Source: Patescibacteria group bacterium (GTDB lineage: Bacteria; Patescibacteriota; JAQUNI01). From it: a stretch of DNA of 64,000 bases. The stretch is taken from NCBI GenBank assembly GCA_028717685.1, contig JAQUNI010000001.1:54306-118305 (forward strand), written 5' to 3'. The translations under genes and the position numbers were made by a program. Below the pieces are notes generated by a model that saw only the letters and a list, made by a program, of their open reading frames with translations, had not been told where the DNA came from and ran no database searches. Positions 1-64,000 of this stretch are shown here, in pieces; the stretch's first letter is position 1, and each line of letters starts with the position of its first letter.

Positions 1-199
1 ACTCTTTAGCTATCCTTTGAGGAATAGTGCTTGCAATATTATTTGCAGCTAATACCTCCTCTGAGAATCCCTCACAAATTAGGTCTGCAGAATATTTCTT
101 TATTATTTTGACTAACAAGCATTTAAGGGAATTATTCCTATCTAAACATTGTCTTTTATGATCTATACCTATCAAATTTATTTGTTTATGATTTTTCAT
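1..199 (-). CDS. hypothetical protein, N-terminal part only (gene runs off the window start)
   Basis: Minus-strand ATG at 199 with an open frame to position 1 (begins MKNHKQINLIGIDHKRQCLD...). Not in ORF track because it has no stop in the window. Confidence 0.35.
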   Translation of the reverse strand, partial: MKNHKQINLIGIDHKRQCLDRNNSLKCLLVKIIKKYSADLICEGFSEEVLAANNIASTIPQRIAKE

Positions 200-364
200 T
201 TTGCGCGGTAATAAAACCTACTTCGTATTCGAACTTACCTTCGAACCAATATCTTGGCTAATCTAAGCTCATTTTTGGGAAAATCGTCCGGACTGGGGTA
301 TCGAGGTCTTCGAATTAATATTTTGGCTAAAGAATCGCATTTTCAGGAAATTCGTATGGACTAG

Positions 365-436
<72 letters not shown>

Positions 437-445
437 AAAGACGAA

Positions 446-829
446 TTACGAAGTACGAATTATAGTTTTAGTAGTTTTAATGAGGCCATTGATCATTTTA
501 CTAAGTTCAATGGTTTGGGTAGCTACAGGGTCAAAATCTTTATTGCTCAAATAGTTTATATCTCTGGCAATTAACAACTGATTTTGAACCTCGGTTAAGG
601 ATCCTAAAGCGCGGCAATAAAACTGCATCTTCTCTTTATAAGAAGGTCTACTAAATCCTTCAGCAATATTAGAAGTGAAAGAAACGGCTGCTCTCCTTAA
701 TTGGCTAGTTAAACCAAAGATTTCTTCTCTGGGAAATTTTTGGGTGACTTTGTAGATCATCAAGACTAATTTGTGTCCTTCTTTCCAAACTCGCAAATCG
801 GTAAAAGATTTAATTTTATTTTGATCCAT
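446..829 (-). CDS. four-helix-bundle protein (23S rRNA intervening-sequence protein / Avd-like fold family)
   Basis: 127 aa. Shares the conserved core with the two pilus-locus paralogs (W-x-K, LT-Q-RRAAVS-SNIAEG). Lies 10 bp from tRNA-Gln. Confidence 0.6.
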   Translation of the reverse strand: MDQNKIKSFTDLRVWKEGHKLVLMIYKVTQKFPREEIFGLTSQLRRAAVSFTSNIAEGFSRPSYKEKMQFYCRALGSLTEVQNQLLIARDINYLSNKDFDPVATQTIELSKMINGLIKTTKTIIRTS

Positions 830-873
830 GAAAATTGTTTATCCGTGATTCGTAATTCGGAATTCGTGATTCG

Positions 874-2397
874 CTATTTCACAATCTCCCCTCCCAAAAC
901 CTCCAGTGCTTCTTTAGTTAAATTGTTATTCTGTTGCAATTCTACCTTTTCACATTGAATCTGCCATTTGCCACCTAAGATTTGGTCTAAAACCCCTTCC
1001 ACTGTTTTTTTATTGCGGGCTTGAGAAACCATATCCTTATGGAAATCCCGCGGGAAACCCAAAACTAAAGAGCCATCGCGAAAAGCGACTGGCTGGCAGA
1101 GTTTCAAGAAAGCGCACAAAGAATAATTTAAAGGCTCCACCGCCTTTAACACCTCATTCCATTTACCTACCACCTGTTCTAAATTCATTGTCGGCTTTTG
1201 ATATTCGGGTAAGGAAGGAAATGATGTTTTTTCTTCTTTTTCTTCCAGTTTCGGGCTTTGGATTTTTTCCCGCGCTTCCGCTACCTTACCCATTGCTTCA
1301 CTATATTCTATAATGGCTAACTCCAAAGACAATTGAGGAATTAAAGCCGCATCCAAACTATTCTTCGCGGCCATAAAAAGCCTCACTAAATAGGCTAAAC
1401 TTTTCAGAGAGAAATTTTGGGCGCGAGCAACTAATTCTTCTTTTTGGGCAGAAGAAAAAGAAAGCCCGGCGTGATCCAGCAAAGCGGGCTGAACCTTAGC
1501 CAACATCATTCTGCGGAGATAATCAACAAGCTCGTCCGTAAAATTAAATAAGTCTTGACCATTGGCGACAGTCTCATTTACTTTGCGAATAGCTTGCGCA
1601 CTGTCGCAAGAAGCCAGCATATTCACGAAATCTGATATTAAAGACCAATCGACCGTGCCTAAAAAATCAGCCACTTTGCGGAGCTTGAGCTCTTTTTTGG
1701 GCCAAGAGAGAATCTGACCTAAAACACCTTCGGCATCCCGCTCCCCGCCGTCCGCTTTGATGGCGATCAATCTCAAAATCTCGGGGTTTAAAACGCGCTT
1801 CTCCTCCCTTAAAATCCGCGTTAAGCGGTGTTCAATTTCAGCGACGGTCAATTTTTTAAAATCAAATCTCTGACAGCGCGAGAGAATCGTCTCGGGCACT
1901 TCGTGCACCTCTGTCGTCGCTAAAATGAAAAGAGTATGCGGAGGCGGCTCTTCCAAGGTTTTCAAAAGAGCGTTAAAGGCTTCCCGCGTCAACATATGCG
2001 CTTCATCAATAATATAAACTTTAAAACTATCTCTTTGGGGCGCGAAACGCACATTCTCACGGAGAGCGCGAATTTCATTGATGCCGCGGTTGGAGGCGGC
2101 GTCAATCTCAACCAAATCCAATGACCTGCCAGAGGTAATCTCCTGACAACTCGCGCAACGGTTGCAGGGTTCCACCTTTCCGAGCCTGCGTTCGCGCGCG
2201 CTTTTTTTGTTCTGGCAATTAATCGCCTTAGCGAGAATGCGCGCCACGGTGGTCTTGCCAATGCCGCGAGGACCCGCGAAAATATAAGCATGGGCAATCT
2301 TGCCCAAGCTTAACTCATTCTTTAAAGTTTGGATAATGGCAGTCTGTCCTTCCATTTCAGAAAATTTTTGAGGTCTGTATTTACGATATAAAGTCAT
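874..2397 (-). CDS. dnaX: DNA polymerase III subunit gamma/tau
   Basis: 507 aa. Walker A GPRGIGKTT, zinc-binding cysteine cluster CNRCASCQ, clamp-loader AAA+ layout. Confidence 0.9.
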   Translation of the reverse strand: MTLYRKYRPQKFSEMEGQTAIIQTLKNELSLGKIAHAYIFAGPRGIGKTTVARILAKAINCQNKKSARERRLGKVEPCNRCASCQEITSGRSLDLVEIDAASNRGINEIRALRENVRFAPQRDSFKVYIIDEAHMLTREAFNALLKTLEEPPPHTLFILATTEVHEVPETILSRCQRFDFKKLTVAEIEHRLTRILREEKRVLNPEILRLIAIKADGGERDAEGVLGQILSWPKKELKLRKVADFLGTVDWSLISDFVNMLASCDSAQAIRKVNETVANGQDLFNFTDELVDYLRRMMLAKVQPALLDHAGLSFSSAQKEELVARAQNFSLKSLAYLVRLFMAAKNSLDAALIPQLSLELAIIEYSEAMGKVAEAREKIQSPKLEEKEEKTSFPSLPEYQKPTMNLEQVVGKWNEVLKAVEPLNYSLCAFLKLCQPVAFRDGSLVLGFPRDFHKDMVSQARNKKTVEGVLDQILGGKWQIQCEKVELQQNNNLTKEALEVLGGEIVK

Positions 2398-2440
2398 AAA
2401 TTGGGAATGGGGAATTAAGAATTAGGAATCAGGAATAAGA

Positions 2441-2923
2441 TTACGAATTACTTATATTTTTGCTTGCTTCTTTTTTATTAAACACAAAAAATTTATAGCC
2501 AATAAAATTCCAGATTAAAGAAACCGCGGTAGCCACAACCTTGACCGCGTTCGCCCATAATCCGACCGAGAGCCCGAAATGCGCGCTTACCACGGTAGTG
2601 CCCAAATAAACAATCGAACTGTTAATCCCCATTCCTATAATTGTCACAAAGATAAACTGGGCATATTGAAAAACTGCCCGCTCCTCTCCTTTATATTTGA
2701 AGGCCCACAGGCGATTCCAAAAGAAACTGTTCGTGGAAGCAATCGCGAAAGAGATCGCATTAAAAACGAAAACCGGCCAGCCGCGGTAAATACTAAAAAC
2801 CCACATCTCTAAATTTAAAATCCCGAAGTCAATCGCCGTGTTTATAAAGCCGACAACCACAAAACGCAAGAATTGACCAATAATGGGATACTTTTGCAAA
2901 AGATTTTTATTTTCTGGACCCAT
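2441..2923 (-). CDS. GtrA-family membrane protein (polysaccharide synthesis/translocation accessory)
   Basis: 160 aa, four predicted TM segments, N-terminal RFVVVGFINTAIDFGILNL signature typical of GtrA. Confidence 0.65.
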   Translation of the reverse strand: MGPENKNLLQKYPIIGQFLRFVVVGFINTAIDFGILNLEMWVFSIYRGWPVFVFNAISFAIASTNSFFWNRLWAFKYKGEERAVFQYAQFIFVTIIGMGINSSIVYLGTTVVSAHFGLSVGLWANAVKVVATAVSLIWNFIGYKFFVFNKKEASKNISNS

Positions 2924-3019
2924 AATTTTGTTTTATCTGATTAAAATTAAACAATTTTATTTTAACAAAAAAAAGAGAATCCAGCAATTAAAAAGATTCT
3001 TCGTTTCTGAAATTACGAA

Positions 3020-3050
3020 ATAGGCAGAGACGCAAGATTTTGCGTCTCTA
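3020..3050 (-). terminator. stem-loop just 3' of the 3051..3746 gene (candidate intrinsic terminator)
   Basis: agagacgc-aagatttt-gcgtctct hairpin abutting the stop codon; the U-tract is weak. Confidence 0.35.
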
Positions 3051-3746
3051 CTACTCCTCATCTACCAATCCTTCCAAACCTTCCAGCTCGCTGTCCAAGT
3101 CATCCACAATCTGACCGGGAACGACTTCTTTCTCTACCTCGGCAGAAGGCACAGCATTCTCATTTCCCCTTTTTTCTACCATATCTTTCAAACTCGTTTT
3201 CTTGATAATATTCTCCACCGCGCCCCATTCGGATTCGCCTTGAGCGGGAATAACCAATGTTACCTCATCACCAGCTTCGCCTTTAAAATAAGTGACGCTC
3301 GCTAATAAAACTTTGTAGGATTTGTTTTCAACAATTACCTGATACTCCCCTTTATCATCCTGGGAAAGCACGCCTAACACCTTTTTACGCTCCACGGGCC
3401 CAATTTGTTTGTAAATAAAAGAACCGTCCTCGGTAATGGTAAGTTTAAGGGTATCACCCTGAATAATCTTGGATTTAGAGGCATAATTGGCAGGCACGGG
3501 GTATTCTGTGTCGTCCGGCGCGACCATACTCTGACCATTGAAAATTCCCTGAATAATCCGCGTTTTTCCCACAGAAGAGGCTAACTCTTGAGCCTTTTCT
3601 ATAATTTGTTTTTTACTGATTTTTGGCTTGGAGCTTTCCACATCTCCCCCCAAAAATTCAGTCAGAACCTTTTTAGCCTGGGAAAGATTGGACTCCGCTT
3701 GCTCTAATATTTCACGAATTAAAGCGATTTTTTCTAAATCTGCCAT
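3051..3746 (-). CDS. hypothetical protein with acidic C-terminus
   Basis: 231 aa ORF, no recognisable motif. Followed by a stem-loop. Confidence 0.45.
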   Translation of the reverse strand: MADLEKIALIREILEQAESNLSQAKKVLTEFLGGDVESSKPKISKKQIIEKAQELASSVGKTRIIQGIFNGQSMVAPDDTEYPVPANYASKSKIIQGDTLKLTITEDGSFIYKQIGPVERKKVLGVLSQDDKGEYQVIVENKSYKVLLASVTYFKGEAGDEVTLVIPAQGESEWGAVENIIKKTSLKDMVEKRGNENAVPSAEVEKEVVPGQIVDDLDSELEGLEGLVDEE

Positions 3747-3873
3747 TTTTTTGCAATTTCTCTTTTATTTTATTTTTGGAGAAATTACCTGTTAATTTTT
3801 AGTTTTTGTTTTTGCGACTTTTTGATAAAAATAATATAGCAAAAAAAAGGGGAAAGGTCAATGATTTGCATTT

Positions 3874-3922
3874 GACCCCACTAGAGAAACATGCCCCACA
3901 CGAATTTCTAACGGGGTTGACC
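3874..3922. repeat. copy of the dispersed CCCCGTTAGAGAA / TTCTCTAACGGGG palindromic motif family
   Basis: gaccccactagagaaac...tttctaacggggttgacc in the divergent intergenic region. Confidence 0.5.
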
Positions 3923-4035
3923 TTCCAGAAATAAAGTTTTATAATTAATTTAACAGCACGAAACTTGCCTGTACTTTTTGAAGTTAAGACGAATAATGTC
4001 CTCCTTCGTTCTAGCGAACTACGGAGGGCAAAAAA

Positions 4036-4980
4036 ATGAAAACCAAAAAAATCAGAATCATTAAATCTTATAATCTAACTTGGTATGATCTGGAGGCGCC
4101 GGAAGAAAAAGAATATAAATTTTTGCGTGAGCGTTTTCAATTTCACCCCCTAGATATTCAGGACTGCATTTCACCGGTGCAACGCCCTAAGATGGAAGAA
4201 TATAATCACTATATTTTTTTAATTGTCCGCATACCCTTCTACCAAAAGGAGGAGAGAGTGATTCGCGCTATGGAGATAGATATCTTTGTGGGGCAAAATT
4301 ATCTCGTTACCGCGCATCAGGGCAAAAGCACTACCTTGAAAGACTTTGTCCGCGAATGCCACGATTATCGCACGATTCGGGAAAAATATTTTCAATTTGG
4401 ACCTGGCTTCTTATTATATGAAATCTTAAACCGGATGTTTGACCGCTGCTATTCTCTCCTTGACGCCGTAGGTAGCGAAATTGACCGCGTGGAAAATAAA
4501 ATGTTCAAAGGCCAGGAAGGAGAGATCGTGGAAATCATCGCGGGAATCAAGAGAAATGTAATCAATCTACGCAAAATCATGAAAGCGCACGGACCACTGA
4601 TGAAAAGATTAATCAACAACGAAAAATTCTTTTTAAATTTAAACGGCGCCCGCTTTAACAACAAGGACATTCTTTTTGATAATCTTTCAGACAAGGTCCA
4701 AGACATCTGGGACATCCTTGACGGCCATACGGAAACGATTGCCGCTTTAGAGACTACGAATGAAAATCTGATTTCTCATCGTTTGAATGAAATCATGAAA
4801 ACCCTCACGATTGTCTCATCTATCCTTTTACCAGCAGCGTTGGTGACACAAATCTTCGGCATGTCCTACGACAACGCGCCTCTTTTAACCAATCGGATCG
4901 GATTCATTATTGTTTTCCTTTTAATCTTCTTTTTACCGCTTACTCTCATTCTTTTTTTCAAAAAGAAAAAATGGTTGTAA
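4036..4980 (+). CDS. CorA-family divalent cation transporter
   Basis: 314 aa, cytoplasmic N-domain plus two C-terminal TM helices, with GMSYDNAP in place of the canonical YGMNF loop. Confidence 0.7.
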   Translation: MKTKKIRIIKSYNLTWYDLEAPEEKEYKFLRERFQFHPLDIQDCISPVQRPKMEEYNHYIFLIVRIPFYQKEERVIRAMEIDIFVGQNYLVTAHQGKSTTLKDFVRECHDYRTIREKYFQFGPGFLLYEILNRMFDRCYSLLDAVGSEIDRVENKMFKGQEGEIVEIIAGIKRNVINLRKIMKAHGPLMKRLINNEKFFLNLNGARFNNKDILFDNLSDKVQDIWDILDGHTETIAALETTNENLISHRLNEIMKTLTIVSSILLPAALVTQIFGMSYDNAPLLTNRIGFIIVFLLIFFLPLTLILFFKKKKWL

Positions 4981-5084
4981 AATTGATTGACTTACGTTAT
5001 ATTATAAAGGCAGCTTTTTAAAAAATAGCTGTCTTTATTAGTTATGTGCTGTTGGCAAAGAATACCGGAAAGGAGGGATAACTG

Positions 5085-5789
5085 ATGCACCTTGCAAAAA
5101 CTACGGCGGCACTCCATATGGGTTCCGAGCTAATCGGTAAAATATACAGAACCCAAGGAGGCTTAGCGCTAAGGATCGTGCGCGTGGTTCATCAATGGCC
5201 AATTTTCAAATGGGTCACAGCGGATATATTGACAGCAATGCGTATGGTAATTGCATTTACCAATGTCTTGCTGTTTATCCTAGGAATAAAATGGGGCTTA
5301 AAGAATTTTCTTCCTTTCTTGCTAAGCCTTACCATTATTGCCTATGGATCCGACCTCTTTGACGGACAAATGGCCCGCTTGGAAGTAGAAGAAGGGAAAA
5401 AGAAAAAAGATACAAATTTTGGTCCTTGGTTTGACAATATGGCGGACAAAGCCGTATGCATACCAAGTATGTTTTTCATAATGTGGTTGCGGAGAGTTTA
5501 TCTTGCGCCGATTGCAATGCTAATCGTAGATATCACTTTGGGAATTTTTCGCTGGGTGATTGCTCGGAAATATAAAATCCAGCTTAGCGCTAATCATTAT
5601 GGAAAATTCAAAACATGGTTGCAGGGTTTTAGTATCAATTTTGTTTTAGTAGACTACCTTATTCCGGGTATTGGACAGGTGGGATATTACATTTTGCTCT
5701 TTGGGGCTATCCCTGTAGGCATATTAAGCTTCCTAAAACATTATCAGAATGCATATCCTCAAATCAAGAGAGCGCAAAACGGGCTTTGA
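5085..5789 (+). CDS. CDP-alcohol phosphatidyltransferase family protein
   Basis: 234 aa membrane protein with DG-x2-AR...G-x3-D-x3-D (DGQMAR...GPWFDNMAD). Confidence 0.6.
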   Translation: MHLAKTTAALHMGSELIGKIYRTQGGLALRIVRVVHQWPIFKWVTADILTAMRMVIAFTNVLLFILGIKWGLKNFLPFLLSLTIIAYGSDLFDGQMARLEVEEGKKKKDTNFGPWFDNMADKAVCIPSMFFIMWLRRVYLAPIAMLIVDITLGIFRWVIARKYKIQLSANHYGKFKTWLQGFSINFVLVDYLIPGIGQVGYYILLFGAIPVGILSFLKHYQNAYPQIKRAQNGL

Positions 5790-5889
5790 AATAAAAGGCC
5801 CTTTTTTTTATCAATTTAATGAGGTAAAATAGGAGAAGGAATGAAATTATTCTACCTTGAATTACGAAATTCATTTGTCTATTAGCAGG

Positions 5890-5965
5890 CTATTCTCCCT
5901 CCCCCTCCAACTCCCCCTCGGGCAGGGGGAGTGTAATCAAGCTTATCGCTAATAGACGATACATT
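5890..5965. repeat. GC-rich ~76 bp element, copy 1 of 2 (second copy at 26135..26210)
   Basis: ctattctccctccccctcc-aact-ccccctcgggcagggggagtgtaatcaagct..., about 90 percent identical to the second copy; contains the hairpin ccccc-tcgggca-ggggg. Confidence 0.6.
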
Positions 5966-5992
5966 TTAGAATAATTAGAAATTTACAAATTT

Positions 5993-7459
5993 ATGCTTCA
6001 ACTCTACAACACTCTAACCAAAAAAAAGGAAACATTTATACCTCTGCATCGCGGCAAAGCAACGATGTATACCTGCGGTCCGACGGTTTATAATTACGCC
6101 CACATTGGCAATTTTCGCGCCTATTTAACCGCGGACATTTTGCGCCGTTTTTTGGAATATTCAGGCTATGAAGTAAAACACGTAAAAAATATTACCGATG
6201 TGGGACACTTAACGTCTGATTCCGACACTGGCGAGGATAAAATTGAAGCAACCGCGAAAAAGAAAAAATTGGATCCTTATGAAATTTCGCGTTTTTACAC
6301 GGAAAGATTTTTAGAGGATGAGGCACGGCTTAATATCCTCCCGGCGCACAAATATCCCCGCGCCACCGCGCATATTCAGGAAATGATTAAAGCAATCGCC
6401 AGTTTAATCAAAAATGGCTACGCCTATGAAAAAAATGGCAATGTATTTTTTGATATTGCGCGCTTTAAAGATTATGGTAAATTATCCGGCAACACTTTGG
6501 AAAAACTAAAACAAGGAGCGCGGATTGAACCCCATCCGGATAAAAAAAATCCTTTTGATTTTGCCCTCTGGAAAAAAGCGGAAAAGGACCATATTATGCG
6601 CTGGGAATCGCCTTGGAGCGCGGGGTATCCCGGGTGGCATATTGAATGTTCAGCAATGAGCATGGAATACCTTGGCGAAACATTAGATATTCACACGGGC
6701 GGAGAGGATAATATCTTTCCTCACCACGAAGATGAAATCGCCCAATCAGAAAGTTTAACAGGCAAGCCCTTTGTCCATTATTGGGCGCATACAAGCTGGC
6801 TCCTTGTGGACAACGAAAAAATGAGCAAATCGCGCGGTAACTTTTACACTTTGCGCGATCTTGTTAAACTTGGCTACTCGCCGATGGCTTTCCGGCTTTT
6901 GGTTTTGCAATCACACTACAAAAGCCATCTCAATTTCACCCATGGGGCAATTGACGCGGCGCAAGAAGGCTTACAAAAAATATACGATTTTACAGAAACT
7001 ATGCTCTTATCCGGCGAACACGAAAAAGGCGGCGCTTCGCCTCAAACAATCCGAAAGTTGATAAAGGAATACGAAAAAAAATTCATAGAAGCGCTGAACG
7101 ACGATTTGAATACGCCCCAAGCCGTAGCCGTATTGTTTGATTTTATACGAAAAATCAATAATCTCGCTCCTCTGCGCAAGCGCGAAGCAAAGCCGATTTA
7201 CAAATTTATATTACATTTGGATCGGGTTTTGGGACTCAAGATAGACAAAGTGGGTCAAGAAAAGCAGGAAATTCCAGAAGAAATAAAAAAGATGGCAGAG
7301 GAAAGAGAAAAGGCGCGCGAGGCAAAAGATTTCGCGCAAGCGGATAACTTGCGAAGGGAAATTAAAAAGGCCGGATTCCTAATCCGCGATACAAAGAAAG
7401 GCGCAATTTTGACTAAAAAAAGAGGGCACTCTCTAAACAGTGCCCACGTAAGGAGCTAA
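5993..7459 (+). CDS. cysS: cysteine--tRNA ligase
   Basis: 488 aa, class I motifs HIGN (AHIGNFRAY) and KMSKS (KMSKSRGN). Confidence 0.92.
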   Translation: MLQLYNTLTKKKETFIPLHRGKATMYTCGPTVYNYAHIGNFRAYLTADILRRFLEYSGYEVKHVKNITDVGHLTSDSDTGEDKIEATAKKKKLDPYEISRFYTERFLEDEARLNILPAHKYPRATAHIQEMIKAIASLIKNGYAYEKNGNVFFDIARFKDYGKLSGNTLEKLKQGARIEPHPDKKNPFDFALWKKAEKDHIMRWESPWSAGYPGWHIECSAMSMEYLGETLDIHTGGEDNIFPHHEDEIAQSESLTGKPFVHYWAHTSWLLVDNEKMSKSRGNFYTLRDLVKLGYSPMAFRLLVLQSHYKSHLNFTHGAIDAAQEGLQKIYDFTETMLLSGEHEKGGASPQTIRKLIKEYEKKFIEALNDDLNTPQAVAVLFDFIRKINNLAPLRKREAKPIYKFILHLDRVLGLKIDKVGQEKQEIPEEIKKMAEEREKAREAKDFAQADNLRREIKKAGFLIRDTKKGAILTKKRGHSLNSAHVRS

Positions 7460-7482
7460 CAATTTTTTAACTTGAATCATTA

Positions 7483-8568
7483 TTAGGACAGGGGTGGGTA
7501 GAAAAAAAACAACTGGACGCGGGGATTGCCCACGATCATATAATCTCTTTCTGATAAACAGTGGGGCATCATTAGGGTCACGCCCGGTTTTAAATAAAGG
7601 TCGGAACCAAATCCCCTTAAGTATCCGCTCCCAGAAGTCACGGCTATTCCATAGAAGAAGCCCTCTTTGCATATTTTAACCTCTGAATTAACCGTAAGGC
7701 GAGAAGCGCCAAAGAATTGCTGTGTACCATCTGGCAGGATGGCGCATTCGTTATTTCCGCCTTCCGCCCAGATGGTGCGGGGCTTCATAAACACTTCACT
7801 TTCAAACTTTTCCCTGTTGAGATAGCCAAAGTCAAGAGAACCTAGGGCTGTTTCCCAGTCCAATCCTAATAGCCCGTCGGCAGCACGAGGCAGACCAAGC
7901 ATCTTCCACTCGGCGAAGATGCTCCAGTCCGTCGGTTCCTGCGGCTCAAGGACACAGCAACCCATCAAGGAATGTGGCACTCCCGCGGGAATATAGAAGA
8001 TATCCCCCCCAATCTCTGGTTCATATATATACATATAGTTGCGCATCGCGTTTCCGTTTTGATCCTTATACCATCCCGTAATGTCACGGCGAGTGATCTG
8101 GCGGTCCCAGCCCACCCATACTTTGGCATCTCTCCTTATTGCTATAATAATCCAGGCTTCCGTCTTCCCAAAAGGAGAGTTTAAATGTTTTTGCGCAAAT
8201 TTGCGATCCGGATGCCAGTGGACAGGGATATAGCTTGCTGTGTCAAAAATCTTTACTAAAATCCCCAGCGCCTGCCCCCATTTTAGTAAATGGTCGGGTC
8301 CTAACATTTCGGCTGGGAATTGCGCAATCAGCTCGGTTAAAAGGACGGTGCCGCCTTCAGGAAGCGCAACCCGCCCAATCCCTTCATTGGGCTCGTTCGT
8401 TCTTCCTGGCGTCATTGCCTTGTTTGTAGAAAGAAACCAGCCTTCGGGGCGGCGATCATCTTTAGGATGAGGTTCGCCAAAGAATTGCGCCCTTAACTTT
8501 CCACCCTGGTAACAATGTGGAAAAACACTGGGGACCAGAACCAACGGACGTTCTAATAAGCTTCCCAT
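7483..8568 (-). CDS. class I mannose-6-phosphate isomerase-like cupin protein
   Basis: 361 aa with PVHWHPD and FYIPAGVPHSL metal-binding cupin motifs. Looks more GC-rich than its neighbours. Confidence 0.5.
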   Translation of the reverse strand: MGSLLERPLVLVPSVFPHCYQGGKLRAQFFGEPHPKDDRRPEGWFLSTNKAMTPGRTNEPNEGIGRVALPEGGTVLLTELIAQFPAEMLGPDHLLKWGQALGILVKIFDTASYIPVHWHPDRKFAQKHLNSPFGKTEAWIIIAIRRDAKVWVGWDRQITRRDITGWYKDQNGNAMRNYMYIYEPEIGGDIFYIPAGVPHSLMGCCVLEPQEPTDWSIFAEWKMLGLPRAADGLLGLDWETALGSLDFGYLNREKFESEVFMKPRTIWAEGGNNECAILPDGTQQFFGASRLTVNSEVKICKEGFFYGIAVTSGSGYLRGFGSDLYLKPGVTLMMPHCLSERDYMIVGNPRVQLFFFYPPLS

Positions 8569-8657
8569 CTTTGACCTCCTTGAAAGAGAGTTATTGGTTT
8601 ATAGCGTTGTGAAAAAGAGCCCTCTAGAATTTAAAATTTTAACACTGTCTTATAAAA

Positions 8658-9704
8658 ATGTCTAATTTTTGGCAAAAACTTCCCAAACCCTTTATTTGTC
8701 TGGCTCCCCTGGCAGGGATCTCTGACTCCCCTTTTCGCCAAATCTGCAAGGAATTTGGCGCGGATGCGGTTTTTACCGAAATGATCTCCGCTGAAGGACT
8801 TAGCCGCGAGCAAAATAAAACTCTAGAACTTACTTATTTTTCTCAAAAAGAACGACCCATTATTTTGCAACTCTTTGGTAAAAATCCAGAGAGTTTTGGG
8901 CGCGCCGCGCAAGTGATTCAAAATTTATCGCCTAGGAAAAAACCAGATGGCGTTGATTTAAATCTAGGCTGTCCGGCGCGCAAGGTAAAAACTCACGGTT
9001 CGGGAATCGCTTTGATGCGCGATCCCGATCTTGTTAATAAAATTATCGCCGCAATCACCGCGAACACCGATCTGCCGCTCTCCATTAAAATCCGCGCGGG
9101 AATTAGGAAAGAAGGGATTAAAGCGGCGAGTTTCGCCTCAAAAATCAACTGGCAAAAACTAGCCGCCATTATTGTCCACGGCCGTTATCTAGAACAAGGA
9201 TTTTCCGGACCCATTGATTATACGGAAATTAAAAAAATCAAAATGATTGTGGGCGATAAAACCGTGATTGGAAATGGAGGGATTAATGGCTTAAGAAGCG
9301 CCCAAATAATGTTTAAAAAAACAGATGTTGATGGCATAATGATTGGCAAGGGAGCTTTGGGGAGACCGTGGATTTTTGAAAAAATTAAAAAAGCCTTAAA
9401 AAGAAAGACTCCCCCCTTCCTCCCGGAGGTCAAGGGAGAAATAAATACTCCCCCTCTTGATAAAGAAGGGGAAAGAGAGAGGGTCTTCGCCCCTTTATTG
9501 CCAAACACAATAAAAACCGCCCTCAAGCACGCGAGATTGATGATTGAACTCAATGGCGAGGGAAAGGGAATACGGGAAATGCGGAAACACCTTTTGTGGT
9601 ATTTCCGCGATTTTGAGGGCGCTAAAGGAATAAGAAAAAAACTTACTAAAATTGAAACATTTAGAGATTTGGAGGACACTCTCCTTTATCTTTCCAGCAA
9701 TTAG
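8658..9704 (+). CDS. tRNA-dihydrouridine synthase
   Basis: 348 aa, N-terminal LAPLAGISDSPFR and LNLGCPARKV, characteristic of the Dus family. Confidence 0.85.
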   Translation: MSNFWQKLPKPFICLAPLAGISDSPFRQICKEFGADAVFTEMISAEGLSREQNKTLELTYFSQKERPIILQLFGKNPESFGRAAQVIQNLSPRKKPDGVDLNLGCPARKVKTHGSGIALMRDPDLVNKIIAAITANTDLPLSIKIRAGIRKEGIKAASFASKINWQKLAAIIVHGRYLEQGFSGPIDYTEIKKIKMIVGDKTVIGNGGINGLRSAQIMFKKTDVDGIMIGKGALGRPWIFEKIKKALKRKTPPFLPEVKGEINTPPLDKEGERERVFAPLLPNTIKTALKHARLMIELNGEGKGIREMRKHLLWYFRDFEGAKGIRKKLTKIETFRDLEDTLLYLSSN

Positions 9705-9883
9705 CCGCAACAATCATACCGCAAAAGATTAAGGCTGAAAGAATGATGAGCAATTTTATTATAAGCATCCCCCACCTTTTTTTAAAAGATGGGGAACCCT
9801 CTTTCTTTAATAAACGCACCCTTTGAACCCCTTCTTTTTCTATGCTATACTAAAATGAATTAACAGGCAAAATCTAGAAGCCT

Positions 9884-11242
9884 ATGGCCGGAACGCAAAA
9901 TCAAAAAGAAATAGAAAAAATGCCGCCTCAAAATATTGAAGCCGAGAAATCGGTTTTAGGGGCGGTGATGCTTGATCAAGACGCAATCATAAAAATCGCG
10001 GACACGATTAATGCCCAGGATTTTTATGTGCAAAAAAACAAACAAATTTTTGAAGTAATGCTTGAGCTTTATGAAAAGAGAGAACCGATTGACATCTTAA
10101 GCCTGTCTAACTGCCTGGAAAACAAAGGCACATTAAAAGAGCTGGGGGGGTCAACGTATTTAACGAGCCTCGTGAATAGCGTGCCTAGCGCCGCGAATAT
10201 TTTGCATTACGCGAAGATTGTTCGGGAAAAAGCGACCTTGCGCAGACTGATTCAAACTGGCCAAAAGATTGTGGAGTTAGGATATCTGGAAGAAGAGGAT
10301 TTGGAAAAATTATTAGATAAAGCAGAGCAAGGATTATTTTCCGTTTCCCAGAAATACTTAAAACACAATTTCATCCCCATCCAGAGTATTTTAACCGAGG
10401 CCTTTGACCGCATTGATGAACTCCACAAACAGAAAGGCAAGCTCCGCGGCTTGCCGACAGGCTTTACAGATTTAGATAATCTCCTGGCAGGTCTGCAAAA
10501 TTCCGACCTTATTGTCCTCGCCGCCAGACCTTCAATGGGGAAAACTTCTTTAGCCCTGGATATTGCCCGCCAAGTAGCCACGCAAACGAAAGTGCCGGTT
10601 GGCATCTTTAGTTTGGAAATGAGTAAAGAACAGCTTGTGGACCGTCTCCTTTGCGCCGAAGCGGGCGTGGACCTTTGGAAAATGCGTACCGGTAAAATTA
10701 AAGAGGATGAATTCCCATATATTGGCGAGGCAATGGGCGTTTTGGCGGAAACGCCGATCTTTTTAGATGATTCCGCAACCAGTAATATTATGGAAATCCG
10801 CACTAAAGCCCGCCGCCTGCAAATGGAGCATAAAGTGGGACTCTTAATTATTGATTATTTGCAGTTGATGGAGGGCCGCACAACTGACAATCGGGTGCAG
10901 GAAGTTTCAGAAATTTCCCGCAATTTAAAGGCAATTGCCAGAGAACTTAATATCCCCGTCCTTGCTTTGTCTCAGCTCTCGCGCGCCGTGGAATCGCGCT
11001 CACCGGCCATTCCTCAACTTTCTGATTTACGCGAATCGGGCAGTATTGAACAAGATGCCGATGTGGTAATATTTATCTATCGGGAAGTAATGTACAAGCG
11101 GGAAACCGAACGCGCTAATATTGCCGACATCTTTATTAAAAAACACCGCAATGGTCCTACTGGCCAACTGGAGCTTTATTTTAACGAAAATCAAGCTTCA
11201 TTCAAAAATCTAGACAGGCAACACAGTGAACTAACTACCTAA
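9884..11242 (+). CDS. dnaB: replicative DNA helicase
   Basis: 452 aa, N-terminal PQNIEAEKSVLGAVM, Walker A ARPSMGKTS, DnaB C-terminal RecA-like domain. Confidence 0.92.
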   Translation: MAGTQNQKEIEKMPPQNIEAEKSVLGAVMLDQDAIIKIADTINAQDFYVQKNKQIFEVMLELYEKREPIDILSLSNCLENKGTLKELGGSTYLTSLVNSVPSAANILHYAKIVREKATLRRLIQTGQKIVELGYLEEEDLEKLLDKAEQGLFSVSQKYLKHNFIPIQSILTEAFDRIDELHKQKGKLRGLPTGFTDLDNLLAGLQNSDLIVLAARPSMGKTSLALDIARQVATQTKVPVGIFSLEMSKEQLVDRLLCAEAGVDLWKMRTGKIKEDEFPYIGEAMGVLAETPIFLDDSATSNIMEIRTKARRLQMEHKVGLLIIDYLQLMEGRTTDNRVQEVSEISRNLKAIARELNIPVLALSQLSRAVESRSPAIPQLSDLRESGSIEQDADVVIFIYREVMYKRETERANIADIFIKKHRNGPTGQLELYFNENQASFKNLDRQHSELTT

Positions 11243-11328
11243 CTGTCATTTCATAAAGCAGCCTGCCATGGGCGGACTTCGTCACGCCGAAGGCGGACTC
11301 CTCGCGTAATGACATTTATTTACTAACT

Positions 11329-11610
11329 ATGTTTGACTCTCTTAAAAATCTCAACCAATTAAGGCAACAAGCTAAAAAAATCAAAAAAGAATTAGGTAAA
11401 GAAATCTTGATCGGCACCGCGGAAGATGGCAAAATTCAAATCACGATGGACGGCAACCAAGAGGTGAAGGCTGTGCGCGTAGAACCGGATTTGCTTACTT
11501 CCGAAAACAAGGAAAAAATTGAAAAAGGCATCAAAGAAGCGATTACCCAATGCATTACCCAAATGCAAATGGCGATGGCAAGGAAGATGCAGAATGGAGG
11601 AATGTTTTAA
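11329..11610 (+). CDS. ybaB: nucleoid-associated protein YbaB/EbfC
   Basis: 93 aa with the typical YbaB pattern; sits upstream of recR, the classic arrangement. Confidence 0.85.
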   Translation: MFDSLKNLNQLRQQAKKIKKELGKEILIGTAEDGKIQITMDGNQEVKAVRVEPDLLTSENKEKIEKGIKEAITQCITQMQMAMARKMQNGGMF

Positions 11611-11746
11611 GTTAAAAGTTAAAAGTGCAAAGTGAAAAGTTGAATTTAAAGTTTAAAGTTTCTTTTGTAAAAGCAGCTGCTCCGCAATAATTTTGTACTT
11701 TAAACCGCAATTTTGAACTTTGAATTTTTAACTTTGAACTAATTTT

Positions 11747-12352
11747 ATGTCTCTTCTTCCCCAATCCATAAAAGATTTAATAGACGAATTTGCCAAGCTG
11801 CCCGGCATCGGTCCTAAGACCGCGGCTAGGCTTACTTTTTATTTATTAAAACAGCCGGATCAAGAACTGGAACGTTTTGGCGAAACCTTGCAAAATCTAA
11901 AGCAGAAAATCAACCTCTGCCCCACTTGCTTTACATTAGTTCAAAATAACTTCTGTCCTTTTTGCGATAATGTTAACCGCGATTCTGATCTAATCTGCAT
12001 AGTGGAAGAACCTTTGGATATTATTGCCCTGGAAAAAACCAAAGAATACCGCGGGCTTTACCATGTCCTCCACGGCATCATTTCACCGATGGATGGAATC
12101 GGACCCGAACACCTAAAAATCCCCGAGCTAATCTCCCGCATTAAAAAAAATAAACCCAAGGAGATTATCATCGCGACCAATCCCTCTCTTGAGGGAGAGG
12201 CAACGGCGATGTATTTACAACGGATTTTAAAAGATTTCAAGATCAAGCTTACTCGCCTTGGACGGGGATTGCCCACAGGCGGCGAATTGGAATATGCGGA
12301 TGAAATTACCCTAGTGAACGCTCTGCAAGGGCGGAGAGAAATAAAGCTGTAA
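11747..12352 (+). CDS. recR: recombination protein RecR
   Basis: 201 aa, helix-hairpin-helix, C4 zinc finger CPTCFTLVQNNFCPFC, Toprim domain. Confidence 0.92.
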   Translation: MSLLPQSIKDLIDEFAKLPGIGPKTAARLTFYLLKQPDQELERFGETLQNLKQKINLCPTCFTLVQNNFCPFCDNVNRDSDLICIVEEPLDIIALEKTKEYRGLYHVLHGIISPMDGIGPEHLKIPELISRIKKNKPKEIIIATNPSLEGEATAMYLQRILKDFKIKLTRLGRGLPTGGELEYADEITLVNALQGRREIKL

Positions 12353-12407
12353 AACAAAATATAGAGACGCAATTCATCATATCTCTATAACATATTGATT
12401 CTATTTT

Positions 12408-12448
12408 CTATAGAGACAGGTTTAAAATTTGTCTCTATAGTTTTTTTT
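12408..12448 (+). terminator. intrinsic terminator after recR
   Basis: Perfect 10-bp stem ctatagagac / gtctctatag with 13-nt loop, followed by T8. Confidence 0.7.
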
Positions 12449-12452
12449 ATTT

Positions 12453-12492
12453 ACCCCGTTAGATTCGGTTTAGAAATATATTTCTAAACGGG
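12453..12492. repeat. copy of the CCCCGTTAGA palindromic motif family
   Basis: ccccgttagattcg-gtttagaaatatatttctaaac-ggg; inner part is a perfect palindrome. Confidence 0.5.
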
Positions 12493-12499
12493 ATTGGAT

Positions 12500-12823
12500 C
12501 TAACCTGGTTTACACACAATCTCTTGCACTTGTAAAACTGTATACTGCGGACGAAAACCTTGCCTTTTGGTATATCGCTTTTTCGCTTTGAATTTCAAAA
12601 TATGCACTTTTTTACCTTTCTTCGCTGGCTCCAAAACCTTGACGGAAACCAAAGCGCCAGAGACGCGCGGCTGACCGATCTTAATCCCTTTGTCATCTGC
12701 ATATGCTAGAACATCATCTAAATTCACGATTTCTTCTTTTTGGACATCCATTTTATCCACTTCTAAAACATCACCCCGCGAAACCATATATTGTTTTCCC
12801 TGAACACGAATAATCGCAAACAT
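12500..12823 (-). CDS. rplU: 50S ribosomal protein L21
   Basis: 107 aa, MFAIIRVQGKQYMVSRGDVL... typical of bL21. Confidence 0.9.
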   Translation of the reverse strand: MFAIIRVQGKQYMVSRGDVLEVDKMDVQKEEIVNLDDVLAYADDKGIKIGQPRVSGALVSVKVLEPAKKGKKVHILKFKAKKRYTKRQGFRPQYTVLQVQEIVCKPG

Positions 12824-12915
12824 AAAATAAGGTAAATAATAATACGTGTTGAGATTATAGCAAAAAAAGAAAAACTGGTCAAATAAAAATAATACGCGCT
12901 TCTCTAGAAAAGGTG

Positions 12916-14037
12916 CTATAAAGAAACATTACGCGCCTCCTTACGGCGGTACCGCAAAACCAAGGTTAAAGCCAGACTAACCATAACGACGATCATAATG
13001 ATCAGCGCCAAAAGTTTTTCTTTAGCTTGTAGAAACAAACCCGAAACCCCAAAGGCAAAAGATAAAAAATATAGAAAGAGCACGGCTTGACGATGAGTAA
13101 AGCCAATGCCCAAAAGACGGAAATGCAGATGTTTTGCGTCGCCCTTAAATGGCGAACGGTGCTCAAAAAAGACACGGCGGCAAATCACCCACAATGCGTC
13201 TAAAATCGGAATCCCCATAATAAGGAGCGTGGTGGCGATTTTTCCTCCCGCTAAAATAGCAAGCACCGCAAGCATAAAACCAGCGAACGTACTCCCGCCT
13301 TCGCCTAAAAAAATCTTCGCTGGATGGAAATTCAGAACTAAAAACCCCAAGAATGCGCCGGCGCAAATCACGGATAATAAAGCCGTTTCTGGCTGGTGCA
13401 CGGCTTGGCTTAAACTTAAAAAAAACAAAATGCCTGCTCCAATCGCTGTAACCCCCGAAGCCAAACCATCCAAACCATCCAGATATTTCGTAGTGTAGAT
13501 CATGCCCAAAATCCAGAAAAAGGCAAACAAATCCGCAAACAAAGTAAGATAATAAGGAATACCCGCTAAAGTAAAAATATGGATTTTCACCTGATCAAAA
13601 TAAAAAAGCCCACCCAAAGGATTAGTCGCGTATTTGATGCCAATGCCGGAAGCTACGATGGCGGCAGCGGCAAGGAGCGGCCAGATAAACTGCTTCCACG
13701 GTTTCAAATTATATTTGTCGTCTAAAATTCCTCCAATCATTAAAAATAAGCCGCCTATTAAGACGCCAATAATATTTTTCAGCCTAATCGTGCCTGTGGC
13801 TAAACTATGCGTAAAGAAAAGGTAAAATAGAACTACCAAAGCGAAAGCCGCATAAACCGCCAGACCGCCTAAAAGAGGAATCGGCGCCTTTTGAATCTTG
13901 CGTGGTAAAATTGGATAATCCAAAATCTTGAAATGCAAAGCCAACTTGCGTACTAAAAAAGTCAAAATCAAACATAGCAACGCTCCAATGAAAAAGGGAG
14001 GAATAAAACTGGCTAAATTATAATTGAAAGTTGACAT
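12916..14037 (-). CDS. glycosyltransferase family 4 polyprenyl-phosphate sugar-1-phosphate transferase (MraY/WecA family)
   Basis: 373 aa, about 10 TM helices, IPLLGG loop, conserved D-x-x-D region and DAKHLHFRLL motif. Confidence 0.65.
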   Translation of the reverse strand: MSTFNYNLASFIPPFFIGALLCLILTFLVRKLALHFKILDYPILPRKIQKAPIPLLGGLAVYAAFALVVLFYLFFTHSLATGTIRLKNIIGVLIGGLFLMIGGILDDKYNLKPWKQFIWPLLAAAAIVASGIGIKYATNPLGGLFYFDQVKIHIFTLAGIPYYLTLFADLFAFFWILGMIYTTKYLDGLDGLASGVTAIGAGILFFLSLSQAVHQPETALLSVICAGAFLGFLVLNFHPAKIFLGEGGSTFAGFMLAVLAILAGGKIATTLLIMGIPILDALWVICRRVFFEHRSPFKGDAKHLHFRLLGIGFTHRQAVLFLYFLSFAFGVSGLFLQAKEKLLALIIMIVVMVSLALTLVLRYRRKEARNVSL

Positions 14038-14145
14038 TGAAAAAAATTAAAAATGAAAAGTGAAAAATGTAAAATTAAATTGAAAACAATTTTTTCATTT
14101 TAGATTGTGATTTTTAATTTTTCATTTTATATTTTACGTTTTCTA

Positions 14146-15735
14146 CTACACTTCCTTAAACAGCGCGCTGGAATGGGCTTTTGCGTCTTTGATATTTTCG
14201 GCTTTATGCAGCCGCGGTTTAGGCGTTACTAAAAAGCCCATATATTTTTTTAAGGCAAGTCGCGTCTGGGCGTCAATCGCGGGCACGCTCCCAAAAAAGA
14301 TGGTTACAACGGGCAGTAAAATCCACTGTAAAACCATATAAAAATACTCATAACGCCGATGCCGTTTGGGTCGCGGCGGCACTAAAACTGTGGAAATAAT
14401 CGCGGAAACGAAAATCCCAACCATAGAAAGGGACATTAAAAGCCGCGTCAAATAGGGAAGATTGCGCGCTAACACTGTTTCCCGAAAATCATCGCCTCCC
14501 AGAAATATGGGCATCCAACCGACAACCATTAAAATAATCGCCGTTACCGCCCAAGAATATTTTCCCTCTAACTCCCTGTAAATAATGCGCGTCTTTTTGA
14601 AAAAAGGAATGCCGCGCGTTCTTATGGAACGAAAAATCACATAAGGCAAATTTTCCACGCCCCAACCCCAACGCCTCCGCTGTTTATATTGATTTACAAT
14701 ACTTTCCCAAAAAGATCTGCCCAAAACCGTATCCATAGAGACCGGCATATAAAGAGGAATCACGCGATAGTTCCCGCGATAATGGAAAAAGCATTGATAG
14801 AAAATGCGCGAGTCTTCCGAGACGATATTCGTCTGCCAAAAACCGATTTCCACCGCGGTTTGGAAGCTCATCGCGTGGGAAGAAAAAGTTCCCATTCGCT
14901 CTGGACGCTCCTGCTCCATCATATGCCAAAAGGTAGTGGAAGCGCTAGCCACGCGCGCGAGAGCCGGCGCATCCCAAAGGTTGTTATTAAAGAAAGGAAC
15001 AGGTTGGTAGGAAGCGCGCGTCCGATTTGGTGTCGCAAGATAATGATAGGCAAGACAGGAAAAATATCTGGGGTGGACACAGGTATCGGCGTCAAAAACA
15101 GAAACGATCACATTGTCATAGGGGATACCCTCTCTATCAAGCCATTTTTGGACCTCGCGACCCGCCCAAGTCTCGTTAGAACCCTTGCCGGCAAGTTCGC
15201 CGATAATATCGCCAGGGTGCACCGTAACCATAAATTTATAAAACTTGCTGCCAAATTTTTCTTCTAGGGCACCTGCGTTTTTTAAACCGTTTTCACAATC
15301 CCTCTCTTCCACGCCGAGCACAACAATCATCTTCCCTGTAGGATAATCGGAATCCACTAGGGCTTTAAAAGTGGTTTCTAAAACCTCCAATTCTTCTTTA
15401 TAAGTAGGCAGGATAATCAAATGATAAAGCTCGCTCCATTTTTTATCACCCTGAAAGCTCTGGCATTTTGAGAACCAATCCGTTTTCAGATAGCGCTTCA
15501 TGCGAAAATAAGAAGCAACCTGGTGGATGCAAAGATAAGAAACGCGCAAGAGCCAGTGCAAATCAAAGGCAATAATAAAAATCGCCACGGAGACAGGCTC
15601 AATAAATGAGAATATAATACAAGAAAGAAGCGTGCCCCAAGCCAAAGCCGCAGGAAGAATTTCTAAACTGCGATAAAGAATCCGATCAGAGGGGCTATCT
15701 AAACTTGTGTAGTGAGCGATACCTTTAGGGTCCAT
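14146..15735 (-). CDS. membrane glycosyltransferase family 2, processive type
   Basis: 529 aa with VFDADT (DXD) and QRRRWGWG (Q-x-x-RW) motifs of cellulose/chitin-synthase-like GT2 enzymes, flanked by TM segments. Confidence 0.7.
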   Translation of the reverse strand: MDPKGIAHYTSLDSPSDRILYRSLEILPAALAWGTLLSCIIFSFIEPVSVAIFIIAFDLHWLLRVSYLCIHQVASYFRMKRYLKTDWFSKCQSFQGDKKWSELYHLIILPTYKEELEVLETTFKALVDSDYPTGKMIVVLGVEERDCENGLKNAGALEEKFGSKFYKFMVTVHPGDIIGELAGKGSNETWAGREVQKWLDREGIPYDNVIVSVFDADTCVHPRYFSCLAYHYLATPNRTRASYQPVPFFNNNLWDAPALARVASASTTFWHMMEQERPERMGTFSSHAMSFQTAVEIGFWQTNIVSEDSRIFYQCFFHYRGNYRVIPLYMPVSMDTVLGRSFWESIVNQYKQRRRWGWGVENLPYVIFRSIRTRGIPFFKKTRIIYRELEGKYSWAVTAIILMVVGWMPIFLGGDDFRETVLARNLPYLTRLLMSLSMVGIFVSAIISTVLVPPRPKRHRRYEYFYMVLQWILLPVVTIFFGSVPAIDAQTRLALKKYMGFLVTPKPRLHKAENIKDAKAHSSALFKEV

Positions 15736-15793
15736 AAAAAAAATGTAAAATTAAAAATGAAAAATGTAAAATAACATTTGAGATTTTACATTT

Positions 15794-16207
15794 TTACTGG
15801 TTAATATAAATAAGACTTACTGCTCCGATTAAAACAAAAATTTGCACCGTGAACGCGGTTAAAAGTAAAATATAATTTACAAGACGATCTTTCAAATAAA
15901 ACCAAAAACCGAGGACAAAATTCATTAAGATAATGAAGAGCCCGATTAAAGGAAGGGTAAAAACACGGTGATAAGAACCGATTAAATCAATGCCAAAATA
16001 GATATTATAATGAAGAGGAATGGGATATTCCGAGGGTTTGATAAAATAAGCCAAAAAAATCCAACTTAAAATGTTAAAAAATAAGCTCCCCAAAAAAAAT
16101 CCTAAATTAGTTTTATTGCGCCAAAACTGGGCGCGAAAAAAGCTCCGGACATAAGCCCAGAAATGGCGAAAAATATTCGGTTTTTCTTGATTCTGAACTT
16201 CTTGCAT
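15794..16207 (-). CDS. hypothetical membrane protein
   Basis: 137 aa, four hydrophobic segments, no motif recognised. Confidence 0.4.
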   Translation of the reverse strand: MQEVQNQEKPNIFRHFWAYVRSFFRAQFWRNKTNLGFFLGSLFFNILSWIFLAYFIKPSEYPIPLHYNIYFGIDLIGSYHRVFTLPLIGLFIILMNFVLGFWFYLKDRLVNYILLLTAFTVQIFVLIGAVSLIYINQ

Positions 16208-16414
16208 CTTGCTATAACTATATCTAAAAAAGCCTTAAAAGTAAACCCCGTTAGAGAATTTTGTCGTCCTTCGGTTCTTTGAGCTGAGCTCAAAATTATA
16301 TCCCTACTGTTCATAAATTAGATTGCTAAAATGTGGAATATTTTCTATAATAAATACGAAGTGACATCAGTAAACCCCATTAGGGAACGAAGCTTTCTAG
16401 CAGGGTAAATAAAA

Positions 16415-18019
16415 ATGCACACAAAAAGCAAAATCACAGTAGTTTTATTTTTACTGATTTTGATTCTCGCCGGCGTCTTCCGTTTTTGGCAAATCAGGGA
16501 TCTTCCTGGCGGACTCTACTCGGATGAAGGCGCGAATGGCTTGGATGTTTTGGATATCTTATCCGGCAAGAACCGCGATGTCTTTTATGAGCGCAACTAT
16601 GGTCGGGAGGGATTATTCTTCTACCTGCTCGCTCTCTCGGTTAAAATTTTTGGCATTGGTGTCTGGCAAATGAAAATCGTCTCGGGGATTTTAGGAATCC
16701 TCACGATTATCGGCCTTTATCTCTTGACCAAAACACTTTTTAACCGCACGATCGCCCTTTTAGCCTCTCTATTTGCCGCAGTGTCTATTCCTTATACTTT
16801 CTTGAGCCGCGTGGCTTTCCGCGCCAATATGCTGCCTTTTGTCTCGGTTTTTCTTTTTTATTTCTGCGTGAAGACCCTCAAAGATAAAAAGGATAAATAC
16901 TTTTATTCTTTTTTAGCCGGCATCTTCTTAGCCTTAGGATTTTATACTTATATTTCTTTCCGCATTATCCCCTTCTGCATCATCGCTCTTATTATCCTAT
17001 TTGAAATTATTTGCCGCCGCACTGGCAACCCGAAAGGATTTATTGTCCCTCACCGAAAACAAATTTTCACTGCTCTTATTGCTTTTCTGATTGCCATCGC
17101 GCCTCTTGCTTTCTATTTCTACCAACACCCCTCTTCTTTTTTTGGCCGCGCCAATGATGTTTCTATTTTGAATCCCAATCTAGCGCATGGCCCTTTTTAT
17201 TATCTCCTCCGTAATGTTGGTCTCACCGCAATTATGTTTAATGTCTATGGCGATGCCAATTGGCGCCATAATCTTTCGGAAGCGCCATTTTTTGACCCTG
17301 TGACTGGCGTTCTTTTCTTAGTCGGCTTGATCATCGCGGCGACTATATTTTTAAAAACAGGTTTAAAAGTTTTAAAGCATAAAGACATCGCTTTGCGCGA
17401 AACCTTTGCCGGCTATCTTCTTATTTTTGGCTGGCTTTTCAGCCTCCTTGTTCCGATGATAGCAACAGAAGAAGCAATTCCGCATTTCTTGCGCAGTATT
17501 GGCATTATCCCTGTCGTGTTTATTTTTCCCGCTTTGGGTCTGCGCGCCCTTTTCTTACGCATCCGCTACCGACCAGTGATGCTCGGTTTCCTGCTTCTTC
17601 TTTTAGTTGTCTTTGTGGTTAATTATAATCTCTGGCTATATTTTCAAGTAGCTAAAAACTCTTACGGATATTATACCTCCTATTATGGCGATTTAACTTT
17701 GGTCAGTAACTATATCAATGAAATTAACACGGGTAATACTAAATCCTCTCTCACTACTAGCGCTAATACTTTTCTAGTGCTTGATGATAAGGCTGACCGC
17801 ACTGTCAGCTTCTTAACTGCGCCCGCGAATCCTTATACTTTAATACCAATCAACGCAGAGATAAAAACGACCTATCCCGAAAGCGCGAAAATTATCTTCC
17901 CCTCTTTAAGTTTTAATCGCTTGGCTTCCTTCCAGAATATTTTCCCGGAAGCGAGATTAGTCTACGAAGAATACAATCGGTTTGGGGAAAAGGCGTTTGA
18001 AGTATATACCCTGCAATAA
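16415..18019 (+). CDS. GT-C glycosyltransferase family 39 (ArnT/PMT-like)
   Basis: 534 aa polytopic protein with the first-loop acidic motif (YSDEGANGLD) typical of ArnT/PMT-type GT-C enzymes. Confidence 0.7.
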   Translation: MHTKSKITVVLFLLILILAGVFRFWQIRDLPGGLYSDEGANGLDVLDILSGKNRDVFYERNYGREGLFFYLLALSVKIFGIGVWQMKIVSGILGILTIIGLYLLTKTLFNRTIALLASLFAAVSIPYTFLSRVAFRANMLPFVSVFLFYFCVKTLKDKKDKYFYSFLAGIFLALGFYTYISFRIIPFCIIALIILFEIICRRTGNPKGFIVPHRKQIFTALIAFLIAIAPLAFYFYQHPSSFFGRANDVSILNPNLAHGPFYYLLRNVGLTAIMFNVYGDANWRHNLSEAPFFDPVTGVLFLVGLIIAATIFLKTGLKVLKHKDIALRETFAGYLLIFGWLFSLLVPMIATEEAIPHFLRSIGIIPVVFIFPALGLRALFLRIRYRPVMLGFLLLLLVVFVVNYNLWLYFQVAKNSYGYYTSYYGDLTLVSNYINEINTGNTKSSLTTSANTFLVLDDKADRTVSFLTAPANPYTLIPINAEIKTTYPESAKIIFPSLSFNRLASFQNIFPEARLVYEEYNRFGEKAFEVYTLQ

Positions 18020-18044
18020 TTTTTTTACTATTTATCAAAATTTA

Positions 18045-18181
18045 ATAATTTTCCCTGCGAAAAATTTTCAATTTTCAATTTCTAATTTTTATTAAATTTT
18101 TAATCTTAAAATTTTTAAACATTTAAAATTGATTTATTGAAAATTTAATAAAAATTGAAAATTAGAAATTAAAAATTACTT
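18045..18181. repeat. AT-rich MITE-like element, copy A (terminal inverted repeats aattttcaatttctaattt / aaattagaaattaaaaatt)
   Basis: Left TIR 18070..18088, right TIR about 18160..18178; element ends in aaaattactt directly abutting the ATG of the next gene. Highly similar to copy B. Confidence 0.55.
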
Positions 18182-19933
18182 ATGAAATGGCTCACTAAAT
18201 TTGCTCCTCCTCTTCTGATCACTATAATAGTTTTGGTTTCCTTTTTTTCGGTCCAAAAAGATTCCGCGATTATGGATGAGGTCGCCCATATCCCTGCTGG
18301 CTATTCCTACCTGAAATTTGGAGACTACCGCTTAAATCCCGAGCATCCCCCTTTAGCGAAAATGCTGTCCGCTCTTCCTCTCCTTTTCTTGCACCTCCAA
18401 TTCCCCTTAAACCATCCCACTTGGACAACCGACGTGAATGGTCAATGGGAAGCGGGATATCAGTTTTTATACCACCTTGGCAATGACGCGGATCAAATAC
18501 TCTTTTGGTCGCGCCTGCCGATTATCGCTCTTTTAATCTTGCTGGGGATCTATGTCTGGAAATGGGCAAAAGAGCTCCTGGGGGCAAAATGGGCGCTGGC
18601 GGTTCTGTTTTTGTATGCTTTCTCTCCCACGATTATTGCCCATAGCCACTATGTGACCACTGATTTAGCCGCAACATGTTTTATCTTTATCGCCTTTTAT
18701 TATTTTGTTCATTATTTAAAAAAACCGAGCCTTAAGAATACTCTTTTGGCTGGTCTTGCTCTGGGCTTAGCCGAGGTCGCTAAATTTTCGGCGGTTCTTC
18801 TTTTCCCGTGTTTTGTTCTCCTTGCCCTTATTCCCCTCCTTTTAAACAGGTCTCCCCAAACTTCTTGGCTCAAGCAAACAAAAAACCATATCGGCAAATT
18901 TATCCTCATTTGTTTGATCGCGCTCGGAGTAATCCTTATTGTCTATCAACCCGCGGTCTGGGCTTTCAATTTAGAAAAACAACAAGAATTAATCCGCGGT
19001 TCTATCGGACCGGAAAAAATTGAAAATATTGTGCTCGCTATAAGTAAAATCCCAGGAGCGCAAGGTTTTGCCCAATATATCTTGGGCGTTGTGATGGTCT
19101 TTGCCCGCGTGGGAGGCGGCAACACCAATTACTTCTTGGGTCAGGTTTCTAATCAAGGGTGGTGGTATTATTTCCCAACCTGTTTTTTTCTAAAAGAAAC
19201 AATTTCGGTCTTAATCTTAACAGGATTAGCTTTGCTTTTTGTGATTCGCAAATTTGTCATCAATCTCGTAAAAGACCGTCCGCGCAAATGGCTTCCTTGG
19301 TTTAGGGAATACGCGCTTTGTCATCTGGCGGAAATCTCAATGGTAGTTTTTATCATTGTTTATGGGGTAGTCAGCATGAGAGGCAAACTGAACTTAGGCG
19401 TCCGCCACATTATGGTCCTTTTCCCCTTTATCTATATTTTAATCATTAAAGAATTCAAACGGCGTATAGCAGAAACTGCCTATAAAAAACTTTTCACAGG
19501 AATATTGATTGTTCTCCTTGTTTGGGTTGGCGTGGAAGTCACGATAAATTATCCTTCGTACCTTGCTTATTATAACGAGCTTGGTGGCGGTCCGAAGAAT
19601 GGCTATAAATTGATCACAGATTCCAATCTGGACTGGGGGCAGGATTTAAGACGTATGGCGGAATGGGTGAACGCCAATCCTGAAATCTCAAAAATTAAAG
19701 TAGATTATTTTGGCGGCGGAGTGCCCTCTTATTATCTTGGCGATAAATATCAAGAATGGCATTCGCAAAATGGACCAACAACGGGTTGGATTGCTGTCAG
19801 CGCAAATTATTTTTCTGAAAGTATTTATCGCAAAGATTCCACCTTTGCCACCTCTTACTATTATCTAGAATTAAAAAAGCCCGAAAAAATCTTCGGGCAT
19901 TCCATATTTGTGTATTATATACCGGAGGAATAA
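18182..19933 (+). CDS. GT-C glycosyltransferase family 39 (ArnT/PMT-like), second tandem paralog
   Basis: 583 aa polytopic protein; loop motif MDEVAHIPAGYSY and PEHPPLAKML resemble the ArnT/PMT family. Confidence 0.7.
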   Translation: MKWLTKFAPPLLITIIVLVSFFSVQKDSAIMDEVAHIPAGYSYLKFGDYRLNPEHPPLAKMLSALPLLFLHLQFPLNHPTWTTDVNGQWEAGYQFLYHLGNDADQILFWSRLPIIALLILLGIYVWKWAKELLGAKWALAVLFLYAFSPTIIAHSHYVTTDLAATCFIFIAFYYFVHYLKKPSLKNTLLAGLALGLAEVAKFSAVLLFPCFVLLALIPLLLNRSPQTSWLKQTKNHIGKFILICLIALGVILIVYQPAVWAFNLEKQQELIRGSIGPEKIENIVLAISKIPGAQGFAQYILGVVMVFARVGGGNTNYFLGQVSNQGWWYYFPTCFFLKETISVLILTGLALLFVIRKFVINLVKDRPRKWLPWFREYALCHLAEISMVVFIIVYGVVSMRGKLNLGVRHIMVLFPFIYILIIKEFKRRIAETAYKKLFTGILIVLLVWVGVEVTINYPSYLAYYNELGGGPKNGYKLITDSNLDWGQDLRRMAEWVNANPEISKIKVDYFGGGVPSYYLGDKYQEWHSQNGPTTGWIAVSANYFSESIYRKDSTFATSYYYLELKKPEKIFGHSIFVYYIPEE

Positions 19934-20090
19934 ATTTCTAATTTTCAATTTCTAATTTCTATTAAATTTTTAATTTTAAAATTTTCAAACACCATTAGAA
20001 ATGAAAAATTTCTAGACGGGATAAACCTTTTAAAAATTAATTCATTAGAAATTTAATAAAAATTGAAAATTAGAAATTGAAAATTACTTA
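19934..20090. repeat. AT-rich MITE-like element, copy B
   Basis: Left TIR 19940..19958 and right TIR 20067..20085 are perfect reverse complements; internal sequence near-identical to copy A; right end overlaps the stop codon of the convergent gene. Confidence 0.55.
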
Positions 20091-21136
20091 TAATACACCA
20101 ATCCCTGCACCCTTAAATCAATATAGTATTTAATTTCTTTATTATTTTTCCCAATATCCTCTTTGAAAACTAAGGTTAAAGCTTCAAGTTGGTTTTGCAA
20201 GCTCTGTCTAGTGTCAAAAAATATTTGATAACCTTTGTCCGTTTTTATATACAAGTCGCGGGAATCAGAAATCGGCACAATGAATTCTTGGATTTTCAAA
20301 TCCGTCTTTAGAGATAACAAATCCCGCACTTGAAAAAGGAAACTTAAAAAAGAGGGGTCTAAAATCTGCTCGCGCGGTTCTACTTTTTTAAAAGACTGAT
20401 CATAAAGAACGGGTAATCCCTTTTCCCATACCGTTTCCTCGGGAATTTCCTCGCCGATTATTCCTTCCGCATCTAAAAAGTGATAAAGAATAGTGGGATT
20501 TTCGGGATAGGAGGTTGGAGTCAAGATGGCTTGTGACTCTTTATCTTTAACTTCCCCGATTTCCTCCCTACTCGTAGAATCACTGGCAAAAGCTTCAGGG
20601 GGTAAAAATAAATCCTGCGGCGCGCCATTTGCCCAAATCGCTTTCGGCTCCCTCTCGGTAATGATAATTTTTAAAACATCGGGGAATTCTTTTTTAATGT
20701 CTATTTTCTCAATCTGGGCAAAATGGGCATAGATTACGCTGCTTAAATGCTTTTTACCCGCAATAATCAAATTTTCTTTGGGAAAAATAAAGGCGCGTCC
20801 CTTTAAATTCTCGCGCGCCAAATTTTCCACATCTTCACCCTTGACATTAACATTGCCTACCACTACAATCTCCTTGATTTGCCAGAACGGAAAAAAGAAT
20901 AAAAAATAAACAAGCGAACCTAACGCAAGCAAAAAAAGGAAAAAGGCAATTTTCCGCTGCAAATGTCCCGAAGCCTCGCGGACGCGAAAACGAGGAGTCG
21001 CGAGATAAATCCTCGGGCTCGCTAAGGTCCGCTTTTTCCTAAAAAACCCGCGTTTCCACTCCACTTTCCTTTTGCGGGATTTTTGTTTATACGGGTTTAA
21101 GTATAATTTTTTGCGGCTGGGTTTATGAGAAAACAC
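20084..21136 (-). CDS. FtsQ/DivIB-like cell division protein (POTRA domain)
   Basis: 350 aa; basic N-terminus, one TM helix, then POTRA-like IKEIVVVGNVNVKGEDVENL. The ORF starts with GTG; the true start may be further in. Confidence 0.5.
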   Translation of the reverse strand: MFSHKPSRKKLYLNPYKQKSRKRKVEWKRGFFRKKRTLASPRIYLATPRFRVREASGHLQRKIAFFLFLLALGSLVYFLFFFPFWQIKEIVVVGNVNVKGEDVENLARENLKGRAFIFPKENLIIAGKKHLSSVIYAHFAQIEKIDIKKEFPDVLKIIITEREPKAIWANGAPQDLFLPPEAFASDSTSREEIGEVKDKESQAILTPTSYPENPTILYHFLDAEGIIGEEIPEETVWEKGLPVLYDQSFKKVEPREQILDPSFLSFLFQVRDLLSLKTDLKIQEFIVPISDSRDLYIKTDKGYQIFFDTRQSLQNQLEALTLVFKEDIGKNNKEIKYYIDLRVQGLVYYK

Positions 21137-21166
21137 TTGACAAAATACTAATGTTTATTATATAAT
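21137..21166 (+). promoter_or_regulatory. sigma-70-type promoter (TTGACA-18 nt-TATAAT)
   Basis: Perfect -35 TTGACA (21137..21142) and -10 TATAAT (21161..21166), about 90 bp upstream of the 21257 gene, which has an AAGGAGA ribosome-binding site. Confidence 0.5.
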
Positions 21167-21256
21167 ATTAACTCGCTCTTTGATGGTACATTCTATATCT
21201 ATATTTAGTTGTGCTTTGAATAGTTACAAAAAATTCTAATAATAAGGAGAGATGTT

Positions 21257-21751
21257 ATGTCTTTTAATAGCGATATATATGATAGTTTTAGGGATATAAC
21301 AACACCATATCAAGAGAAAAAAGTCGTAGCAGAAAAATTAGAAGGGATTATGCAAGAAATAGGAGAAATCTCTGCTAATTTGGTGCAACTCAACTCTGTG
21401 GAATTGTTAAAAGAGATTCTTTCCTTCCTTAAGCAAGATAGGCGAGGAGAAGCAGAGGAAGCCATTGGAAAAGCATGGCCAACTCTGGAACGTGAGTATT
21501 ATAGTCTCGCGGAAGGATCCTCTTCCATCCCTCCTGAAAAGAAAAAAAAATTCTGGAAAATAGCCTCTTTAATAGAAGAGGCTGAGGACGATTTTATAGC
21601 CCAAGGATTAGATACTAACGTGTCTTTTTCTTTGGGCGGGGATAGCCATATAAGAACCATTAAACAGGACATGTGGCTCCCTCCAGACAAAAGAACCTAT
21701 ACGGTTCTTTTGCAAGAATTAATGCAAGCTGTATCTCTTCCGCAACCCTAA
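21257..21751 (+). CDS. hypothetical protein (first gene of the small plus-strand island)
   Basis: 164 aa, strong SD, no recognisable domain. Confidence 0.5.
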   Translation: MSFNSDIYDSFRDITTPYQEKKVVAEKLEGIMQEIGEISANLVQLNSVELLKEILSFLKQDRRGEAEEAIGKAWPTLEREYYSLAEGSSSIPPEKKKKFWKIASLIEEAEDDFIAQGLDTNVSFSLGGDSHIRTIKQDMWLPPDKRTYTVLLQELMQAVSLPQP

Positions 21752-21904
21752 AAGTTGCGGATTTTTTTATAAGAATTGAAATATGATTTTTCACGATGCG
21801 ATTTCCCAAACACTTGCTCTGTGATTAATCTTCTGCTTTAATATAAACAGGTTTGTTCCTAAATGCACCCTTAATGCACCTTGAATATCTTCAGGAGGTG
21901 AAAA

Positions 21905-22165
21905 ATGGCGGAAGGTTTAAATATAAAACTAAGCCCTGTCCAAAGCTTAACAGCAAGAATAATCGCTGGAAAAGAAAATATGACAGGAGAAGAAATAATA
22001 ACTGTCGCCCTAAACCTATATGAAACCGTACAGGGTGAGCTAGACTCATCACCTGACCGAGTAACCTTAGCGTTGGTGAAAAACGATGGAGAAATTTACA
22101 AGGAAATAATTCTCCCTAACCATATTCCTATACTACCCGCCCACACCGATATAATTTCAATATAA
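21905..22165 (+). CDS. small ribbon-helix-helix-like protein (paralog 1)
   Basis: 86 aa with AGGAGGTG ribosome-binding site; N-terminal strand-helix-helix pattern; alignable to the next ORF (L-I-S...ALxxL...EL-S...LALV...KEIxLP). Confidence 0.45.
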   Translation: MAEGLNIKLSPVQSLTARIIAGKENMTGEEIITVALNLYETVQGELDSSPDRVTLALVKNDGEIYKEIILPNHIPILPAHTDIISI

Positions 22166-22193
22166 AAACCATCATCTTAAGGGAGGTTTAACA

Positions 22194-22469
22194 ATGTCAG
22201 AGTTGAGTATCACATTTAGTAAGAACTGGAGTGCCGAGATAACAAGAATGGCTGAAAAAAGGGGAATAGAACCAAAAAACTTGATTTTAGACGCGCTGAC
22301 TGTATTATCAGCCTTAGAAGAAGAACTAGCTTCTGGAGAGGGAAAACAAGGTTTAGCTTTAGTAAGCCCCCGTTTCCGAATCAGAAAAGAAATAGTGCTT
22401 CCCCGTTATTCCTCTAAACTATTAACAAAGAATGCGCTCACAATAGAGCCCACACTCGCCGTAGACTAA
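22194..22469 (+). CDS. small ribbon-helix-helix-like protein (paralog 2)
   Basis: 91 aa with GGGAGG ribosome-binding site; ITFSKNWSAEITRMAEKRGIEPKNLILDAL resembles a CopG/Arc-type RHH. Confidence 0.45.
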   Translation: MSELSITFSKNWSAEITRMAEKRGIEPKNLILDALTVLSALEEELASGEGKQGLALVSPRFRIRKEIVLPRYSSKLLTKNALTIEPTLAVD

Positions 22470-22499
22470 AAGCTACGGTTTTTTTATTCTACTAGACCC

Positions 22500-22640
22500 T
22501 TCTCCGCCTCCCGCTTCCCAAGGGGAGAGGAGTTATTATCCCCTCCTTTCCAAGGAGGGGCTAGGGGAGGTTCTGAGTCAGAACCCCACCCATCCTCCCC
22601 TTGGAAAGGGGAGGTGGGGGGAGAAAGGAAGGGGTCTTTC
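22500..22640. repeat. GC-rich imperfect palindrome / hairpin cluster (probable bidirectional terminator)
   Basis: Hairpins cccctcc-tttccaa-ggagggg and cctcccc-ttggaaa-ggggagg arranged around the perfect palindrome ggttctgagtcagaacc, between the island and the convergent serS. Confidence 0.5.
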
Positions 22641-23926
22641 TACCTCTTAATCTCTTTGAACCCACAATACTTCTGCAAAATCTTGGGCACTTCAATGGAA
22701 CCGTCTTTGCGCTGGTAATTTTCCATAATCGCAATTAAAACCCTACCAATCGCAATAGCAGTAGAGTTGATAGTATGGACAAATTTTTTATTCCCTTTCT
22801 CGTCTTTATATTTGATATTCAGACGGCGCGCTTGGAAATCCGTGTCGTGACTCGCCGAAACTACCTCGCGATAACAACTCTCTGACGGCAGCCAAGCTTC
22901 TAAGTCAATTTTTTTAGCATTAGGCGCGCCCAGATCGCCGGTTGCGATATTCACGGCTTGATAATGAATTCCCAAGCCCTGCCAAATTTCTTCCACGATT
23001 TTAACAATCATTTCGTAAACTTGCCACGAATCTTCTTGCGTAGCGAACGCGAACATTTCCAGTTTATCAAATTGATGCCCCCGCAAAATTCCTTTTAAAT
23101 CCTTACCATAAGCGCCAGCCTCCCGCCGAAAGCAAGACGAAAAACCCATATAAAGTTTTGGTTTCCCGGGGGCTAGCCCCAAAATCTCGTCCATATGGTA
23201 CGCTGCAAGCACAACCTCGGCAGTGCCAATTAAATATAATTTTTCTTTTTCATCACCCGTGAGCTCATAAATCTCATTTTTATCCGCGGGGAAGAAGCCT
23301 GTGCCATACATCGCGGCTTCGCGCACGAGCATAGGCGGCAGGATCGGAGTAAAACCTTTTTTAATTAAAATATCTAAGACATATTGTATAAGAGCAAATT
23401 CCAGGCTCACAAGCTCGTTTTTTAGATACCAAAAACGGGCGCCTGAAACCTGCGCGCCTTTTTTAATATCTATTAAATCCAAAGCCTCTCCCAATTCATA
23501 ATGGGATTTGGGTTTAAAATCAAATTTTGATGGCTCTCCCCATTGATGATCCACCGCGTTGCCAGAAGCATCCGACGCCACTGACACAGAATGATCCGAA
23601 AGATTGGGAAATTGATCTAATAAAATTTTGATCTCCGCTTCTTTCTTCTCCAATTCCTCCCTTAAAACCTGCAATTGCTCCTTGTTCTTTTTCATTCCCA
23701 TAATCATCTTGGCTTTTTCCTCCTCGCCCTGCGTCTGCACAACCTTTGCTGAAAATTCGTTCTTGACTTGTTCCAACTCATTTTTCTTTTGAATTAATGC
23801 CCGCCGTTTTTTATCCCAATCTAAAAATTCATCCACTTTTCCTGATGGCATTGCCTTTAAATGGCGATTTTTTAATTCTTGGCGCCAGAGGTCTGGCTGT
23901 TCGCGCAATAATTTTATGTCAATCAT
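22640..23926 (-). CDS. serS: serine--tRNA ligase
   Basis: 428 aa, N-terminal coiled-coil arm and class II catalytic core. Confidence 0.92.
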   Translation of the reverse strand: MIDIKLLREQPDLWRQELKNRHLKAMPSGKVDEFLDWDKKRRALIQKKNELEQVKNEFSAKVVQTQGEEEKAKMIMGMKKNKEQLQVLREELEKKEAEIKILLDQFPNLSDHSVSVASDASGNAVDHQWGEPSKFDFKPKSHYELGEALDLIDIKKGAQVSGARFWYLKNELVSLEFALIQYVLDILIKKGFTPILPPMLVREAAMYGTGFFPADKNEIYELTGDEKEKLYLIGTAEVVLAAYHMDEILGLAPGKPKLYMGFSSCFRREAGAYGKDLKGILRGHQFDKLEMFAFATQEDSWQVYEMIVKIVEEIWQGLGIHYQAVNIATGDLGAPNAKKIDLEAWLPSESCYREVVSASHDTDFQARRLNIKYKDEKGNKKFVHTINSTAIAIGRVLIAIMENYQRKDGSIEVPKILQKYCGFKEIKR

Positions 23927-23950
23927 AATTTTATCTTTATAACGTGAATA

Positions 23951-26068
23951 TTAAAGTCCTAAATTTTGAGATATATCTTGCATCGCCCGGAGGCCGATTT
24001 TCACAAACTCTTCTAAAGATAAACCAAAGGATTCACAAGAAGTAATTACTTCTCGCCGCGCGCCTTGGGCGAAGGATTTTTCTTTAAATCTCTTTAAGAT
24101 AGACTGCATTGATAAATCAGATAATTTTTTTGATGGCAAAACCAAGGTGGCAGCCACAATCAAACCAGTCAAAGGATCCACAGCGTAAATCGCTTTTTCC
24201 ATCAAGGTTTTGCGAGGCGCGCCGCATTGATCATTATGCGCCTTAATGCCAACCAAAATTACGGGATGCACTCCTTCCTGCTCTAAAATCCCTACGGTGG
24301 TCGGACCGTGTTTTTCCGGCGCTTCGCGATAATCAAACATTTCCATATCTAAGTCGTGCAGAAGACCAGTAAGCCCCCAGACTTCCTTATTCTTTTGAAA
24401 ATGCTTGGCAAGAGCAGCCATTATCGCTTCCGTTGCCAACATATGTTTGCGCGAATTTTCATTCTTCACATATTGGCAAACCAAATCCCAAGCTTTGGCG
24501 CGCGTAATCCCTAGGTTCTCTGCCTCTTCGTTTTGAGCGGGCGCTTTTGTCGCTGGACAGACCTTTTGCGTATTTAATGGTTTCATTAAAGGAAAAAATA
24601 CTGCCTCACGGATGCTCGGAGCGTTGGTTAAAAACATTACCAGACGATCAATACCCATGCCCCAACCCGCGATCGGCGGCATTCCGTATTCCATTGCCCG
24701 CACATAATCTTCATCCATCATATGCGCCTCCGCGTCTCCCGCTTCCCGCATTTCAACCTGTTCTTCAAAACGCCTACGCTGCTCCAGAGGGTCAACTAAC
24801 TCAGAATAAGCATTGACTAATTCCTGCCCTAAAACCACTAACTGAAAACGATCCACAATCTTTGGATTCTGGTCATTCCTGCGCGCCAAGGGCGATAATT
24901 CAATGGGATGACCAGTTAGAAAAAGGGGACCTTTAATTTTCGGCCGCGAAACCTTTTTGTATAATTGATCTACTAAACCCCCAAAGCCTAATTTGCCAAA
25001 GCCTTCAATTTCAATTTTTTTCTTCCGCATTTCCTTTCTAAGTTTCTCCGCGGTATCAGCCTTGTTAATATCAATACCGCAATCTTCCAAAATCAAGCTT
25101 CCAAAATTTTTTCTCTGCCAAGGAGGAGTAAAATCTATTTTCTGACCTTGATAGTCAATCTGCAAGCTCCCAAAAACGCGGTTTAAGAGATAAACCAACA
25201 TTTCTTCAGTTTGCGCCATTAAAAATTCATAATTTTTGTAAGCCCAATAAAATTCCAGCATCGTAAAATCTTGAAGATGGGCGGTGTCCATTCCTTCATT
25301 GCGAAAAACCCGCGCCATCTCAAAAACCTTTTCCAAACCGCCTACAATTAAGCGCTTCAAATATGTTTCCGGCGCAATCCTTAAATACAAGGGAATTTGC
25401 AGGGCTTCGTGCTCTGTAATGAAAGGACGCGCGAGCGCGCCCGAAGCCTTGGTTTGAAGCACTGGCGTCTCCACCTCCAAAAAACCCCTCTCCGTCAGAA
25501 AATCACGCAGGGCATCGCAGATCTCCGCGCGCTTTTTGAAACGCTCACGCACTTCCGGATGAACAAGCAGATCCAAATAACGTTCCCGAAATCTAATCTC
25601 TTGATTAGAGAGACCTTTCCATTTTTCCGGCAAAGGACGGATGGATTTAGCGAGAATTTTATAATCGGAAACGAGGAGGGTTCTTTCCCCTTTCCGAGTG
25701 ACAAATACGGTTCCTTGGAGTTCAATAAAGTCGCCAATGTCAAAATTTTTAAAAAATTTGTATTTCTCCGGACCTGAAATGTCTTTTTTGAGATAAGCTT
25801 GGATTCTGCCGCTTTCATCATCAATATGGATGAAGGTAGAGCCGCCGTGTTCGCGAATGTTGCGTATGCGCCCCGCGACCACAATCTCGCCTTTTTCTTT
25901 TTCTATGGCTTCAAAATCATCCAATATTTTTTTGACTGTATGCGTCCGACGCGAAGAATCAGGGTAAGGATTGATTTCGGCTTTTAAAATTTTATTCAAT
26001 TTTTCTTTGCGATTTTGGATTAAATCTTTAAGCATATATTTTATTATACCTTGAGTTACGAAATTCAT
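23951..26068 (-). CDS. lysS: lysine--tRNA ligase (class II) fused to a C-terminal HD-domain phosphohydrolase
   Basis: 705 aa. Residues 1 to about 500 are a complete LysRS. The last ~200 aa carry HD-domain motifs: H (RKHMLATEA), HD (LLHDLD), H (KAHND), D (YAVDPL). Confidence 0.85.
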   Translation of the reverse strand: MNFVTQGIIKYMLKDLIQNRKEKLNKILKAEINPYPDSSRRTHTVKKILDDFEAIEKEKGEIVVAGRIRNIREHGGSTFIHIDDESGRIQAYLKKDISGPEKYKFFKNFDIGDFIELQGTVFVTRKGERTLLVSDYKILAKSIRPLPEKWKGLSNQEIRFRERYLDLLVHPEVRERFKKRAEICDALRDFLTERGFLEVETPVLQTKASGALARPFITEHEALQIPLYLRIAPETYLKRLIVGGLEKVFEMARVFRNEGMDTAHLQDFTMLEFYWAYKNYEFLMAQTEEMLVYLLNRVFGSLQIDYQGQKIDFTPPWQRKNFGSLILEDCGIDINKADTAEKLRKEMRKKKIEIEGFGKLGFGGLVDQLYKKVSRPKIKGPLFLTGHPIELSPLARRNDQNPKIVDRFQLVVLGQELVNAYSELVDPLEQRRRFEEQVEMREAGDAEAHMMDEDYVRAMEYGMPPIAGWGMGIDRLVMFLTNAPSIREAVFFPLMKPLNTQKVCPATKAPAQNEEAENLGITRAKAWDLVCQYVKNENSRKHMLATEAIMAALAKHFQKNKEVWGLTGLLHDLDMEMFDYREAPEKHGPTTVGILEQEGVHPVILVGIKAHNDQCGAPRKTLMEKAIYAVDPLTGLIVAATLVLPSKKLSDLSMQSILKRFKEKSFAQGARREVITSCESFGLSLEEFVKIGLRAMQDISQNLGL

Positions 26069-26134
26069 TTTGTTATTGTGGGAGATTTTTCCTCCTCTTG
26101 ACCTGCGGGAGACAGGGAGGGGTCTAATAAATGA

Positions 26135-26210
26135 CTATTCTCCCTCCCCCTCCGCCTCCCCCTCGGGCAGGGGGAGTGTAATCAAGCTCCTCGTTAATAG
26201 ATGACATATT
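26135..26210. repeat. GC-rich ~76 bp element, copy 2 of 2
   Basis: ctattctccctccccctcc-gcct-ccccctcgggcagggggagtgtaatcaagct..., near-identical to 5890..5965. Confidence 0.6.
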
Positions 26211-26258
26211 CCGCAATTCAAGGTCTTTAATATATTATACCAAAAACCGTAAATTTTA

Positions 26259-26293
26259 CCAAACAAAAACAGAGACGCAAAATTTCACGTCTC
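26259..26293 (-). terminator. intrinsic terminator after greA
   Basis: On the minus strand: agagacg-tgaaattttg-cgtctct followed by GTTTTTGTTT. Confidence 0.5.
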
Positions 26294-26322
26294 TACGCAT
26301 AAAATATTTATCATCCCTCTCC

Positions 26323-26814
26323 TTAAGATATTTCCAAAATTTTGTATTCTATCTTACCACCCGGGGTCTCCACCTCTACTGTATCTCCTTTTTTCTTACC
26401 AAGAAGCGCCTGACCAATCGGGCTTTCATTAGAAATCTTCCCCAATGGAGGGTCAGCCTCGTTGGAGCCGACAATAGTAAATTCCTTCTCGCTGGCATTA
26501 TTTTTCACCTTCACACTGTTTCCCACTGCCACAATATTATGCTGACCATTTTTATCAATAATAACCGCATTTTTAATCGTATTTTCAATCTCTATGATCT
26601 TTCCTTCATTAAAAGCCTGTTCATCCTTTGCGTCTTGGTATTCCGCGTTTTCAGAAAGATCGCCCAGTTCCTTGGCTACTTTAATCCGATTGGCAATTTC
26701 TCTTCTCTTGACTGTCTTGATAAACTCCAATTTTTCTTTTAATTTTTTAAGCCCTTCGGCAGTAATATATTTCTTTGTCATATTTTGTAAGTTTTTTAAA
26801 ATGCGCTTACGCAC
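26323..26814 (-). CDS. greA: transcription elongation factor GreA
   Basis: N-terminal coiled-coil plus C-terminal FKBP-like domain; acidic tip LGDLSENAEYQDAKDEQ. True start is probably the internal Met at 26781 (MTKKYITAEGL). Confidence 0.85.
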   Translation of the reverse strand: MRKRILKNLQNMTKKYITAEGLKKLKEKLEFIKTVKRREIANRIKVAKELGDLSENAEYQDAKDEQAFNEGKIIEIENTIKNAVIIDKNGQHNIVAVGNSVKVKNNASEKEFTIVGSNEADPPLGKISNESPIGQALLGKKKGDTVEVETPGGKIEYKILEIS

Positions 26815-26947
26815 TATATAAGCACATTTCTAGAGTTTTCTATTTAATTTAATATCACCATCATAATCCAAGGAAAAGGTGATGTCAAGAGGATAAATCA
26901 AATGCAAACTTTAAAAATCAAGATGCCTGCCTAAGCTGTTACTTAAG

Positions 26948-27766
26948 CTAACGGGGATTTTTAAACTTTGCATTATTTACCAGTTCCACCAGATTCATAA
27001 GGAGCATCATCACGGTCATTGGTCCGACGCCGCCCGGCACAGGCGCCAGAAAAGAAGCTTTTTTCTTCACGCTCGCCGCTTCCACATCCCCTTGGATTTT
27101 TCCCGCCCTCCAGCTCGTACCGGCATCAATTACGACGGCTCCTTTCTTGATCATCGTCCTGCGAATTAAATTGGGTTTACCCACACCCGAAATAATGATA
27201 TCAGCTTTTTTAACTTGAGCGGCTAGAGCTTTTGTATTTTGATCGTAAACCTTTACGCTTGCGCCTAGTTTTTGCATTAAACGCGCCGTTGGCTCGCCCA
27301 CTAATTTCCCCGCTCCCACTACCGCTACTTTCCGACCCTTCACTCCAATCTTATATTCCGCAAGAAGCGCGGCAATTCCTAAAGCCACAGGCGAGACGAC
27401 AGCGCGATTTTTAAAACCCTCTACGTCCATCTTCTTGGGTATACATTTCAAGACTTGATCTCTATCAATACCTTGAGGCAGGGGCAATTGTACCACTACG
27501 CCGTGAGGTTTTTTTTCTTTAATCGCTAAACGCAATATTTGGCAAATCTTTGGAGCGGGAGAAGAGGGAGGCAAAGTGACTAAGGAAAAGCTGACCCCCA
27601 AGGAATGGCAAATTTCCTTTTTCTTGCGCACAAAAATTCGGGAGGCTCGATCCTGTCCGACCATCAAAACTAAAAGGCGAGGCTTTATAGATAGGCCCTT
27701 TATCTCCTTCTGAAGATAATGAAAAAAATTTCGGGCTAGTTTTTTACCATCTAAAATCTGGAACAT
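26948..27766 (-). CDS. folD: bifunctional methylenetetrahydrofolate dehydrogenase/cyclohydrolase
   Basis: 272 aa, NAD(P) fold VVGAGKLVGEPTA and PVPGGVGPMTV motif. Confidence 0.9.
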   Translation of the reverse strand: MFQILDGKKLARNFFHYLQKEIKGLSIKPRLLVLMVGQDRASRIFVRKKKEICHSLGVSFSLVTLPPSSPAPKICQILRLAIKEKKPHGVVVQLPLPQGIDRDQVLKCIPKKMDVEGFKNRAVVSPVALGIAALLAEYKIGVKGRKVAVVGAGKLVGEPTARLMQKLGASVKVYDQNTKALAAQVKKADIIISGVGKPNLIRRTMIKKGAVVIDAGTSWRAGKIQGDVEAASVKKKASFLAPVPGGVGPMTVMMLLMNLVELVNNAKFKNPR

Positions 27767-27897
27767 AATATTGGTAATCAGTAATTAGTAATTAGTAATT
27801 GGTAATCGGGAGTCCTATAAATTACAAAATTTTTGAAAAGGAGTGAGCAAGAAAATTAGAGACAAATACTTAATTCCTGCTTCCTGATTTGTTCTTC

Positions 27898-29823
27898 CTA
27901 CTGCCTATTGAAATACCACTCTAACACATTTTTTGCGATAGGCACGGCTGCTGCTTCACCGCCACCGCCGCCTTCAATTAAAATAGTAAGTGCAATTTTA
28001 GGGTGGTCGTAAGGCGCAAAACCAGTAAACCAAGCATGGGTAGGCTGTCCGCTGCCCGCAAATTGCGCGGTGCCTGTTTTTCCCGCCACCGCCACGGGAA
28101 GGCTATTAAGCAAACGGGCGGAACCTTCGGTCACGGTTTGGCGCATACCTTGCCGCACCACCTCTAAACTTTTGCTACTAATAAAATCTTTTCGGATAAT
28201 CTCGGGGGAGATTTCTGTTTCTTTTTTTTCTATCTCATCAATCATCTTGTAGCCAATCTTTGGCTTGTAAAGAATCCCGCCATTCGCAATAGTAGCAATA
28301 TAATTAGTAAGCTGCAAGGGACTCACTAAAATATCCCCTTGGCCAATACTCGCGTGATAAGTGTCTCCGATGTACCATTGTTCCCCTTTGACTTTTTCTT
28401 TCCATGCCGCATCAGGCACGAGGCCCGCTGCTTCTCCCGGTAAATCCACGCCGAGAGGGGCATTAAAACCAAACTTACTTGCCCAGGCTTTTATTCTATC
28501 TATTCCTAAACCCTCAATTCCAATGTCTTCATTTCCTCCGCCTACCATATAAAAAAACACATTGCAGGACTCGGCAATCGCGCGTCTGACATCCACCGCG
28601 CCGTGGGCTTTCCAGTCCGGAAAATTCCAAACCGTCCCTCCCCAACCTTGGTAAATGAGATTCCCCGGGCAATTCACTACTTCCGACGGGGTAATAATTT
28701 TTTCCTCTAAAGCGGCGGCGGCGATGAGAGGTTTGATAATGGAACCCGGGGGATATTCTCCGGAAATCGCTCGATTAAACAAAGGCTCGCTAGGATCACG
28801 ATTCAACTCGTTCAATTTCTCTTCTGAAATCCCTTGGGTAAAAAGGTTATTATCATAAAAAGGGAAATTAACCAGCGCTAGAATGTGGCCATTCTCCGGA
28901 TCCATAGCCACAACGGCTGCTCTTTCTGTTTTTGTTTGAGAAAGCATTGCCTTAACTTCCTCGGCAATCTTTTTTTCCAATTCTAGGTCCAAAGAGAGCT
29001 GCAAACTGCGACCCGCCTCGGGACTTTCTTGCCCGATGATCTTGGCAATTTGCCCGCGCGAATTTACCTCCGCAATCTTGCGACCATTTTTACCTTTTAA
29101 GACTTGTTCGTAGGAATATTCCACACCTTGTTTGCCAATATAATCGGTTAAAAAATAGCCCTGCTCTTTGTTCGCGGCGTACTCTTCCGGCGAAATCCTG
29201 CCGGTATAACCTATAATATGGGAAATAAGTTCCCCGCCAAGATATTCCCGCACAGGAGAACTAAGAAGACTAATCCCGGGCAGAGAAGATAATTTTGCGT
29301 CCAGAATTAACGCCTGGTCGCGCCCTAAATTACGCACCAAGATTTCCGGTTCATAAGAATGAGGATCCGCCTCCTGAAAAGCGGTCTCAATCTCTGTCGC
29401 GTCTTTCCCTAAAATCTGGGCTAAATTTTCAATAAAACTTTTTCTCTCGGGAGGAGGAGGCAAATCCGCAGGAATGAACACAACCTCGAAATTGGGAATG
29501 TTGCGCACCAATAAGTTACCCTTCTGATCATAAATAACGCCCCGAGGAGCCGCCAGGCTTAAAGTGCGAATCCGATTACTTTCCGCTTCCCTGGTGTAAG
29601 ACTCCCCAGCTAAAATCTGCAGGGAAAAAATACGCCAACCCAAGATCAAAAAACAAATAATCACTACCAATCTGAAAAGACTCAAGCGCCCTAAGCGGAA
29701 ACGCAGATCCGCCGGCCTTAAATCATCCTCTTGCGCAAAACCTTCCTGTCCCTCCCAATCCTTCTCCGCTAAAAACTTTTCGGAAATCTTAAATTCGGAT
29801 TTTGAAAAATTAAAAAAATGCAT
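27898..29823 (-). CDS. mrdA: penicillin-binding protein 2 (peptidoglycan transpeptidase)
   Basis: 641 aa, N-terminal TM anchor, SxxK (SIIKP), SCN and KTGTA motifs; located downstream of mreBCD. Confidence 0.85.
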   Translation of the reverse strand: MHFFNFSKSEFKISEKFLAEKDWEGQEGFAQEDDLRPADLRFRLGRLSLFRLVVIICFLILGWRIFSLQILAGESYTREAESNRIRTLSLAAPRGVIYDQKGNLLVRNIPNFEVVFIPADLPPPPERKSFIENLAQILGKDATEIETAFQEADPHSYEPEILVRNLGRDQALILDAKLSSLPGISLLSSPVREYLGGELISHIIGYTGRISPEEYAANKEQGYFLTDYIGKQGVEYSYEQVLKGKNGRKIAEVNSRGQIAKIIGQESPEAGRSLQLSLDLELEKKIAEEVKAMLSQTKTERAAVVAMDPENGHILALVNFPFYDNNLFTQGISEEKLNELNRDPSEPLFNRAISGEYPPGSIIKPLIAAAALEEKIITPSEVVNCPGNLIYQGWGGTVWNFPDWKAHGAVDVRRAIAESCNVFFYMVGGGNEDIGIEGLGIDRIKAWASKFGFNAPLGVDLPGEAAGLVPDAAWKEKVKGEQWYIGDTYHASIGQGDILVSPLQLTNYIATIANGGILYKPKIGYKMIDEIEKKETEISPEIIRKDFISSKSLEVVRQGMRQTVTEGSARLLNSLPVAVAGKTGTAQFAGSGQPTHAWFTGFAPYDHPKIALTILIEGGGGGEAAAVPIAKNVLEWYFNRQ

Positions 29824-29950
29824 TAATGGTTCGGCACAGCTCCTTAAGCTTTGCCCTGTAATCCGCCTAAGGCGGACAGGGCTTTGCCGAAGGATTAAAG
29901 TATAAGTCCGCCCAGCCGTATGGCGTGCGCGGCCTGCCTGCCTCCTTTTT

Positions 29951-30505
29951 TTATTTAATTTGTTCTTCTGTCTTTAATAATACAGAATAACAATATCTTA
30001 ATATCCTGTAGCTCAATATTGTCACCGCTAAATTATAAAATATTGTGGGCAAAACCAGATATTTTAAATCATAAAATAAATCTATTTGAAGATCGCTTAA
30101 GCGCATCCAGCTAAAAAGTTTTACCAAAATAATCAGGGCTAAATTGTAAATCATACTGCCTAAAATAGTCATGAGAATAATCGCGCTCACGCCCCTTTCT
30201 CTGAATAACTTAAGAGATAATATTCTGACCAAGAAGATAACTAAAATAAAACTTAGAGTTACCACCCCGAAAGGAAGACTGGAACTAAAGTCTAAAAAAA
30301 GCAAAAATGGGAAATACCATTTCAAGGTTGTCTTGACTCCGAGGGTAAGAAAACAAATTAAGAAACCAATCAAAATAAAGTTTGGCCTCGCTAATCCAAT
30401 ACTTAAATGAGGTCCCCAAACCAACTCCAGAAAAAGTAAAAATAATAAAATCAGCAAGAAAAAAAATTTATTCATAATAGTTAAGCTTGCGGCAAAATTC
30501 TCCAT
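29951..30505 (-). CDS. mreD: rod shape-determining protein MreD
   Basis: 184 aa polytopic membrane protein between mreC and mrdA; assigned by position and topology. Confidence 0.5.
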   Translation of the reverse strand: MENFAASLTIMNKFFFLLILLFLLFLELVWGPHLSIGLARPNFILIGFLICFLTLGVKTTLKWYFPFLLFLDFSSSLPFGVVTLSFILVIFLVRILSLKLFRERGVSAIILMTILGSMIYNLALIILVKLFSWMRLSDLQIDLFYDLKYLVLPTIFYNLAVTILSYRILRYCYSVLLKTEEQIK

Positions 30506-30579
30506 TTAAAAGATGCGGACCACACCTATCTCCTTAAAATCTTCAATCTGAAGGATTGATGGTTCGGCTTCGCTCACCA

Positions 30580-31410
30580 TTAATCATTGAGCGTAGTTGA
30601 AGAGTTGACATCCGTCACGACCAGCACCTTTTCTAATTTTGAAAAGTTCACATAAGACCGCACTTGGGCTTTTTGGAAAAGTTCACCGCTATTACTTTCC
30701 ACCTTCACAATTTCACCAATCACTAACCCTTTGGGCAATTCACCGGAAAGCCCAGAGGTAATAACTATATCCCCGACCTGCACAATCTCGTTTTGGGGAA
30801 TCATCTCCATTGTCAATCCCAAACCATGCTGACCATAAATATTACCACTTGCTCGCGAATCAATAATTAAAGCGTTCACCACGCTATTTTGATCAGTAAT
30901 TAATAAAACGGTCGCTGTTTTGGAAAAAACTTCAATTACCTTGCCGACCAAAAATCCTTCCCCGAAAATCACGGGCGCGCCAACCCTGACATTATCTTGC
31001 GCGCCGCGATTGATTTTCAGACTCTGAATGAGATTGTCCGGATTCCGCCCAATGACTTCAGCGTCAATTCCTCTCACTCCTCCCTTCTCTTTAAATTTTA
31101 ATTGATCACGTAAAAACACGTTTTCCTTCTCTATTTCTCTTAATCTCACATTTTCCGCAATTAAATGATAATTCTCTTCACTTAAACCTTGGTTTTCCCG
31201 CGCGAGATCTCGGATCGCCGTCAAGAGATGAAAAAAATTATCAATTTTATTGACTGTTTTAAAAGCCGCTCTTTCCACGGACGCAGTAACAACAAAAATC
31301 GCATTTTCCACAGGACGCAAAACCTTCACGTAATGCAAAAAAATGAGCAGTGTAATCACGCCCATTGCTAATAAAATCATACCCGATTTAGAACGAAAAA
31401 AACGAGGCAT
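30580..31410 (-). CDS. mreC: rod shape-determining protein MreC
   Basis: 276 aa, N-terminal TM, coiled-coil, beta-rich C-domain; immediately downstream of mreB. Confidence 0.75.
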   Translation of the reverse strand: MPRFFRSKSGMILLAMGVITLLIFLHYVKVLRPVENAIFVVTASVERAAFKTVNKIDNFFHLLTAIRDLARENQGLSEENYHLIAENVRLREIEKENVFLRDQLKFKEKGGVRGIDAEVIGRNPDNLIQSLKINRGAQDNVRVGAPVIFGEGFLVGKVIEVFSKTATVLLITDQNSVVNALIIDSRASGNIYGQHGLGLTMEMIPQNEIVQVGDIVITSGLSGELPKGLVIGEIVKVESNSGELFQKAQVRSYVNFSKLEKVLVVTDVNSSTTLND

Positions 31411-31518
31411 AAAAAAGCGTAAAGTGAAAAGTGTAAAGCGTAAAGTGTAAAAAATAATAACCCAGTATTTTAAGTTGCACGCTGTTCATTTTATGCTTTA
31501 CGCTTTAAGTTTTAAGCT

Positions 31519-32559
31519 TTATTTATACTGCGTGTCCACCAACACCTCGCGCAAGAGGTCTAAATTTTCTAAGACCATGCCCGCGCCCCGAACAACACAA
31601 GTCAAGGGATCATTGGCGATCTGGACGGGCATCTGCGTCTCGCGTGCGACAAGACGGTCAAGACCGCGCAGGAGCGCGCCTCCGCCCGCCAAAATAATAC
31701 CCCGATCCATAATATCCGCGACAAGTTCAGGAGGGGTTTCCTCAATCGTTCCTTTAATATTAGAAACTAGATTTCTGATGGAACGCGATAAGGCTTCGCG
31801 CACCTGACTATCATTAATAATCACCTCCTTTGGCAGACCCGTGACGAGGTCCCGACCGCGCAACTTTGCTTCCAAGGGTTTCTTCAAAGGCCAAGCCGAG
31901 CCAATGGCGATTTTAATTTCTTCGGCTTTCCTTTCGCCGATTAATAAATTAAAGTGGTCGCGGGAATATTGAATAACATTCTCGTTTAATTCATCTCCCG
32001 CAATCCGCAACGATCGCGCCACCACGCCCCCGCCCAGAGAAATTACCGCCATCTCGGTTGTGCCGCCGCCGATATCCACAATCATACTTCCCGAAGCATC
32101 TTGCACGGGAAGGCGGGAACCGATGGCCGCGGCCATCGGTTCTTCAATCAAGAAAGCTTGCCTCGCGCCAGCCGTGCGCGTGGCATCCTCCACCGCTCGC
32201 CGCTCCACTTCGGTGCAGCCCGAAGGAATGCCAATCACTACCCTAGGTCGCGGAATAAGAGTGAACATTCCTTGGTGCACCTTCTGAATAAAATATTTTA
32301 ACATCTGCTCGGTCACTTCAAAATCAGAAATCACCCCGTCCACAAGTGGACGAGTGGCTACAATATGCATCGGCGTTCTTCCCACCATCTTTTTCGCTTC
32401 ATTGCCAATTGCCAAAACCTGACCCGTCTTCGTATTCATAGCCACGACCGAAGGCTCATTGATGACGATGCCTTTCCCACGCACATACACTAAGGTATTC
32501 GCTGTCCCTAAATCAATGCCGATGTCGCGGGAAAAAGCGCCTAAAAAACGATTAAACAT
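31519..32559 (-). CDS. mreB: rod shape-determining protein MreB (actin-like)
   Basis: 346 aa, IGIDLGTANTLVYV phosphate-1 motif and DIGGGTTE. Confidence 0.92.
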   Translation of the reverse strand: MFNRFLGAFSRDIGIDLGTANTLVYVRGKGIVINEPSVVAMNTKTGQVLAIGNEAKKMVGRTPMHIVATRPLVDGVISDFEVTEQMLKYFIQKVHQGMFTLIPRPRVVIGIPSGCTEVERRAVEDATRTAGARQAFLIEEPMAAAIGSRLPVQDASGSMIVDIGGGTTEMAVISLGGGVVARSLRIAGDELNENVIQYSRDHFNLLIGERKAEEIKIAIGSAWPLKKPLEAKLRGRDLVTGLPKEVIINDSQVREALSRSIRNLVSNIKGTIEETPPELVADIMDRGIILAGGGALLRGLDRLVARETQMPVQIANDPLTCVVRGAGMVLENLDLLREVLVDTQYK

Positions 32560-32624
32560 AATTTGGAATTAGGAATAGAGAATAATGAATAAGGAATAAG
32601 GAATTCTGAAAGTTACGCAATTCC

Positions 32625-32675
32625 TAAAAAAGGAGTAAGCAGAAATCTAAGGCAAACGCTTAACTCCTGCTTCCT
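32625..32675 (-). terminator. intrinsic terminator after proS
   Basis: On the minus strand: GGAGTTAAGC...GCTTACTCC stem (one bulge) followed by T6. A related sequence occurs after mrdA at 27833..27885. Confidence 0.5.
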
Positions 32676-32699
32676 AATTCCTGATTCCTGATTCCCAAC

Positions 32700-34187
32700 C
32701 TAGTACGCTTGGGCGAAGAGCCAGCGATATTTCGCGTCTTTGCCGCAGTAAATACATTTACCTCTCTCTTCCTTTACGTCAAGCTCCAAACATCGCGCAG
32801 TCGCACGAGTTTCTTCTTTAATCTTATCCTCGCATTCGCTCTTCTCACACCAAAAGGCGCGCAGAAAACCCCGCTCCTTCTTCATTATATCTTGAAACTC
32901 CGGATAAGAATCAATAAGATGGGTGTGCTCTTGCGTGAATTTTTGGTGCCGCTCGAAAATCTCTTTTTGCATTATCTCCAGAGCCTTGCGAACCATAGAC
33001 GGCAATTCCGCAAGTTTTATTTTCTCTTTAACAAAATTATCGCGCCTGACTAAAGTCGCCGCTCCCGCTTTCATTTCCCGCTCACCAATTTCCACGCGCA
33101 GAGGCACCCCTTTCAATTCCCACTTATTAAATTTAAAACCGGCAGTTTCTCCTTCTCTTAAATCCACTTCCACGCGGAAATCTTGGAGCGACTCTTTCAC
33201 CTTTTCCGCAAAACCCAATACCTTGTCCTGACTTTCTGTTTTGAATATTGGAATAATGATGACCTGTAGGGGCGCGATTTGCGGAGGGAGAACCAAACCA
33301 TTATCATCGCCGCCCGCCATCACAAGACCGCCGATGCTGCGCGTGGAAAGACCCCAGCTGTTCTGCCAAGGATAAAGATCGCGCCGGTCTTTGTTTTGCA
33401 CGGTCCAATGAAAAGCGCGCGAGAAGTTTTGACCCAAATCGTGCGAAGTGCCACCCTGCAGAGCCCTGCCATCCGGCATCAAAATTTCAAAACTAAAAGT
33501 TTTTGCGGCGCCGGCAAATTTTTCTCTCTCGCTCTTCACGCCCGCGATGCCATAAAGAGATAAAAGCTCATTGTAGACTTTTTTGTATGTTTGAAGCGCC
33601 CACGTTACTGTCTCCAGACTCTCTTTCTGGGTCGCGTGCGCGCAGTGCCCTTCCTGCCACAAAAATTCCGAAGTCCTTAAAAATAAATAGGTTCTTTTCT
33701 CCCAGCGCACTACATTATTCCACTGATTAATCATAATCGGCAAGTCGCGCCAAGACTTCACCCATTTTTTGTACATTTCATACATCACAGTTTCCGAGGT
33801 GGGACGAATCACAAGTTTCTCTTTCAGTTTCTCGCCGCCTGCTTCCGTGACAACAGCCATCTCCGGAGCAAATCCCGCCACATGCTCTTTCTCTTTATTT
33901 AAAAAACTTTCCGGAATAAAAAGGGGAAAATAAGCATTTTGGACGCCATGGGTTTTAATTAAAGGGTCAAGAAAGGCTTGGATTTTCTCCCACAAAGCGT
34001 AACCATAAGGCCTAATAACCATACAGCCCTTCACAGGCGCGTAATCCGCGAGTTCCGCTTTCAAAATAACATCTTGATACCACTTTCTTAGATCTTGGCT
34101 CTTTTTGGTAATTTGTTTAACCCTCCCGCTGTTCGCCTCAGATAAACTGTTTGAGGATTTCGCTTGTTCGGTTTTATTTTTAATCAT
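32700..34187 (-). CDS. proS: proline--tRNA ligase (archaeal/eukaryotic type)
   Basis: 495 aa, class II core and a C-terminal zinc-binding domain ending CIYCGKDAKYRWLFAQAY. Confidence 0.9.
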   Translation of the reverse strand: MIKNKTEQAKSSNSLSEANSGRVKQITKKSQDLRKWYQDVILKAELADYAPVKGCMVIRPYGYALWEKIQAFLDPLIKTHGVQNAYFPLFIPESFLNKEKEHVAGFAPEMAVVTEAGGEKLKEKLVIRPTSETVMYEMYKKWVKSWRDLPIMINQWNNVVRWEKRTYLFLRTSEFLWQEGHCAHATQKESLETVTWALQTYKKVYNELLSLYGIAGVKSEREKFAGAAKTFSFEILMPDGRALQGGTSHDLGQNFSRAFHWTVQNKDRRDLYPWQNSWGLSTRSIGGLVMAGGDDNGLVLPPQIAPLQVIIIPIFKTESQDKVLGFAEKVKESLQDFRVEVDLREGETAGFKFNKWELKGVPLRVEIGEREMKAGAATLVRRDNFVKEKIKLAELPSMVRKALEIMQKEIFERHQKFTQEHTHLIDSYPEFQDIMKKERGFLRAFWCEKSECEDKIKEETRATARCLELDVKEERGKCIYCGKDAKYRWLFAQAY

Positions 34188-34207
34188 ATGGATGCAAAAA
34201 ACTTGTA

Positions 34208-34247
34208 GTGAACCCCATTAGAGAATGAAGTTCTCTAACGGGGTAAA
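34208..34247. repeat. copy of the CCCCGTTAGAGAA / TTCTCTAACGGGG palindromic motif family
   Basis: gtgaaccccattagagaa-tgaag-ttctctaacggggtaaa between rseP and proS. Confidence 0.55.
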
Positions 34248-34258
34248 TTTATTGAATA

Positions 34259-35356
34259 TTAGAAGAACATTTTAATTTTGTCCACAATGCCGAATTTTAA
34301 AACATCACGCGAAGTAATCATCAGCATCAATCCCATCAAAAGCACAAAACCCACTGTATTAGCCCATCTTTCAAACTTCCGATTCAAAGGGCGACGGATG
34401 ATGCTTTCCACGCCTAAAAAGAGCAGACGCCCGCCATCCAAAGCGGGAAAAGGAAGGATATTGATAATCGCGAGATTAATGGAAAGAAGAGCGGTAAACT
34501 GCATCAAATAAACAAACCCTAAAGCAGTCGCGCGCCCCGTCATCACCGCCACGCCCACGGGACCAGACAGGTCCGCGGAAACTTTTCCCGTCATAATAAT
34601 GTTCGCAACGAGATCATACAAAGTCCGCGCAATGAATTTCACGGCATAAGCAGTATCTATAATTCCCGCTTTCACCGCCTGCAGCAGGGGATAAGAAATA
34701 ATCGCGGTTTTTACAAGCCCCACGCCCATAGGACCGTCGCCCTCGGGAAAATTAACGCGCGGCGTCCCTTTAAGGATAATTAATTCCTTACCCCTTTCAA
34801 CGAGGAAGGTGGTTTCGCTACCGCGCGACGCGTTGATTATTTGCTGCATATCCTCTATTTCTTTAATTTCCTTGCCATTAATCTCGCGCACGGTATCGCC
34901 TATTTCCAAACCTGCGGCTTCAGCGGGCGAACCTTTATTAATCTCCAAAATCTGTACTTTAGGATCCCTAATGTTGCCTTTAACCTCGCCCTCCACCGTC
35001 TGCGGCGCGCCAATCTTGTAGCCCGCGGAAATTAAGACAGCAGCTAAAACAAGGTTCATCACGACCCCTGCCACCAAGGTGAGAGCGCGCTTGCCATAAG
35101 ACTTAGAGGTAAAACTGCGCGGATCTTGCTTTTCTCCTCCGTCTTCACCCTGAATCTTAACAAAACCGCCTAGGGGAATAAGATTCATCGAGTAAACCGT
35201 CTCCCCGCGCCGCACAGCAAAAAGACGCGGCGGAAAGCCGAAGCCGAATTCTTCTACCCCCATTCCGAATTTCTTTGCCATCACAAAATGGCCCAACTCG
35301 TGGACAAAAATCAGCAAACCTAAAATTAAAATAAAAACAAAAAGAGTAAAAAACAT
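34259..35356 (-). CDS. rseP: RIP metalloprotease RseP (site-2 protease, M50 family)
   Basis: 365 aa, HELGHF zinc motif in the first TM region, central PDZ domain. Confidence 0.85.
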   Translation of the reverse strand: MFFTLFVFILILGLLIFVHELGHFVMAKKFGMGVEEFGFGFPPRLFAVRRGETVYSMNLIPLGGFVKIQGEDGGEKQDPRSFTSKSYGKRALTLVAGVVMNLVLAAVLISAGYKIGAPQTVEGEVKGNIRDPKVQILEINKGSPAEAAGLEIGDTVREINGKEIKEIEDMQQIINASRGSETTFLVERGKELIILKGTPRVNFPEGDGPMGVGLVKTAIISYPLLQAVKAGIIDTAYAVKFIARTLYDLVANIIMTGKVSADLSGPVGVAVMTGRATALGFVYLMQFTALLSINLAIINILPFPALDGGRLLFLGVESIIRRPLNRKFERWANTVGFVLLMGLMLMITSRDVLKFGIVDKIKMFF

Positions 35357-35480
35357 GGAAAATTTCTAATTGACCTAATGTCTAATTTCTAAATAATTCC
35401 CAATGTCTAATAACCAATGACTAAAGAAAAATTTTAGACATTAGACATCAGTTATTAGTTAGGTCAATATAAAAATTAGA

Positions 35481-36038
35481 TTAATGAGGCATGATTTCCT
35501 TTTCTTTCTTCTCGCTCATCATTTCTAATTTCAGGGTATATTCCTTGGTCTTCTGATCCAATTCCTCTAAACCACGAAACTTTTCATCCTCGGACATAGC
35601 TCCTTGTTTGGTCGCTTCTTGAACCTCTTCCCTGACCTTGTCACGCCAATGCCGCAAAGCAATCCGACTCTGCTCCAGTTTTTCCCTCAAAACCTTGATG
35701 AGCTGCTCCCTCCTCTCCTCCGTAAGATCAGGGAGTTTAATCCGAATAGCGTCCCCTTCTATGCTCGGATTTAAACCTAAGGGGGAACTCGCAATAGCCT
35801 TTTCCACATCCTTAATCACATTTTGATCCCAAGGTCTCACCACTAATATATTCGGTTCCGGAGCGGAAATGCTGCCTAGCTCTCGAATCTGCATCCGCGA
35901 GCCGTAAACCTCTACGACTAAATTTTCCACCAGAGAAGGATTTGCCCTGCCCGTCCGTATCCCCGCCAATTCTTCACCAAAATGCTTTAATGCCGCATCA
36001 AACTCGGGAGCGTATTTTTTAAAAATTGACTCAAACAT
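35481..36038 (-). CDS. frr: ribosome recycling factor
   Basis: RRF pattern (RTGRANPSLVENL, PLTEERR). The ORF-track start at 36056 lies inside a repeat; ATG at 36038 (MFESIFKK) is the more likely start. Confidence 0.9.
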   Translation of the reverse strand: MFESIFKKYAPEFDAALKHFGEELAGIRTGRANPSLVENLVVEVYGSRMQIRELGSISAPEPNILVVRPWDQNVIKDVEKAIASSPLGLNPSIEGDAIRIKLPDLTEERREQLIKVLREKLEQSRIALRHWRDKVREEVQEATKQGAMSEDEKFRGLEELDQKTKEYTLKLEMMSEKKEKEIMPH

Positions 36039-36045
36039 ATAGTAA

Positions 36046-36168
36046 GTAAACCCCATTAGAGAACTTCTTTTCTCTAACCCCGTTTGGAAATATGTTTCTA
36101 ACGGGGTCAGCGTCTATATTTTTCCCACCACCGACTTTGTCGGCGGCTTTCTCTAACGGGGTAAAAAT
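36046..36168. repeat. cluster of three copies of the CCCCGTTAGAGAA / TTCTCTAACGGGG motif
   Basis: gtaaaccccattagagaa...ttctctaacccc-gtttggaaatatgtttctaacgggg...tttctctaacggggtaaaaat, plus a ccgac-tttg-tcgg hairpin. Confidence 0.55.
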
Positions 36169-36170
36169 AA

Positions 36171-37217
36171 TTATTTCTTGACTGCTCTCAAACCTAAATA
36201 AATAGTGTTGGGATTCACAGGATGATACCTGATGATATGGATCGCTTCAGCCGCATACATTTTGCGCACCTGCCAAGACTCGCCCTCGTTCACCGACTTA
36301 AAGACCGTATTCCCAGCAATAAAAAACAACTCTTCTTGATTCTGGGGATTCACCGCGATCGCCACAATCGGCAAAGAAGCGGAGGGCGTTAAAGTCTTCA
36401 TCGGCGTCCAAGTCCTGCCTCCGTCTTGACTTAAGAGCAAGCCATAGCTCGTCGCCAGATAAAAAGTATTATTCCGCCTATCCCTTTCCAATTGATAAAT
36501 CCACGACCCGCCCTTAAAGGGCTTTAAACCCTCCAGGGCAATTTCCGTCCAGGAAATGCCGCCGTCCTCGCTTTTAAAAATACCCTCGGTAGACGTTACA
36601 TACCACATCATTCTAGAATCCTGCTCGTCCATCTGCAGCCTTCCTGTCTTCGCCGTAAGTTCTGCTAATTTAGTCCATGTTTTGCCCTGATCCTCTGATT
36701 TTAAAATCCCGCCCCAACCCGTGGTGGTAATGATATTATTATGATTATACCAATCAATCACAACATTATAAAGGGGCTGTCCCGCTATCGCGTCGGTAAA
36801 AATCATCTCCCAATTTTCTCCGCCGTCGCGCGTCGCGTATAGCCGGCCTGCCCCGCCCGAAAACACGCTCACATACATAATCTTAGGGTCGTCAGAATCA
36901 ATAGCCATATCCCAAACGTCCCCAATGGTAATTTTCGTTGCCGCCCAGGTGTCCCCATTATTGCGAGAAACATACATTCCCTTGCCTTCCGAACCAAGAT
37001 AAATTGTCTCTTTGTCCACGGGGTCAAAAACAATCTTTAAGATATTTAAAGCGGCAATGCTACTCTTCTCGTCAATCTTCACTTTGAAGGCCCAGGTCTC
37101 ACCCCCGTCATCCGATCGCCAAATCCCCGCCTGCTTGGATTGAAAACAACCTGGCAGGCTTAAACCTAAAAAGAGGAAGGTTATAGGGAGCAAAAGAAGG
37201 AACGATTTTCGGGTCAT
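36171..37217 (-). CDS. BNR/Asp-box repeat lipoprotein (beta-propeller)
   Basis: 348 aa, signal peptide with lipobox-like LPGC, at least six Asp-box repeats (DGGETW, NGDTW, DGGENW, DQGKTW, DGGISW, DGGRTW). Confidence 0.55.
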   Translation of the reverse strand: MTRKSFLLLLPITFLFLGLSLPGCFQSKQAGIWRSDDGGETWAFKVKIDEKSSIAALNILKIVFDPVDKETIYLGSEGKGMYVSRNNGDTWAATKITIGDVWDMAIDSDDPKIMYVSVFSGGAGRLYATRDGGENWEMIFTDAIAGQPLYNVVIDWYNHNNIITTTGWGGILKSEDQGKTWTKLAELTAKTGRLQMDEQDSRMMWYVTSTEGIFKSEDGGISWTEIALEGLKPFKGGSWIYQLERDRRNNTFYLATSYGLLLSQDGGRTWTPMKTLTPSASLPIVAIAVNPQNQEELFFIAGNTVFKSVNEGESWQVRKMYAAEAIHIIRYHPVNPNTIYLGLRAVKK

Positions 37218-37222
37218 AAAAA

Positions 37223-38167
37223 TTAGATATTAATTAACAATGTTTCTAAAGCCAAACGTTTATTAATATTAAATTTCAAATTTTTTAAAATGATTTGCGT
37301 TGTCTGCGCAAGAGACAAAACCTCTCGGCTGGCGTAAGCTTGGCTTGCCTTCACAATCTCCGGAGCAAAATCGGGATTACTCGCTAAATCCAGGCAATTA
37401 TTTTTGGCTAAGATTAAATTGTGATAAAAACCAAGCCACTCTCTTAGCATCTCTTCTAAAGCTTTGCCGTCGCGGGAGACTTTTTCCGCAAAGATAAAAC
37501 GCCTGGCCAGAGAATCACTTTTTAATCGGATCAGATTGCGGACATAATCTATTTTCTTTTCCACTTCCTCGGGATTTTGAAAATAAGTCCAAGCCAATCC
37601 CGGACGCCCTTCCGAAAGATAAGCCAAGACGCGGGCTTGCTCCGAAGAGGCTCCCGCGCTCTTTAAAAAACTTTCTATCTCGCATAGGGCGACGCGGTAA
37701 AACTTAAAAATCTGGCACCGCGAAACAATCGTGGGCAATAAAATTTTTGCAGAGGGAGCGATTAAAATCAAAATCGTCTGCCCCGATGGTTCTTCTAAAA
37801 GCTTCAAAAAAGAATTCGCCGCTGGTCGGTTCATCTTTTCCGCGCAGGGCAGAAAGGCGATTTTATAAGAAGCGAAATAAGGAGTAAGAGCAAGATGATG
37901 TTTTAGTTCCCTCATCTGGTCAATAGTCACCAGTTTTTCTCCCTCCACAATTTTCACATCTGGATGCGCGCTTATTTTTTCCTTGTCTGCCAAATCCAAA
38001 ATTTCCGCGATAAACCGCTTTGCGATTGCTTCTTTTCCTAAATGCGGATCGCCCGCAAAAAGATAGGCATGAGCAAAATTTTTCCGCGCCAAACTATGGC
38101 TCAAAATCTCAAGCTGAATTTTATGTCCCGCAATGCCGGAAAAAACATTCTTTGGAGGATTCGCCAT
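37223..38167 (-). CDS. holB: DNA polymerase III subunit delta'
   Basis: 314 aa AAA+ clamp-loader fold with degenerate Walker A (GDPHLGKEA). Confidence 0.75.
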   Translation of the reverse strand: MANPPKNVFSGIAGHKIQLEILSHSLARKNFAHAYLFAGDPHLGKEAIAKRFIAEILDLADKEKISAHPDVKIVEGEKLVTIDQMRELKHHLALTPYFASYKIAFLPCAEKMNRPAANSFLKLLEEPSGQTILILIAPSAKILLPTIVSRCQIFKFYRVALCEIESFLKSAGASSEQARVLAYLSEGRPGLAWTYFQNPEEVEKKIDYVRNLIRLKSDSLARRFIFAEKVSRDGKALEEMLREWLGFYHNLILAKNNCLDLASNPDFAPEIVKASQAYASREVLSLAQTTQIILKNLKFNINKRLALETLLINI

Positions 38168-38380
38168 ATTTTCTGTGTCCAGCGCCTTTTTGAACGCCCC
38201 GCCGTCTTTTTCGTCGGAGGAAAAGAAACTACAACTTTTCGGTGAGGCTTTAATAGCTTGCCAAAAAGGGGCTTTAATTTATTATAACATAATTTTGAAA
38301 TAAAAAAAGTGCGGGCTAATTGACCGCACCTAAACATAAAAAGTCTGTATTCGCAATCTAAATTTCTGTCTGTGGAACAA

Positions 38381-39151
38381 TTATAAAATCTTTAATAACT
38401 GCTCATGAATTTTCGTGCCATTACTCGCCAAAAAGATACTATTTTTATCATTCTTTTCCTGCCTCCCTTTAAAATCGGTGATTAAAGCCCCTGCCTCTTG
38501 AGCAATTAATTTACCCGCAATATAATCGTAAATTTCATTGTCATTATTGATAATCGCCTCAATTTTCCCAGAAGCTAAGAGACAAAAATCCAAGGCGGGC
38601 GACCAATTAGTTAAGACTCTTTTCACTTTTACTGCGTTTAGTTTTCTGGTAAGATTATCGGCGTATTCTCTGGAATTAACATCATTACAAGTATAAACAA
38701 CACTAACTCTTTTGATGTCCGCTTCTTGATTAACTCGCAGTTTTTTATTTTCCAAAAAGGCGCCTTTTCCTTTTTCGGCGCGATAGGTCTGATTTAAGAT
38801 GGGGCTGTGAATCACCGCGGAGATCACCTCATTATTTTTCAATAAAGCGATGCAAACCGAAAAATTGGGAATACCTAAAACAAAATTATTGGAGCCATCC
38901 ATAGGATCAACAACGAAGGTGTAATCTGATTTTTTATCTATTATTCCTTTCTCTTCGGAAAAAATATTGTAATGAGGAAATTCCAGGGAGAGAATCTTTA
39001 AGATTACAGCTTCGGATTCCAAATCCGCCTCTGTACGAAAATCAGAAACAGTGGATTTCTCTTGCAGCTCCATCGTCTTGCCAAAATATTTTTTGAGAAT
39101 TCGGCCGCCATTTTCTGCGGCTTGGATTATTTTTTTTAAGCTAGAATCCAT
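38381..39151 (-). CDS. inositol monophosphatase family protein
   Basis: 256 aa with FVVDPMDGSNNF metal-binding motif of the IMPase/SuhB family. Confidence 0.8.
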   Translation of the reverse strand: MDSSLKKIIQAAENGGRILKKYFGKTMELQEKSTVSDFRTEADLESEAVILKILSLEFPHYNIFSEEKGIIDKKSDYTFVVDPMDGSNNFVLGIPNFSVCIALLKNNEVISAVIHSPILNQTYRAEKGKGAFLENKKLRVNQEADIKRVSVVYTCNDVNSREYADNLTRKLNAVKVKRVLTNWSPALDFCLLASGKIEAIINNDNEIYDYIAGKLIAQEAGALITDFKGRQEKNDKNSIFLASNGTKIHEQLLKIL

Positions 39152-39234
39152 ATATCCCTATTTTACCAAAAAATCCTGCTTGCGGATAAAAAAACAGAAT
39201 TATATTCATTTTAAAAAAATAGTTAGCCCTACCT

Positions 39235-40245
39235 TTAAGTTTTACTAGACAGAATACTGTGCTTGTAGAGTTCCAAATTCTCTAGGGCTATGCCCGTGCC
39301 GCGAACCACGCAGAGAAGGGGATCTTCGGCAACATAAGAAGGCACGCCGATTGCTTTGCTCACGAGTTTATCCATATTGCGTAAAAGGGCGCTTCCACCG
39401 GATAAAACCATCCCCCGATCAATCACGTCCGCGGAAAGCTCGGGCGGTGTTTTTTGAAGCACGGATTTAATCACGTTGATAATCTCTCGCAAAGGATCTT
39501 GAATCGCTTCGGTCACTTCATTAGAGGTGATTTCAATGCTGCGCGGCAATCCCCCGACAATGTCGCGACCGCGAATCTCCGTCTTTTTATTTTCCGAAAG
39601 AGGCAAAGCGCTTCCGAGCTTGATTTTTACCGCTTCCGCCGTGGCGTCGCCAATCGCTAAATTATGCTTCGCACGCACATAATCTGTAATCGCTTGATCA
39701 AATTTATTGCCAGCCACGCGCGCAGAATTGGAGGTTACCACCCCTCCCAAAGAAATAATCCCCACCTCGGTCGTCCCGCCGCCGATGTCAATAATCATAT
39801 TCCCCACGGATTGACCGATTGGAATCCCCGCTCCAATTGCCGCCGCCACAGGTTGCTTGATTAAATAAACCGCTTTGGCGCCCGCGTTCATCGTAGCGTC
39901 CACCACCGCTCTCCTCTCTGTGGAAGTAATCCCCACAGGCACAGAGACCATCACTTCCGGACGAAATAACCTGACCCCGCCAGTCGCTTTGTTAATAAAA
40001 TAACGCAGCATCGTTTCGGTAATCCGATAATCCGCAATCACCCCGTCGCGCATTGGCTGGGAAGCTTTGATGTTTTCGTGGGTGCGGCCAAGCATTTGCT
40101 TCGCTTCCAACCCCACCGCTAAAATTTTATTGTCATCTAAAGAAACCGCCACTACTGTCGGTTCGTTAATCACCATTCCCCTCTTCGGCACGCAGACTAG
40201 GGTATTCGCGGTGCCGAGATCAATACCAATGCGTTTTGTGAACAT
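39235..40245 (-). CDS. MreB-like actin homolog (second paralog, stand-alone)
   Basis: 336 aa, IGIDLGTANTLVCV and DIGGGTTE; about 60 percent identity by eye to the operon-encoded MreB. Confidence 0.85.
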   Translation of the reverse strand: MFTKRIGIDLGTANTLVCVPKRGMVINEPTVVAVSLDDNKILAVGLEAKQMLGRTHENIKASQPMRDGVIADYRITETMLRYFINKATGGVRLFRPEVMVSVPVGITSTERRAVVDATMNAGAKAVYLIKQPVAAAIGAGIPIGQSVGNMIIDIGGGTTEVGIISLGGVVTSNSARVAGNKFDQAITDYVRAKHNLAIGDATAEAVKIKLGSALPLSENKKTEIRGRDIVGGLPRSIEITSNEVTEAIQDPLREIINVIKSVLQKTPPELSADVIDRGMVLSGGSALLRNMDKLVSKAIGVPSYVAEDPLLCVVRGTGIALENLELYKHSILSSKT

Positions 40246-40746
40246 AATGAAAACTTAAAACGAAAAGCGTAAAACGCAAAACTACAATGCAAAACTTAAA
40301 ACTTTTTTTATCTTACTTGACGCCTTGATTATAGCATAGCGGAAATTGACGAGTCAAAGGAACGAATCTAGCAGTTGGAATTAAGAATCAAGAATTAAGG
40401 GATTGTTATATTTGTTTCATTGTTGCATTGTTGCATTGTTGAATTCGTAAATATCTTTTCGACCGTCATTGCGAGGCTATTTCCATAGAATCTTAGAAGC
40501 TACATTATCAACCCCCCTACCCCCTTGCCAGGGGGGTCAATTTTTTCCCCTTAGAAAATGAAGGGTGGGGGCTGGAAAAATTTTCTCCCCTGATAAGGGG
40601 AGAAGCAAGAGGGGTTGTAAAATGTAAATCAAAAAAGACAAGATTTTTTTTCTTGCCTTTTCTGTTGTAACCTCTTGATAATCTAATTTTTTAAAAATAG
40701 AACTTTAAGCCCCTCACTTGGTGGCATGGGGGAGAATTCAGAGAGA

Positions 40747-42021
40747 TTATTTTACTCTTTTTATTTCCGCTCCTAAAGACTTTAATTTTCCTTCTATATT
40801 TTCATATCCCCGATCAATCTCCTCCGCCCGTTCAATGATTGATCGTCCGGAGGCGGCGAGAGCGGCGAGAACCAAGGTCGCGCCAGCGCGCAAATCAAGG
40901 CTCGTAATCTTACGACCGCGAAGTTTGGTCGGACCAAAAATTTTGGCGCGGTGGGCGTCCAGAATCTCCACTCTCGCGCCCATCTTTTTAAGTTCCCCTA
41001 AATATTGCAACCTGCCTTCGTACATTGGATCGTGAACCATACTCTCGCCTTTAGCTTGAGTCAAAAGCACGGCAAAGGGCGCCTGCAAATCTGTAGGAAA
41101 ACCGGGATAGGGCAAGGTTTGGATTTTCAGAGCATTAAAACGGGGCGAGGGTAAAGTCTGCACATAATCCTTGCCCACGACAAAATGAGCGCCTGTTTCT
41201 TCTAACTTCTTCAAAAAAATCTTCAAATGTCCCGGATCCAAATTCTTTACTTTCACTGCGCCACCCGTGATTAAACCCGCGATAATCAATGTTCCCGCTT
41301 CAATCATATCGGGTATAATTTTGTGCCGAACGCCATGCAAAGTCTTGACGCCTTCAATCACAATCGTGTGCGTCCCCGCCCCATGAATCTTGGCTCCCGC
41401 TTGCCTTAAAAAACGCGCCAGATCTTGGACATGGGGCTCCGAGGCGGCAAGCTTAATCACGGTTCTACCCTTGGCCGTCACAGCCGCCATAATTAAATTC
41501 TCAGTTGCCGTCACGCTAAATTCTTCTAAAACCACTTCCGTTCCTCTCAATGCTTTCGTTTCCAAAACATAACAATCTTTCTCATGACGGATTTTCACCC
41601 CTAAGGATTGCAGAGCGTCCAAATGCGTATCTATAGGTCTTGCGCCAATATGACAACCACCAGGGTGAGGAATTTTTACTCTTCCAAAACGCGCGAGGAG
41701 TGACCCCACTAAAAGAATAGAGGAGCGCATCTCCCGCACTTCGGGAAAATTTAAGCCTCGAGATTTGACCGCCATCGCGTTCAATCGCACGCGATGGCTT
41801 CTCAGGTCACTTGCGACCTCTATATTCAGCCGCTCTAAGATTCGCTTCATCTTTTCCACATCCAAAATATTAGGGACATTTTCCAAAACCGTGCTACCCT
41901 GAACAAGTAGGCTTGCTGCCAAAATGGGAGTAGCTGCATTCTTTGCGCCTTGCACAGTAACCTCACCATTTAATTTTTTTCCACCTTGGATAATAAATTT
42001 TGCCATAAATGACTTTGACAA
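40747..42021 (-). CDS. murA: UDP-N-acetylglucosamine 1-carboxyvinyltransferase
   Basis: 424 aa, N-terminal KFIIQGGKKLNGEVTVQGAKNA, EPSP-synthase-like fold. Confidence 0.9.
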   Translation of the reverse strand: MSKSFMAKFIIQGGKKLNGEVTVQGAKNAATPILAASLLVQGSTVLENVPNILDVEKMKRILERLNIEVASDLRSHRVRLNAMAVKSRGLNFPEVREMRSSILLVGSLLARFGRVKIPHPGGCHIGARPIDTHLDALQSLGVKIRHEKDCYVLETKALRGTEVVLEEFSVTATENLIMAAVTAKGRTVIKLAASEPHVQDLARFLRQAGAKIHGAGTHTIVIEGVKTLHGVRHKIIPDMIEAGTLIIAGLITGGAVKVKNLDPGHLKIFLKKLEETGAHFVVGKDYVQTLPSPRFNALKIQTLPYPGFPTDLQAPFAVLLTQAKGESMVHDPMYEGRLQYLGELKKMGARVEILDAHRAKIFGPTKLRGRKITSLDLRAGATLVLAALAASGRSIIERAEEIDRGYENIEGKLKSLGAEIKRVK

Positions 42022-42146
42022 TTGGTTCTTAATATGCTAAGTTAAATGCCGCCTTATTTTCCCTTGTTCAATGGCTGGCTGGATTATAATATGGTTAAAT
42101 TCTCAAGAACAAACACTAAAACAGTTAAATAACAAACAATTGATTT

Positions 42147-43505
42147 ATGCCCTATCTTTTCCGCCGCTTTCTTCTATTTCTAATCATCTTCATCTTTCTC
42201 TTGGCTGCCCCTTTAGTCTGTTTTTACGCTCGAGGGTATCGTTTTGATTTCCAAACTTTAGAATTCACGAAAACCGGCACCATCAGCATTAAAACTATTC
42301 CGCGCGGCGCTAGTATTTATCTGAATAATAAACTCTATCAAAACTTAAGCCCGACAAAAATTGATGGCTTAAAACCCAAAGACTACACCCTGAAAGTCAC
42401 CAAACCCGGATACCAAGACTGGCAAGCGACCTTGACCGTAAAGCCCGAACTGGTAACCTCGGCAACACACATTATCCTCTTCCCAGAAAAAATCGAAGAA
42501 GAAGTATTGACAGCCGGCCAAATCAATAATTTTAATTTAAGCCCAGACCAAAAAAAAATTATTTATAATATCGCGCAGGGCGAGGATAAAGGTCTCTGGA
42601 TCTTTGATCTGGACAAAAAACAAAATCTCAAAATTTCTGACATTTATTTTGATGAATTTGATTGGTCAGAGGATAGTCAGAAAGCGATTTTAACAAGAGA
42701 AGAAAAAAGCCAAAAAAGATACGGCATTTTGAATCTGAAGGCAAATGATGCGCCAGATTATTCATTTAAAATTCAAGATTTAGGAAGTGTCTTCCAAAAA
42801 CCAATTGAAGAGGTGCATTGGCAAGCGGGTAATAATCAGAGGCTATTTCTTTTAAGCCAAGGTGATCTTTATGAAGTGAACTTTATAAAACTTGAAATTA
42901 CCTTGCTCCAAAAAAACATTAAAGCCTACGCGCCCAATGCTTACGGCCTTTTCTGGATTCAAGAAGATCAAAGAAATTATTCCCTCGTTGCTCAAGATTA
43001 CCGTCTTCTGAATCGCACCCAAATGATTGCTTCTTTGCCGGCGCGAGAAGAATATAAGATTATCCCGGGCGCAAAAAAAATTGCCGTTCTCGCGGATAAT
43101 GATCTTTTCTTAATCCAAGACGAATCAACCTTGCAAATTGCGTCTAACGTAATAGACGCAATTTGGTCGCCAGACGGACAAAGATTGCTCTATTTTAACG
43201 AGCATCAATTAGGGAATTATTACTTAAAAGATGAAGAGAATATAATCTTAACGCGAGATAGCAGAATTCTAAAAAATGTCGGCTGGTGGCCGCGATCACA
43301 ATATATAACCTTCACTGCGGAAGGAAAATTAAAATTTCTTGACGCAGCGCCAGAGATGAATACCCACTATATTACCGAGATAAAAAACACCCGCATCCCT
43401 GACACCAGAATTTACTGGAATAAAGATACAAAAGGAATCTTTATGCTTTCCCAAAATAGTCAAGAAGAAAGGGAAATTATGGAGATGAGATTAATAGAAG
43501 AATAG
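42147..43505 (+). CDS. PEGA domain-containing membrane-anchored protein
   Basis: 452 aa, N-terminal TM, PEGA-like domain (IKTIPRGASIYLNN...KPGYQDW), then a beta-rich region. Confidence 0.5.
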   Translation: MPYLFRRFLLFLIIFIFLLAAPLVCFYARGYRFDFQTLEFTKTGTISIKTIPRGASIYLNNKLYQNLSPTKIDGLKPKDYTLKVTKPGYQDWQATLTVKPELVTSATHIILFPEKIEEEVLTAGQINNFNLSPDQKKIIYNIAQGEDKGLWIFDLDKKQNLKISDIYFDEFDWSEDSQKAILTREEKSQKRYGILNLKANDAPDYSFKIQDLGSVFQKPIEEVHWQAGNNQRLFLLSQGDLYEVNFIKLEITLLQKNIKAYAPNAYGLFWIQEDQRNYSLVAQDYRLLNRTQMIASLPAREEYKIIPGAKKIAVLADNDLFLIQDESTLQIASNVIDAIWSPDGQRLLYFNEHQLGNYYLKDEENIILTRDSRILKNVGWWPRSQYITFTAEGKLKFLDAAPEMNTHYITEIKNTRIPDTRIYWNKDTKGIFMLSQNSQEEREIMEMRLIEE

Positions 43506-43531
43506 AATCTTAAGGGCGGCTTCGCCATTTA

Positions 43532-43559
43532 GGGTGTCGCTCGCAAGCGACACCTTTTT
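43532..43559 (+). terminator. intrinsic terminator after the PEGA protein gene
   Basis: ggtgtcgct-cgca-agcgacacc stem-loop followed by TTTTT. Confidence 0.7.
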
Positions 43560-43661
43560 AACAAATTAACAAAAAATTCAGGTTTAAGTTTACCCCCACA
43601 CCAATACATTGATGGTGGGGGCACACCAAAATCTTTGGTGAAGGATTTGGCGCCGCATACT

Positions 43662-44189
43662 TTACCTCTTGGAAAACTGCGGCGCGCGCCGGGCTCCTTT
43701 GAGCCCGTATTTTTTTCTCTCTTTTTTACGCGGATCGCGCTTTAGGAAACCGGCTCGTTTTAGCCTTTTCCGGAAATTGGGCTCAAAAAGGAATAAAGCT
43801 CGCGCAATCCCATGGCGCACTGCTTCGGATTGGCCCTTGACCCCGCCACCCTTGACCTTCACTTCCAAGTCAAAACCCTCCGGACGACCGACACAATTCT
43901 GGGCTTCGCATACTATTTTTTGCAAGCGGGATTCTAAAAAATATTTTGGGTAATCTTTATTATTGACTGTGATCTGACCCTTTCCGACCCTTAATTTGAC
44001 ACACGCAACCGCCTCTTTTCGCCTCCCCACAGCATAAAAATAACGCCCCTTGCGCGATCCCTTGCCCTTGGATACCTTCAGGTCCACTTCCTTCTCCGCT
44101 ATTTGCGCGGGAGTCTCTTTTTTCGATTTAGATCCGGGTTTGACCTTCACCTTTTTGGAAATACTTTTCGTTTTTTTTGAACTCTGCAT
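43662..44189 (-). CDS. rpsI: 30S ribosomal protein S9 with Lys-rich N-terminal extension
   Basis: 175 aa; C-terminal 130 aa is canonical uS9 ending ...RRAPQFSKR; about 45 extra basic residues at the N-terminus. Confidence 0.9.
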   Translation of the reverse strand: MQSSKKTKSISKKVKVKPGSKSKKETPAQIAEKEVDLKVSKGKGSRKGRYFYAVGRRKEAVACVKLRVGKGQITVNNKDYPKYFLESRLQKIVCEAQNCVGRPEGFDLEVKVKGGGVKGQSEAVRHGIARALFLFEPNFRKRLKRAGFLKRDPRKKERKKYGLKGARRAPQFSKR

Positions 44190-44265
44190 AAATTAATTGT
44201 TCTTTTGAAAACTTAGAAGATAAAAATTTTTTAAGAAATAATAAACCCTTACCACAAACTAAAGC

Positions 44266-44697
44266 TTAAAACGACCTCTGATGTTCTGATAACGAGGTAA
44301 ACTTATTTTGATAAGGATGTTTCTGAGCCGTAAAAATTTTTAACCGTCTTAACATTGTCTTCCTTAATTTATTATCGGGCAGCATTCCCCTCACTGCTCT
44401 TCTTAATACGAGAGACGGATCGCGACCAAAGGCCTTTTTAAATGTTTCCGTCTTTAAACCGCCAGGATAGCCGCTATGACGATAATATTTCTTTTGCTCG
44501 ACCTTTTTGCCTGTGACCCTTATTTGACGCGCGTTAATCACTACCACCCAATCCCCCCGATCTTCATAGAGAACAAATTGGGGCTTGTTTTTCCCCCTTA
44601 AAAGAATAGCAGTCTCACCTGCCAAACGTCCCAGCACTTTATTTTTGGCATCAAGGAGATGCCACTCTCTTTCAATTTCTCTCCCTTTGACTTTCAT
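44266..44697 (-). CDS. rplM: 50S ribosomal protein L13
   Basis: 143 aa; upstream of rpsI as in the conserved rplM-rpsI operon. Confidence 0.9.
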   Translation of the reverse strand: MKVKGREIEREWHLLDAKNKVLGRLAGETAILLRGKNKPQFVLYEDRGDWVVVINARQIRVTGKKVEQKKYYRHSGYPGGLKTETFKKAFGRDPSLVLRRAVRGMLPDNKLRKTMLRRLKIFTAQKHPYQNKFTSLSEHQRSF

Positions 44698-44825
44698 AGA
44701 GATAATATCTAATTTCTAATATTAAATACAATAGCTAATAATTAAAGCTTTTGTAACTTATAGCCTATAACTTGTGACTCAAGCCTTGTATTACAAGTTT
44801 CAAGTTATAAATTATAAAAATTATT

Positions 44826-45176
44826 TTACACTAATTCTATCTTCACCATTTTTGCACTGTCGCCAGCACGAGAGGAAAGTCTGATTATTCTGGTATAACC
44901 GCCAGGGCGCGTTTTATATTTCGGCCCTAGGACTTTAAAAACTTTTCCAGTCGCTTCTTTGGTCAAAAAGCGCAAAACATAACGCCGGTTCGCCAAACTT
45001 TCCGATTCTTTTCCCCGGGTCACCAATCTCTCCGCTAAAGGCCGCACCGCTTGCGCTCTGGCAGCTGTGGTCACAATTTGGTTATGCAAAATCAAAGCAT
45101 TAGCCAACTGCCTAAGCAAAGCCTTTCTTTCATCGGGAGTTCTTTTTAATTTATTTCCCTTCTTTAAATGACGCAT
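44826..45176 (-). CDS. rplQ: 50S ribosomal protein L17
   Basis: 116 aa; downstream of rpoA as in the conserved alpha operon. Confidence 0.9.
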   Translation of the reverse strand: MRHLKKGNKLKRTPDERKALLRQLANALILHNQIVTTAARAQAVRPLAERLVTRGKESESLANRRYVLRFLTKEATGKVFKVLGPKYKTRPGGYTRIIRLSSRAGDSAKMVKIELV

Positions 45177-45303
45177 AATAAAATCTTTTTACCCCACACC
45201 TTTGTAAGAAGAGTACCCCGCGAGCCTAGGCTAACGGGTATGAATAGATATCAGTGAAATCCTTGCCTTCCGAGGTTTAATACTTCACGAGAAAGTGCGG
45301 GAT

Positions 45304-46281
45304 TTATTTTTTTTGCTGCAATAAAATTCCTTTCCGACCTAGAATTCTTTTTATCTCTTTTCTCGCCGAATCACCAATGCCGGGGATTTTGCCCAACTTC
45401 TCTTCAGTCATTTTAGCTAAATCTTTCACCTTGGTAACTCTTTTCTTCTTGAGAGCGTTCAACGTCCGCTTAGATAACCTTAGTTCCTCCAAAGACAAAT
45501 CTTCTAAAATGGCGGCGCTTGCCAAAACCGCTTTCTCTCTCTTATCCCCTACGTTCCGTCTCGGAGTCTTTTTAATCATCTCCTTGACTTTAGCCAGTTT
45601 TAACCCTGCCAGACAAGAAAAATGATTCACTAAAATCTTTGCCGCTTCTTCCAAGGCGTCTTTAGGGCTCACTGTACCATCCGTCTCCAAGTCTATATTC
45701 AACTTATCAAAATTCGTCATTTCTCCCACCCGAATATTCTCAATCTTGTAGGATACATTCTTAATAGGAGTAAAAATCGCATCAACGGCAATTTCACCAA
45801 TTTCGCGCTTCTCTTCCTCCCTTTGTTCCACTGGTTTGTACCCCCTCCCTTGACTCACTGTAATTTCCATCTCCAGTTCAGCTTTCTTATCCGTCAAGGT
45901 CGCAATGCGCAAATCGGGATTAGCGATCTCCACATCGCTCCCCGTTTTTATATCACGCGCCTTCACTTCCTTTTCACCCTTAACATTTAAAGTAATCTTG
46001 ACTGGTTCTCTTTTATACACTTTGAACCTCAACTGCTTCAAATTTAAAATGATATCCACCATATCTTCTTTCACAAAAGGCAAAGCGGAAAATTCATGAT
46101 CCACCCCCTTAATCTTTACCGCGGTTACCGCCCCTCCAGGCAAAGAGGAAAGCAATACCCTCCGCAGAGCATTGCCCAGGGTTAAACCGTATCCTGGAAA
46201 ACAGGGCTCAATTACTAAAGTCGCCCGATTCCCTTGGGATTTAATGATTTCCACTTTTTGCGGTAATTGAATTTCCTCCAT
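45304..46281 (-). CDS. rpoA: DNA-directed RNA polymerase subunit alpha
   Basis: 325 aa; N-terminal dimerisation domain and C-terminal HhH domain; sits between rpsD and rplQ. Confidence 0.92.
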   Translation of the reverse strand: MEEIQLPQKVEIIKSQGNRATLVIEPCFPGYGLTLGNALRRVLLSSLPGGAVTAVKIKGVDHEFSALPFVKEDMVDIILNLKQLRFKVYKREPVKITLNVKGEKEVKARDIKTGSDVEIANPDLRIATLTDKKAELEMEITVSQGRGYKPVEQREEEKREIGEIAVDAIFTPIKNVSYKIENIRVGEMTNFDKLNIDLETDGTVSPKDALEEAAKILVNHFSCLAGLKLAKVKEMIKKTPRRNVGDKREKAVLASAAILEDLSLEELRLSKRTLNALKKKRVTKVKDLAKMTEEKLGKIPGIGDSARKEIKRILGRKGILLQQKK

Positions 46282-46367
46282 ATTATTTGGTTCTAAAAGA
46301 CACTTCTTGAAGACTTAGGGTAAATTTTTATCTCTAAGCCTTGAAGCGCTTTTTATCTAAAATGTTA

Positions 46368-46994
46368 TTAACGCGAATAGTACTCCACAATCAACGCCAT
46401 ATCCACGGAATGATCGACATCTCTGCGACCTGGTTTTCTTAAAACTGTAATTACCTTAGTTTTAGGCTCTACAGAAAGCCACGTTACGGGTGCTTCCACA
46501 GGCAAATCAAGTTCTTTAAAATACTTATTATTTTGCGCCCTGGGAATTAAGGCAATCTTATCCTTCTCCTTCACCTCATAAGAGGGGATATTAACTTTTT
46601 TACCGTTGACTACAAAAAATTCATGATTCACTAATTGCCTCGCCTGCTGACGCGAACGAGCTAATTGCGCCCGATAAACGACATTGTCCAATCTGGATTC
46701 TAAAATTTGAAACAAAATATCGCCGGTAACTCCTTTTTTTTGACTTGCCACTTTATAATAGCGGCGGAATTGCCGTTCCAGAATACCATAAAGACGGCGC
46801 AGTTTCTGTTTCTCGCGCAAATGAAGACCATATTCGGATAGCCTGGCATTAAAGGCTTTAGGGCCTGTCCTGCCAGGAATATAATTTTTGCGCACCATCG
46901 CGCATTTAGGACTAAGACACCGCCCACCCTTTAAAAAAAGTCTTATTCCTTCACGGCGACAAAGGCGACATTTAGGACCTATTAATTTAGCCAT
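46368..46994 (-). CDS. rpsD: 30S ribosomal protein S4
   Basis: 208 aa, N-terminal zinc ribbon (CRLCRREG...C..C), S4 domain. Confidence 0.92.
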   Translation of the reverse strand: MAKLIGPKCRLCRREGIRLFLKGGRCLSPKCAMVRKNYIPGRTGPKAFNARLSEYGLHLREKQKLRRLYGILERQFRRYYKVASQKKGVTGDILFQILESRLDNVVYRAQLARSRQQARQLVNHEFFVVNGKKVNIPSYEVKEKDKIALIPRAQNNKYFKELDLPVEAPVTWLSVEPKTKVITVLRKPGRRDVDHSVDMALIVEYYSR

Positions 46995-47102
46995 AAATTC
47001 GGAATTAGGAATAGGGAATTATGAATCATGAATCAGAAATTAGGAAGCGAGGAAAAAAGCTGTTCATCTTTATTCCTGATTCCTGATTCCCACTTCCTTT
47101 AG

Positions 47103-47561
47103 TTATACTCTTCTTGCTTTGCGCGGCCGACAACCATTGTGAGGAATAGGCGTAACATCCTGAATAGATAGAATAGTTAAACCGTTGGCCGCAAGTGCTC
47201 TCACTGCCGATTCACGCCCCGACCCAATCCCGTTTAAGAAAACGTCCACCTTTTCTAAACCATAAATCTGTGATTTTTCGCAAGCGCTTTGAGCTACTTT
47301 AGAAGCGGCATAAGGCGTGGATTTCTTTGCTCCCCTGAATCCCAAGCGTCCAGCAGAACCTTGGGCAATCACATTACCATGCAAATCGGTCAAACTAATA
47401 ATAGTATTATTATAAGTAGCATAAATGTGTGCTTGACCTTGCGGCACGTATTTCCGAATTTTCTTGCGTTTTCCCTCGGGTTTCGCCTCGCCCGTTTTGG
47501 CTTTCTGCTCTGTATCGTAATCCGCATTAGATTCAATTGTTTTAATCTTCTTTTTGCCCAT
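47103..47561 (-). CDS. rpsK: 30S ribosomal protein S11 with basic N-terminal extension
   Basis: 152 aa; canonical uS11 core (HIYATYNNTIISLTD) preceded by about 25 extra Lys-rich residues. Confidence 0.9.
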   Translation of the reverse strand: MGKKKIKTIESNADYDTEQKAKTGEAKPEGKRKKIRKYVPQGQAHIYATYNNTIISLTDLHGNVIAQGSAGRLGFRGAKKSTPYAASKVAQSACEKSQIYGLEKVDVFLNGIGSGRESAVRALAANGLTILSIQDVTPIPHNGCRPRKARRV

Positions 47562-47640
47562 AATGTTGGAATTAGGAATTGTGAATCAGGAATTAGGAAA
47601 GAAGAAAAAAGGCTATTCATCTTTATTCCTTATTCAGATT

Positions 47641-48030
47641 TTATGTTTTTTCTGACGCCGACCTGCGACCGCTGCCTGCTGTTTTACGGACATTGCCCCG
47701 CACTGTCCGAGAGTTGGTGCGGGTACGTTGACCGCGGGCAGGAAGATTCTTCGCGTGCCGCGAGCCCCTATAACTTCCAATTTCTTTAAGACGTTTAATA
47801 TTGGTGGCGACTATCCTTCTTAAATCCCCTTCCACCTTATATTTTTTTTCAATAATATCCCGGAGCCTCCCTTCTTCTTCACTCGTCAGGAGAGACACAT
47901 GTTTATCGACATCCACCCGCGCCTCCACTAAAATTTTTCTAGCCAAAGATTGCCCTATGCCATAAATATAGGTTAAACCAATCTCTATTCTCTTATTGGG
48001 AGGTAAAATAACCCCTGCGATGCGAGCCAT
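47641..48030 (-). CDS. rpsM: 30S ribosomal protein S13
   Basis: 129 aa, [26 protein letters not shown]. Confidence 0.92.
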
Positions 48031-48132
48031 AAAATTGGAATTGTGAATTATGAATTATGAATTATGAAATTTGACAGCACATTCTTAATTTTAGATTTTC
48101 GCGATTCGTAATTCGTAATTCTAGATTCGGTG

Positions 48133-48246
48133 TTAGCCTTGCCTTTGTTTATGTTTGGGATTTTCACAAATCACAAAAACCCGTCCCCTCCGCCGGACAA
48201 TTTTACATTTTTTGCAAATCTTTTTTACAGAAGGTCTGACTTTCAT
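48133..48246 (-). CDS. rpmJ: 50S ribosomal protein L36
   Basis: 37 aa, not in the ORF track (<60 aa): [37 protein letters not shown], with the C-x2-C...C-x4-H zinc ribbon; between infA and rpsM as expected. Confidence 0.88.
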
Positions 48247-48364
48247 AATCCAAAATTATTAACTCTTCGGCAAAGTTCAGGCCGTTCAGGTCGTTCAGAC
48301 TCCGAAGAGTCTTCAGACTCAAGGAGCTCTGAAAAGGTACTGAACAAAGTCGAAGCATTAAAGA

Positions 48365-48583
48365 CTATAATGATCGATAAACGATGCGGCCGAGGGAAAG
48401 ATCATAAGGACTTAATTCCACGCGAACCCTGTCACCCGGCATAATCCGAATCTTGTTCAGCCGCATTTTACCGGAGAGATGTGCTAAAATCTCATGGCCG
48501 TTTTCCAGTTTCACCTTAAAGGTCGTAGATGGCAAAACTTCGGAAACTTTCCCCTCCATTTCAATTACATCTTTTCTGGACAT
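48365..48583 (-). CDS. infA: translation initiation factor IF-1
   Basis: 72 aa from the internal Met ([13 protein letters not shown]...). The ORF-track version (to 48631) adds 16 N-terminal residues that are probably not translated. Confidence 0.9.
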
Positions 48584-48721
48584 CCTGCCGGAAAACACAG
48601 GATTATTTTTAGTCTTCTTGAACTTAATCATAGGAAATAAAACCCCTTGAAAATCTTACTTAATGTAACATAAAATACTAAAAAAAACAAGGATTTCTGC
48701 TAAACCCGATTTACCCTGCGT

Positions 48722-48765
48722 GATAAACCCCGTTAGATCCCGTTAGAAATATATTTCTAACGGGG
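48722..48765. repeat. copy of the CCCGTTAGAAATA palindromic motif (perfect 26-bp palindrome)
   Basis: cccgttagaaatatatttctaacggg is a perfect palindrome, preceded by a direct half-site ccccgttaga. Confidence 0.6.
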
Positions 48766-48931
48766 CCACGCGTAGTTTAAAAACCACGCTCAAGGTGTTT
48801 TTATATTATATAACCAAAGACACTAAAGAAGCAATACCTCCCAAAGAAATATGACGAAATCCTTATCTCGCGGAGACAAATGCCTTTTAAATATTCTAAC
48901 ATTACAACTTCTTAAATTTACCAACTATTCT

Positions 48932-50707
48932 TTAGGGAAGGGCGCTTAAAACTTGAACTTCTATCTTTTTCTCCAAGGCAGGAACCTTTCGAACCCAAAA
49001 TGGCCAAAGGCGAATATCTACCTGCCGTACCTCCGCAAGCGATTGCAGATATTTTTGAGCCGCTTCTTTGTTTAAATTGACAATCTTTTCCTTAACCTTC
49101 CCCTCGTCAATTTTCCAAAATACCTCCTTTTCTATATGCACCGTCATTAGGGCTTTTTTTTCATTTAAATCAACGCTCTCTAACTTATAACTTACCCCCT
49201 CTTCAGAAAGATTAAGGATATATTTATCGGTTCCCAAAAGACTACTTACCGCGCGCAAGGCCGCATCCCGAGCCTCTTCTTGGGAAAAAATGAGCGCCCT
49301 CATTTGAATTTTAACGACGGTCTCAAATGTATCCGCTTCCTCGTCAACCTTCTTACTGTGTTTCACTTCCGAAACCTCGCTAATAAGCGCCCCCTCGGAT
49401 AAGGTAAACCCAGCAGGGAGATTATTATTAATTTCTGCGCGGGCGCTAGACGTGAGACTCTCAGTAATCGCTTTTTGCGCTTCCTCTAAATCCTTTTGGG
49501 TTACTATTTCTATATCGCGCGAAATTCCACCGACGAATGGATTACTGCTCTTCGCATAAATCTTCTCTTGTTTAGCGGGCGAAAAGGCCACGATGTAAAA
49601 ATCCGATGGTCCGATATTGCCTTCGGGACCAGCCTGATCCGCTACCACGCCGACCTTCACGCTGCCCGGAATCACCTTGCCTTCGCCAGAAACTGACGCA
49701 GGAGGAATAGTCACCTGACTTTCTGTCCGAAATAAAATATTTTCTCGCGACATTAAACGAGTAGTGGGCACAAGGAGCTGACTCACGCCCAATTCATTAT
49801 AAAGGATGACCTCTCCCCGCGCTTTTTCTAAAACCTGTTTCTTTCCCGTAGGTTTAAAAATTCGCGTTTCCTGTTTTTCCAAAGTAATGATCCGCCCGCT
49901 AATGCCCTCTTTTGAATTATCCGTTGCAGGGACGTCAGCTTTCACGACAAGGCTCACGTTCTCGCTCAAAGGTTCACTCTTGGGCACAATCGTAACCGTT
50001 GCCTTTGGTAAAATCAAAAAAATAATCACTAAAATCAGAAAAAAGCTAAAGCCGATAAATCCTAAACCCACTTTTGCCGAAAGAGAGGAAAGCCTTGTTG
50101 TTTTTCGTTTAGATCTCTTCTTTATCCTCCCTCTGTATTCTCTTTCGGGAGAAGGGTCCGGCGGGCGGGAAGAATCAGATTCCACAGGCGACGACCTCCG
50201 CCTTGGATCGGCGAGACTAGTCTGCCCAGAGGAAGAATCTTGCCGTAAAGGGTAAAACTTATTGCTCTTGGCACGGCGAATAATATCAGACACAGAGACC
50301 GCGGCCACGCCATCAGGGGACAAAAATGGATTGGCGGCTCGCGGAGAAGATTGACGCCAATCTTCTCTTTGCGGGATTGGATTTCCCATCTTCGTCTCTT
50401 GCGGCTTTTCAATCTCCGTAGTCAAGACTGCTTGGTTGCCTACTTTTTCTCGGACTTCTAAGCCGGCGCGAGTAGCCAGATGCTTCCCCAGTTGATCGGC
50501 GGTAACAATAATAATCTTTCGGCCTAAAATGTCACCCTGGCTTTTTAAAAGCTTCAGATTGATGAAACTTTGCGAGAGGAGAGCCCTTTGAGGAATTACC
50601 AAAATAATCTCTCTATCGGTAATCTTCCGAATCCGATCAATTACGCTCGTAATCTCTTCATCAATATCAATGTAAATGGTTTTCATAATAATAAACTCAA
50701 AGCTCAA
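48932..50707 (-). CDS. hypothetical membrane-anchored protein
   Basis: 591 aa; N-terminal soluble region, Ser/Pro/Arg-rich linker, single central TM (GLGFIGFSFFLILVIIFLIL), large C-terminal domain. No motif recognised. Confidence 0.45.
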   Translation of the reverse strand: MSFEFIIMKTIYIDIDEEITSVIDRIRKITDREIILVIPQRALLSQSFINLKLLKSQGDILGRKIIIVTADQLGKHLATRAGLEVREKVGNQAVLTTEIEKPQETKMGNPIPQREDWRQSSPRAANPFLSPDGVAAVSVSDIIRRAKSNKFYPLRQDSSSGQTSLADPRRRSSPVESDSSRPPDPSPEREYRGRIKKRSKRKTTRLSSLSAKVGLGFIGFSFFLILVIIFLILPKATVTIVPKSEPLSENVSLVVKADVPATDNSKEGISGRIITLEKQETRIFKPTGKKQVLEKARGEVILYNELGVSQLLVPTTRLMSRENILFRTESQVTIPPASVSGEGKVIPGSVKVGVVADQAGPEGNIGPSDFYIVAFSPAKQEKIYAKSSNPFVGGISRDIEIVTQKDLEEAQKAITESLTSSARAEINNNLPAGFTLSEGALISEVSEVKHSKKVDEEADTFETVVKIQMRALIFSQEEARDAALRAVSSLLGTDKYILNLSEEGVSYKLESVDLNEKKALMTVHIEKEVFWKIDEGKVKEKIVNLNKEAAQKYLQSLAEVRQVDIRLWPFWVRKVPALEKKIEVQVLSALP

Positions 50708-50736
50708 ATGTCAAAACTCAAAACTACAGGTCAAAA

Positions 50737-51096
50737 CTAAAAATTTTTCTTTTTATATTTTTTTAAAAGTTGATTTAATATTTTCAATAAAGGTTTTCGC
50801 CAATCATCTTCTAACTGAGATTTGATGAGTTGCACTAATATCTTATCTCCTGAAGTCAGATGCAATTTTTCCAACTTTTTACATTGAGCTAAAATTTCAA
50901 AATCAATATCGGTGGCTAAAACATATTTGCTTTTCTCTAATGGGGTTAACTGAAACTGCTTTGTCAATCTCTGTTTTCTTCTTTGAAGTAATTCCTGATA
51001 ATGCCTATCTTCTTTTAAAACTTTTCTTAATTTATATCCCTGATATCCTAGATTCAGATAAAAATCTTCAATCGCTTGCATTGATTTCTCTTGCAT
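50737..51096 (-). CDS. hypothetical protein
   Basis: 119 aa basic ORF immediately downstream of the FtsA-like gene on the same strand. Confidence 0.4.
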   Translation of the reverse strand: MQEKSMQAIEDFYLNLGYQGYKLRKVLKEDRHYQELLQRRKQRLTKQFQLTPLEKSKYVLATDIDFEILAQCKKLEKLHLTSGDKILVQLIKSQLEDDWRKPLLKILNQLLKKYKKKNF

Positions 51097-51118
51097 AACT
51101 TTTAACTTTTAACTTATC

Positions 51119-52417
51119 TCATGTTTGCATCATCCTCACCACGCGCCTTAAAATGCCGCCCATCGCCCCTTCCTCGCCAGCTAAATCCAGAGCCAAGTTT
51201 GCGAGCGCCATTGGCGTCACATCTTGAGTCTGGGTGAGTTTCCCGGTTTGATCCACAATATTTACCACTTCCTCCGGTTTAATAAAACTTACTTGCGGCA
51301 GTTTGGCAAAAGCTAAATCTTCTGACCAGCGAGGATTCACAATACTCGCTTTGATTTCCGGCAAGAGAGAGCCGCCGCCGCAAAGCAGAATCCGCGAAGG
51401 CAATAAATCAGATTCAGTAAACTCTGATAAAGCGAGTTCCAAACCCGACATCCAGACTCGCGTATCGCCGGCCAAAACTTCTTTAACGCGATTGAGCTCT
51501 CTTATATCTAACTGACCTAAGGAATATTTGATTTTTAATTCCTCTGCCTCGGGCAATCCTATCCCTAATTCTTGAGAGATTCTTTTGGTAAAAGCGCGTC
51601 CGCCGAGGGCGAACATTTTGGTCCCCTCCACACCTCCATTGCGCACGACCGCGATATCCGTCGTCCCGCCGCCTACATCAAGAAAAATAGCGGAAAATTC
51701 CGGCGCGTCTTCAAGCCCCAAGGAACGCGCCACGGCGTAAGGCTCGGCGGCGATAGAGAGTAAATCTAAATCTAATTCCGCGGCAATAGTCTGAAGCGCG
51801 CCCAAGTGCACTAAAGGGGCGTAAGCATTGAAGATGCCAATAGAGACATCTTTGCCTTGAAAACCCAAAGGATTAGTCACCCTGTAGCCATCAATCCTGA
51901 CATCCACAATCGCCGCGTTAATCAATTTCACGTCAATCTCCGCGTGCCCTGTTTCCCAAGCAAGCTGCTTCCTTACTTTATCAAAAGCTTTCCATTGCAC
52001 CTTATGCAGAATATTCTTTAATTCCGGCATATCAATCTTGGTTTTAGGCTTCAATCTTTCATAATGCACGGTCGTTGTGGACCCTTTAACAAGTTCGCCA
52101 GCAATACCCAAAATAACCTGCGTGGGGCGAAAACCCACTTCCTTCTCCGCTTCCCGGATCGCTTTCTCGCAGGTAGTGACGACGCCGGCAATATCCGTCA
52201 CCGCGCCTGATTGCATGTCGCCGAAAGCCTGATTCGCGCGACCCACTCCACCAACATAACCTTTACCCTCTTTAGAATCTACCTTGAAAATCAAAGCCTT
52301 TACTACCGCTGTCCCGATATCCAAAGCAAGAGCGTAATGGTTCTTTTCCTTTCTTTTTTTTAATCTTGCCAATAATCCCATAGTAATCCTCTTAAAAACC
52401 CAAAAATTTCCCCGCAA
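51119..52417 (-). CDS. actin-like ATPase of the FtsA/PilM family (probably cell division protein FtsA)
   Basis: 432 aa with LALDIGTAVVK, DVGGGTTDIAVV and LCGGGS motifs and an inserted subdomain resembling FtsA 1C. No ftsZ adjacent, so the assignment is tentative. Confidence 0.55.
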   Translation of the reverse strand: MRGNFWVFKRITMGLLARLKKRKEKNHYALALDIGTAVVKALIFKVDSKEGKGYVGGVGRANQAFGDMQSGAVTDIAGVVTTCEKAIREAEKEVGFRPTQVILGIAGELVKGSTTTVHYERLKPKTKIDMPELKNILHKVQWKAFDKVRKQLAWETGHAEIDVKLINAAIVDVRIDGYRVTNPLGFQGKDVSIGIFNAYAPLVHLGALQTIAAELDLDLLSIAAEPYAVARSLGLEDAPEFSAIFLDVGGGTTDIAVVRNGGVEGTKMFALGGRAFTKRISQELGIGLPEAEELKIKYSLGQLDIRELNRVKEVLAGDTRVWMSGLELALSEFTESDLLPSRILLCGGGSLLPEIKASIVNPRWSEDLAFAKLPQVSFIKPEEVVNIVDQTGKLTQTQDVTPMALANLALDLAGEEGAMGGILRRVVRMMQT

Positions 52418-52625
52418 AATTAGGAGTTGATTTTTATTAACAGATGAGGTTTAAAATCGTTTATTTTTTTATTCAGGCGTTCCTCTCTACTTCATTTCTT
52501 TAAAAAATACAACATATCACAAAAAATATGACCTTCAGCGATAAAATATGTCTCGCCTCTTACTGAAATAATTATACAATTTTTGTCTTGATTTGACAAA
52601 TGTTTATCCACAAAGCCTTCTGCTA

Positions 52626-52654
52626 TTGACTTTTCCTGATTTTTATATTATATT
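52626..52654 (+). promoter_or_regulatory. candidate sigma-70-type promoter for the rlpA-like gene
   Basis: TTGACT, 17 nt spacer, TATATT; downstream gene has AGGGAGG ribosome-binding site. Confidence 0.35.
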
Positions 52655-52696
52655 AAACACTCCCCAAAAACCGAAAAAATAGGGAGGAAAAACAGA

Positions 52697-53281
52697 ATGA
52701 TAAAAGTATGGCTTGTCCTTATTATTTCTATGTTGGCAGGGGTGCTCGTTTATCAACTCACACATCCCGCGATACCCATTACGCCTACGCAGAATTTGCC
52801 GACTCAACGGTCCGAGAAAAAAGAAAATGCGCGGAAAACAATTTTATGTCGTAACGTTCATTATACCATAACAACATCGCGCTTGCCCCGCAGCAAGATA
52901 ATGCAAATTAAAATTGAAGCGCTTGCCAGTTGGTATGGCGAAATATTCCACGGCAAAATAATGGCGAATGGCGAAAAATTTGATAAAAATAATTTCACTA
53001 TTGCCACGAATCTATCAAAAACCATTCTACCTTTAAACCAAAGGGTGACGGTGCAAAACCCGCGGACTAAAAAAGAAGTCATCGCCCGCGTGACCGATCG
53101 CGGACCGTGGGATTGTGCTATGGAGAATGGTAAAATAGAACTAGTATATCTGAATGAACATCTCGTGCCTCATCCCGAAAGAAAGTTTGACCTTTCCGAA
53201 AGGATGGCGCGCGAGTTAGGTTTTTGGGAAAAAGGGGTAGAGAAGATTATTATCCTCTTCTCCATACCCGCAGAGTCTTAA
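52697..53281 (+). CDS. RlpA-like double-psi beta-barrel protein (septal lytic transglycosylase family)
   Basis: 194 aa, N-terminal TM/signal, DPBB signature ASWYG...GKIMANGEKFD...VTDRGPW. Confidence 0.7.
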   Translation: MIKVWLVLIISMLAGVLVYQLTHPAIPITPTQNLPTQRSEKKENARKTILCRNVHYTITTSRLPRSKIMQIKIEALASWYGEIFHGKIMANGEKFDKNNFTIATNLSKTILPLNQRVTVQNPRTKKEVIARVTDRGPWDCAMENGKIELVYLNEHLVPHPERKFDLSERMARELGFWEKGVEKIIILFSIPAES

Positions 53282-53300
53282 AAAAGACTCTTTTTTATTT
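53271..53300 (+). terminator. intrinsic terminator after the rlpA-like gene
   Basis: agagtctt-aaaa-aagactct stem-loop overlapping the stop codon, followed by TTTTTTATTTT. Confidence 0.65.
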
Positions 53301-53403
53301 TATCTTTATCCCTTCGCCTTTTTAGAGAAGAATACTCCGCAGTCTCTGCGGAGTGATAGATTTATATATCAATCCATCAAACAGCTTATCCCCCATTCAA
53401 TCT

Positions 53404-53432
53404 TTGACAAAATTAATATTCAATTATATAGT
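53404..53432 (+). promoter_or_regulatory. candidate sigma-70-type promoter
   Basis: TTGACA, 17 nt spacer, TATAGT, about 30 bp upstream of the 53465 gene. Confidence 0.4.
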
Positions 53433-53464
53433 ATCATCAGAAACTTAAAAAAACAAAAAACCTT

Positions 53465-54166
53465 ATGGAAAAAACAAAAAAATCTCCAACTACCTCTCTT
53501 AAAACAGTCCTGACCTTCATCTTGTTATTGCTTATTACCGCCGTCTTAATTTGCGCTGGTTACTGGTATAAGGATAATAAGACGGATCAAACGCAAAAAT
53601 CCGCTCCCGCGCCAGCAGCAACAACAACCAAAAAAAATAATACAGGAGTCTGGAATACATATGTAAATCAGAGATTTAATTATTCCGTGCAGTATCCCCC
53701 TAAATTAATCTTAATGCCTCTTTCCGAGGGGGATAATCCCTTCACGGACGCTGTAGAAATAGGCGATGAGGGCACCTTCATCGTGGAAAAAACAGAAACA
53801 CCAGGCGAGACGGACAAAACAATGGTTGTTGAGGGCATCTATTTAAACGACCAGAATAAAAATCTCACCCTTAAAGAATTCGCAGAAACCCAAGGTTCAT
53901 TTATTAATCTCTGTCATGAAGATAGACCAGAAAAAACCCAAGAAGTAACCGCTAAAAACGGCGCTAAAGGAATTGAAGCCTGGTATTGGGTTAAAGAGGG
54001 ATGCGAGGGAGCAGAGGCAAGGAAGTTAAATGATCCCTATGTTTTCTTTGACGCGCGACCAACTAACGATGTGATCATTGAATTATATGAAGGTCAAATA
54101 GATGATGTATTTCCCGAAATCGTCTCCACCTTTACTTTTATTGAACCTCGTAACTACGGAGATTAA
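53465..54166 (+). CDS. hypothetical membrane-anchored extracytoplasmic protein
   Basis: 233 aa, N-terminal TM anchor (VLTFILLLLITAVLICAGYW), Ala/Thr-rich linker, globular domain of unknown function. Confidence 0.45.
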   Translation: MEKTKKSPTTSLKTVLTFILLLLITAVLICAGYWYKDNKTDQTQKSAPAPAATTTKKNNTGVWNTYVNQRFNYSVQYPPKLILMPLSEGDNPFTDAVEIGDEGTFIVEKTETPGETDKTMVVEGIYLNDQNKNLTLKEFAETQGSFINLCHEDRPEKTQEVTAKNGAKGIEAWYWVKEGCEGAEARKLNDPYVFFDARPTNDVIIELYEGQIDDVFPEIVSTFTFIEPRNYGD

Positions 54167-54437
54167 TCCTCGCCCCAATAATCTGAAACCGTAATATATC
54201 GCACTAAAAGAAACGATCGGCGTAAAACATAAGTTTAATTATCAAAAAGGCTTTAAAGCACCATAAATCCCGCGCCTTTGCGAGCGGAATAAAAAGACCT
54301 TGGAAGGTAAGGGATTTTTTGATACCTAACTTGCCTAACGGCAGGTATTCTTCTCTAAAAGGCACGAGATAAACCATTCATCTCTAATGAATAGTTTTTT
54401 TTAAATTAAAAAACCTAGCAAAAAATGCTAGGGTAAT

Positions 54438-54803
54438 CTAAGAGATATCAAACACCTGAAAATCACTGCCTATGGCGACGAAGTAACCCGGACGACCGAA
54501 TTCTCCTGCCACTATTGTCCAAAACAAAGACCAAAGCAATAAAGATTGAGATGAACTTTGATGCCGCATACACAATGTGTATAGCGTTTTTGTGGACATC
54601 CCCAGGCTTTGCCGAGAATGACCGCCACCAAGCTCAGTCTCCAGAGCGGGAGGACTAATTATGTCTTCCTCTCTAATCGCATCATACTCGGCGAGTAGCG
54701 CGGATGGCAAATTATTTCGGATCAACTCCTTGTTATTGGTCTCGTTCTTTCCCATATGAAAACCTCCTTCACAAAAAGAATCTAGCTGAACTTTTCCCAA
54801 CAC
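54438..54803 (-). CDS. hypothetical protein (uncertain ORF)
   Basis: 121 aa ORF with atypical composition, overlapping the nitroreductase stop by 22 bp; a hairpin plus T-tract on the minus strand at 54400..54434 lends some support. Confidence 0.25.
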   Translation of the reverse strand: MLGKVQLDSFCEGGFHMGKNETNNKELIRNNLPSALLAEYDAIREEDIISPPALETELGGGHSRQSLGMSTKTLYTLCMRHQSSSQSLLLWSLFWTIVAGEFGRPGYFVAIGSDFQVFDIS

Positions 54804-55291
54804 ACAATCTCTGTAATGTTCTTGCGCGGCTTTGCCGCTGGCGTTTCATCTGGAACGCCAATAGGTAAAAGGGCGACTATTTTATATTTCTCCGGCACTT
54901 TTAATATTGCTTCTACTTTCTTTTGATCAAAAGAGCCAATCCAGCAAGCGCCCAATCCTTCCGCGGTGGCTTGCAGCGCCATATGCTCCACGGCAATAGC
55001 CAAGTCTACCGCATAGGCGGGAACTTCGCAAGACATCAGGCTTTTAGGATTCAAAGCCACAGCCGCGATCACAACAGGCGCCTCGGCGATAAAACTTTGG
55101 TTGGCAACAATACTAATCTTCTTGCGAATCTCTGTGTTGCGCACCACAATAAATTTCCAATCCTGGGCATTATGCGCCGAAGGGGCGAGCCGTGCGGCTT
55201 CCAAAATTTTATTCAGTTTTTCTTCAGGCACAGGATCCGCTTTGTACCTTCGAATACTGCGCCGTTCGCGAATTGCTTGCGTAACATCCAT
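54782..55291 (-). CDS. nitroreductase family protein
   Basis: 169 aa, N-terminal RRSIRRYKADPVPEEKLNKILEAARLAPSAHNAQDWKFIVV typical of the NADH/FMN nitroreductase fold. Confidence 0.8.
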   Translation of the reverse strand: MDVTQAIRERRSIRRYKADPVPEEKLNKILEAARLAPSAHNAQDWKFIVVRNTEIRKKISIVANQSFIAEAPVVIAAVALNPKSLMSCEVPAYAVDLAIAVEHMALQATAEGLGACWIGSFDQKKVEAILKVPEKYKIVALLPIGVPDETPAAKPRKNITEIVCWEKFS

Positions 55292-55294
55292 ATT

Positions 55295-55702
55295 TTATTT
55301 TTTCACTTTTTTAAAGCCTAAACTTTTTAATACTCTTATTGCCTGAATTAAATCCTTATCCTTCACTAAAATATGATCAGTGGAATAACTGGAAAGGACG
55401 AAAACACTGATCTTTGCCAGAGCTAACGACGTAGTGACTTTTGCCAGAAAACCCACTAATTCAAAGGGGAAAACTAAATCAAAAGTAATTATTTTCCATC
55501 CATTTTCCACGGATATTACACCATATTCAGGAATTTTCTCTTGTTCTATCACGACAGTGGTTTCCTTCTGGTCTTGGATCACCGCAAACGCATTAGGTAA
55601 AGGTCTCTTGGTTTTCAAAACTGCGTAAGTTTCATGGTGGATATAGATTTTTCCCTCCTTAAAATAATTTTTTAGTTCACTTTGATTTTGCTGACGGGCC
55701 AT
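55295..55702 (-). CDS. ACT domain-containing protein
   Basis: 135 aa; C-terminal region fits a beta-alpha-beta-beta-alpha-beta ACT-like pattern. Confidence 0.45.
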   Translation of the reverse strand: MARQQNQSELKNYFKEGKIYIHHETYAVLKTKRPLPNAFAVIQDQKETTVVIEQEKIPEYGVISVENGWKIITFDLVFPFELVGFLAKVTTSLALAKISVFVLSSYSTDHILVKDKDLIQAIRVLKSLGFKKVKK

Positions 55703-55854
55703 AATGACATTTGCGGGTTTTAATTTTAGAAATCTCTAAATTTTTTCGGTACCGAAAACTTGCCGATGTCCGATACGCCGGCCGACCTTTGCGACTGCCA
55801 ATTTTGGCATAATTTCTCATATCAAAATTATCACCCCTCTTACACTCAATTGCT

Positions 55855-56289
55855 TTACTTTACTTTGCGTGGCACCATGTCTTTTGGCTTATCCTTGATA
55901 TTTAAGAAATCCATAATACCTGATTTTATTCCCTCTAAAGTTTTGCTATTGTGCAGGCCAGCTTTCTCCGCCTGATTATAATCCAAGAATGATAATGCGC
56001 TTTCCCATTGCTCATTGTGGATATTTCCGATATTTTTCAAAGATAATTCCCCCCAAATGGCGTCAGAGGCATTCGTATTGCCTGGTTCACTAAACGATAG
56101 AGTGATTTCTCCCCTATTTTTGAGAGCAAAGTAGATTGGTCCACCCCCTTTTTTTAAAGAATTTCTTAAAAGGTCTTTATTCATAGCAGGCGGATCTATC
56201 CGGAAGGTATAACCTTTTTGCTCTTCGCTTTCAGGAGATAAATCTGGGTCCCCAGCTTCTTCAGGGTTAAATTTGATTTCTTCAGGCAT
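55855..56289 (-). CDS. hypothetical protein
   Basis: 144 aa ORF, no motif recognised. Confidence 0.4.
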   Translation of the reverse strand: MPEEIKFNPEEAGDPDLSPESEEQKGYTFRIDPPAMNKDLLRNSLKKGGGPIYFALKNRGEITLSFSEPGNTNASDAIWGELSLKNIGNIHNEQWESALSFLDYNQAEKAGLHNSKTLEGIKSGIMDFLNIKDKPKDMVPRKVK

Positions 56290-56705
56290 AGATTTGGTTT
56301 TAATTAGTTAAATTAATTGTCTAACTGCTATCCCGCTGCAGAGGCATCTTGCTTATATTATATCAAAAATTTTGGAAATAAAAAGGGCTATACCGCGAAC
56401 TTTTCGGAGGTCAGACGAAAGTCTGACAATTACCCTCGCGCGACCTCCGCGTGTCAAGCTTTCGCTTGACCTCCTTATGCGCGCCGCAACTTTTTGGAGA
56501 AAATAAAGATAAAACACGAAGCATTCTGCTACTGGGGCGCGTGCGTTTCTGGATTTCTGCTCCCTTGTCTCTTATCAAATATTTTGGTAATATTAGAATG
56601 TGGCAGGCGGTAATGTTCATATATAAAGTATTCCGCAATTTAATATTGCTAATAAATTATAATAAACTCGGGCAAAATCAATATAAAAACGGATAAGGGG
56701 AAAAA

Positions 56706-56861
56706 TTGGCTTATCATAAGGGAAAATTAGCCCATCTTGTCGATGTTTCCAATAATACGGTTACTGACATTAAAGCAGGAAAACAAGGTAATCTCACTAT
56801 AAGAAACTCTAAAAAAATCGCCAAAGCCCTCGGTATATCTGTGGATAATTTTTTAATATAA
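56706..56861 (+). CDS. small helix-turn-helix (XRE/Cro-type) protein
   Basis: 51-codon ORF with TTG start, not in the ORF track: HKGKLAHLVDVSNNTVTDIKAGKQGNLTIRNSKKIAKALGISVDNFL matches helices 2-5 of XRE-type HTH domains. Start codon uncertain. Confidence 0.35.
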   Translation: MAYHKGKLAHLVDVSNNTVTDIKAGKQGNLTIRNSKKIAKALGISVDNFLI

Positions 56862-56870
56862 TACATTCAT

Positions 56871-57242
56871 ATGGCAACAACAAAGAAAAAAATTCTCATC
56901 ATAGAAGACGAAAAGCCAATGGCACGCGCGCTTGAACTTAAACTCACGCACGCGGGCTTTGAGGTGAAAGCGGTATTTAATGGCGAGGAGGGAATCAAAC
57001 TTCTCCAAGAAGAAACCTACGCGCTCATCCTTCTCGATTTGGTAATGCCCAATGTGGACGGATTTATGGTACTGGAGATCCTTAAAGAGAAAAAAATAAA
57101 AACTCCGGTCATGGTTCTTACTAATTTGAGTCAAGATAAGGATGAGGAGCGTACGAAAGCGCTCGGCGCAAAGGAGTTTTTTATTAAATCCAATACGACA
57201 ATTGCAACCATCGTTGAGAAGGTAATAAAACTTCTAGAATAA
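56871..57242 (+). CDS. stand-alone response regulator receiver domain (CheY-like)
   Basis: 123 aa: KILIIEDEKPM (acidic pocket), phospho-acceptor Asp in ILLDLVMP, T/K in VMVLTNL...K. Confidence 0.8.
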   Translation: MATTKKKILIIEDEKPMARALELKLTHAGFEVKAVFNGEEGIKLLQEETYALILLDLVMPNVDGFMVLEILKEKKIKTPVMVLTNLSQDKDEERTKALGAKEFFIKSNTTIATIVEKVIKLLE

Positions 57243-57312
57243 CTATTTTCTTGTGAACCCCGCTAGAGTTATTTTTATGGTTAAAACGGGGAAAAAAATA
57301 AAAATATAAAAT

Positions 57313-59061
57313 ATGAAGGACAAATTAAAAAACGATACAGTCAATTCCAACGGGGTGAAATTTGACGACAAAACAATAAAGAAGATTCTCTTAAAAGGGA
57401 ACTATATTACTGAAGAAGATGTTAAGAACGCGGATGATTTTGCCACAACGCACCAAGTGTCATTCATAGGGTATCTGCTCCAAGAAAATCTCATCACCAA
57501 GGACCTCTTGGGGCAGGCGATTGCCGAATCGTTCAAGGTTCCCTACGCTGACTTAAATTCAGCACCACCCGCACCTCTGCAGGTGCAAAAAATTCCGGAG
57601 GAGACCGCGAAAAAATATCACGCGGTTATTTTCGCTGAAGAAAAAAACAAAACCGTAGTCGCCACCGATAATCCAGAAGATCCAACACTCCTGCCGGAAT
57701 TAGAAAAGCTGTTTGTCGGCAGGAGGTTGAGCATTGTCTATTCGCTGACCGAGGACATCAACGCGAGCTTTGTGCATTATCAAAAGCCGCTTGAAACCCG
57801 CTTCTCTAAGATTATTGAGAGCAAAGGGCGAGTCGCGCCAGAGCTTTTGGAAGAAATTTTTGATGACGCGCTCGTATATCATGCCTCCGACATCCATTTT
57901 GAACCCAGGCAGAAAGATGTGCTTGTGCGGTTTCGCATTGACGGCGTTTTACAAGAAACCGGCAGGATCCCCAAAGAATATTACGAAAATATTCTTAATC
58001 GCATCAAGGTGCAAAGCGGTTTGCGCATTGATGAACACTTTGCCGCGCAAGACGGTTCGCTCCGGTATGAACCCTCCTCCTTTAAAGCTTCCTCCTACGC
58101 TAACGCTCCAGCGGGCAAAAAGGATAGCGTTGTTGTTGACCTTAGAACCTCAGTTGTCCCCACTGTTGAAGGAGAAAAAGTGGCATTGCGCGTACTCTCG
58201 GCATATGTGCAAGGATTTTCTCTTGGTGATCTTGGTCTTTCGCCGGCACATCAGCAGATACTTGAGCAAGCCGCCACAAAACCATTTGGCATGATTCTCG
58301 TAGCAGGTCCCACTGGTTCCGGAAAAACCACTACGCTTTACGCACTTTTGAAACTTGTAAATAGCCCAGAGGTGAACATCACCACTATTGAGGACCCGGT
58401 GGAGTACAGGGTGCTCGGCGTGAATCAAATTCAAATCAATCCTCTAACAAATCTCACTTTTGCCAAAGGACTGCGTTCTATCGTCCGCCAAGACCCGGAT
58501 ATTATTCTGGTCGGCGAGATTCGCGACGAAGAAACAGCAGAAATCGCCGTAAATGCGGCACTCACCGGCCATCTTCTCTACTCCACATTTCACGCCAACG
58601 ATGCCGCTACCGCCATTCCTCGGCTTCTGGATATGGGCATTGAACCGTTTCTTTTGGCTTCCACGCTTGAGGTTATTGTCGCCCAGCGACTCGTGCGTAA
58701 AATTTGCGAACATTGCCGGCATAGTGTTACCAAATCGGCAAATGATTGGAAGACGCCTCAGCTTCGGTCAGTTATGCCATATCTTTCCAAAAAGTCGATC
58801 ACGCTCTATGAAGGGAAGAAGTGCGAGATGTGCGGCTATACGGGGTACAAAGGACGAACTGCTATTTTTGAATTCATCCAAATCACTCCGGAGATGCGGA
58901 ATCTCATCTTACACTCCCCGTCAACTAAAGAAATCTGGCAACTCGCCAGTAAGGATGGTTCAAAAACACTTTTTGAAGACGGCATTGAAAAAGTTAAGAC
59001 TGGAGTAACCACAATAGAAGAGCTGCTTCGCGTCGCCGAACCGCCGCAGAAGAGTGGGTAG
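57313..59061 (+). CDS. pilB: type IV pilus assembly ATPase PilB (GspE family)
   Basis: 582 aa: N-terminal GSPII_E N1 domain, Walker A VAGPTGSGKTTT, Asp/His boxes, tetracysteine motif (CEHC...CEMC). Confidence 0.9.
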   Translation: MKDKLKNDTVNSNGVKFDDKTIKKILLKGNYITEEDVKNADDFATTHQVSFIGYLLQENLITKDLLGQAIAESFKVPYADLNSAPPAPLQVQKIPEETAKKYHAVIFAEEKNKTVVATDNPEDPTLLPELEKLFVGRRLSIVYSLTEDINASFVHYQKPLETRFSKIIESKGRVAPELLEEIFDDALVYHASDIHFEPRQKDVLVRFRIDGVLQETGRIPKEYYENILNRIKVQSGLRIDEHFAAQDGSLRYEPSSFKASSYANAPAGKKDSVVVDLRTSVVPTVEGEKVALRVLSAYVQGFSLGDLGLSPAHQQILEQAATKPFGMILVAGPTGSGKTTTLYALLKLVNSPEVNITTIEDPVEYRVLGVNQIQINPLTNLTFAKGLRSIVRQDPDIILVGEIRDEETAEIAVNAALTGHLLYSTFHANDAATAIPRLLDMGIEPFLLASTLEVIVAQRLVRKICEHCRHSVTKSANDWKTPQLRSVMPYLSKKSITLYEGKKCEMCGYTGYKGRTAIFEFIQITPEMRNLILHSPSTKEIWQLASKDGSKTLFEDGIEKVKTGVTTIEELLRVAEPPQKSG

Positions 59062-59067
59062 TAGGAT

Positions 59068-59084
59068 TAGTTGGTAGTTTGTAG
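59068..59084. repeat. left inverted repeat flanking four-helix-bundle gene 1
   Basis: tagttggtagtttgtag is the perfect reverse complement of 59468..59484. Confidence 0.7.
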
Positions 59085-59103
59085 TGAGTAGTTAGTAGTA
59101 AAT

Positions 59104-59463
59104 ATGAAAATTGAATCGTACGAAAATTTAATTGTGTGGCAAAAGTCAATGGATCTGGTGATTGCTGTTTATGCATTGACAGAAAAATTTCCAAAAGAAG
59201 AACTATACGGTTTAACTTCACAAATGCGCCGCGCAACTGTTTCAGTTCCTTCCAATATTGCGGAAGGTAGTAGGCGTGGTTCTCGAAAAAATTTTAGAAA
59301 TTTTTTACTCAATGCGTATGGTTCCAGTGCAGAGCTTGGGACTCAGATCAAAATCGCGAAACGGCTTTCATACGGAAAAACCAAAAATTATGAGCAAGCG
59401 GATGCACTGCTTGATGAAGTAATGCGCATGTTAGACAAATTGACGTATGGGCTCAAAGAATAA
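59104..59463 (+). CDS. four-helix-bundle protein (23S rRNA IVS-protein / Avd-like fold family), copy 1
   Basis: 119 aa (MKIESYENLIVWQKSMDLV...LTSQMRRATVSVPSNIAEG); about 92 percent identical to the copy at 61765..62124. Confidence 0.7.
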   Translation: MKIESYENLIVWQKSMDLVIAVYALTEKFPKEELYGLTSQMRRATVSVPSNIAEGSRRGSRKNFRNFLLNAYGSSAELGTQIKIAKRLSYGKTKNYEQADALLDEVMRMLDKLTYGLKE

Positions 59464-60886
59464 AAGTCTACAAACTACCAACTACAAACTACAAACTATC
59501 TTCCTAGGCAAAGAACGGGACTATTTTATTGAGAATTTAAGCATGCTGGTCGCCGCTGGCATGCCGATTTTGGGCGTTCTCGACTCCATTGCCAAAGAAC
59601 TGCGCTCGCGCCGCATGAAAAAAATTCTTGCTCTTATTCGGGAATATATTGAATCTGGCTCGCCAATTTGGAAAGCGCTTCAAACAACTAACCTGTTTGC
59701 CGACCACACTATCTCGCTTATCCGCCTTGGCGAAGAATCGGGAAAGCTTACGGAGAACTTAAAAGTGGTCGCGAATGAACAAGAAAAAAATCGGGTGTTC
59801 CACTCCAAGCTTCGTTCCGCCATAATGTATCCTGTATTCGTACTCTCACTCACGGTCATTATCGGTGTGGGCATTGCGTGGTTTATTTTGCCCAAGCTGG
59901 CGCTGGTGTTTGCCCAGCTTAAAATAACCTTGCCCCTTATCACAAAAATTTTGATCGGATCGGGAACATTTCTTGGCGAATATGGCCAATACGTCGTGCC
60001 CGCGGCAGTTATAGCAATATCAGTTATTTTTTTCTTTATTTTCTCATTTCCAAAAACAAAATTTATCGGGCAATTTATTTTATTTTCTTTGCCCGGCGTT
60101 AAACAACTTATTAAGGAAGTGGAGCTGGCGCGGCTCGGTTATCTTTTAGGCACGCTTCTTGACGCTGGACTGCCGGTAACCCAAGCGCTCAACTCGCTCG
60201 CAAGCGCTACCGAGATTGCGCCATACAAAAAACTCTACAAACACCTGCGCGACTCGGTAGAAGACGGCAATCCGTTCCGGAAAAGCTTTATTTCCTTTAA
60301 GCGCACTAATCATCTTATTCCCGAACCTATTCAGCAACTCATCGTCGCTGGTGAACAGTCAGGCACTCTTTCAGCAACTCTTCTTAAAATCGGAGAGACT
60401 TATGAAGCTAAAGCGGACACGACGACAAAAAATTTGACCGTGATTCTGGAGCCGATATTACTCGTCATCGTGTGGCTCGGCGTTGTAGCCGTGGCGTTAG
60501 CAGTGATTTTGCCAATCTACAGCCTTATCGGCGGATTTAACGCCAACCAGCCCGCAGCGGCACAGCCTCCTCCTGCCGAAGAACAGGTAATCAGTCCGCC
60601 GCCAAGTGTGGAAACAACAGCTCCAGATACAGAAACCGTGGAAGTAATACCCCCTCCGGATACAGAAATCATAGAGAAAAAACCAACAACGCTCCGCGTT
60701 CTTCCCACTAGCGTAGGGTATCTTAACGTGCGCGAGAAACCATCATTAACAAGTAAAATCGTCACGCGCGTTAAGCCGGGTGAAACATTTGAATACACTG
60801 AAAAAAACGAGAGCTGGTATAAAATTATTTTGCCGGATGGCAATTCCGGATGGGTGTTTGAAAAATATGTTGAAGAAAATGAATAA
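59447..60886 (+). CDS. pilC: type IV pilus platform protein PilC (GspF family) with C-terminal SH3b-like domain
   Basis: 479 aa: two GspF repeats and three TM segments, then a Pro/Thr/Glu-rich linker and an SH3b-like domain (YLNVREKPSLTSKIVTRVKPGETFEY...WYKI...GWV). ATG overlaps the 4HB stop. Confidence 0.85.
   Translation: MGSKNKSLQTTNYKLQTIFLGKERDYFIENLSMLVAAGMPILGVLDSIAKELRSRRMKKILALIREYIESGSPIWKALQTTNLFADHTISLIRLGEESGKLTENLKVVANEQEKNRVFHSKLRSAIMYPVFVLSLTVIIGVGIAWFILPKLALVFAQLKITLPLITKILIGSGTFLGEYGQYVVPAAVIAISVIFFFIFSFPKTKFIGQFILFSLPGVKQLIKEVELARLGYLLGTLLDAGLPVTQALNSLASATEIAPYKKLYKHLRDSVEDGNPFRKSFISFKRTNHLIPEPIQQLIVAGEQSGTLSATLLKIGETYEAKADTTTKNLTVILEPILLVIVWLGVVAVALAVILPIYSLIGGFNANQPAAAQPPPAEEQVISPPPSVETTAPDTETVEVIPPPDTEIIEKKPTTLRVLPTSVGYLNVREKPSLTSKIVTRVKPGETFEYTEKNESWYKIILPDGNSGWVFEKYVEENE
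59468..59484. repeat. right inverted repeat flanking four-helix-bundle gene 1 (also encodes the N-terminus of PilC)
   Basis: ctacaaactaccaacta; read in the pilC frame it encodes LQTTNYKLQT. Confidence 0.7.
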
Positions 60887-61038
60887 ACAAAACTAACAAA
60901 TGACACATAACATCTGACACATGACATTTGACACATATGAAACAAAAAAAATTATAGGAAAATAAAAGGGCATCGTCAGATGTTAGGTATCAGATGTTCC
61001 AAAAGGGTTTACCCAGCACCACTTTTTAGATTATAAAC

Positions 61039-61731
61039 ATGTATTACGTCTATACCTTAATTAGTAAGTTAAAAAATAAGACAGAAATATATATTGGATC
61101 AACAAATGATCTGAGAAGAAGACTAAGAGATCATAATAATGGTAAAGAAAGATCTACAAAACGTTATAGGACGTGGAATCTGATTTACTACGAAGCATAT
61201 ATAACAGAGAGTCTAGCAAGATTAAGAGAAAAACGATTGAAACATCACGGAAATGCGATGAAAGAATTAAAAAAAAGAATCGGATTATCCGAATGGAAAA
61301 GTGGTGCTGGGTTTACCTTGCTGGAAGTTCTTCTCTCTATCGCGGCGATCGCGATTATCGCCGTAATTTCTATTCCCATTTATCAGTCGTTTCAGGTGCG
61401 AAACGATCTTGATATCGCGACCATGGAAATTGCCCAAACTTTGCGGCGCGCGCAAGTACTTTCCCAAGCGGTTGATGGCGACACAAGCTGGGGCGTTTCT
61501 CTCGCAAGCGGAAATATCACGCTTTTTAAGGGCGTAAGTTACGCCACCCGCGATACCAATTTTGATGAAGTGTTTGATGTATCAACAAATATCACTCCAT
61601 CGGGACCTTCCGAAATCGTGTTTGTAAAATTTACAGGCTTACCACAGACCACGGGGACAATAATGCTATCCTCCAATATGAATGAAACGAGAAATATAGT
61701 AATTAACCAGAAGGGAATGGTTAATTATTAG
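61039..61731 (+). CDS. GIY-YIG nuclease domain fused in frame to a type IV prepilin
   Basis: 230 aa. Residues 1-90 are a complete GIY-YIG domain (YYVYTL...IYIGSTNDLRRRLRDHN...YYE...E). Residues 74-91 look like a prepilin leader (MKELKKRIGLSEWKSGAG) followed by the cleavage/methylation motif G/FTLLEV and a hydrophobic helix. Confidence 0.7.
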   Translation: MYYVYTLISKLKNKTEIYIGSTNDLRRRLRDHNNGKERSTKRYRTWNLIYYEAYITESLARLREKRLKHHGNAMKELKKRIGLSEWKSGAGFTLLEVLLSIAAIAIIAVISIPIYQSFQVRNDLDIATMEIAQTLRRAQVLSQAVDGDTSWGVSLASGNITLFKGVSYATRDTNFDEVFDVSTNITPSGPSEIVFVKFTGLPQTTGTIMLSSNMNETRNIVINQKGMVNY

Positions 61732-61736
61732 TTGGT

Positions 61737-61752
61737 AGTTTGTAGTGGGTAG
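61737..61752. repeat. left inverted repeat flanking four-helix-bundle gene 2
   Basis: agtttgtagtgggtag is the perfect reverse complement of 62129..62144. Confidence 0.7.
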
Positions 61753-61764
61753 TTGGTAGTAAAT

Positions 61765-62124
61765 ATGAAAATTGAATCATACGAAAATTTAATTGTGTGG
61801 CAAAAGTCAATGGATTTAGTGATTGCTGTTTATGCATTGACAGGAAAATTTCCAAAAGCAGAACTATACGGTTTAACTTCACAAATGCGCCGCGCGGCTG
61901 TTTCAATTCCTTCCAATATCGCGGAGGGGAGCAGGCGCGGTTCTCGGAAGGATTTTAGAAATTTTTTACTCAATGCGTATGGTTCTGGTGCAGAGCTTGA
62001 AACTCAAGTTAAAATTGCGAAACGACTTTCATACGGAAAAACCAAAGATTATGAGCAGGCGGACGCGCTGCTCGATGAAGTAATGCGCATGTTAAACAAA
62101 TTGACGTATGGGCTCAAAGAATAA
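61765..62124 (+). CDS. four-helix-bundle protein (23S rRNA IVS-protein / Avd-like fold family), copy 2
   Basis: 119 aa from the ATG at 61765 (the ORF track starts at an upstream TTG). Ten substitutions relative to copy 1. Confidence 0.7.
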   Translation: MKIESYENLIVWQKSMDLVIAVYALTGKFPKAELYGLTSQMRRAAVSIPSNIAEGSRRGSRKDFRNFLLNAYGSGAELETQVKIAKRLSYGKTKDYEQADALLDEVMRMLNKLTYGLKE

Positions 62125-62746
62125 AAATCTACCCACTACAAACTACAAACTACCCACTCAACAAGGCTTCAGCCTTGTTGAAGTTATTCTCGCCAGCGCG
62201 GTGTTTGTTTTGTTCGTTACCGCGCTTGTCGGAGCGTACCTCTATGGGCAGGAGTCAACCGCGCTTGCCGGCAATCGCGCGCGCGCGACGATTCTTGCCG
62301 AAGAAGGGCTTGAGGCAGTGCGCAATATCCGCGATGCCGGATTTTCTAATCTCACCGACGGCACCTACGGATTGGCTGTTGTCGGCAACCAATGGGCGTT
62401 ATTCGGAACATCAGACACAACGGGTATTTTTACCCGCCAAATTACAATTTCCGCTGTAGATTCAGAACGAAAAAGCGTGACTGCGAATGTCGCTTGGCAA
62501 CAAAATGCCCAGCGCCCGGGAGCAGTTGCCCTGACGACCTATCTTACTAACTGGAAAAAGGCGACTCCTGTCAATTCCTGCGATATTTACTGCCAGTTGT
62601 TGGGAACCTATACCACTGGTACCTGTCGGGAAAATTCCCAACAATGTACTAAGTATGACGAGATTTATGAGGCGGGCGGTGATCCTATTTGTGTGACTAG
62701 TTTTCCTGGCGACGCCAGCCATGATACTTGTTGCTGCAAACCATAA
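62108..62746 (+). CDS. type IV pilin-like protein with Cys-rich C-terminus
   Basis: 212 aa: leader MGSKNKNLPTTNYKLPTQQG, cleavage motif G/FSLVEV (Glu at +5), hydrophobic helix; eight Cys in the last 55 residues. ATG overlaps the 4HB copy 2 stop. Confidence 0.7.
   Translation: MGSKNKNLPTTNYKLPTQQGFSLVEVILASAVFVLFVTALVGAYLYGQESTALAGNRARATILAEEGLEAVRNIRDAGFSNLTDGTYGLAVVGNQWALFGTSDTTGIFTRQITISAVDSERKSVTANVAWQQNAQRPGAVALTTYLTNWKKATPVNSCDIYCQLLGTYTTGTCRENSQQCTKYDEIYEAGGDPICVTSFPGDASHDTCCCKP
62129..62144. repeat. right inverted repeat flanking four-helix-bundle gene 2 (encodes part of a prepilin leader)
   Basis: ctacccactacaaact; in the pilin frame it encodes LPTTNYKL. Confidence 0.7.
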
Positions 62747-62751
62747 TTTAG

Positions 62752-62823
62752 GGATTAGTTTGTAGTGAGTAGTTGGTAGGTTGTAGTTTTCTACTCACTA
62801 CTCACTACAAACTACAAACTAAC
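62752..62823. repeat. inverted-repeat hairpin of the leader-coding motif with no gene in the loop
   Basis: agtttgtagtgagtagttggtag...ctactcactactcactacaaactacaaact: the same arms that flank the 4HB genes, here adjacent, just upstream of the pilin ATG at 62824. Confidence 0.6.
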
Positions 62824-63348
62824 ATGCTACCAACTACAAACTACCAACTACAAACCCAGCGTGGCTTCACGCTAATTGAACTGCTTCTCTATGTTGCCGT
62901 TGCGTCGGCGATACTTTTGGCGATTTCGGTTTTTCTTTCAATCCTCCTTCAGTCGCGCATCAAAAATCAAACTATCGCTGAAGTGGAACAGCAGGGGCTT
63001 CAAGTTATGCAACTCGTTACGCAAACCGCGCGCAACGCCGAGGCAATCACCTCGCCAGCGCAGGGCGCAAGCGCTTCATCTTTGACGCTTGACGTTATTT
63101 CTGCTGCCAGTGACCCCACTATTTTTGATCTCGCAAGCGGCGCGATTCGCGTCAAAGAAGGGGCTGGTTCAGCTACCGCTCTTACTAATTCTCGCGTTAC
63201 CGCTTCCGCTCTCACATTCCAAAATCTCTCTCGCACCGACACTCCGGGCACGGTTCGCGTCCAATTCACCCTCGCACATACAAATCCAGAAGGCAGAAAT
63301 GAATACTCATTTACTAAAACATTTATCGGCTCTGCGAGCCTGCGCTAG
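62824..63348 (+). CDS. type IV pilin-like protein
   Basis: Start taken at ATG 62824 (ORF track: 62773). Leader MLPTTNYQLQTQRG, cleavage motif G/FTLIEL (Glu at +5), hydrophobic helix LLYVAVASAILLAISVF. Confidence 0.7.
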   Translation: MLPTTNYQLQTQRGFTLIELLLYVAVASAILLAISVFLSILLQSRIKNQTIAEVEQQGLQVMQLVTQTARNAEAITSPAQGASASSLTLDVISAASDPTIFDLASGAIRVKEGAGSATALTNSRVTASALTFQNLSRTDTPGTVRVQFTLAHTNPEGRNEYSFTKTFIGSASLR

Positions 63349-63480
63349 TCATAATGCGGCAAATGCCGCAACGACTGACACTTGATACCTAGCACCTGAC
63401 AACTGACCACTAACATCTAACATTTTGTTAGGTGTCAGATGCCAAATGTCAGGTGTTAGGTGCTAGGTGTCAAGTGTTAA

Positions 63481-63927
63481 TTGTATAGAACCAGGTTATT
63501 CACACTCATGATTATTTTAAAATATAAAAAGTGTTATAATAAACAGGAGGATGGGTTCATTACCCTAATAAGTGTCTTGGTGGTTGGAGCGGTTGGAATA
63601 GCCCTCACAATTTCCGTGATTTTGCTCGGGCTTGGGTCGTCGCGAACAAGTTTTACGAATGAGCAGTCAAACCAAGCGAAAGCCCTCACTAACGCCTGTG
63701 CCGAAGAAGCTCTTCAGCAAATTCGTGATTCTGTGAATTTTGAAGGTACCGGTAGCCTTACTTTAGGTCTGGGCAGCTGCACCTATACCGTGACCAAACT
63801 TGTTAGCCAGAACCGAACCGTCACCGCCAGCGGGACAGTGGGAACAATCATAAGAAAAGCAAGTATTGCTCTTGATACAATCAGACCGAGCATCAACATC
63901 ACTTCCTGGCAAGAGGTGGCTGATTAG
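63481..63927 (+). CDS. minor pilin/pseudopilin-like protein
   Basis: 148 aa: G/FITLIS followed by a hydrophobic helix (VLVVGAVGIALTISVILLG); Ser instead of Glu at +5. True start is probably an internal Met. Confidence 0.5.
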   Translation: MYRTRLFTLMIILKYKKCYNKQEDGFITLISVLVVGAVGIALTISVILLGLGSSRTSFTNEQSNQAKALTNACAEEALQQIRDSVNFEGTGSLTLGLGSCTYTVTKLVSQNRTVTASGTVGTIIRKASIALDTIRPSINITSWQEVAD

Positions 63928-64000
63928 TTAGTAGTTTGTAGTGAGTAGTGAATAAAAAACTACCAACTAACACGCTACCAACTACAAGCTAAATAAACAT
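63928..64000. repeat. further copy of the pilin-leader inverted-repeat motif at the window edge
   Basis: agttagtagtttgtagtgagtagtg...ctaccaactaacacgctaccaactacaagc; probably precedes another pilin-like gene beyond the window. Confidence 0.45.

Follow-up and report, generated by a model that had tools for sequence, protein, structure and literature searches.

The gene-less hairpin upstream of the pilin gene at position 62824 is best explained as an ORF-less member of an IVS-like family of mobile palindromes from which adjacent genes obtain stop codons, a start codon and an N-terminal peptide. We estimate the probability of this explanation at about 0.65. The window (the whole stretch of DNA analysed, 64,000 nucleotides) carries four copies of the family in its pilus operon, two with an ORF and two without. 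The full form of the element would consist of tandem-heptamer arms with a PF05635/TIGR02436 gene in the loop.

The focal hairpin is built from two forward-strand arms that are 78% complementary and lie 4 nt apart. The 5' arm (62755-62786) contains about 4.5 heptamers of the TAGTTTG/TAGTGAG/TAGTTGG type, each with a TAG. It is separated by a TTTT spacer (62787-62790) from the 3' arm (62791-62822), which reads CTACTCA CTACTCA CTACAAA CTACAAA CTAA; the pilin-3 ATG starts 1 nt after the arm. Folded as RNA, positions 62750-62826 gave -33.9 kcal/mol (z -6.5), and none of 200 dinucleotide shuffles (0/200) was equally stable. The hairpin described by the first-pass annotation is thus confirmed: the main 24-bp stem pairs 62756-62780 with 62790-62814, leaving 62781-62789 as the loop of the MFE fold. 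A longer segment (62747-62870) folded with a z of -4.95. The PF05635 (S23p) ORF is absent from the focal loop, which is 4-9 nt long, and the TTTT holds no ORF remnant. Downstream of the ATG at 62824 lies a second 3'-type arm (R', 62827-62855), which codes for the leader residues PTTNYQLQT of prepilin 3 (62824-63348, forward strand; MLPTTNYQLQTQRG/FTLIEL...), so that arm sequence does serve as leader code before /FTLIEL, as had been noticed earlier. R' is 83% complementary to 62758-62786, a possible alternative pairing that is unused in the MFE fold. Pfam places the N_methyl prepilin motif at pilin-3 residues 11-34, and the protein is the orthologue of the third pilin in the related genomes L032, L003 and L027. 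An Rfam search of the window returned tRNA only and no RNA family for the hairpins.

The arms belong to the family that brackets two four-helix-bundle (4HB) genes, in agreement with the earlier proposal: 62787-62822 is complementary to the bracketing arms at 59067-59102 (92%) and 61728-61763 (86%). The 17-mer TAGTTTGTAGTGAGTAG had 19 matches at up to 3 mismatches (0.08 expected), all within 59068-63991; plus-strand matches were always in a 5' arm and minus-strand matches always in a 3' arm. The arm consensus is (TAGTKNG)n for the 5' side and (CTACNAA)n for the 3' side, and the family stems are 24-31 bp long with z from -5 to -6.5.

All four copies are on the forward strand. The ORF-bearing copy at the PilB/PilC junction (copy 1, 59065-59498) comprises a 5' arm (59065-59102), a 4HB gene (59104-59463; PF05635) and a 3' arm (59468-59498) that falls within PilC codons 8-17, with the PilC ATG (59447) inside the 3' end of the 4HB gene. 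It is closed by a terminal stem (-132.9 kcal/mol, z -5.3). Copy 2, at the pilin1/pilin2 junction (61726-62158), has a 5' arm (61726-61763) that holds the pilin-1 stop TAG, a 4HB gene (61765-62124) and a 3' arm (62129-62158) within the pilin-2 leader; the pilin-2 ATG (62108) is again inside the 4HB 3' end. The two copies are 91% identical, and the duplicated repeat begins at the 5' arm, i.e., it includes arms and ORF together. The similar arm pair reported at the end of the window proved to be real. This second ORF-less copy (63922-63991) occupies the pilin4/pilin5 junction, and its 5' arm holds the pilin-4 stop TAG. Folded on an identical Logan contig that reaches 135 nt beyond the window, it gave -29.2 kcal/mol (z -3.3). 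Its loop, GAATAAAAAA, is similar to the 4HB 3' end, and its 3' arm has CTAACACG in place of the focal CTAACATG. Further heptamers past the end of the window encode ..LQTTNYKPQTHKG/FTLIE.

The loop genes of the sister copies matched Pfam PF05635 at 132.6 bits (cutoff 33.8) and TIGR02436 at 124.7 bits (cutoff 24), with PDB 2GSC (Xanthomonas XCC0516) as a structural match (E 7.5e-26). The dN/dS values of the 4HB genes (0.14-0.20) indicate purifying selection. A third 4HB gene (446-829, within the region 441-873 of the reverse strand) is 42% identical to copy 1, adjoins a tRNA and is bracketed by a heptamer inverted repeat of the ACGAATT type; two 4HB types are present within the 64-kb window. We know of no role for this abundant "23S rRNA IVS / four helix bundle" protein family.

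The two arms of this family act differently on the reading frames around them. Whichever frame is read, the 5' arm presents a TAG, and the gene upstream either takes its stop codon from this arm or ends right beside it. The 3' arm contains no stop in any frame and follows an ATG, so that whichever gene comes next receives from it both a start codon and an N-terminal peptide (..TTNYKLQT..). These genes are PilC and pilins 2 and 3 in the window, and a sensor kinase in a different genome. The start of pilin 5 is probably also supplied by a 3' arm; its peptide is present, without a canonical in-frame start. This stop-rich/stop-free asymmetry is specific to the CTACAAA family and not general: the 12 elements that could be tested with fixed windows showed no asymmetry. 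TTNYKLQ is the translation of (ACTACAA)x3, and PilC, which is not a pilin, bears the same repeat-coded peptide (MGSKNKSLQTTNYKLQT).

The first-pass annotation had read the conserved leader as being reused as a structural repeat. The identity of arm and leader code holds, but the causality is reversed, with the heptamer palindrome having invaded the leaders. The leader is not the origin of the repeat, because palindromes of the same class occur between the S13, S11 and S4 genes and upstream of mreB and recR, and the same peptide in PilC and a sensor kinase. Prepilin leaders tolerate such a replacement since they are cleaved off. A selfish palindrome would thus have overwritten disposable N-terminal peptides of neighbouring genes, namely cleavable prepilin leaders and the PilC N-terminus, and now provides their start codons; the "conserved leader motif" is then explained as repeat-encoded.

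Heptamer palindromes are found throughout the window. We counted 33 strict heptamer tracts, 29 of which are mostly intergenic although intergenic DNA makes up 16.6% of the window, and 20 of the 59 intergenic spacers hold a heptamer palindrome, including those between the S13, S11 and S4 genes and upstream of mreB and recR. The units differ widely between hairpins. In a comparison with the strain L001 (99.8% identical), the heptamer copy number was unchanged. A second unit type (TGACAYN / GTCAGAT) forms a palindrome between pilC and the GIY-YIG::pilin-1 gene (60893-60998, forward strand) and a long one between pilins 3 and 4 (63371-63484, forward strand; spacer -74.5 kcal/mol). Dispersed palindrome families with conserved loops also occur elsewhere, as in the pairs 47015-47082/47568-47635 (84%) and 18062-18183/19932-20091 (90-92%, loops included). 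The focal hairpin is one of the genome-wide intercistronic heptamer palindromes and not a pilin-specific device. A heptamer array abuts the start codon of 18 of 59 genes. Shine-Dalgarno motifs, which are rare overall, were found upstream of 0 of these 18 genes vs. 6 of the other 41, a difference that is not significant (p 0.16). Sense and antisense folds were about equally stable (42:30 for 4HB elements, p 0.04; 7:6 for window hairpins), so the folds give no clear sign of mRNA-level selection, and the palindromes could act or simply arise as DNA. The palindromic elements have inverted repeats and occur in dispersed copies; no transposase was identifiable for them, and no target-site duplication was recognisable at their ends, which grade into heptamers.

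Among related genomes, the element is present or absent at particular junctions. L032 and L128, together with the P0013 contig, carry a 4HB gene of 77-79% identity in the same pilin1/pilin2 slot; the arms in L032 and L128 are also of the window family, and the pilin-2 ATG again lies within the 4HB 3' end. L003 and L027 are without the element, and their leaders and PilC N-termini are unrelated. L131 (Niyogibacteria) carries arms of the same family in an unrelated gene context: downstream of a 4HB gene of 79% identity come, in this order, a hairpin (-27.6 kcal/mol, z -4.5), CTAACCATG, and open heptamers with which a sensor kinase begins (MKLPTTTYPLQTTHYKL...). This hairpin-ATG-open-heptamer module indicates that the peptide is element-encoded and not specific to pilins. 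In L032, the leader of the third pilin reads MLPTTNYNLKSYKLQANSG/F; no stable hairpin accompanies it, and the 5' arm is no more than vestigial. A leader without a proper upstream inverted copy, and junctions without population-level variation, had been named in advance as observations that would speak against a leader-based recombination device, and this is largely what we found.

PF05635 genes in general, across phyla, tend to be flanked by heptamer inverted repeats. A flanking inverted repeat with a score of at least 30 was present at 58 of 82 testable 4HB copies, and at 45 of 69 independent metagenomic copies; among 100 other genes from the same loci, used as a control, 1 was positive. The repeat unit varies from locus to locus, and many 4HB loci have ORF-less heptamer hairpins nearby. 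A 7-nt-phased AG was found in the 5' arm of 54 of 75 copies and a CT in the 3' arm of 53 of 75. We rejected this AG/CT arm polarity relative to the ORF as a signal in itself, as it is automatic in a palindrome; the real asymmetry is only an excess of "AG-first" palindromes. Heptamer tracts distant from the 4HB gene numbered 1.9-4.4 per 10 kb in 4HB-bearing loci vs. 0.23 in the pil loci of relatives without 4HB, and tracts with periods of 6, 8 or 9 stayed at background (at most 0.35 per 10 kb). Plasmids of Nostoc, Picosynechococcus and Anabaena show the same arrangement of 4HB gene and heptamers between cas6 and cas4, between cas10 and cmr3, and between RNR genes. A literature search for work joining four-helix-bundle or S23 proteins with heptamers found only the paper on the Coxiella IVS, as an incidental note (PMC4990558).

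The focal site had been suggested to be an empty site or an excised module, and it is indeed the ORF-less counterpart of the bracketed genes. Copies of this family would spread and swap their ORF via recombination or gene conversion between shared arms, and would lose it by internal deletion. It is possible, though in our judgement doubtful, that the hairpin is instead an unoccupied landing site that never held an ORF, with 4HB genes entering palindrome loops by arm homology in a homing-like gene conversion. Entry would fit the PilB/PilC junction, which in L032 has a diverged ORF-less heptamer inverted repeat where the window has a 4HB gene; that gene is closer to the other window copy (pS 0.27) than either is to the L032 copy (0.53-0.55). 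However, gene conversion between two old copies gives the same pS pattern. The remnant-free TTTT of the focal loop, and the ORF-less palindromes that far exceed 4HB genes in the window, are also in keeping with entry. Deletion is indicated by the copy at 63922-63991, where positions 63940-63965 (GTAGTGAGTAGTGAATAAAAAACTAC) retain GAATAAAA beside the 3' arm, corresponding to the end of the 4HB gene with its last codon, stop and spacer (AAAGAATAAAAGTCTAC). The L032 counterpart of this copy likewise keeps GAAT(A/G)AAAAA-CTAC, the 4HB stop-codon region. The duplication of arms and ORF as one unit also argues against a landing site.

Three further explanations treat the hairpin as a functional device. 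Heptamer arrays could be protein-binding sites on DNA or RNA, possibly for a 4HB pentamer, in which case the hairpin might be a pilin-3 operator or insulator; we consider this rather unlikely. The strict 7-nt phase and the AG/CT dinucleotide conserved across very different units would suit a binding site, as would arrays that abut start codons and share contigs with 4HB genes kept under purifying selection. Avd relatives bind nucleic acid. A study of Nostoc also reported that heptamer repeats influence expression, and postulated a binding partner (10.1101/2022.06.06.494920). On the other hand, units vary widely within one genome while only two 4HB types are seen in 64 kb, and the co-occurrence of 4HB genes and heptamers is confounded by taxonomy. 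It is very unlikely that the hairpin is a terminator or attenuator dividing pilin transcription units: it is a stable stem-loop between two genes, but it has no T/U run 3' of the stem (the tail is CAAACTAACATG) and was not called in a terminator scan. Equivalent hairpins also lie between the S13, S11 and S4 genes, which normally form one co-transcribed operon. Least probable of all, and now removed from the interpretation of this locus, is the earlier suggestion that the arms are recombination sites shuffling or switching pilin cassettes for antigenic or phase variation. One arm family does occupy four junctions of the pilin array, and pilins 3 and 5 share GGCTTCACGCTAATTGAA right after the arms, so homologous exchange is physically possible. 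Yet each of the five genes encodes its own kind of minor pilin, and none is a variant or silent copy of another; the window, L032, L003 and L027 all have them in the same order as one-to-one orthologues, with 69-75% identity between window and L032 orthologues, and the same palindrome class occurs between ribosomal-protein genes. Across both hairpins, L030 and L031, independent assemblies of the same population, match the window at 100% identity. The proposed check for structural variants at the junctions accordingly revealed no presence/absence variants or rearrangements at the population level, within the limited power of short-read assemblies. Gene-call differences at the junctions of the L032 population were dismissed as variants, being explained by scaffold N-gaps, a contig end and an unrelated pilC deletion.

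The palindrome family resembles the ORF-containing 23S rRNA IVSs of Coxiella burnetii and Leptospira in having a PF05635 ORF in the loop of the sister copies, a closing stem and heptamers upstream. In the Coxiella IVS, RNase III cuts a terminal stem of 28 bp; the element contains an S23p ORF and, just upstream of it, GACAGAT heptamers in variable copy number (PMC4990558). The whole element folds with -133 kcal/mol here and -143 in the Coxiella IVS, and ORF-less IVS forms are known too, e.g., the short Salmonella IVSs. Unlike a 23S IVS, the elements described here lie between protein genes of mRNA operons (with pilin, pilB and pilC flanks) and not in an rRNA helix (9, 25 or 45), and their arms overlap coding sequence and supply stops, start and N-terminal peptide. 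IVS-type elements are thus not restricted to rRNA genes.

Reports of heptamer tandem repeats go back to about 1990. The cyanobacterial STRR, Beggiatoaceae TAACTGA and Xanthomonas GGGAATC repeats share with the present arrays the 7-nt units, at least three in tandem, a strongly intergenic position and a frequent end at a start codon. STRR1 (CCCCAGT) and STRR3 (CAACAGT) fit the AGTNNNN phase found here, as does the complement of TAACTGA. These repeats often lack a Shine-Dalgarno and form convergent inverted pairs, 70 of them in X. campestris (PMC4679880, PMC4692102), and they are without an accepted function or binding partner (PMC4692102, PMC4679880, 10.1101/2022.06.06.494920). Those papers draw no link to PF05635; the present case differs further in its Patescibacteria host, its site-variable units and the palindromic pairs that are common in the window. 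REP/BIME sequences with RAYT are also short extragenic palindromes across operons, with a small gene bracketed by inverted copies. Intercistronic REPs modulate the stability of mRNA segments. In the present family, unlike REP/RAYT, the bracketed gene encodes a non-enzymatic four-helix bundle and not a Y1/HUH transposase, and the repeats are varied tandem heptamers. The Correia elements of Neisseria are dispersed ORF-less inverted repeats that are co-transcribed with their neighbours and have RNase III-cleavable stems. The palindromes resemble such MITEs as dispersed ORF-less inverted-repeat elements, but differ in having no identifiable target-site duplication or parent transposase and a parent form that carries a 4HB gene. 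The 4HB protein also shares a homologous four-helix-bundle fold with the DGR accessory protein Avd (PF22296 bAvd match; PMC10053308); it is unlike DGR Avd in that its score of 32 bits is below the NF033474 equivalog cutoff of 80. The neighbours identified are pilus genes, and beside the copies no reverse transcriptase or template/variable repeats were noticed.

The association of 45/69 vs. 1/100 merges the puzzles of heptamer repeats and of PF05635 proteins into one testable question. Tentatively, and with well under even odds, the two could form one widespread two-part system in which the protein recognises the 7-nt-phased arrays on either side of its own gene, as DNA or RNA, and promotes their copying, maintenance or processing. 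If so, ORF-type rRNA IVSs, the long-unexplained heptamers known from cyanobacteria, Beggiatoaceae and Xanthomonas, and the CPR intercistronic hairpins would be one element, with the focal hairpin as a non-autonomous copy that depends on nearby 4HB genes acting in trans.

In a polycistronic pil transcript, the 24-bp stem of the focal hairpin would fold the insertion away, so that the stop of pilin 2 and the start of pilin 3 would both lie some 9 nt from the base of the stem. At this distance, translational coupling would be preserved. The stem is plausibly an RNase III substrate, as IVS stems are, and its length is compatible with this. Stem cleavage in the ORF-bearing copies would sever the PilC and pilin-2 start codons from their genes.

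The type IV pilus operon lies on the forward strand at 57.3-64 kb (gene calls and Pfam) and encodes PilB (57313-59061), PilC (59447-60886) and then pilins 1-4. Between the pilin 2 stop (62746) and the pilin 3 ATG (62824) are two neighbouring complementary heptamer arrays, TAGTTTG TAGTGAG TAGTTGG TAGGTTG TAG at 62755-62786 and CTACTCA CTACTCA CTACAAA CTACAAA CTAA at 62791-62822. RNA folding of 62750-62826 gave -33.9 kcal/mol with a 24-bp stem (62756-62780 paired with 62790-62814) and a z-score of -6.5; none of 200 shuffles was as stable. The empty hairpin that the first-pass annotation described upstream of pilin 3 is real and non-random. Its loop is TTTT, with no ORF remnant. It has no U tail, the terminator scan of the window makes no call there, and no Rfam family matches it. 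The arm does continue into the pilin 3 leader: a second 3'-type array (62827-62855, forward strand), 3' of the ATG, codes for PTTNYQLQT in MLPTTNYQLQTQRG/FTLIEL. The other ORF-less arm pair noticed earlier (63922-63991, forward strand, pilin 4|pilin 5 junction) also holds up: on a Logan contig that matches the window exactly and continues 135 nt past its end, it folds at -29.2 kcal/mol (z -3.3).

Both four-helix-bundle (4HB; PF05635) genes of the operon lie between arms of this family, as had been claimed. Copy 1 (59104-59463) has arms at 59065-59102 and 59468-59498, and copy 2 (61765-62124) at 61726-61763 and 62129-62158; the 5' arm of copy 1 and the 3' arm of the pilin 3 hairpin are 92% complementary. 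The arm 17-mer occurs 19 times (≤3 mismatches; 0.08 expected), always within 59068-63991, with every 5' arm on the plus strand and every 3' arm on the minus strand.

The recurring peptide TTNYKLQ is the translation of ACT ACA AAC TAC AAA CTA CAA, i.e., three ACTACAA heptamers (21 nt). This unit is stop-free in all frames. Its complement TTTGTAG presents TAG in every frame within three units, so that the stops of pilin 1 (61729-61731) and pilin 4 (63925-63927) fall inside 5' arms and the PilB stop lies 3 nt upstream of one. The 3' arms extend into the N-termini of PilC (MGSKNKSLQTTNYKLQT), pilin 2 (MGSKNKNLPTTNYKLPT), pilin 3 and pilin 5 (..LQTTNYKPQTHKG/F), and the ATGs of PilC and pilin 2 sit within the final codons of the 4HB genes. 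In the element-free relative L003, PilC (MPQETLQRKFFNIGLGREREYF) and the pilin leaders (MKKVRLHTKKG/F, MKKQKIKINSG/F) are all unrelated, as is the sequence at these positions in L027, also element-free. Since relatives without the element have unrelated N-termini, the repeat must have replaced native sequence where replacement is tolerated, in cleaved prepilin leaders and in PilC ahead of its first T2SSF domain (from residue 27).

In pilin 5, a major-type pilin (..LQTTNYKPQTHKG/FTLIEILLVVAAIAILAG), the reading frame lacks ATG, GTG and TTG all the way from the preceding stop to the G/F site (positions 1800-1900 of L030, a contig identical to the window; window 63975 to about 64075, past the window end). 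The position of the ATG in the pilin 3 module is ACG, and the sole candidate in-frame start is ATA. L030 ends shortly after this region, probably owing to sequence common to paralogous pilins. The pilin 1 gene (61039-61731) is an in-frame fusion: a complete GIY-YIG nuclease domain (residues 1-75) comes first, the prepilin motif starts at residue 90, and the whole nuclease would be a cleavable 'leader'. In relatives the leaders are short (MKNAG/F in L032). The GIY-YIG part is bracketed by a 35-nt inverted repeat (60992-61026, 61297-61331; 80% complementary), the right arm of which is the pilin cleavage-site coding sequence (KSGAGFTLLEV).

The host genome is a Patescibacteria (CPR) one, and its PilB relatives are Parcubacteria-group MAGs (≤79% identity). 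Parcubacteria GW2011_GWC2_44_17-type contigs (L032-L041) carry a 79%-identical 4HB gene with TAGTTTG/CTACAAA arms (36 nt, 89% complementary) in the same pilin1|pilin2 slot, and the pilin 2 ATG again lies in the 4HB 3' end (MNKNLQTTHYKLQTSNG/FSLVEV). The slot is also occupied in two more lineages. In L032 there is just a diverged, ORF-less heptamer inverted repeat at PilB|PilC, and nothing at pilin4|pilin5. Its pilin 3 has the leader MLPTTNYNLKSYKLQANSG/F and no more than a vestige of the 5' arm, which went against the first-pass annotation when leaders were compared among relatives. Occupancy thus differs by lineage, junction by junction. In a Niyogibacteria contig (L131), the same arms enclose a 79%-identical 4HB gene that has a dCache protein on one side and a sensor histidine kinase on the other. 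After the 4HB gene come a hairpin (-27.6 kcal/mol, z -4.5), CTAACCATG and open heptamers that start the kinase (MKLPTTTYPLQTTHYKLISLVLILAV...), and this hairpin-ATG-open array module aligns with window 62755-62855. The peptide, regarded earlier as a pilin leader, is therefore encoded by the element, as ACTACAA heptamers, and attached to whatever gene is downstream; it does not belong to pilins as such. In this part of L131 (1187-5366) the other flanking ORF is dCache-only and the kinase has a weak dCache match; a sensor gene may have been split, or given a new 5' end, by the insertion.

The arms had also been proposed as recombination sites for shuffling pilin cassettes, which we consider very improbable. 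The five pilins are different genes, those of L032 share 69-75% identity with their window orthologues, and order and orthology are conserved in four genomes. Two sequencing runs yielded contigs that match the window at 100% identity across both ORF-less hairpins and pilC-pilin 1, with breaks only inside repeated 4HB sequence. Heptamer copy number is unchanged in a 99.8%-identical strain, and N-gaps and contig ends account for the junction irregularities of the L032 population. The related proposal of an empty site or excised module finds some support at the second ORF-less copy. That copy (GTAGTGAGTAGTGAATAAAAAACTAC, 63940-63965) and the L032 pilin2|pilin3 counterpart (GCAGTGAGCAGTGAATGAAAAACTAC) both retain GAAT(A/G)AAAAA beside the 3' arm, matching the last codon, stop and spacer of 4HB (..AAAGAATAAAAGTCTAC), which suggests internal deletion of the ORF at copies of this type. 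The two window 4HB copies differ by a pS of 0.27 from each other and 0.53-0.55 from the L032 copy. Together with the ORF-less L032 PilB|PilC junction, this suggests ORF acquisition at a pre-existing palindrome, or gene conversion between copies. Both ORF loss and ORF gain probably occur; the pilin 3 hairpin, with no remnant in its TTTT loop, may have arisen either way.

The 4HB genes are under purifying selection (dN/dS 0.14-0.20), and their nearest solved structure is Xanthomonas XCC0516 (PDB 2GSC). A third, 42%-identical gene (446-829) is bracketed by another heptamer inverted repeat. It ends 10 nt from a tRNA gene (365-436, same strand), and its 3' arm overlaps its own last codons. We examined the flanks of 46-63% identical homologues in 80 metagenomic loci for inverted repeats (score ≥30). 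Such repeats flanked 58 of 82 testable 4HB copies and 45 of 69 independent metagenomic copies, vs. 1 of 100 control genes from these loci. The arms consist of heptamer arrays, and almost every locus has its own unit; across units there is an in-phase AG every 7 nt in the 5' arm (54/75 copies), a CT in the 3' arm (53/75) and a consensus of AG(T/G)G(G/A)T(Y). Heptamer hairpins lacking an ORF are also present close to 4HB genes in these loci; tracts away from the gene number 1.9 per 10 kb, with periods 6, 8 and 9 at background. The one control gene with such a repeat, a 149-aa PrgI-family ORF on a 4HB-bearing contig (L045, 1656-2181), indicates that heptamer palindromes can bracket other small genes.

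Among 72,556 plasmids, 4HB protein matches were almost all cyanobacterial. Heptamer inverted repeats bracket 4HB in Nostoc edaphicum (between RNR subunit genes), N. punctiforme and Picosynechococcus (cas10|cmr3), with a weaker repeat in Anabaena sp. 90 (cas6|cas4); the two cas locations are within CRISPR-Cas operons. The plasmids include pANA02 of Anabaena sp. 90, a Picosynechococcus PCC 7003 plasmid and N. edaphicum pNe_5; the latter two are heptamer-flanked, with folds up to -90 kcal/mol.

In the 23S rRNA intervening sequence (IVS) of Coxiella, RNase III cuts a 28-bp terminal stem, and GACAGAT heptamers, which vary in number from three to four, directly precede an S23p ORF (PMC4990558); this anatomy matches the 4HB elements. 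CPR rRNA insertions also hold PF05635 ORFs (10.1101/2024.02.27.582315). Intergenic heptamers of unknown function were reported in Beggiatoaceae, cyanobacteria and Bacteroidetes (PMC4679880), in Xanthomonas and Nostoc, with 70 convergent inverted pairs (PMC4692102), and in Nostoc, where an unidentified binding partner was postulated (10.1101/2022.06.06.494920). Our literature search found no published link between heptamer repeats and PF05635, and this association is the finding that most merits follow-up. Among known kinds of element, the hairpin is a variant related to heptamer repeats and to rRNA IVS. It belongs, as a copy without an ORF, to an IVS-like, PF05635-associated heptamer-palindrome family that has colonised intercistronic spacers and dispensable 5' coding ends of the pil operon.

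The element is a stable palindrome and supplies stops, starts and N-terminal peptides to its neighbours. In the pil transcript, the stem would fold the insertion aside; the pilin 2 stop and pilin 3 start, each about 9 nt from the stem base, would allow coupled translation to continue. Intercistronic REPs are cut by RNase III or protect RNA ends, IVS relatives in rRNA are RNase III substrates, and this stem may act in either way. Cuts in the ORF-bearing stems would detach PilC and pilin 2 from their start codons. Sense and antisense strands fold with similar stability (42:30 among 4HB elements, 7:6 among window hairpins), so nothing singles out the mRNA strand.

Heptamer palindromes are widespread in the window, and the pilin 3 hairpin is one of this genome-wide class. 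Of 33 strict period-7 tracts, 29 are mostly intergenic (intergenic share of the window 16.6%). The window has 4.4 such tracts per 10 kb, vs. 0.23 in pil loci of 27 related genomes. At least one tract is present in 20 of 59 spacers, and in many of these the tract pair is a palindrome filling the stop-to-start spacer; several spacers are nothing but a single palindrome. The many units include GGAATTA, AAAAATG, AATTTTC, AAGTTAA, AAAGTGT and TGACAYN, and palindromes separate housekeeping genes such as S13|S11|S4 and precede mreB, recR and glycosyltransferase genes. Arrays abut the start codon in 18 of 59 genes (e.g., 14038-14145, 32560-32699, 46995-47102, 47562-47640 and 48031-48128), with an SD-like motif in 0/18 vs. 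6/41 other genes (SD is rare overall). The palindromes fall into dispersed families that conserve loops as well as arms (47015-47082 vs. 47568-47635, 84% identical; 18062-18183 vs. 19932-20091, 90-92%) and are therefore copies rather than independent local inventions. An 89-nt repeat of another kind (5877-5965 vs. 26122-26210, 85% identical) carries the G+C-rich palindrome CCCCCTCGGGCAGGGGGAG and CCCTCC hexamer runs, and spacer 21752-22639 also contains a long G+C-rich palindrome. A 119-aa ORF (50737-51096) with no Pfam or NCBIfam match is flanked by non-complementary tracts of AAACTCA and TAACTTT types, and independent assemblies break directly beside it.
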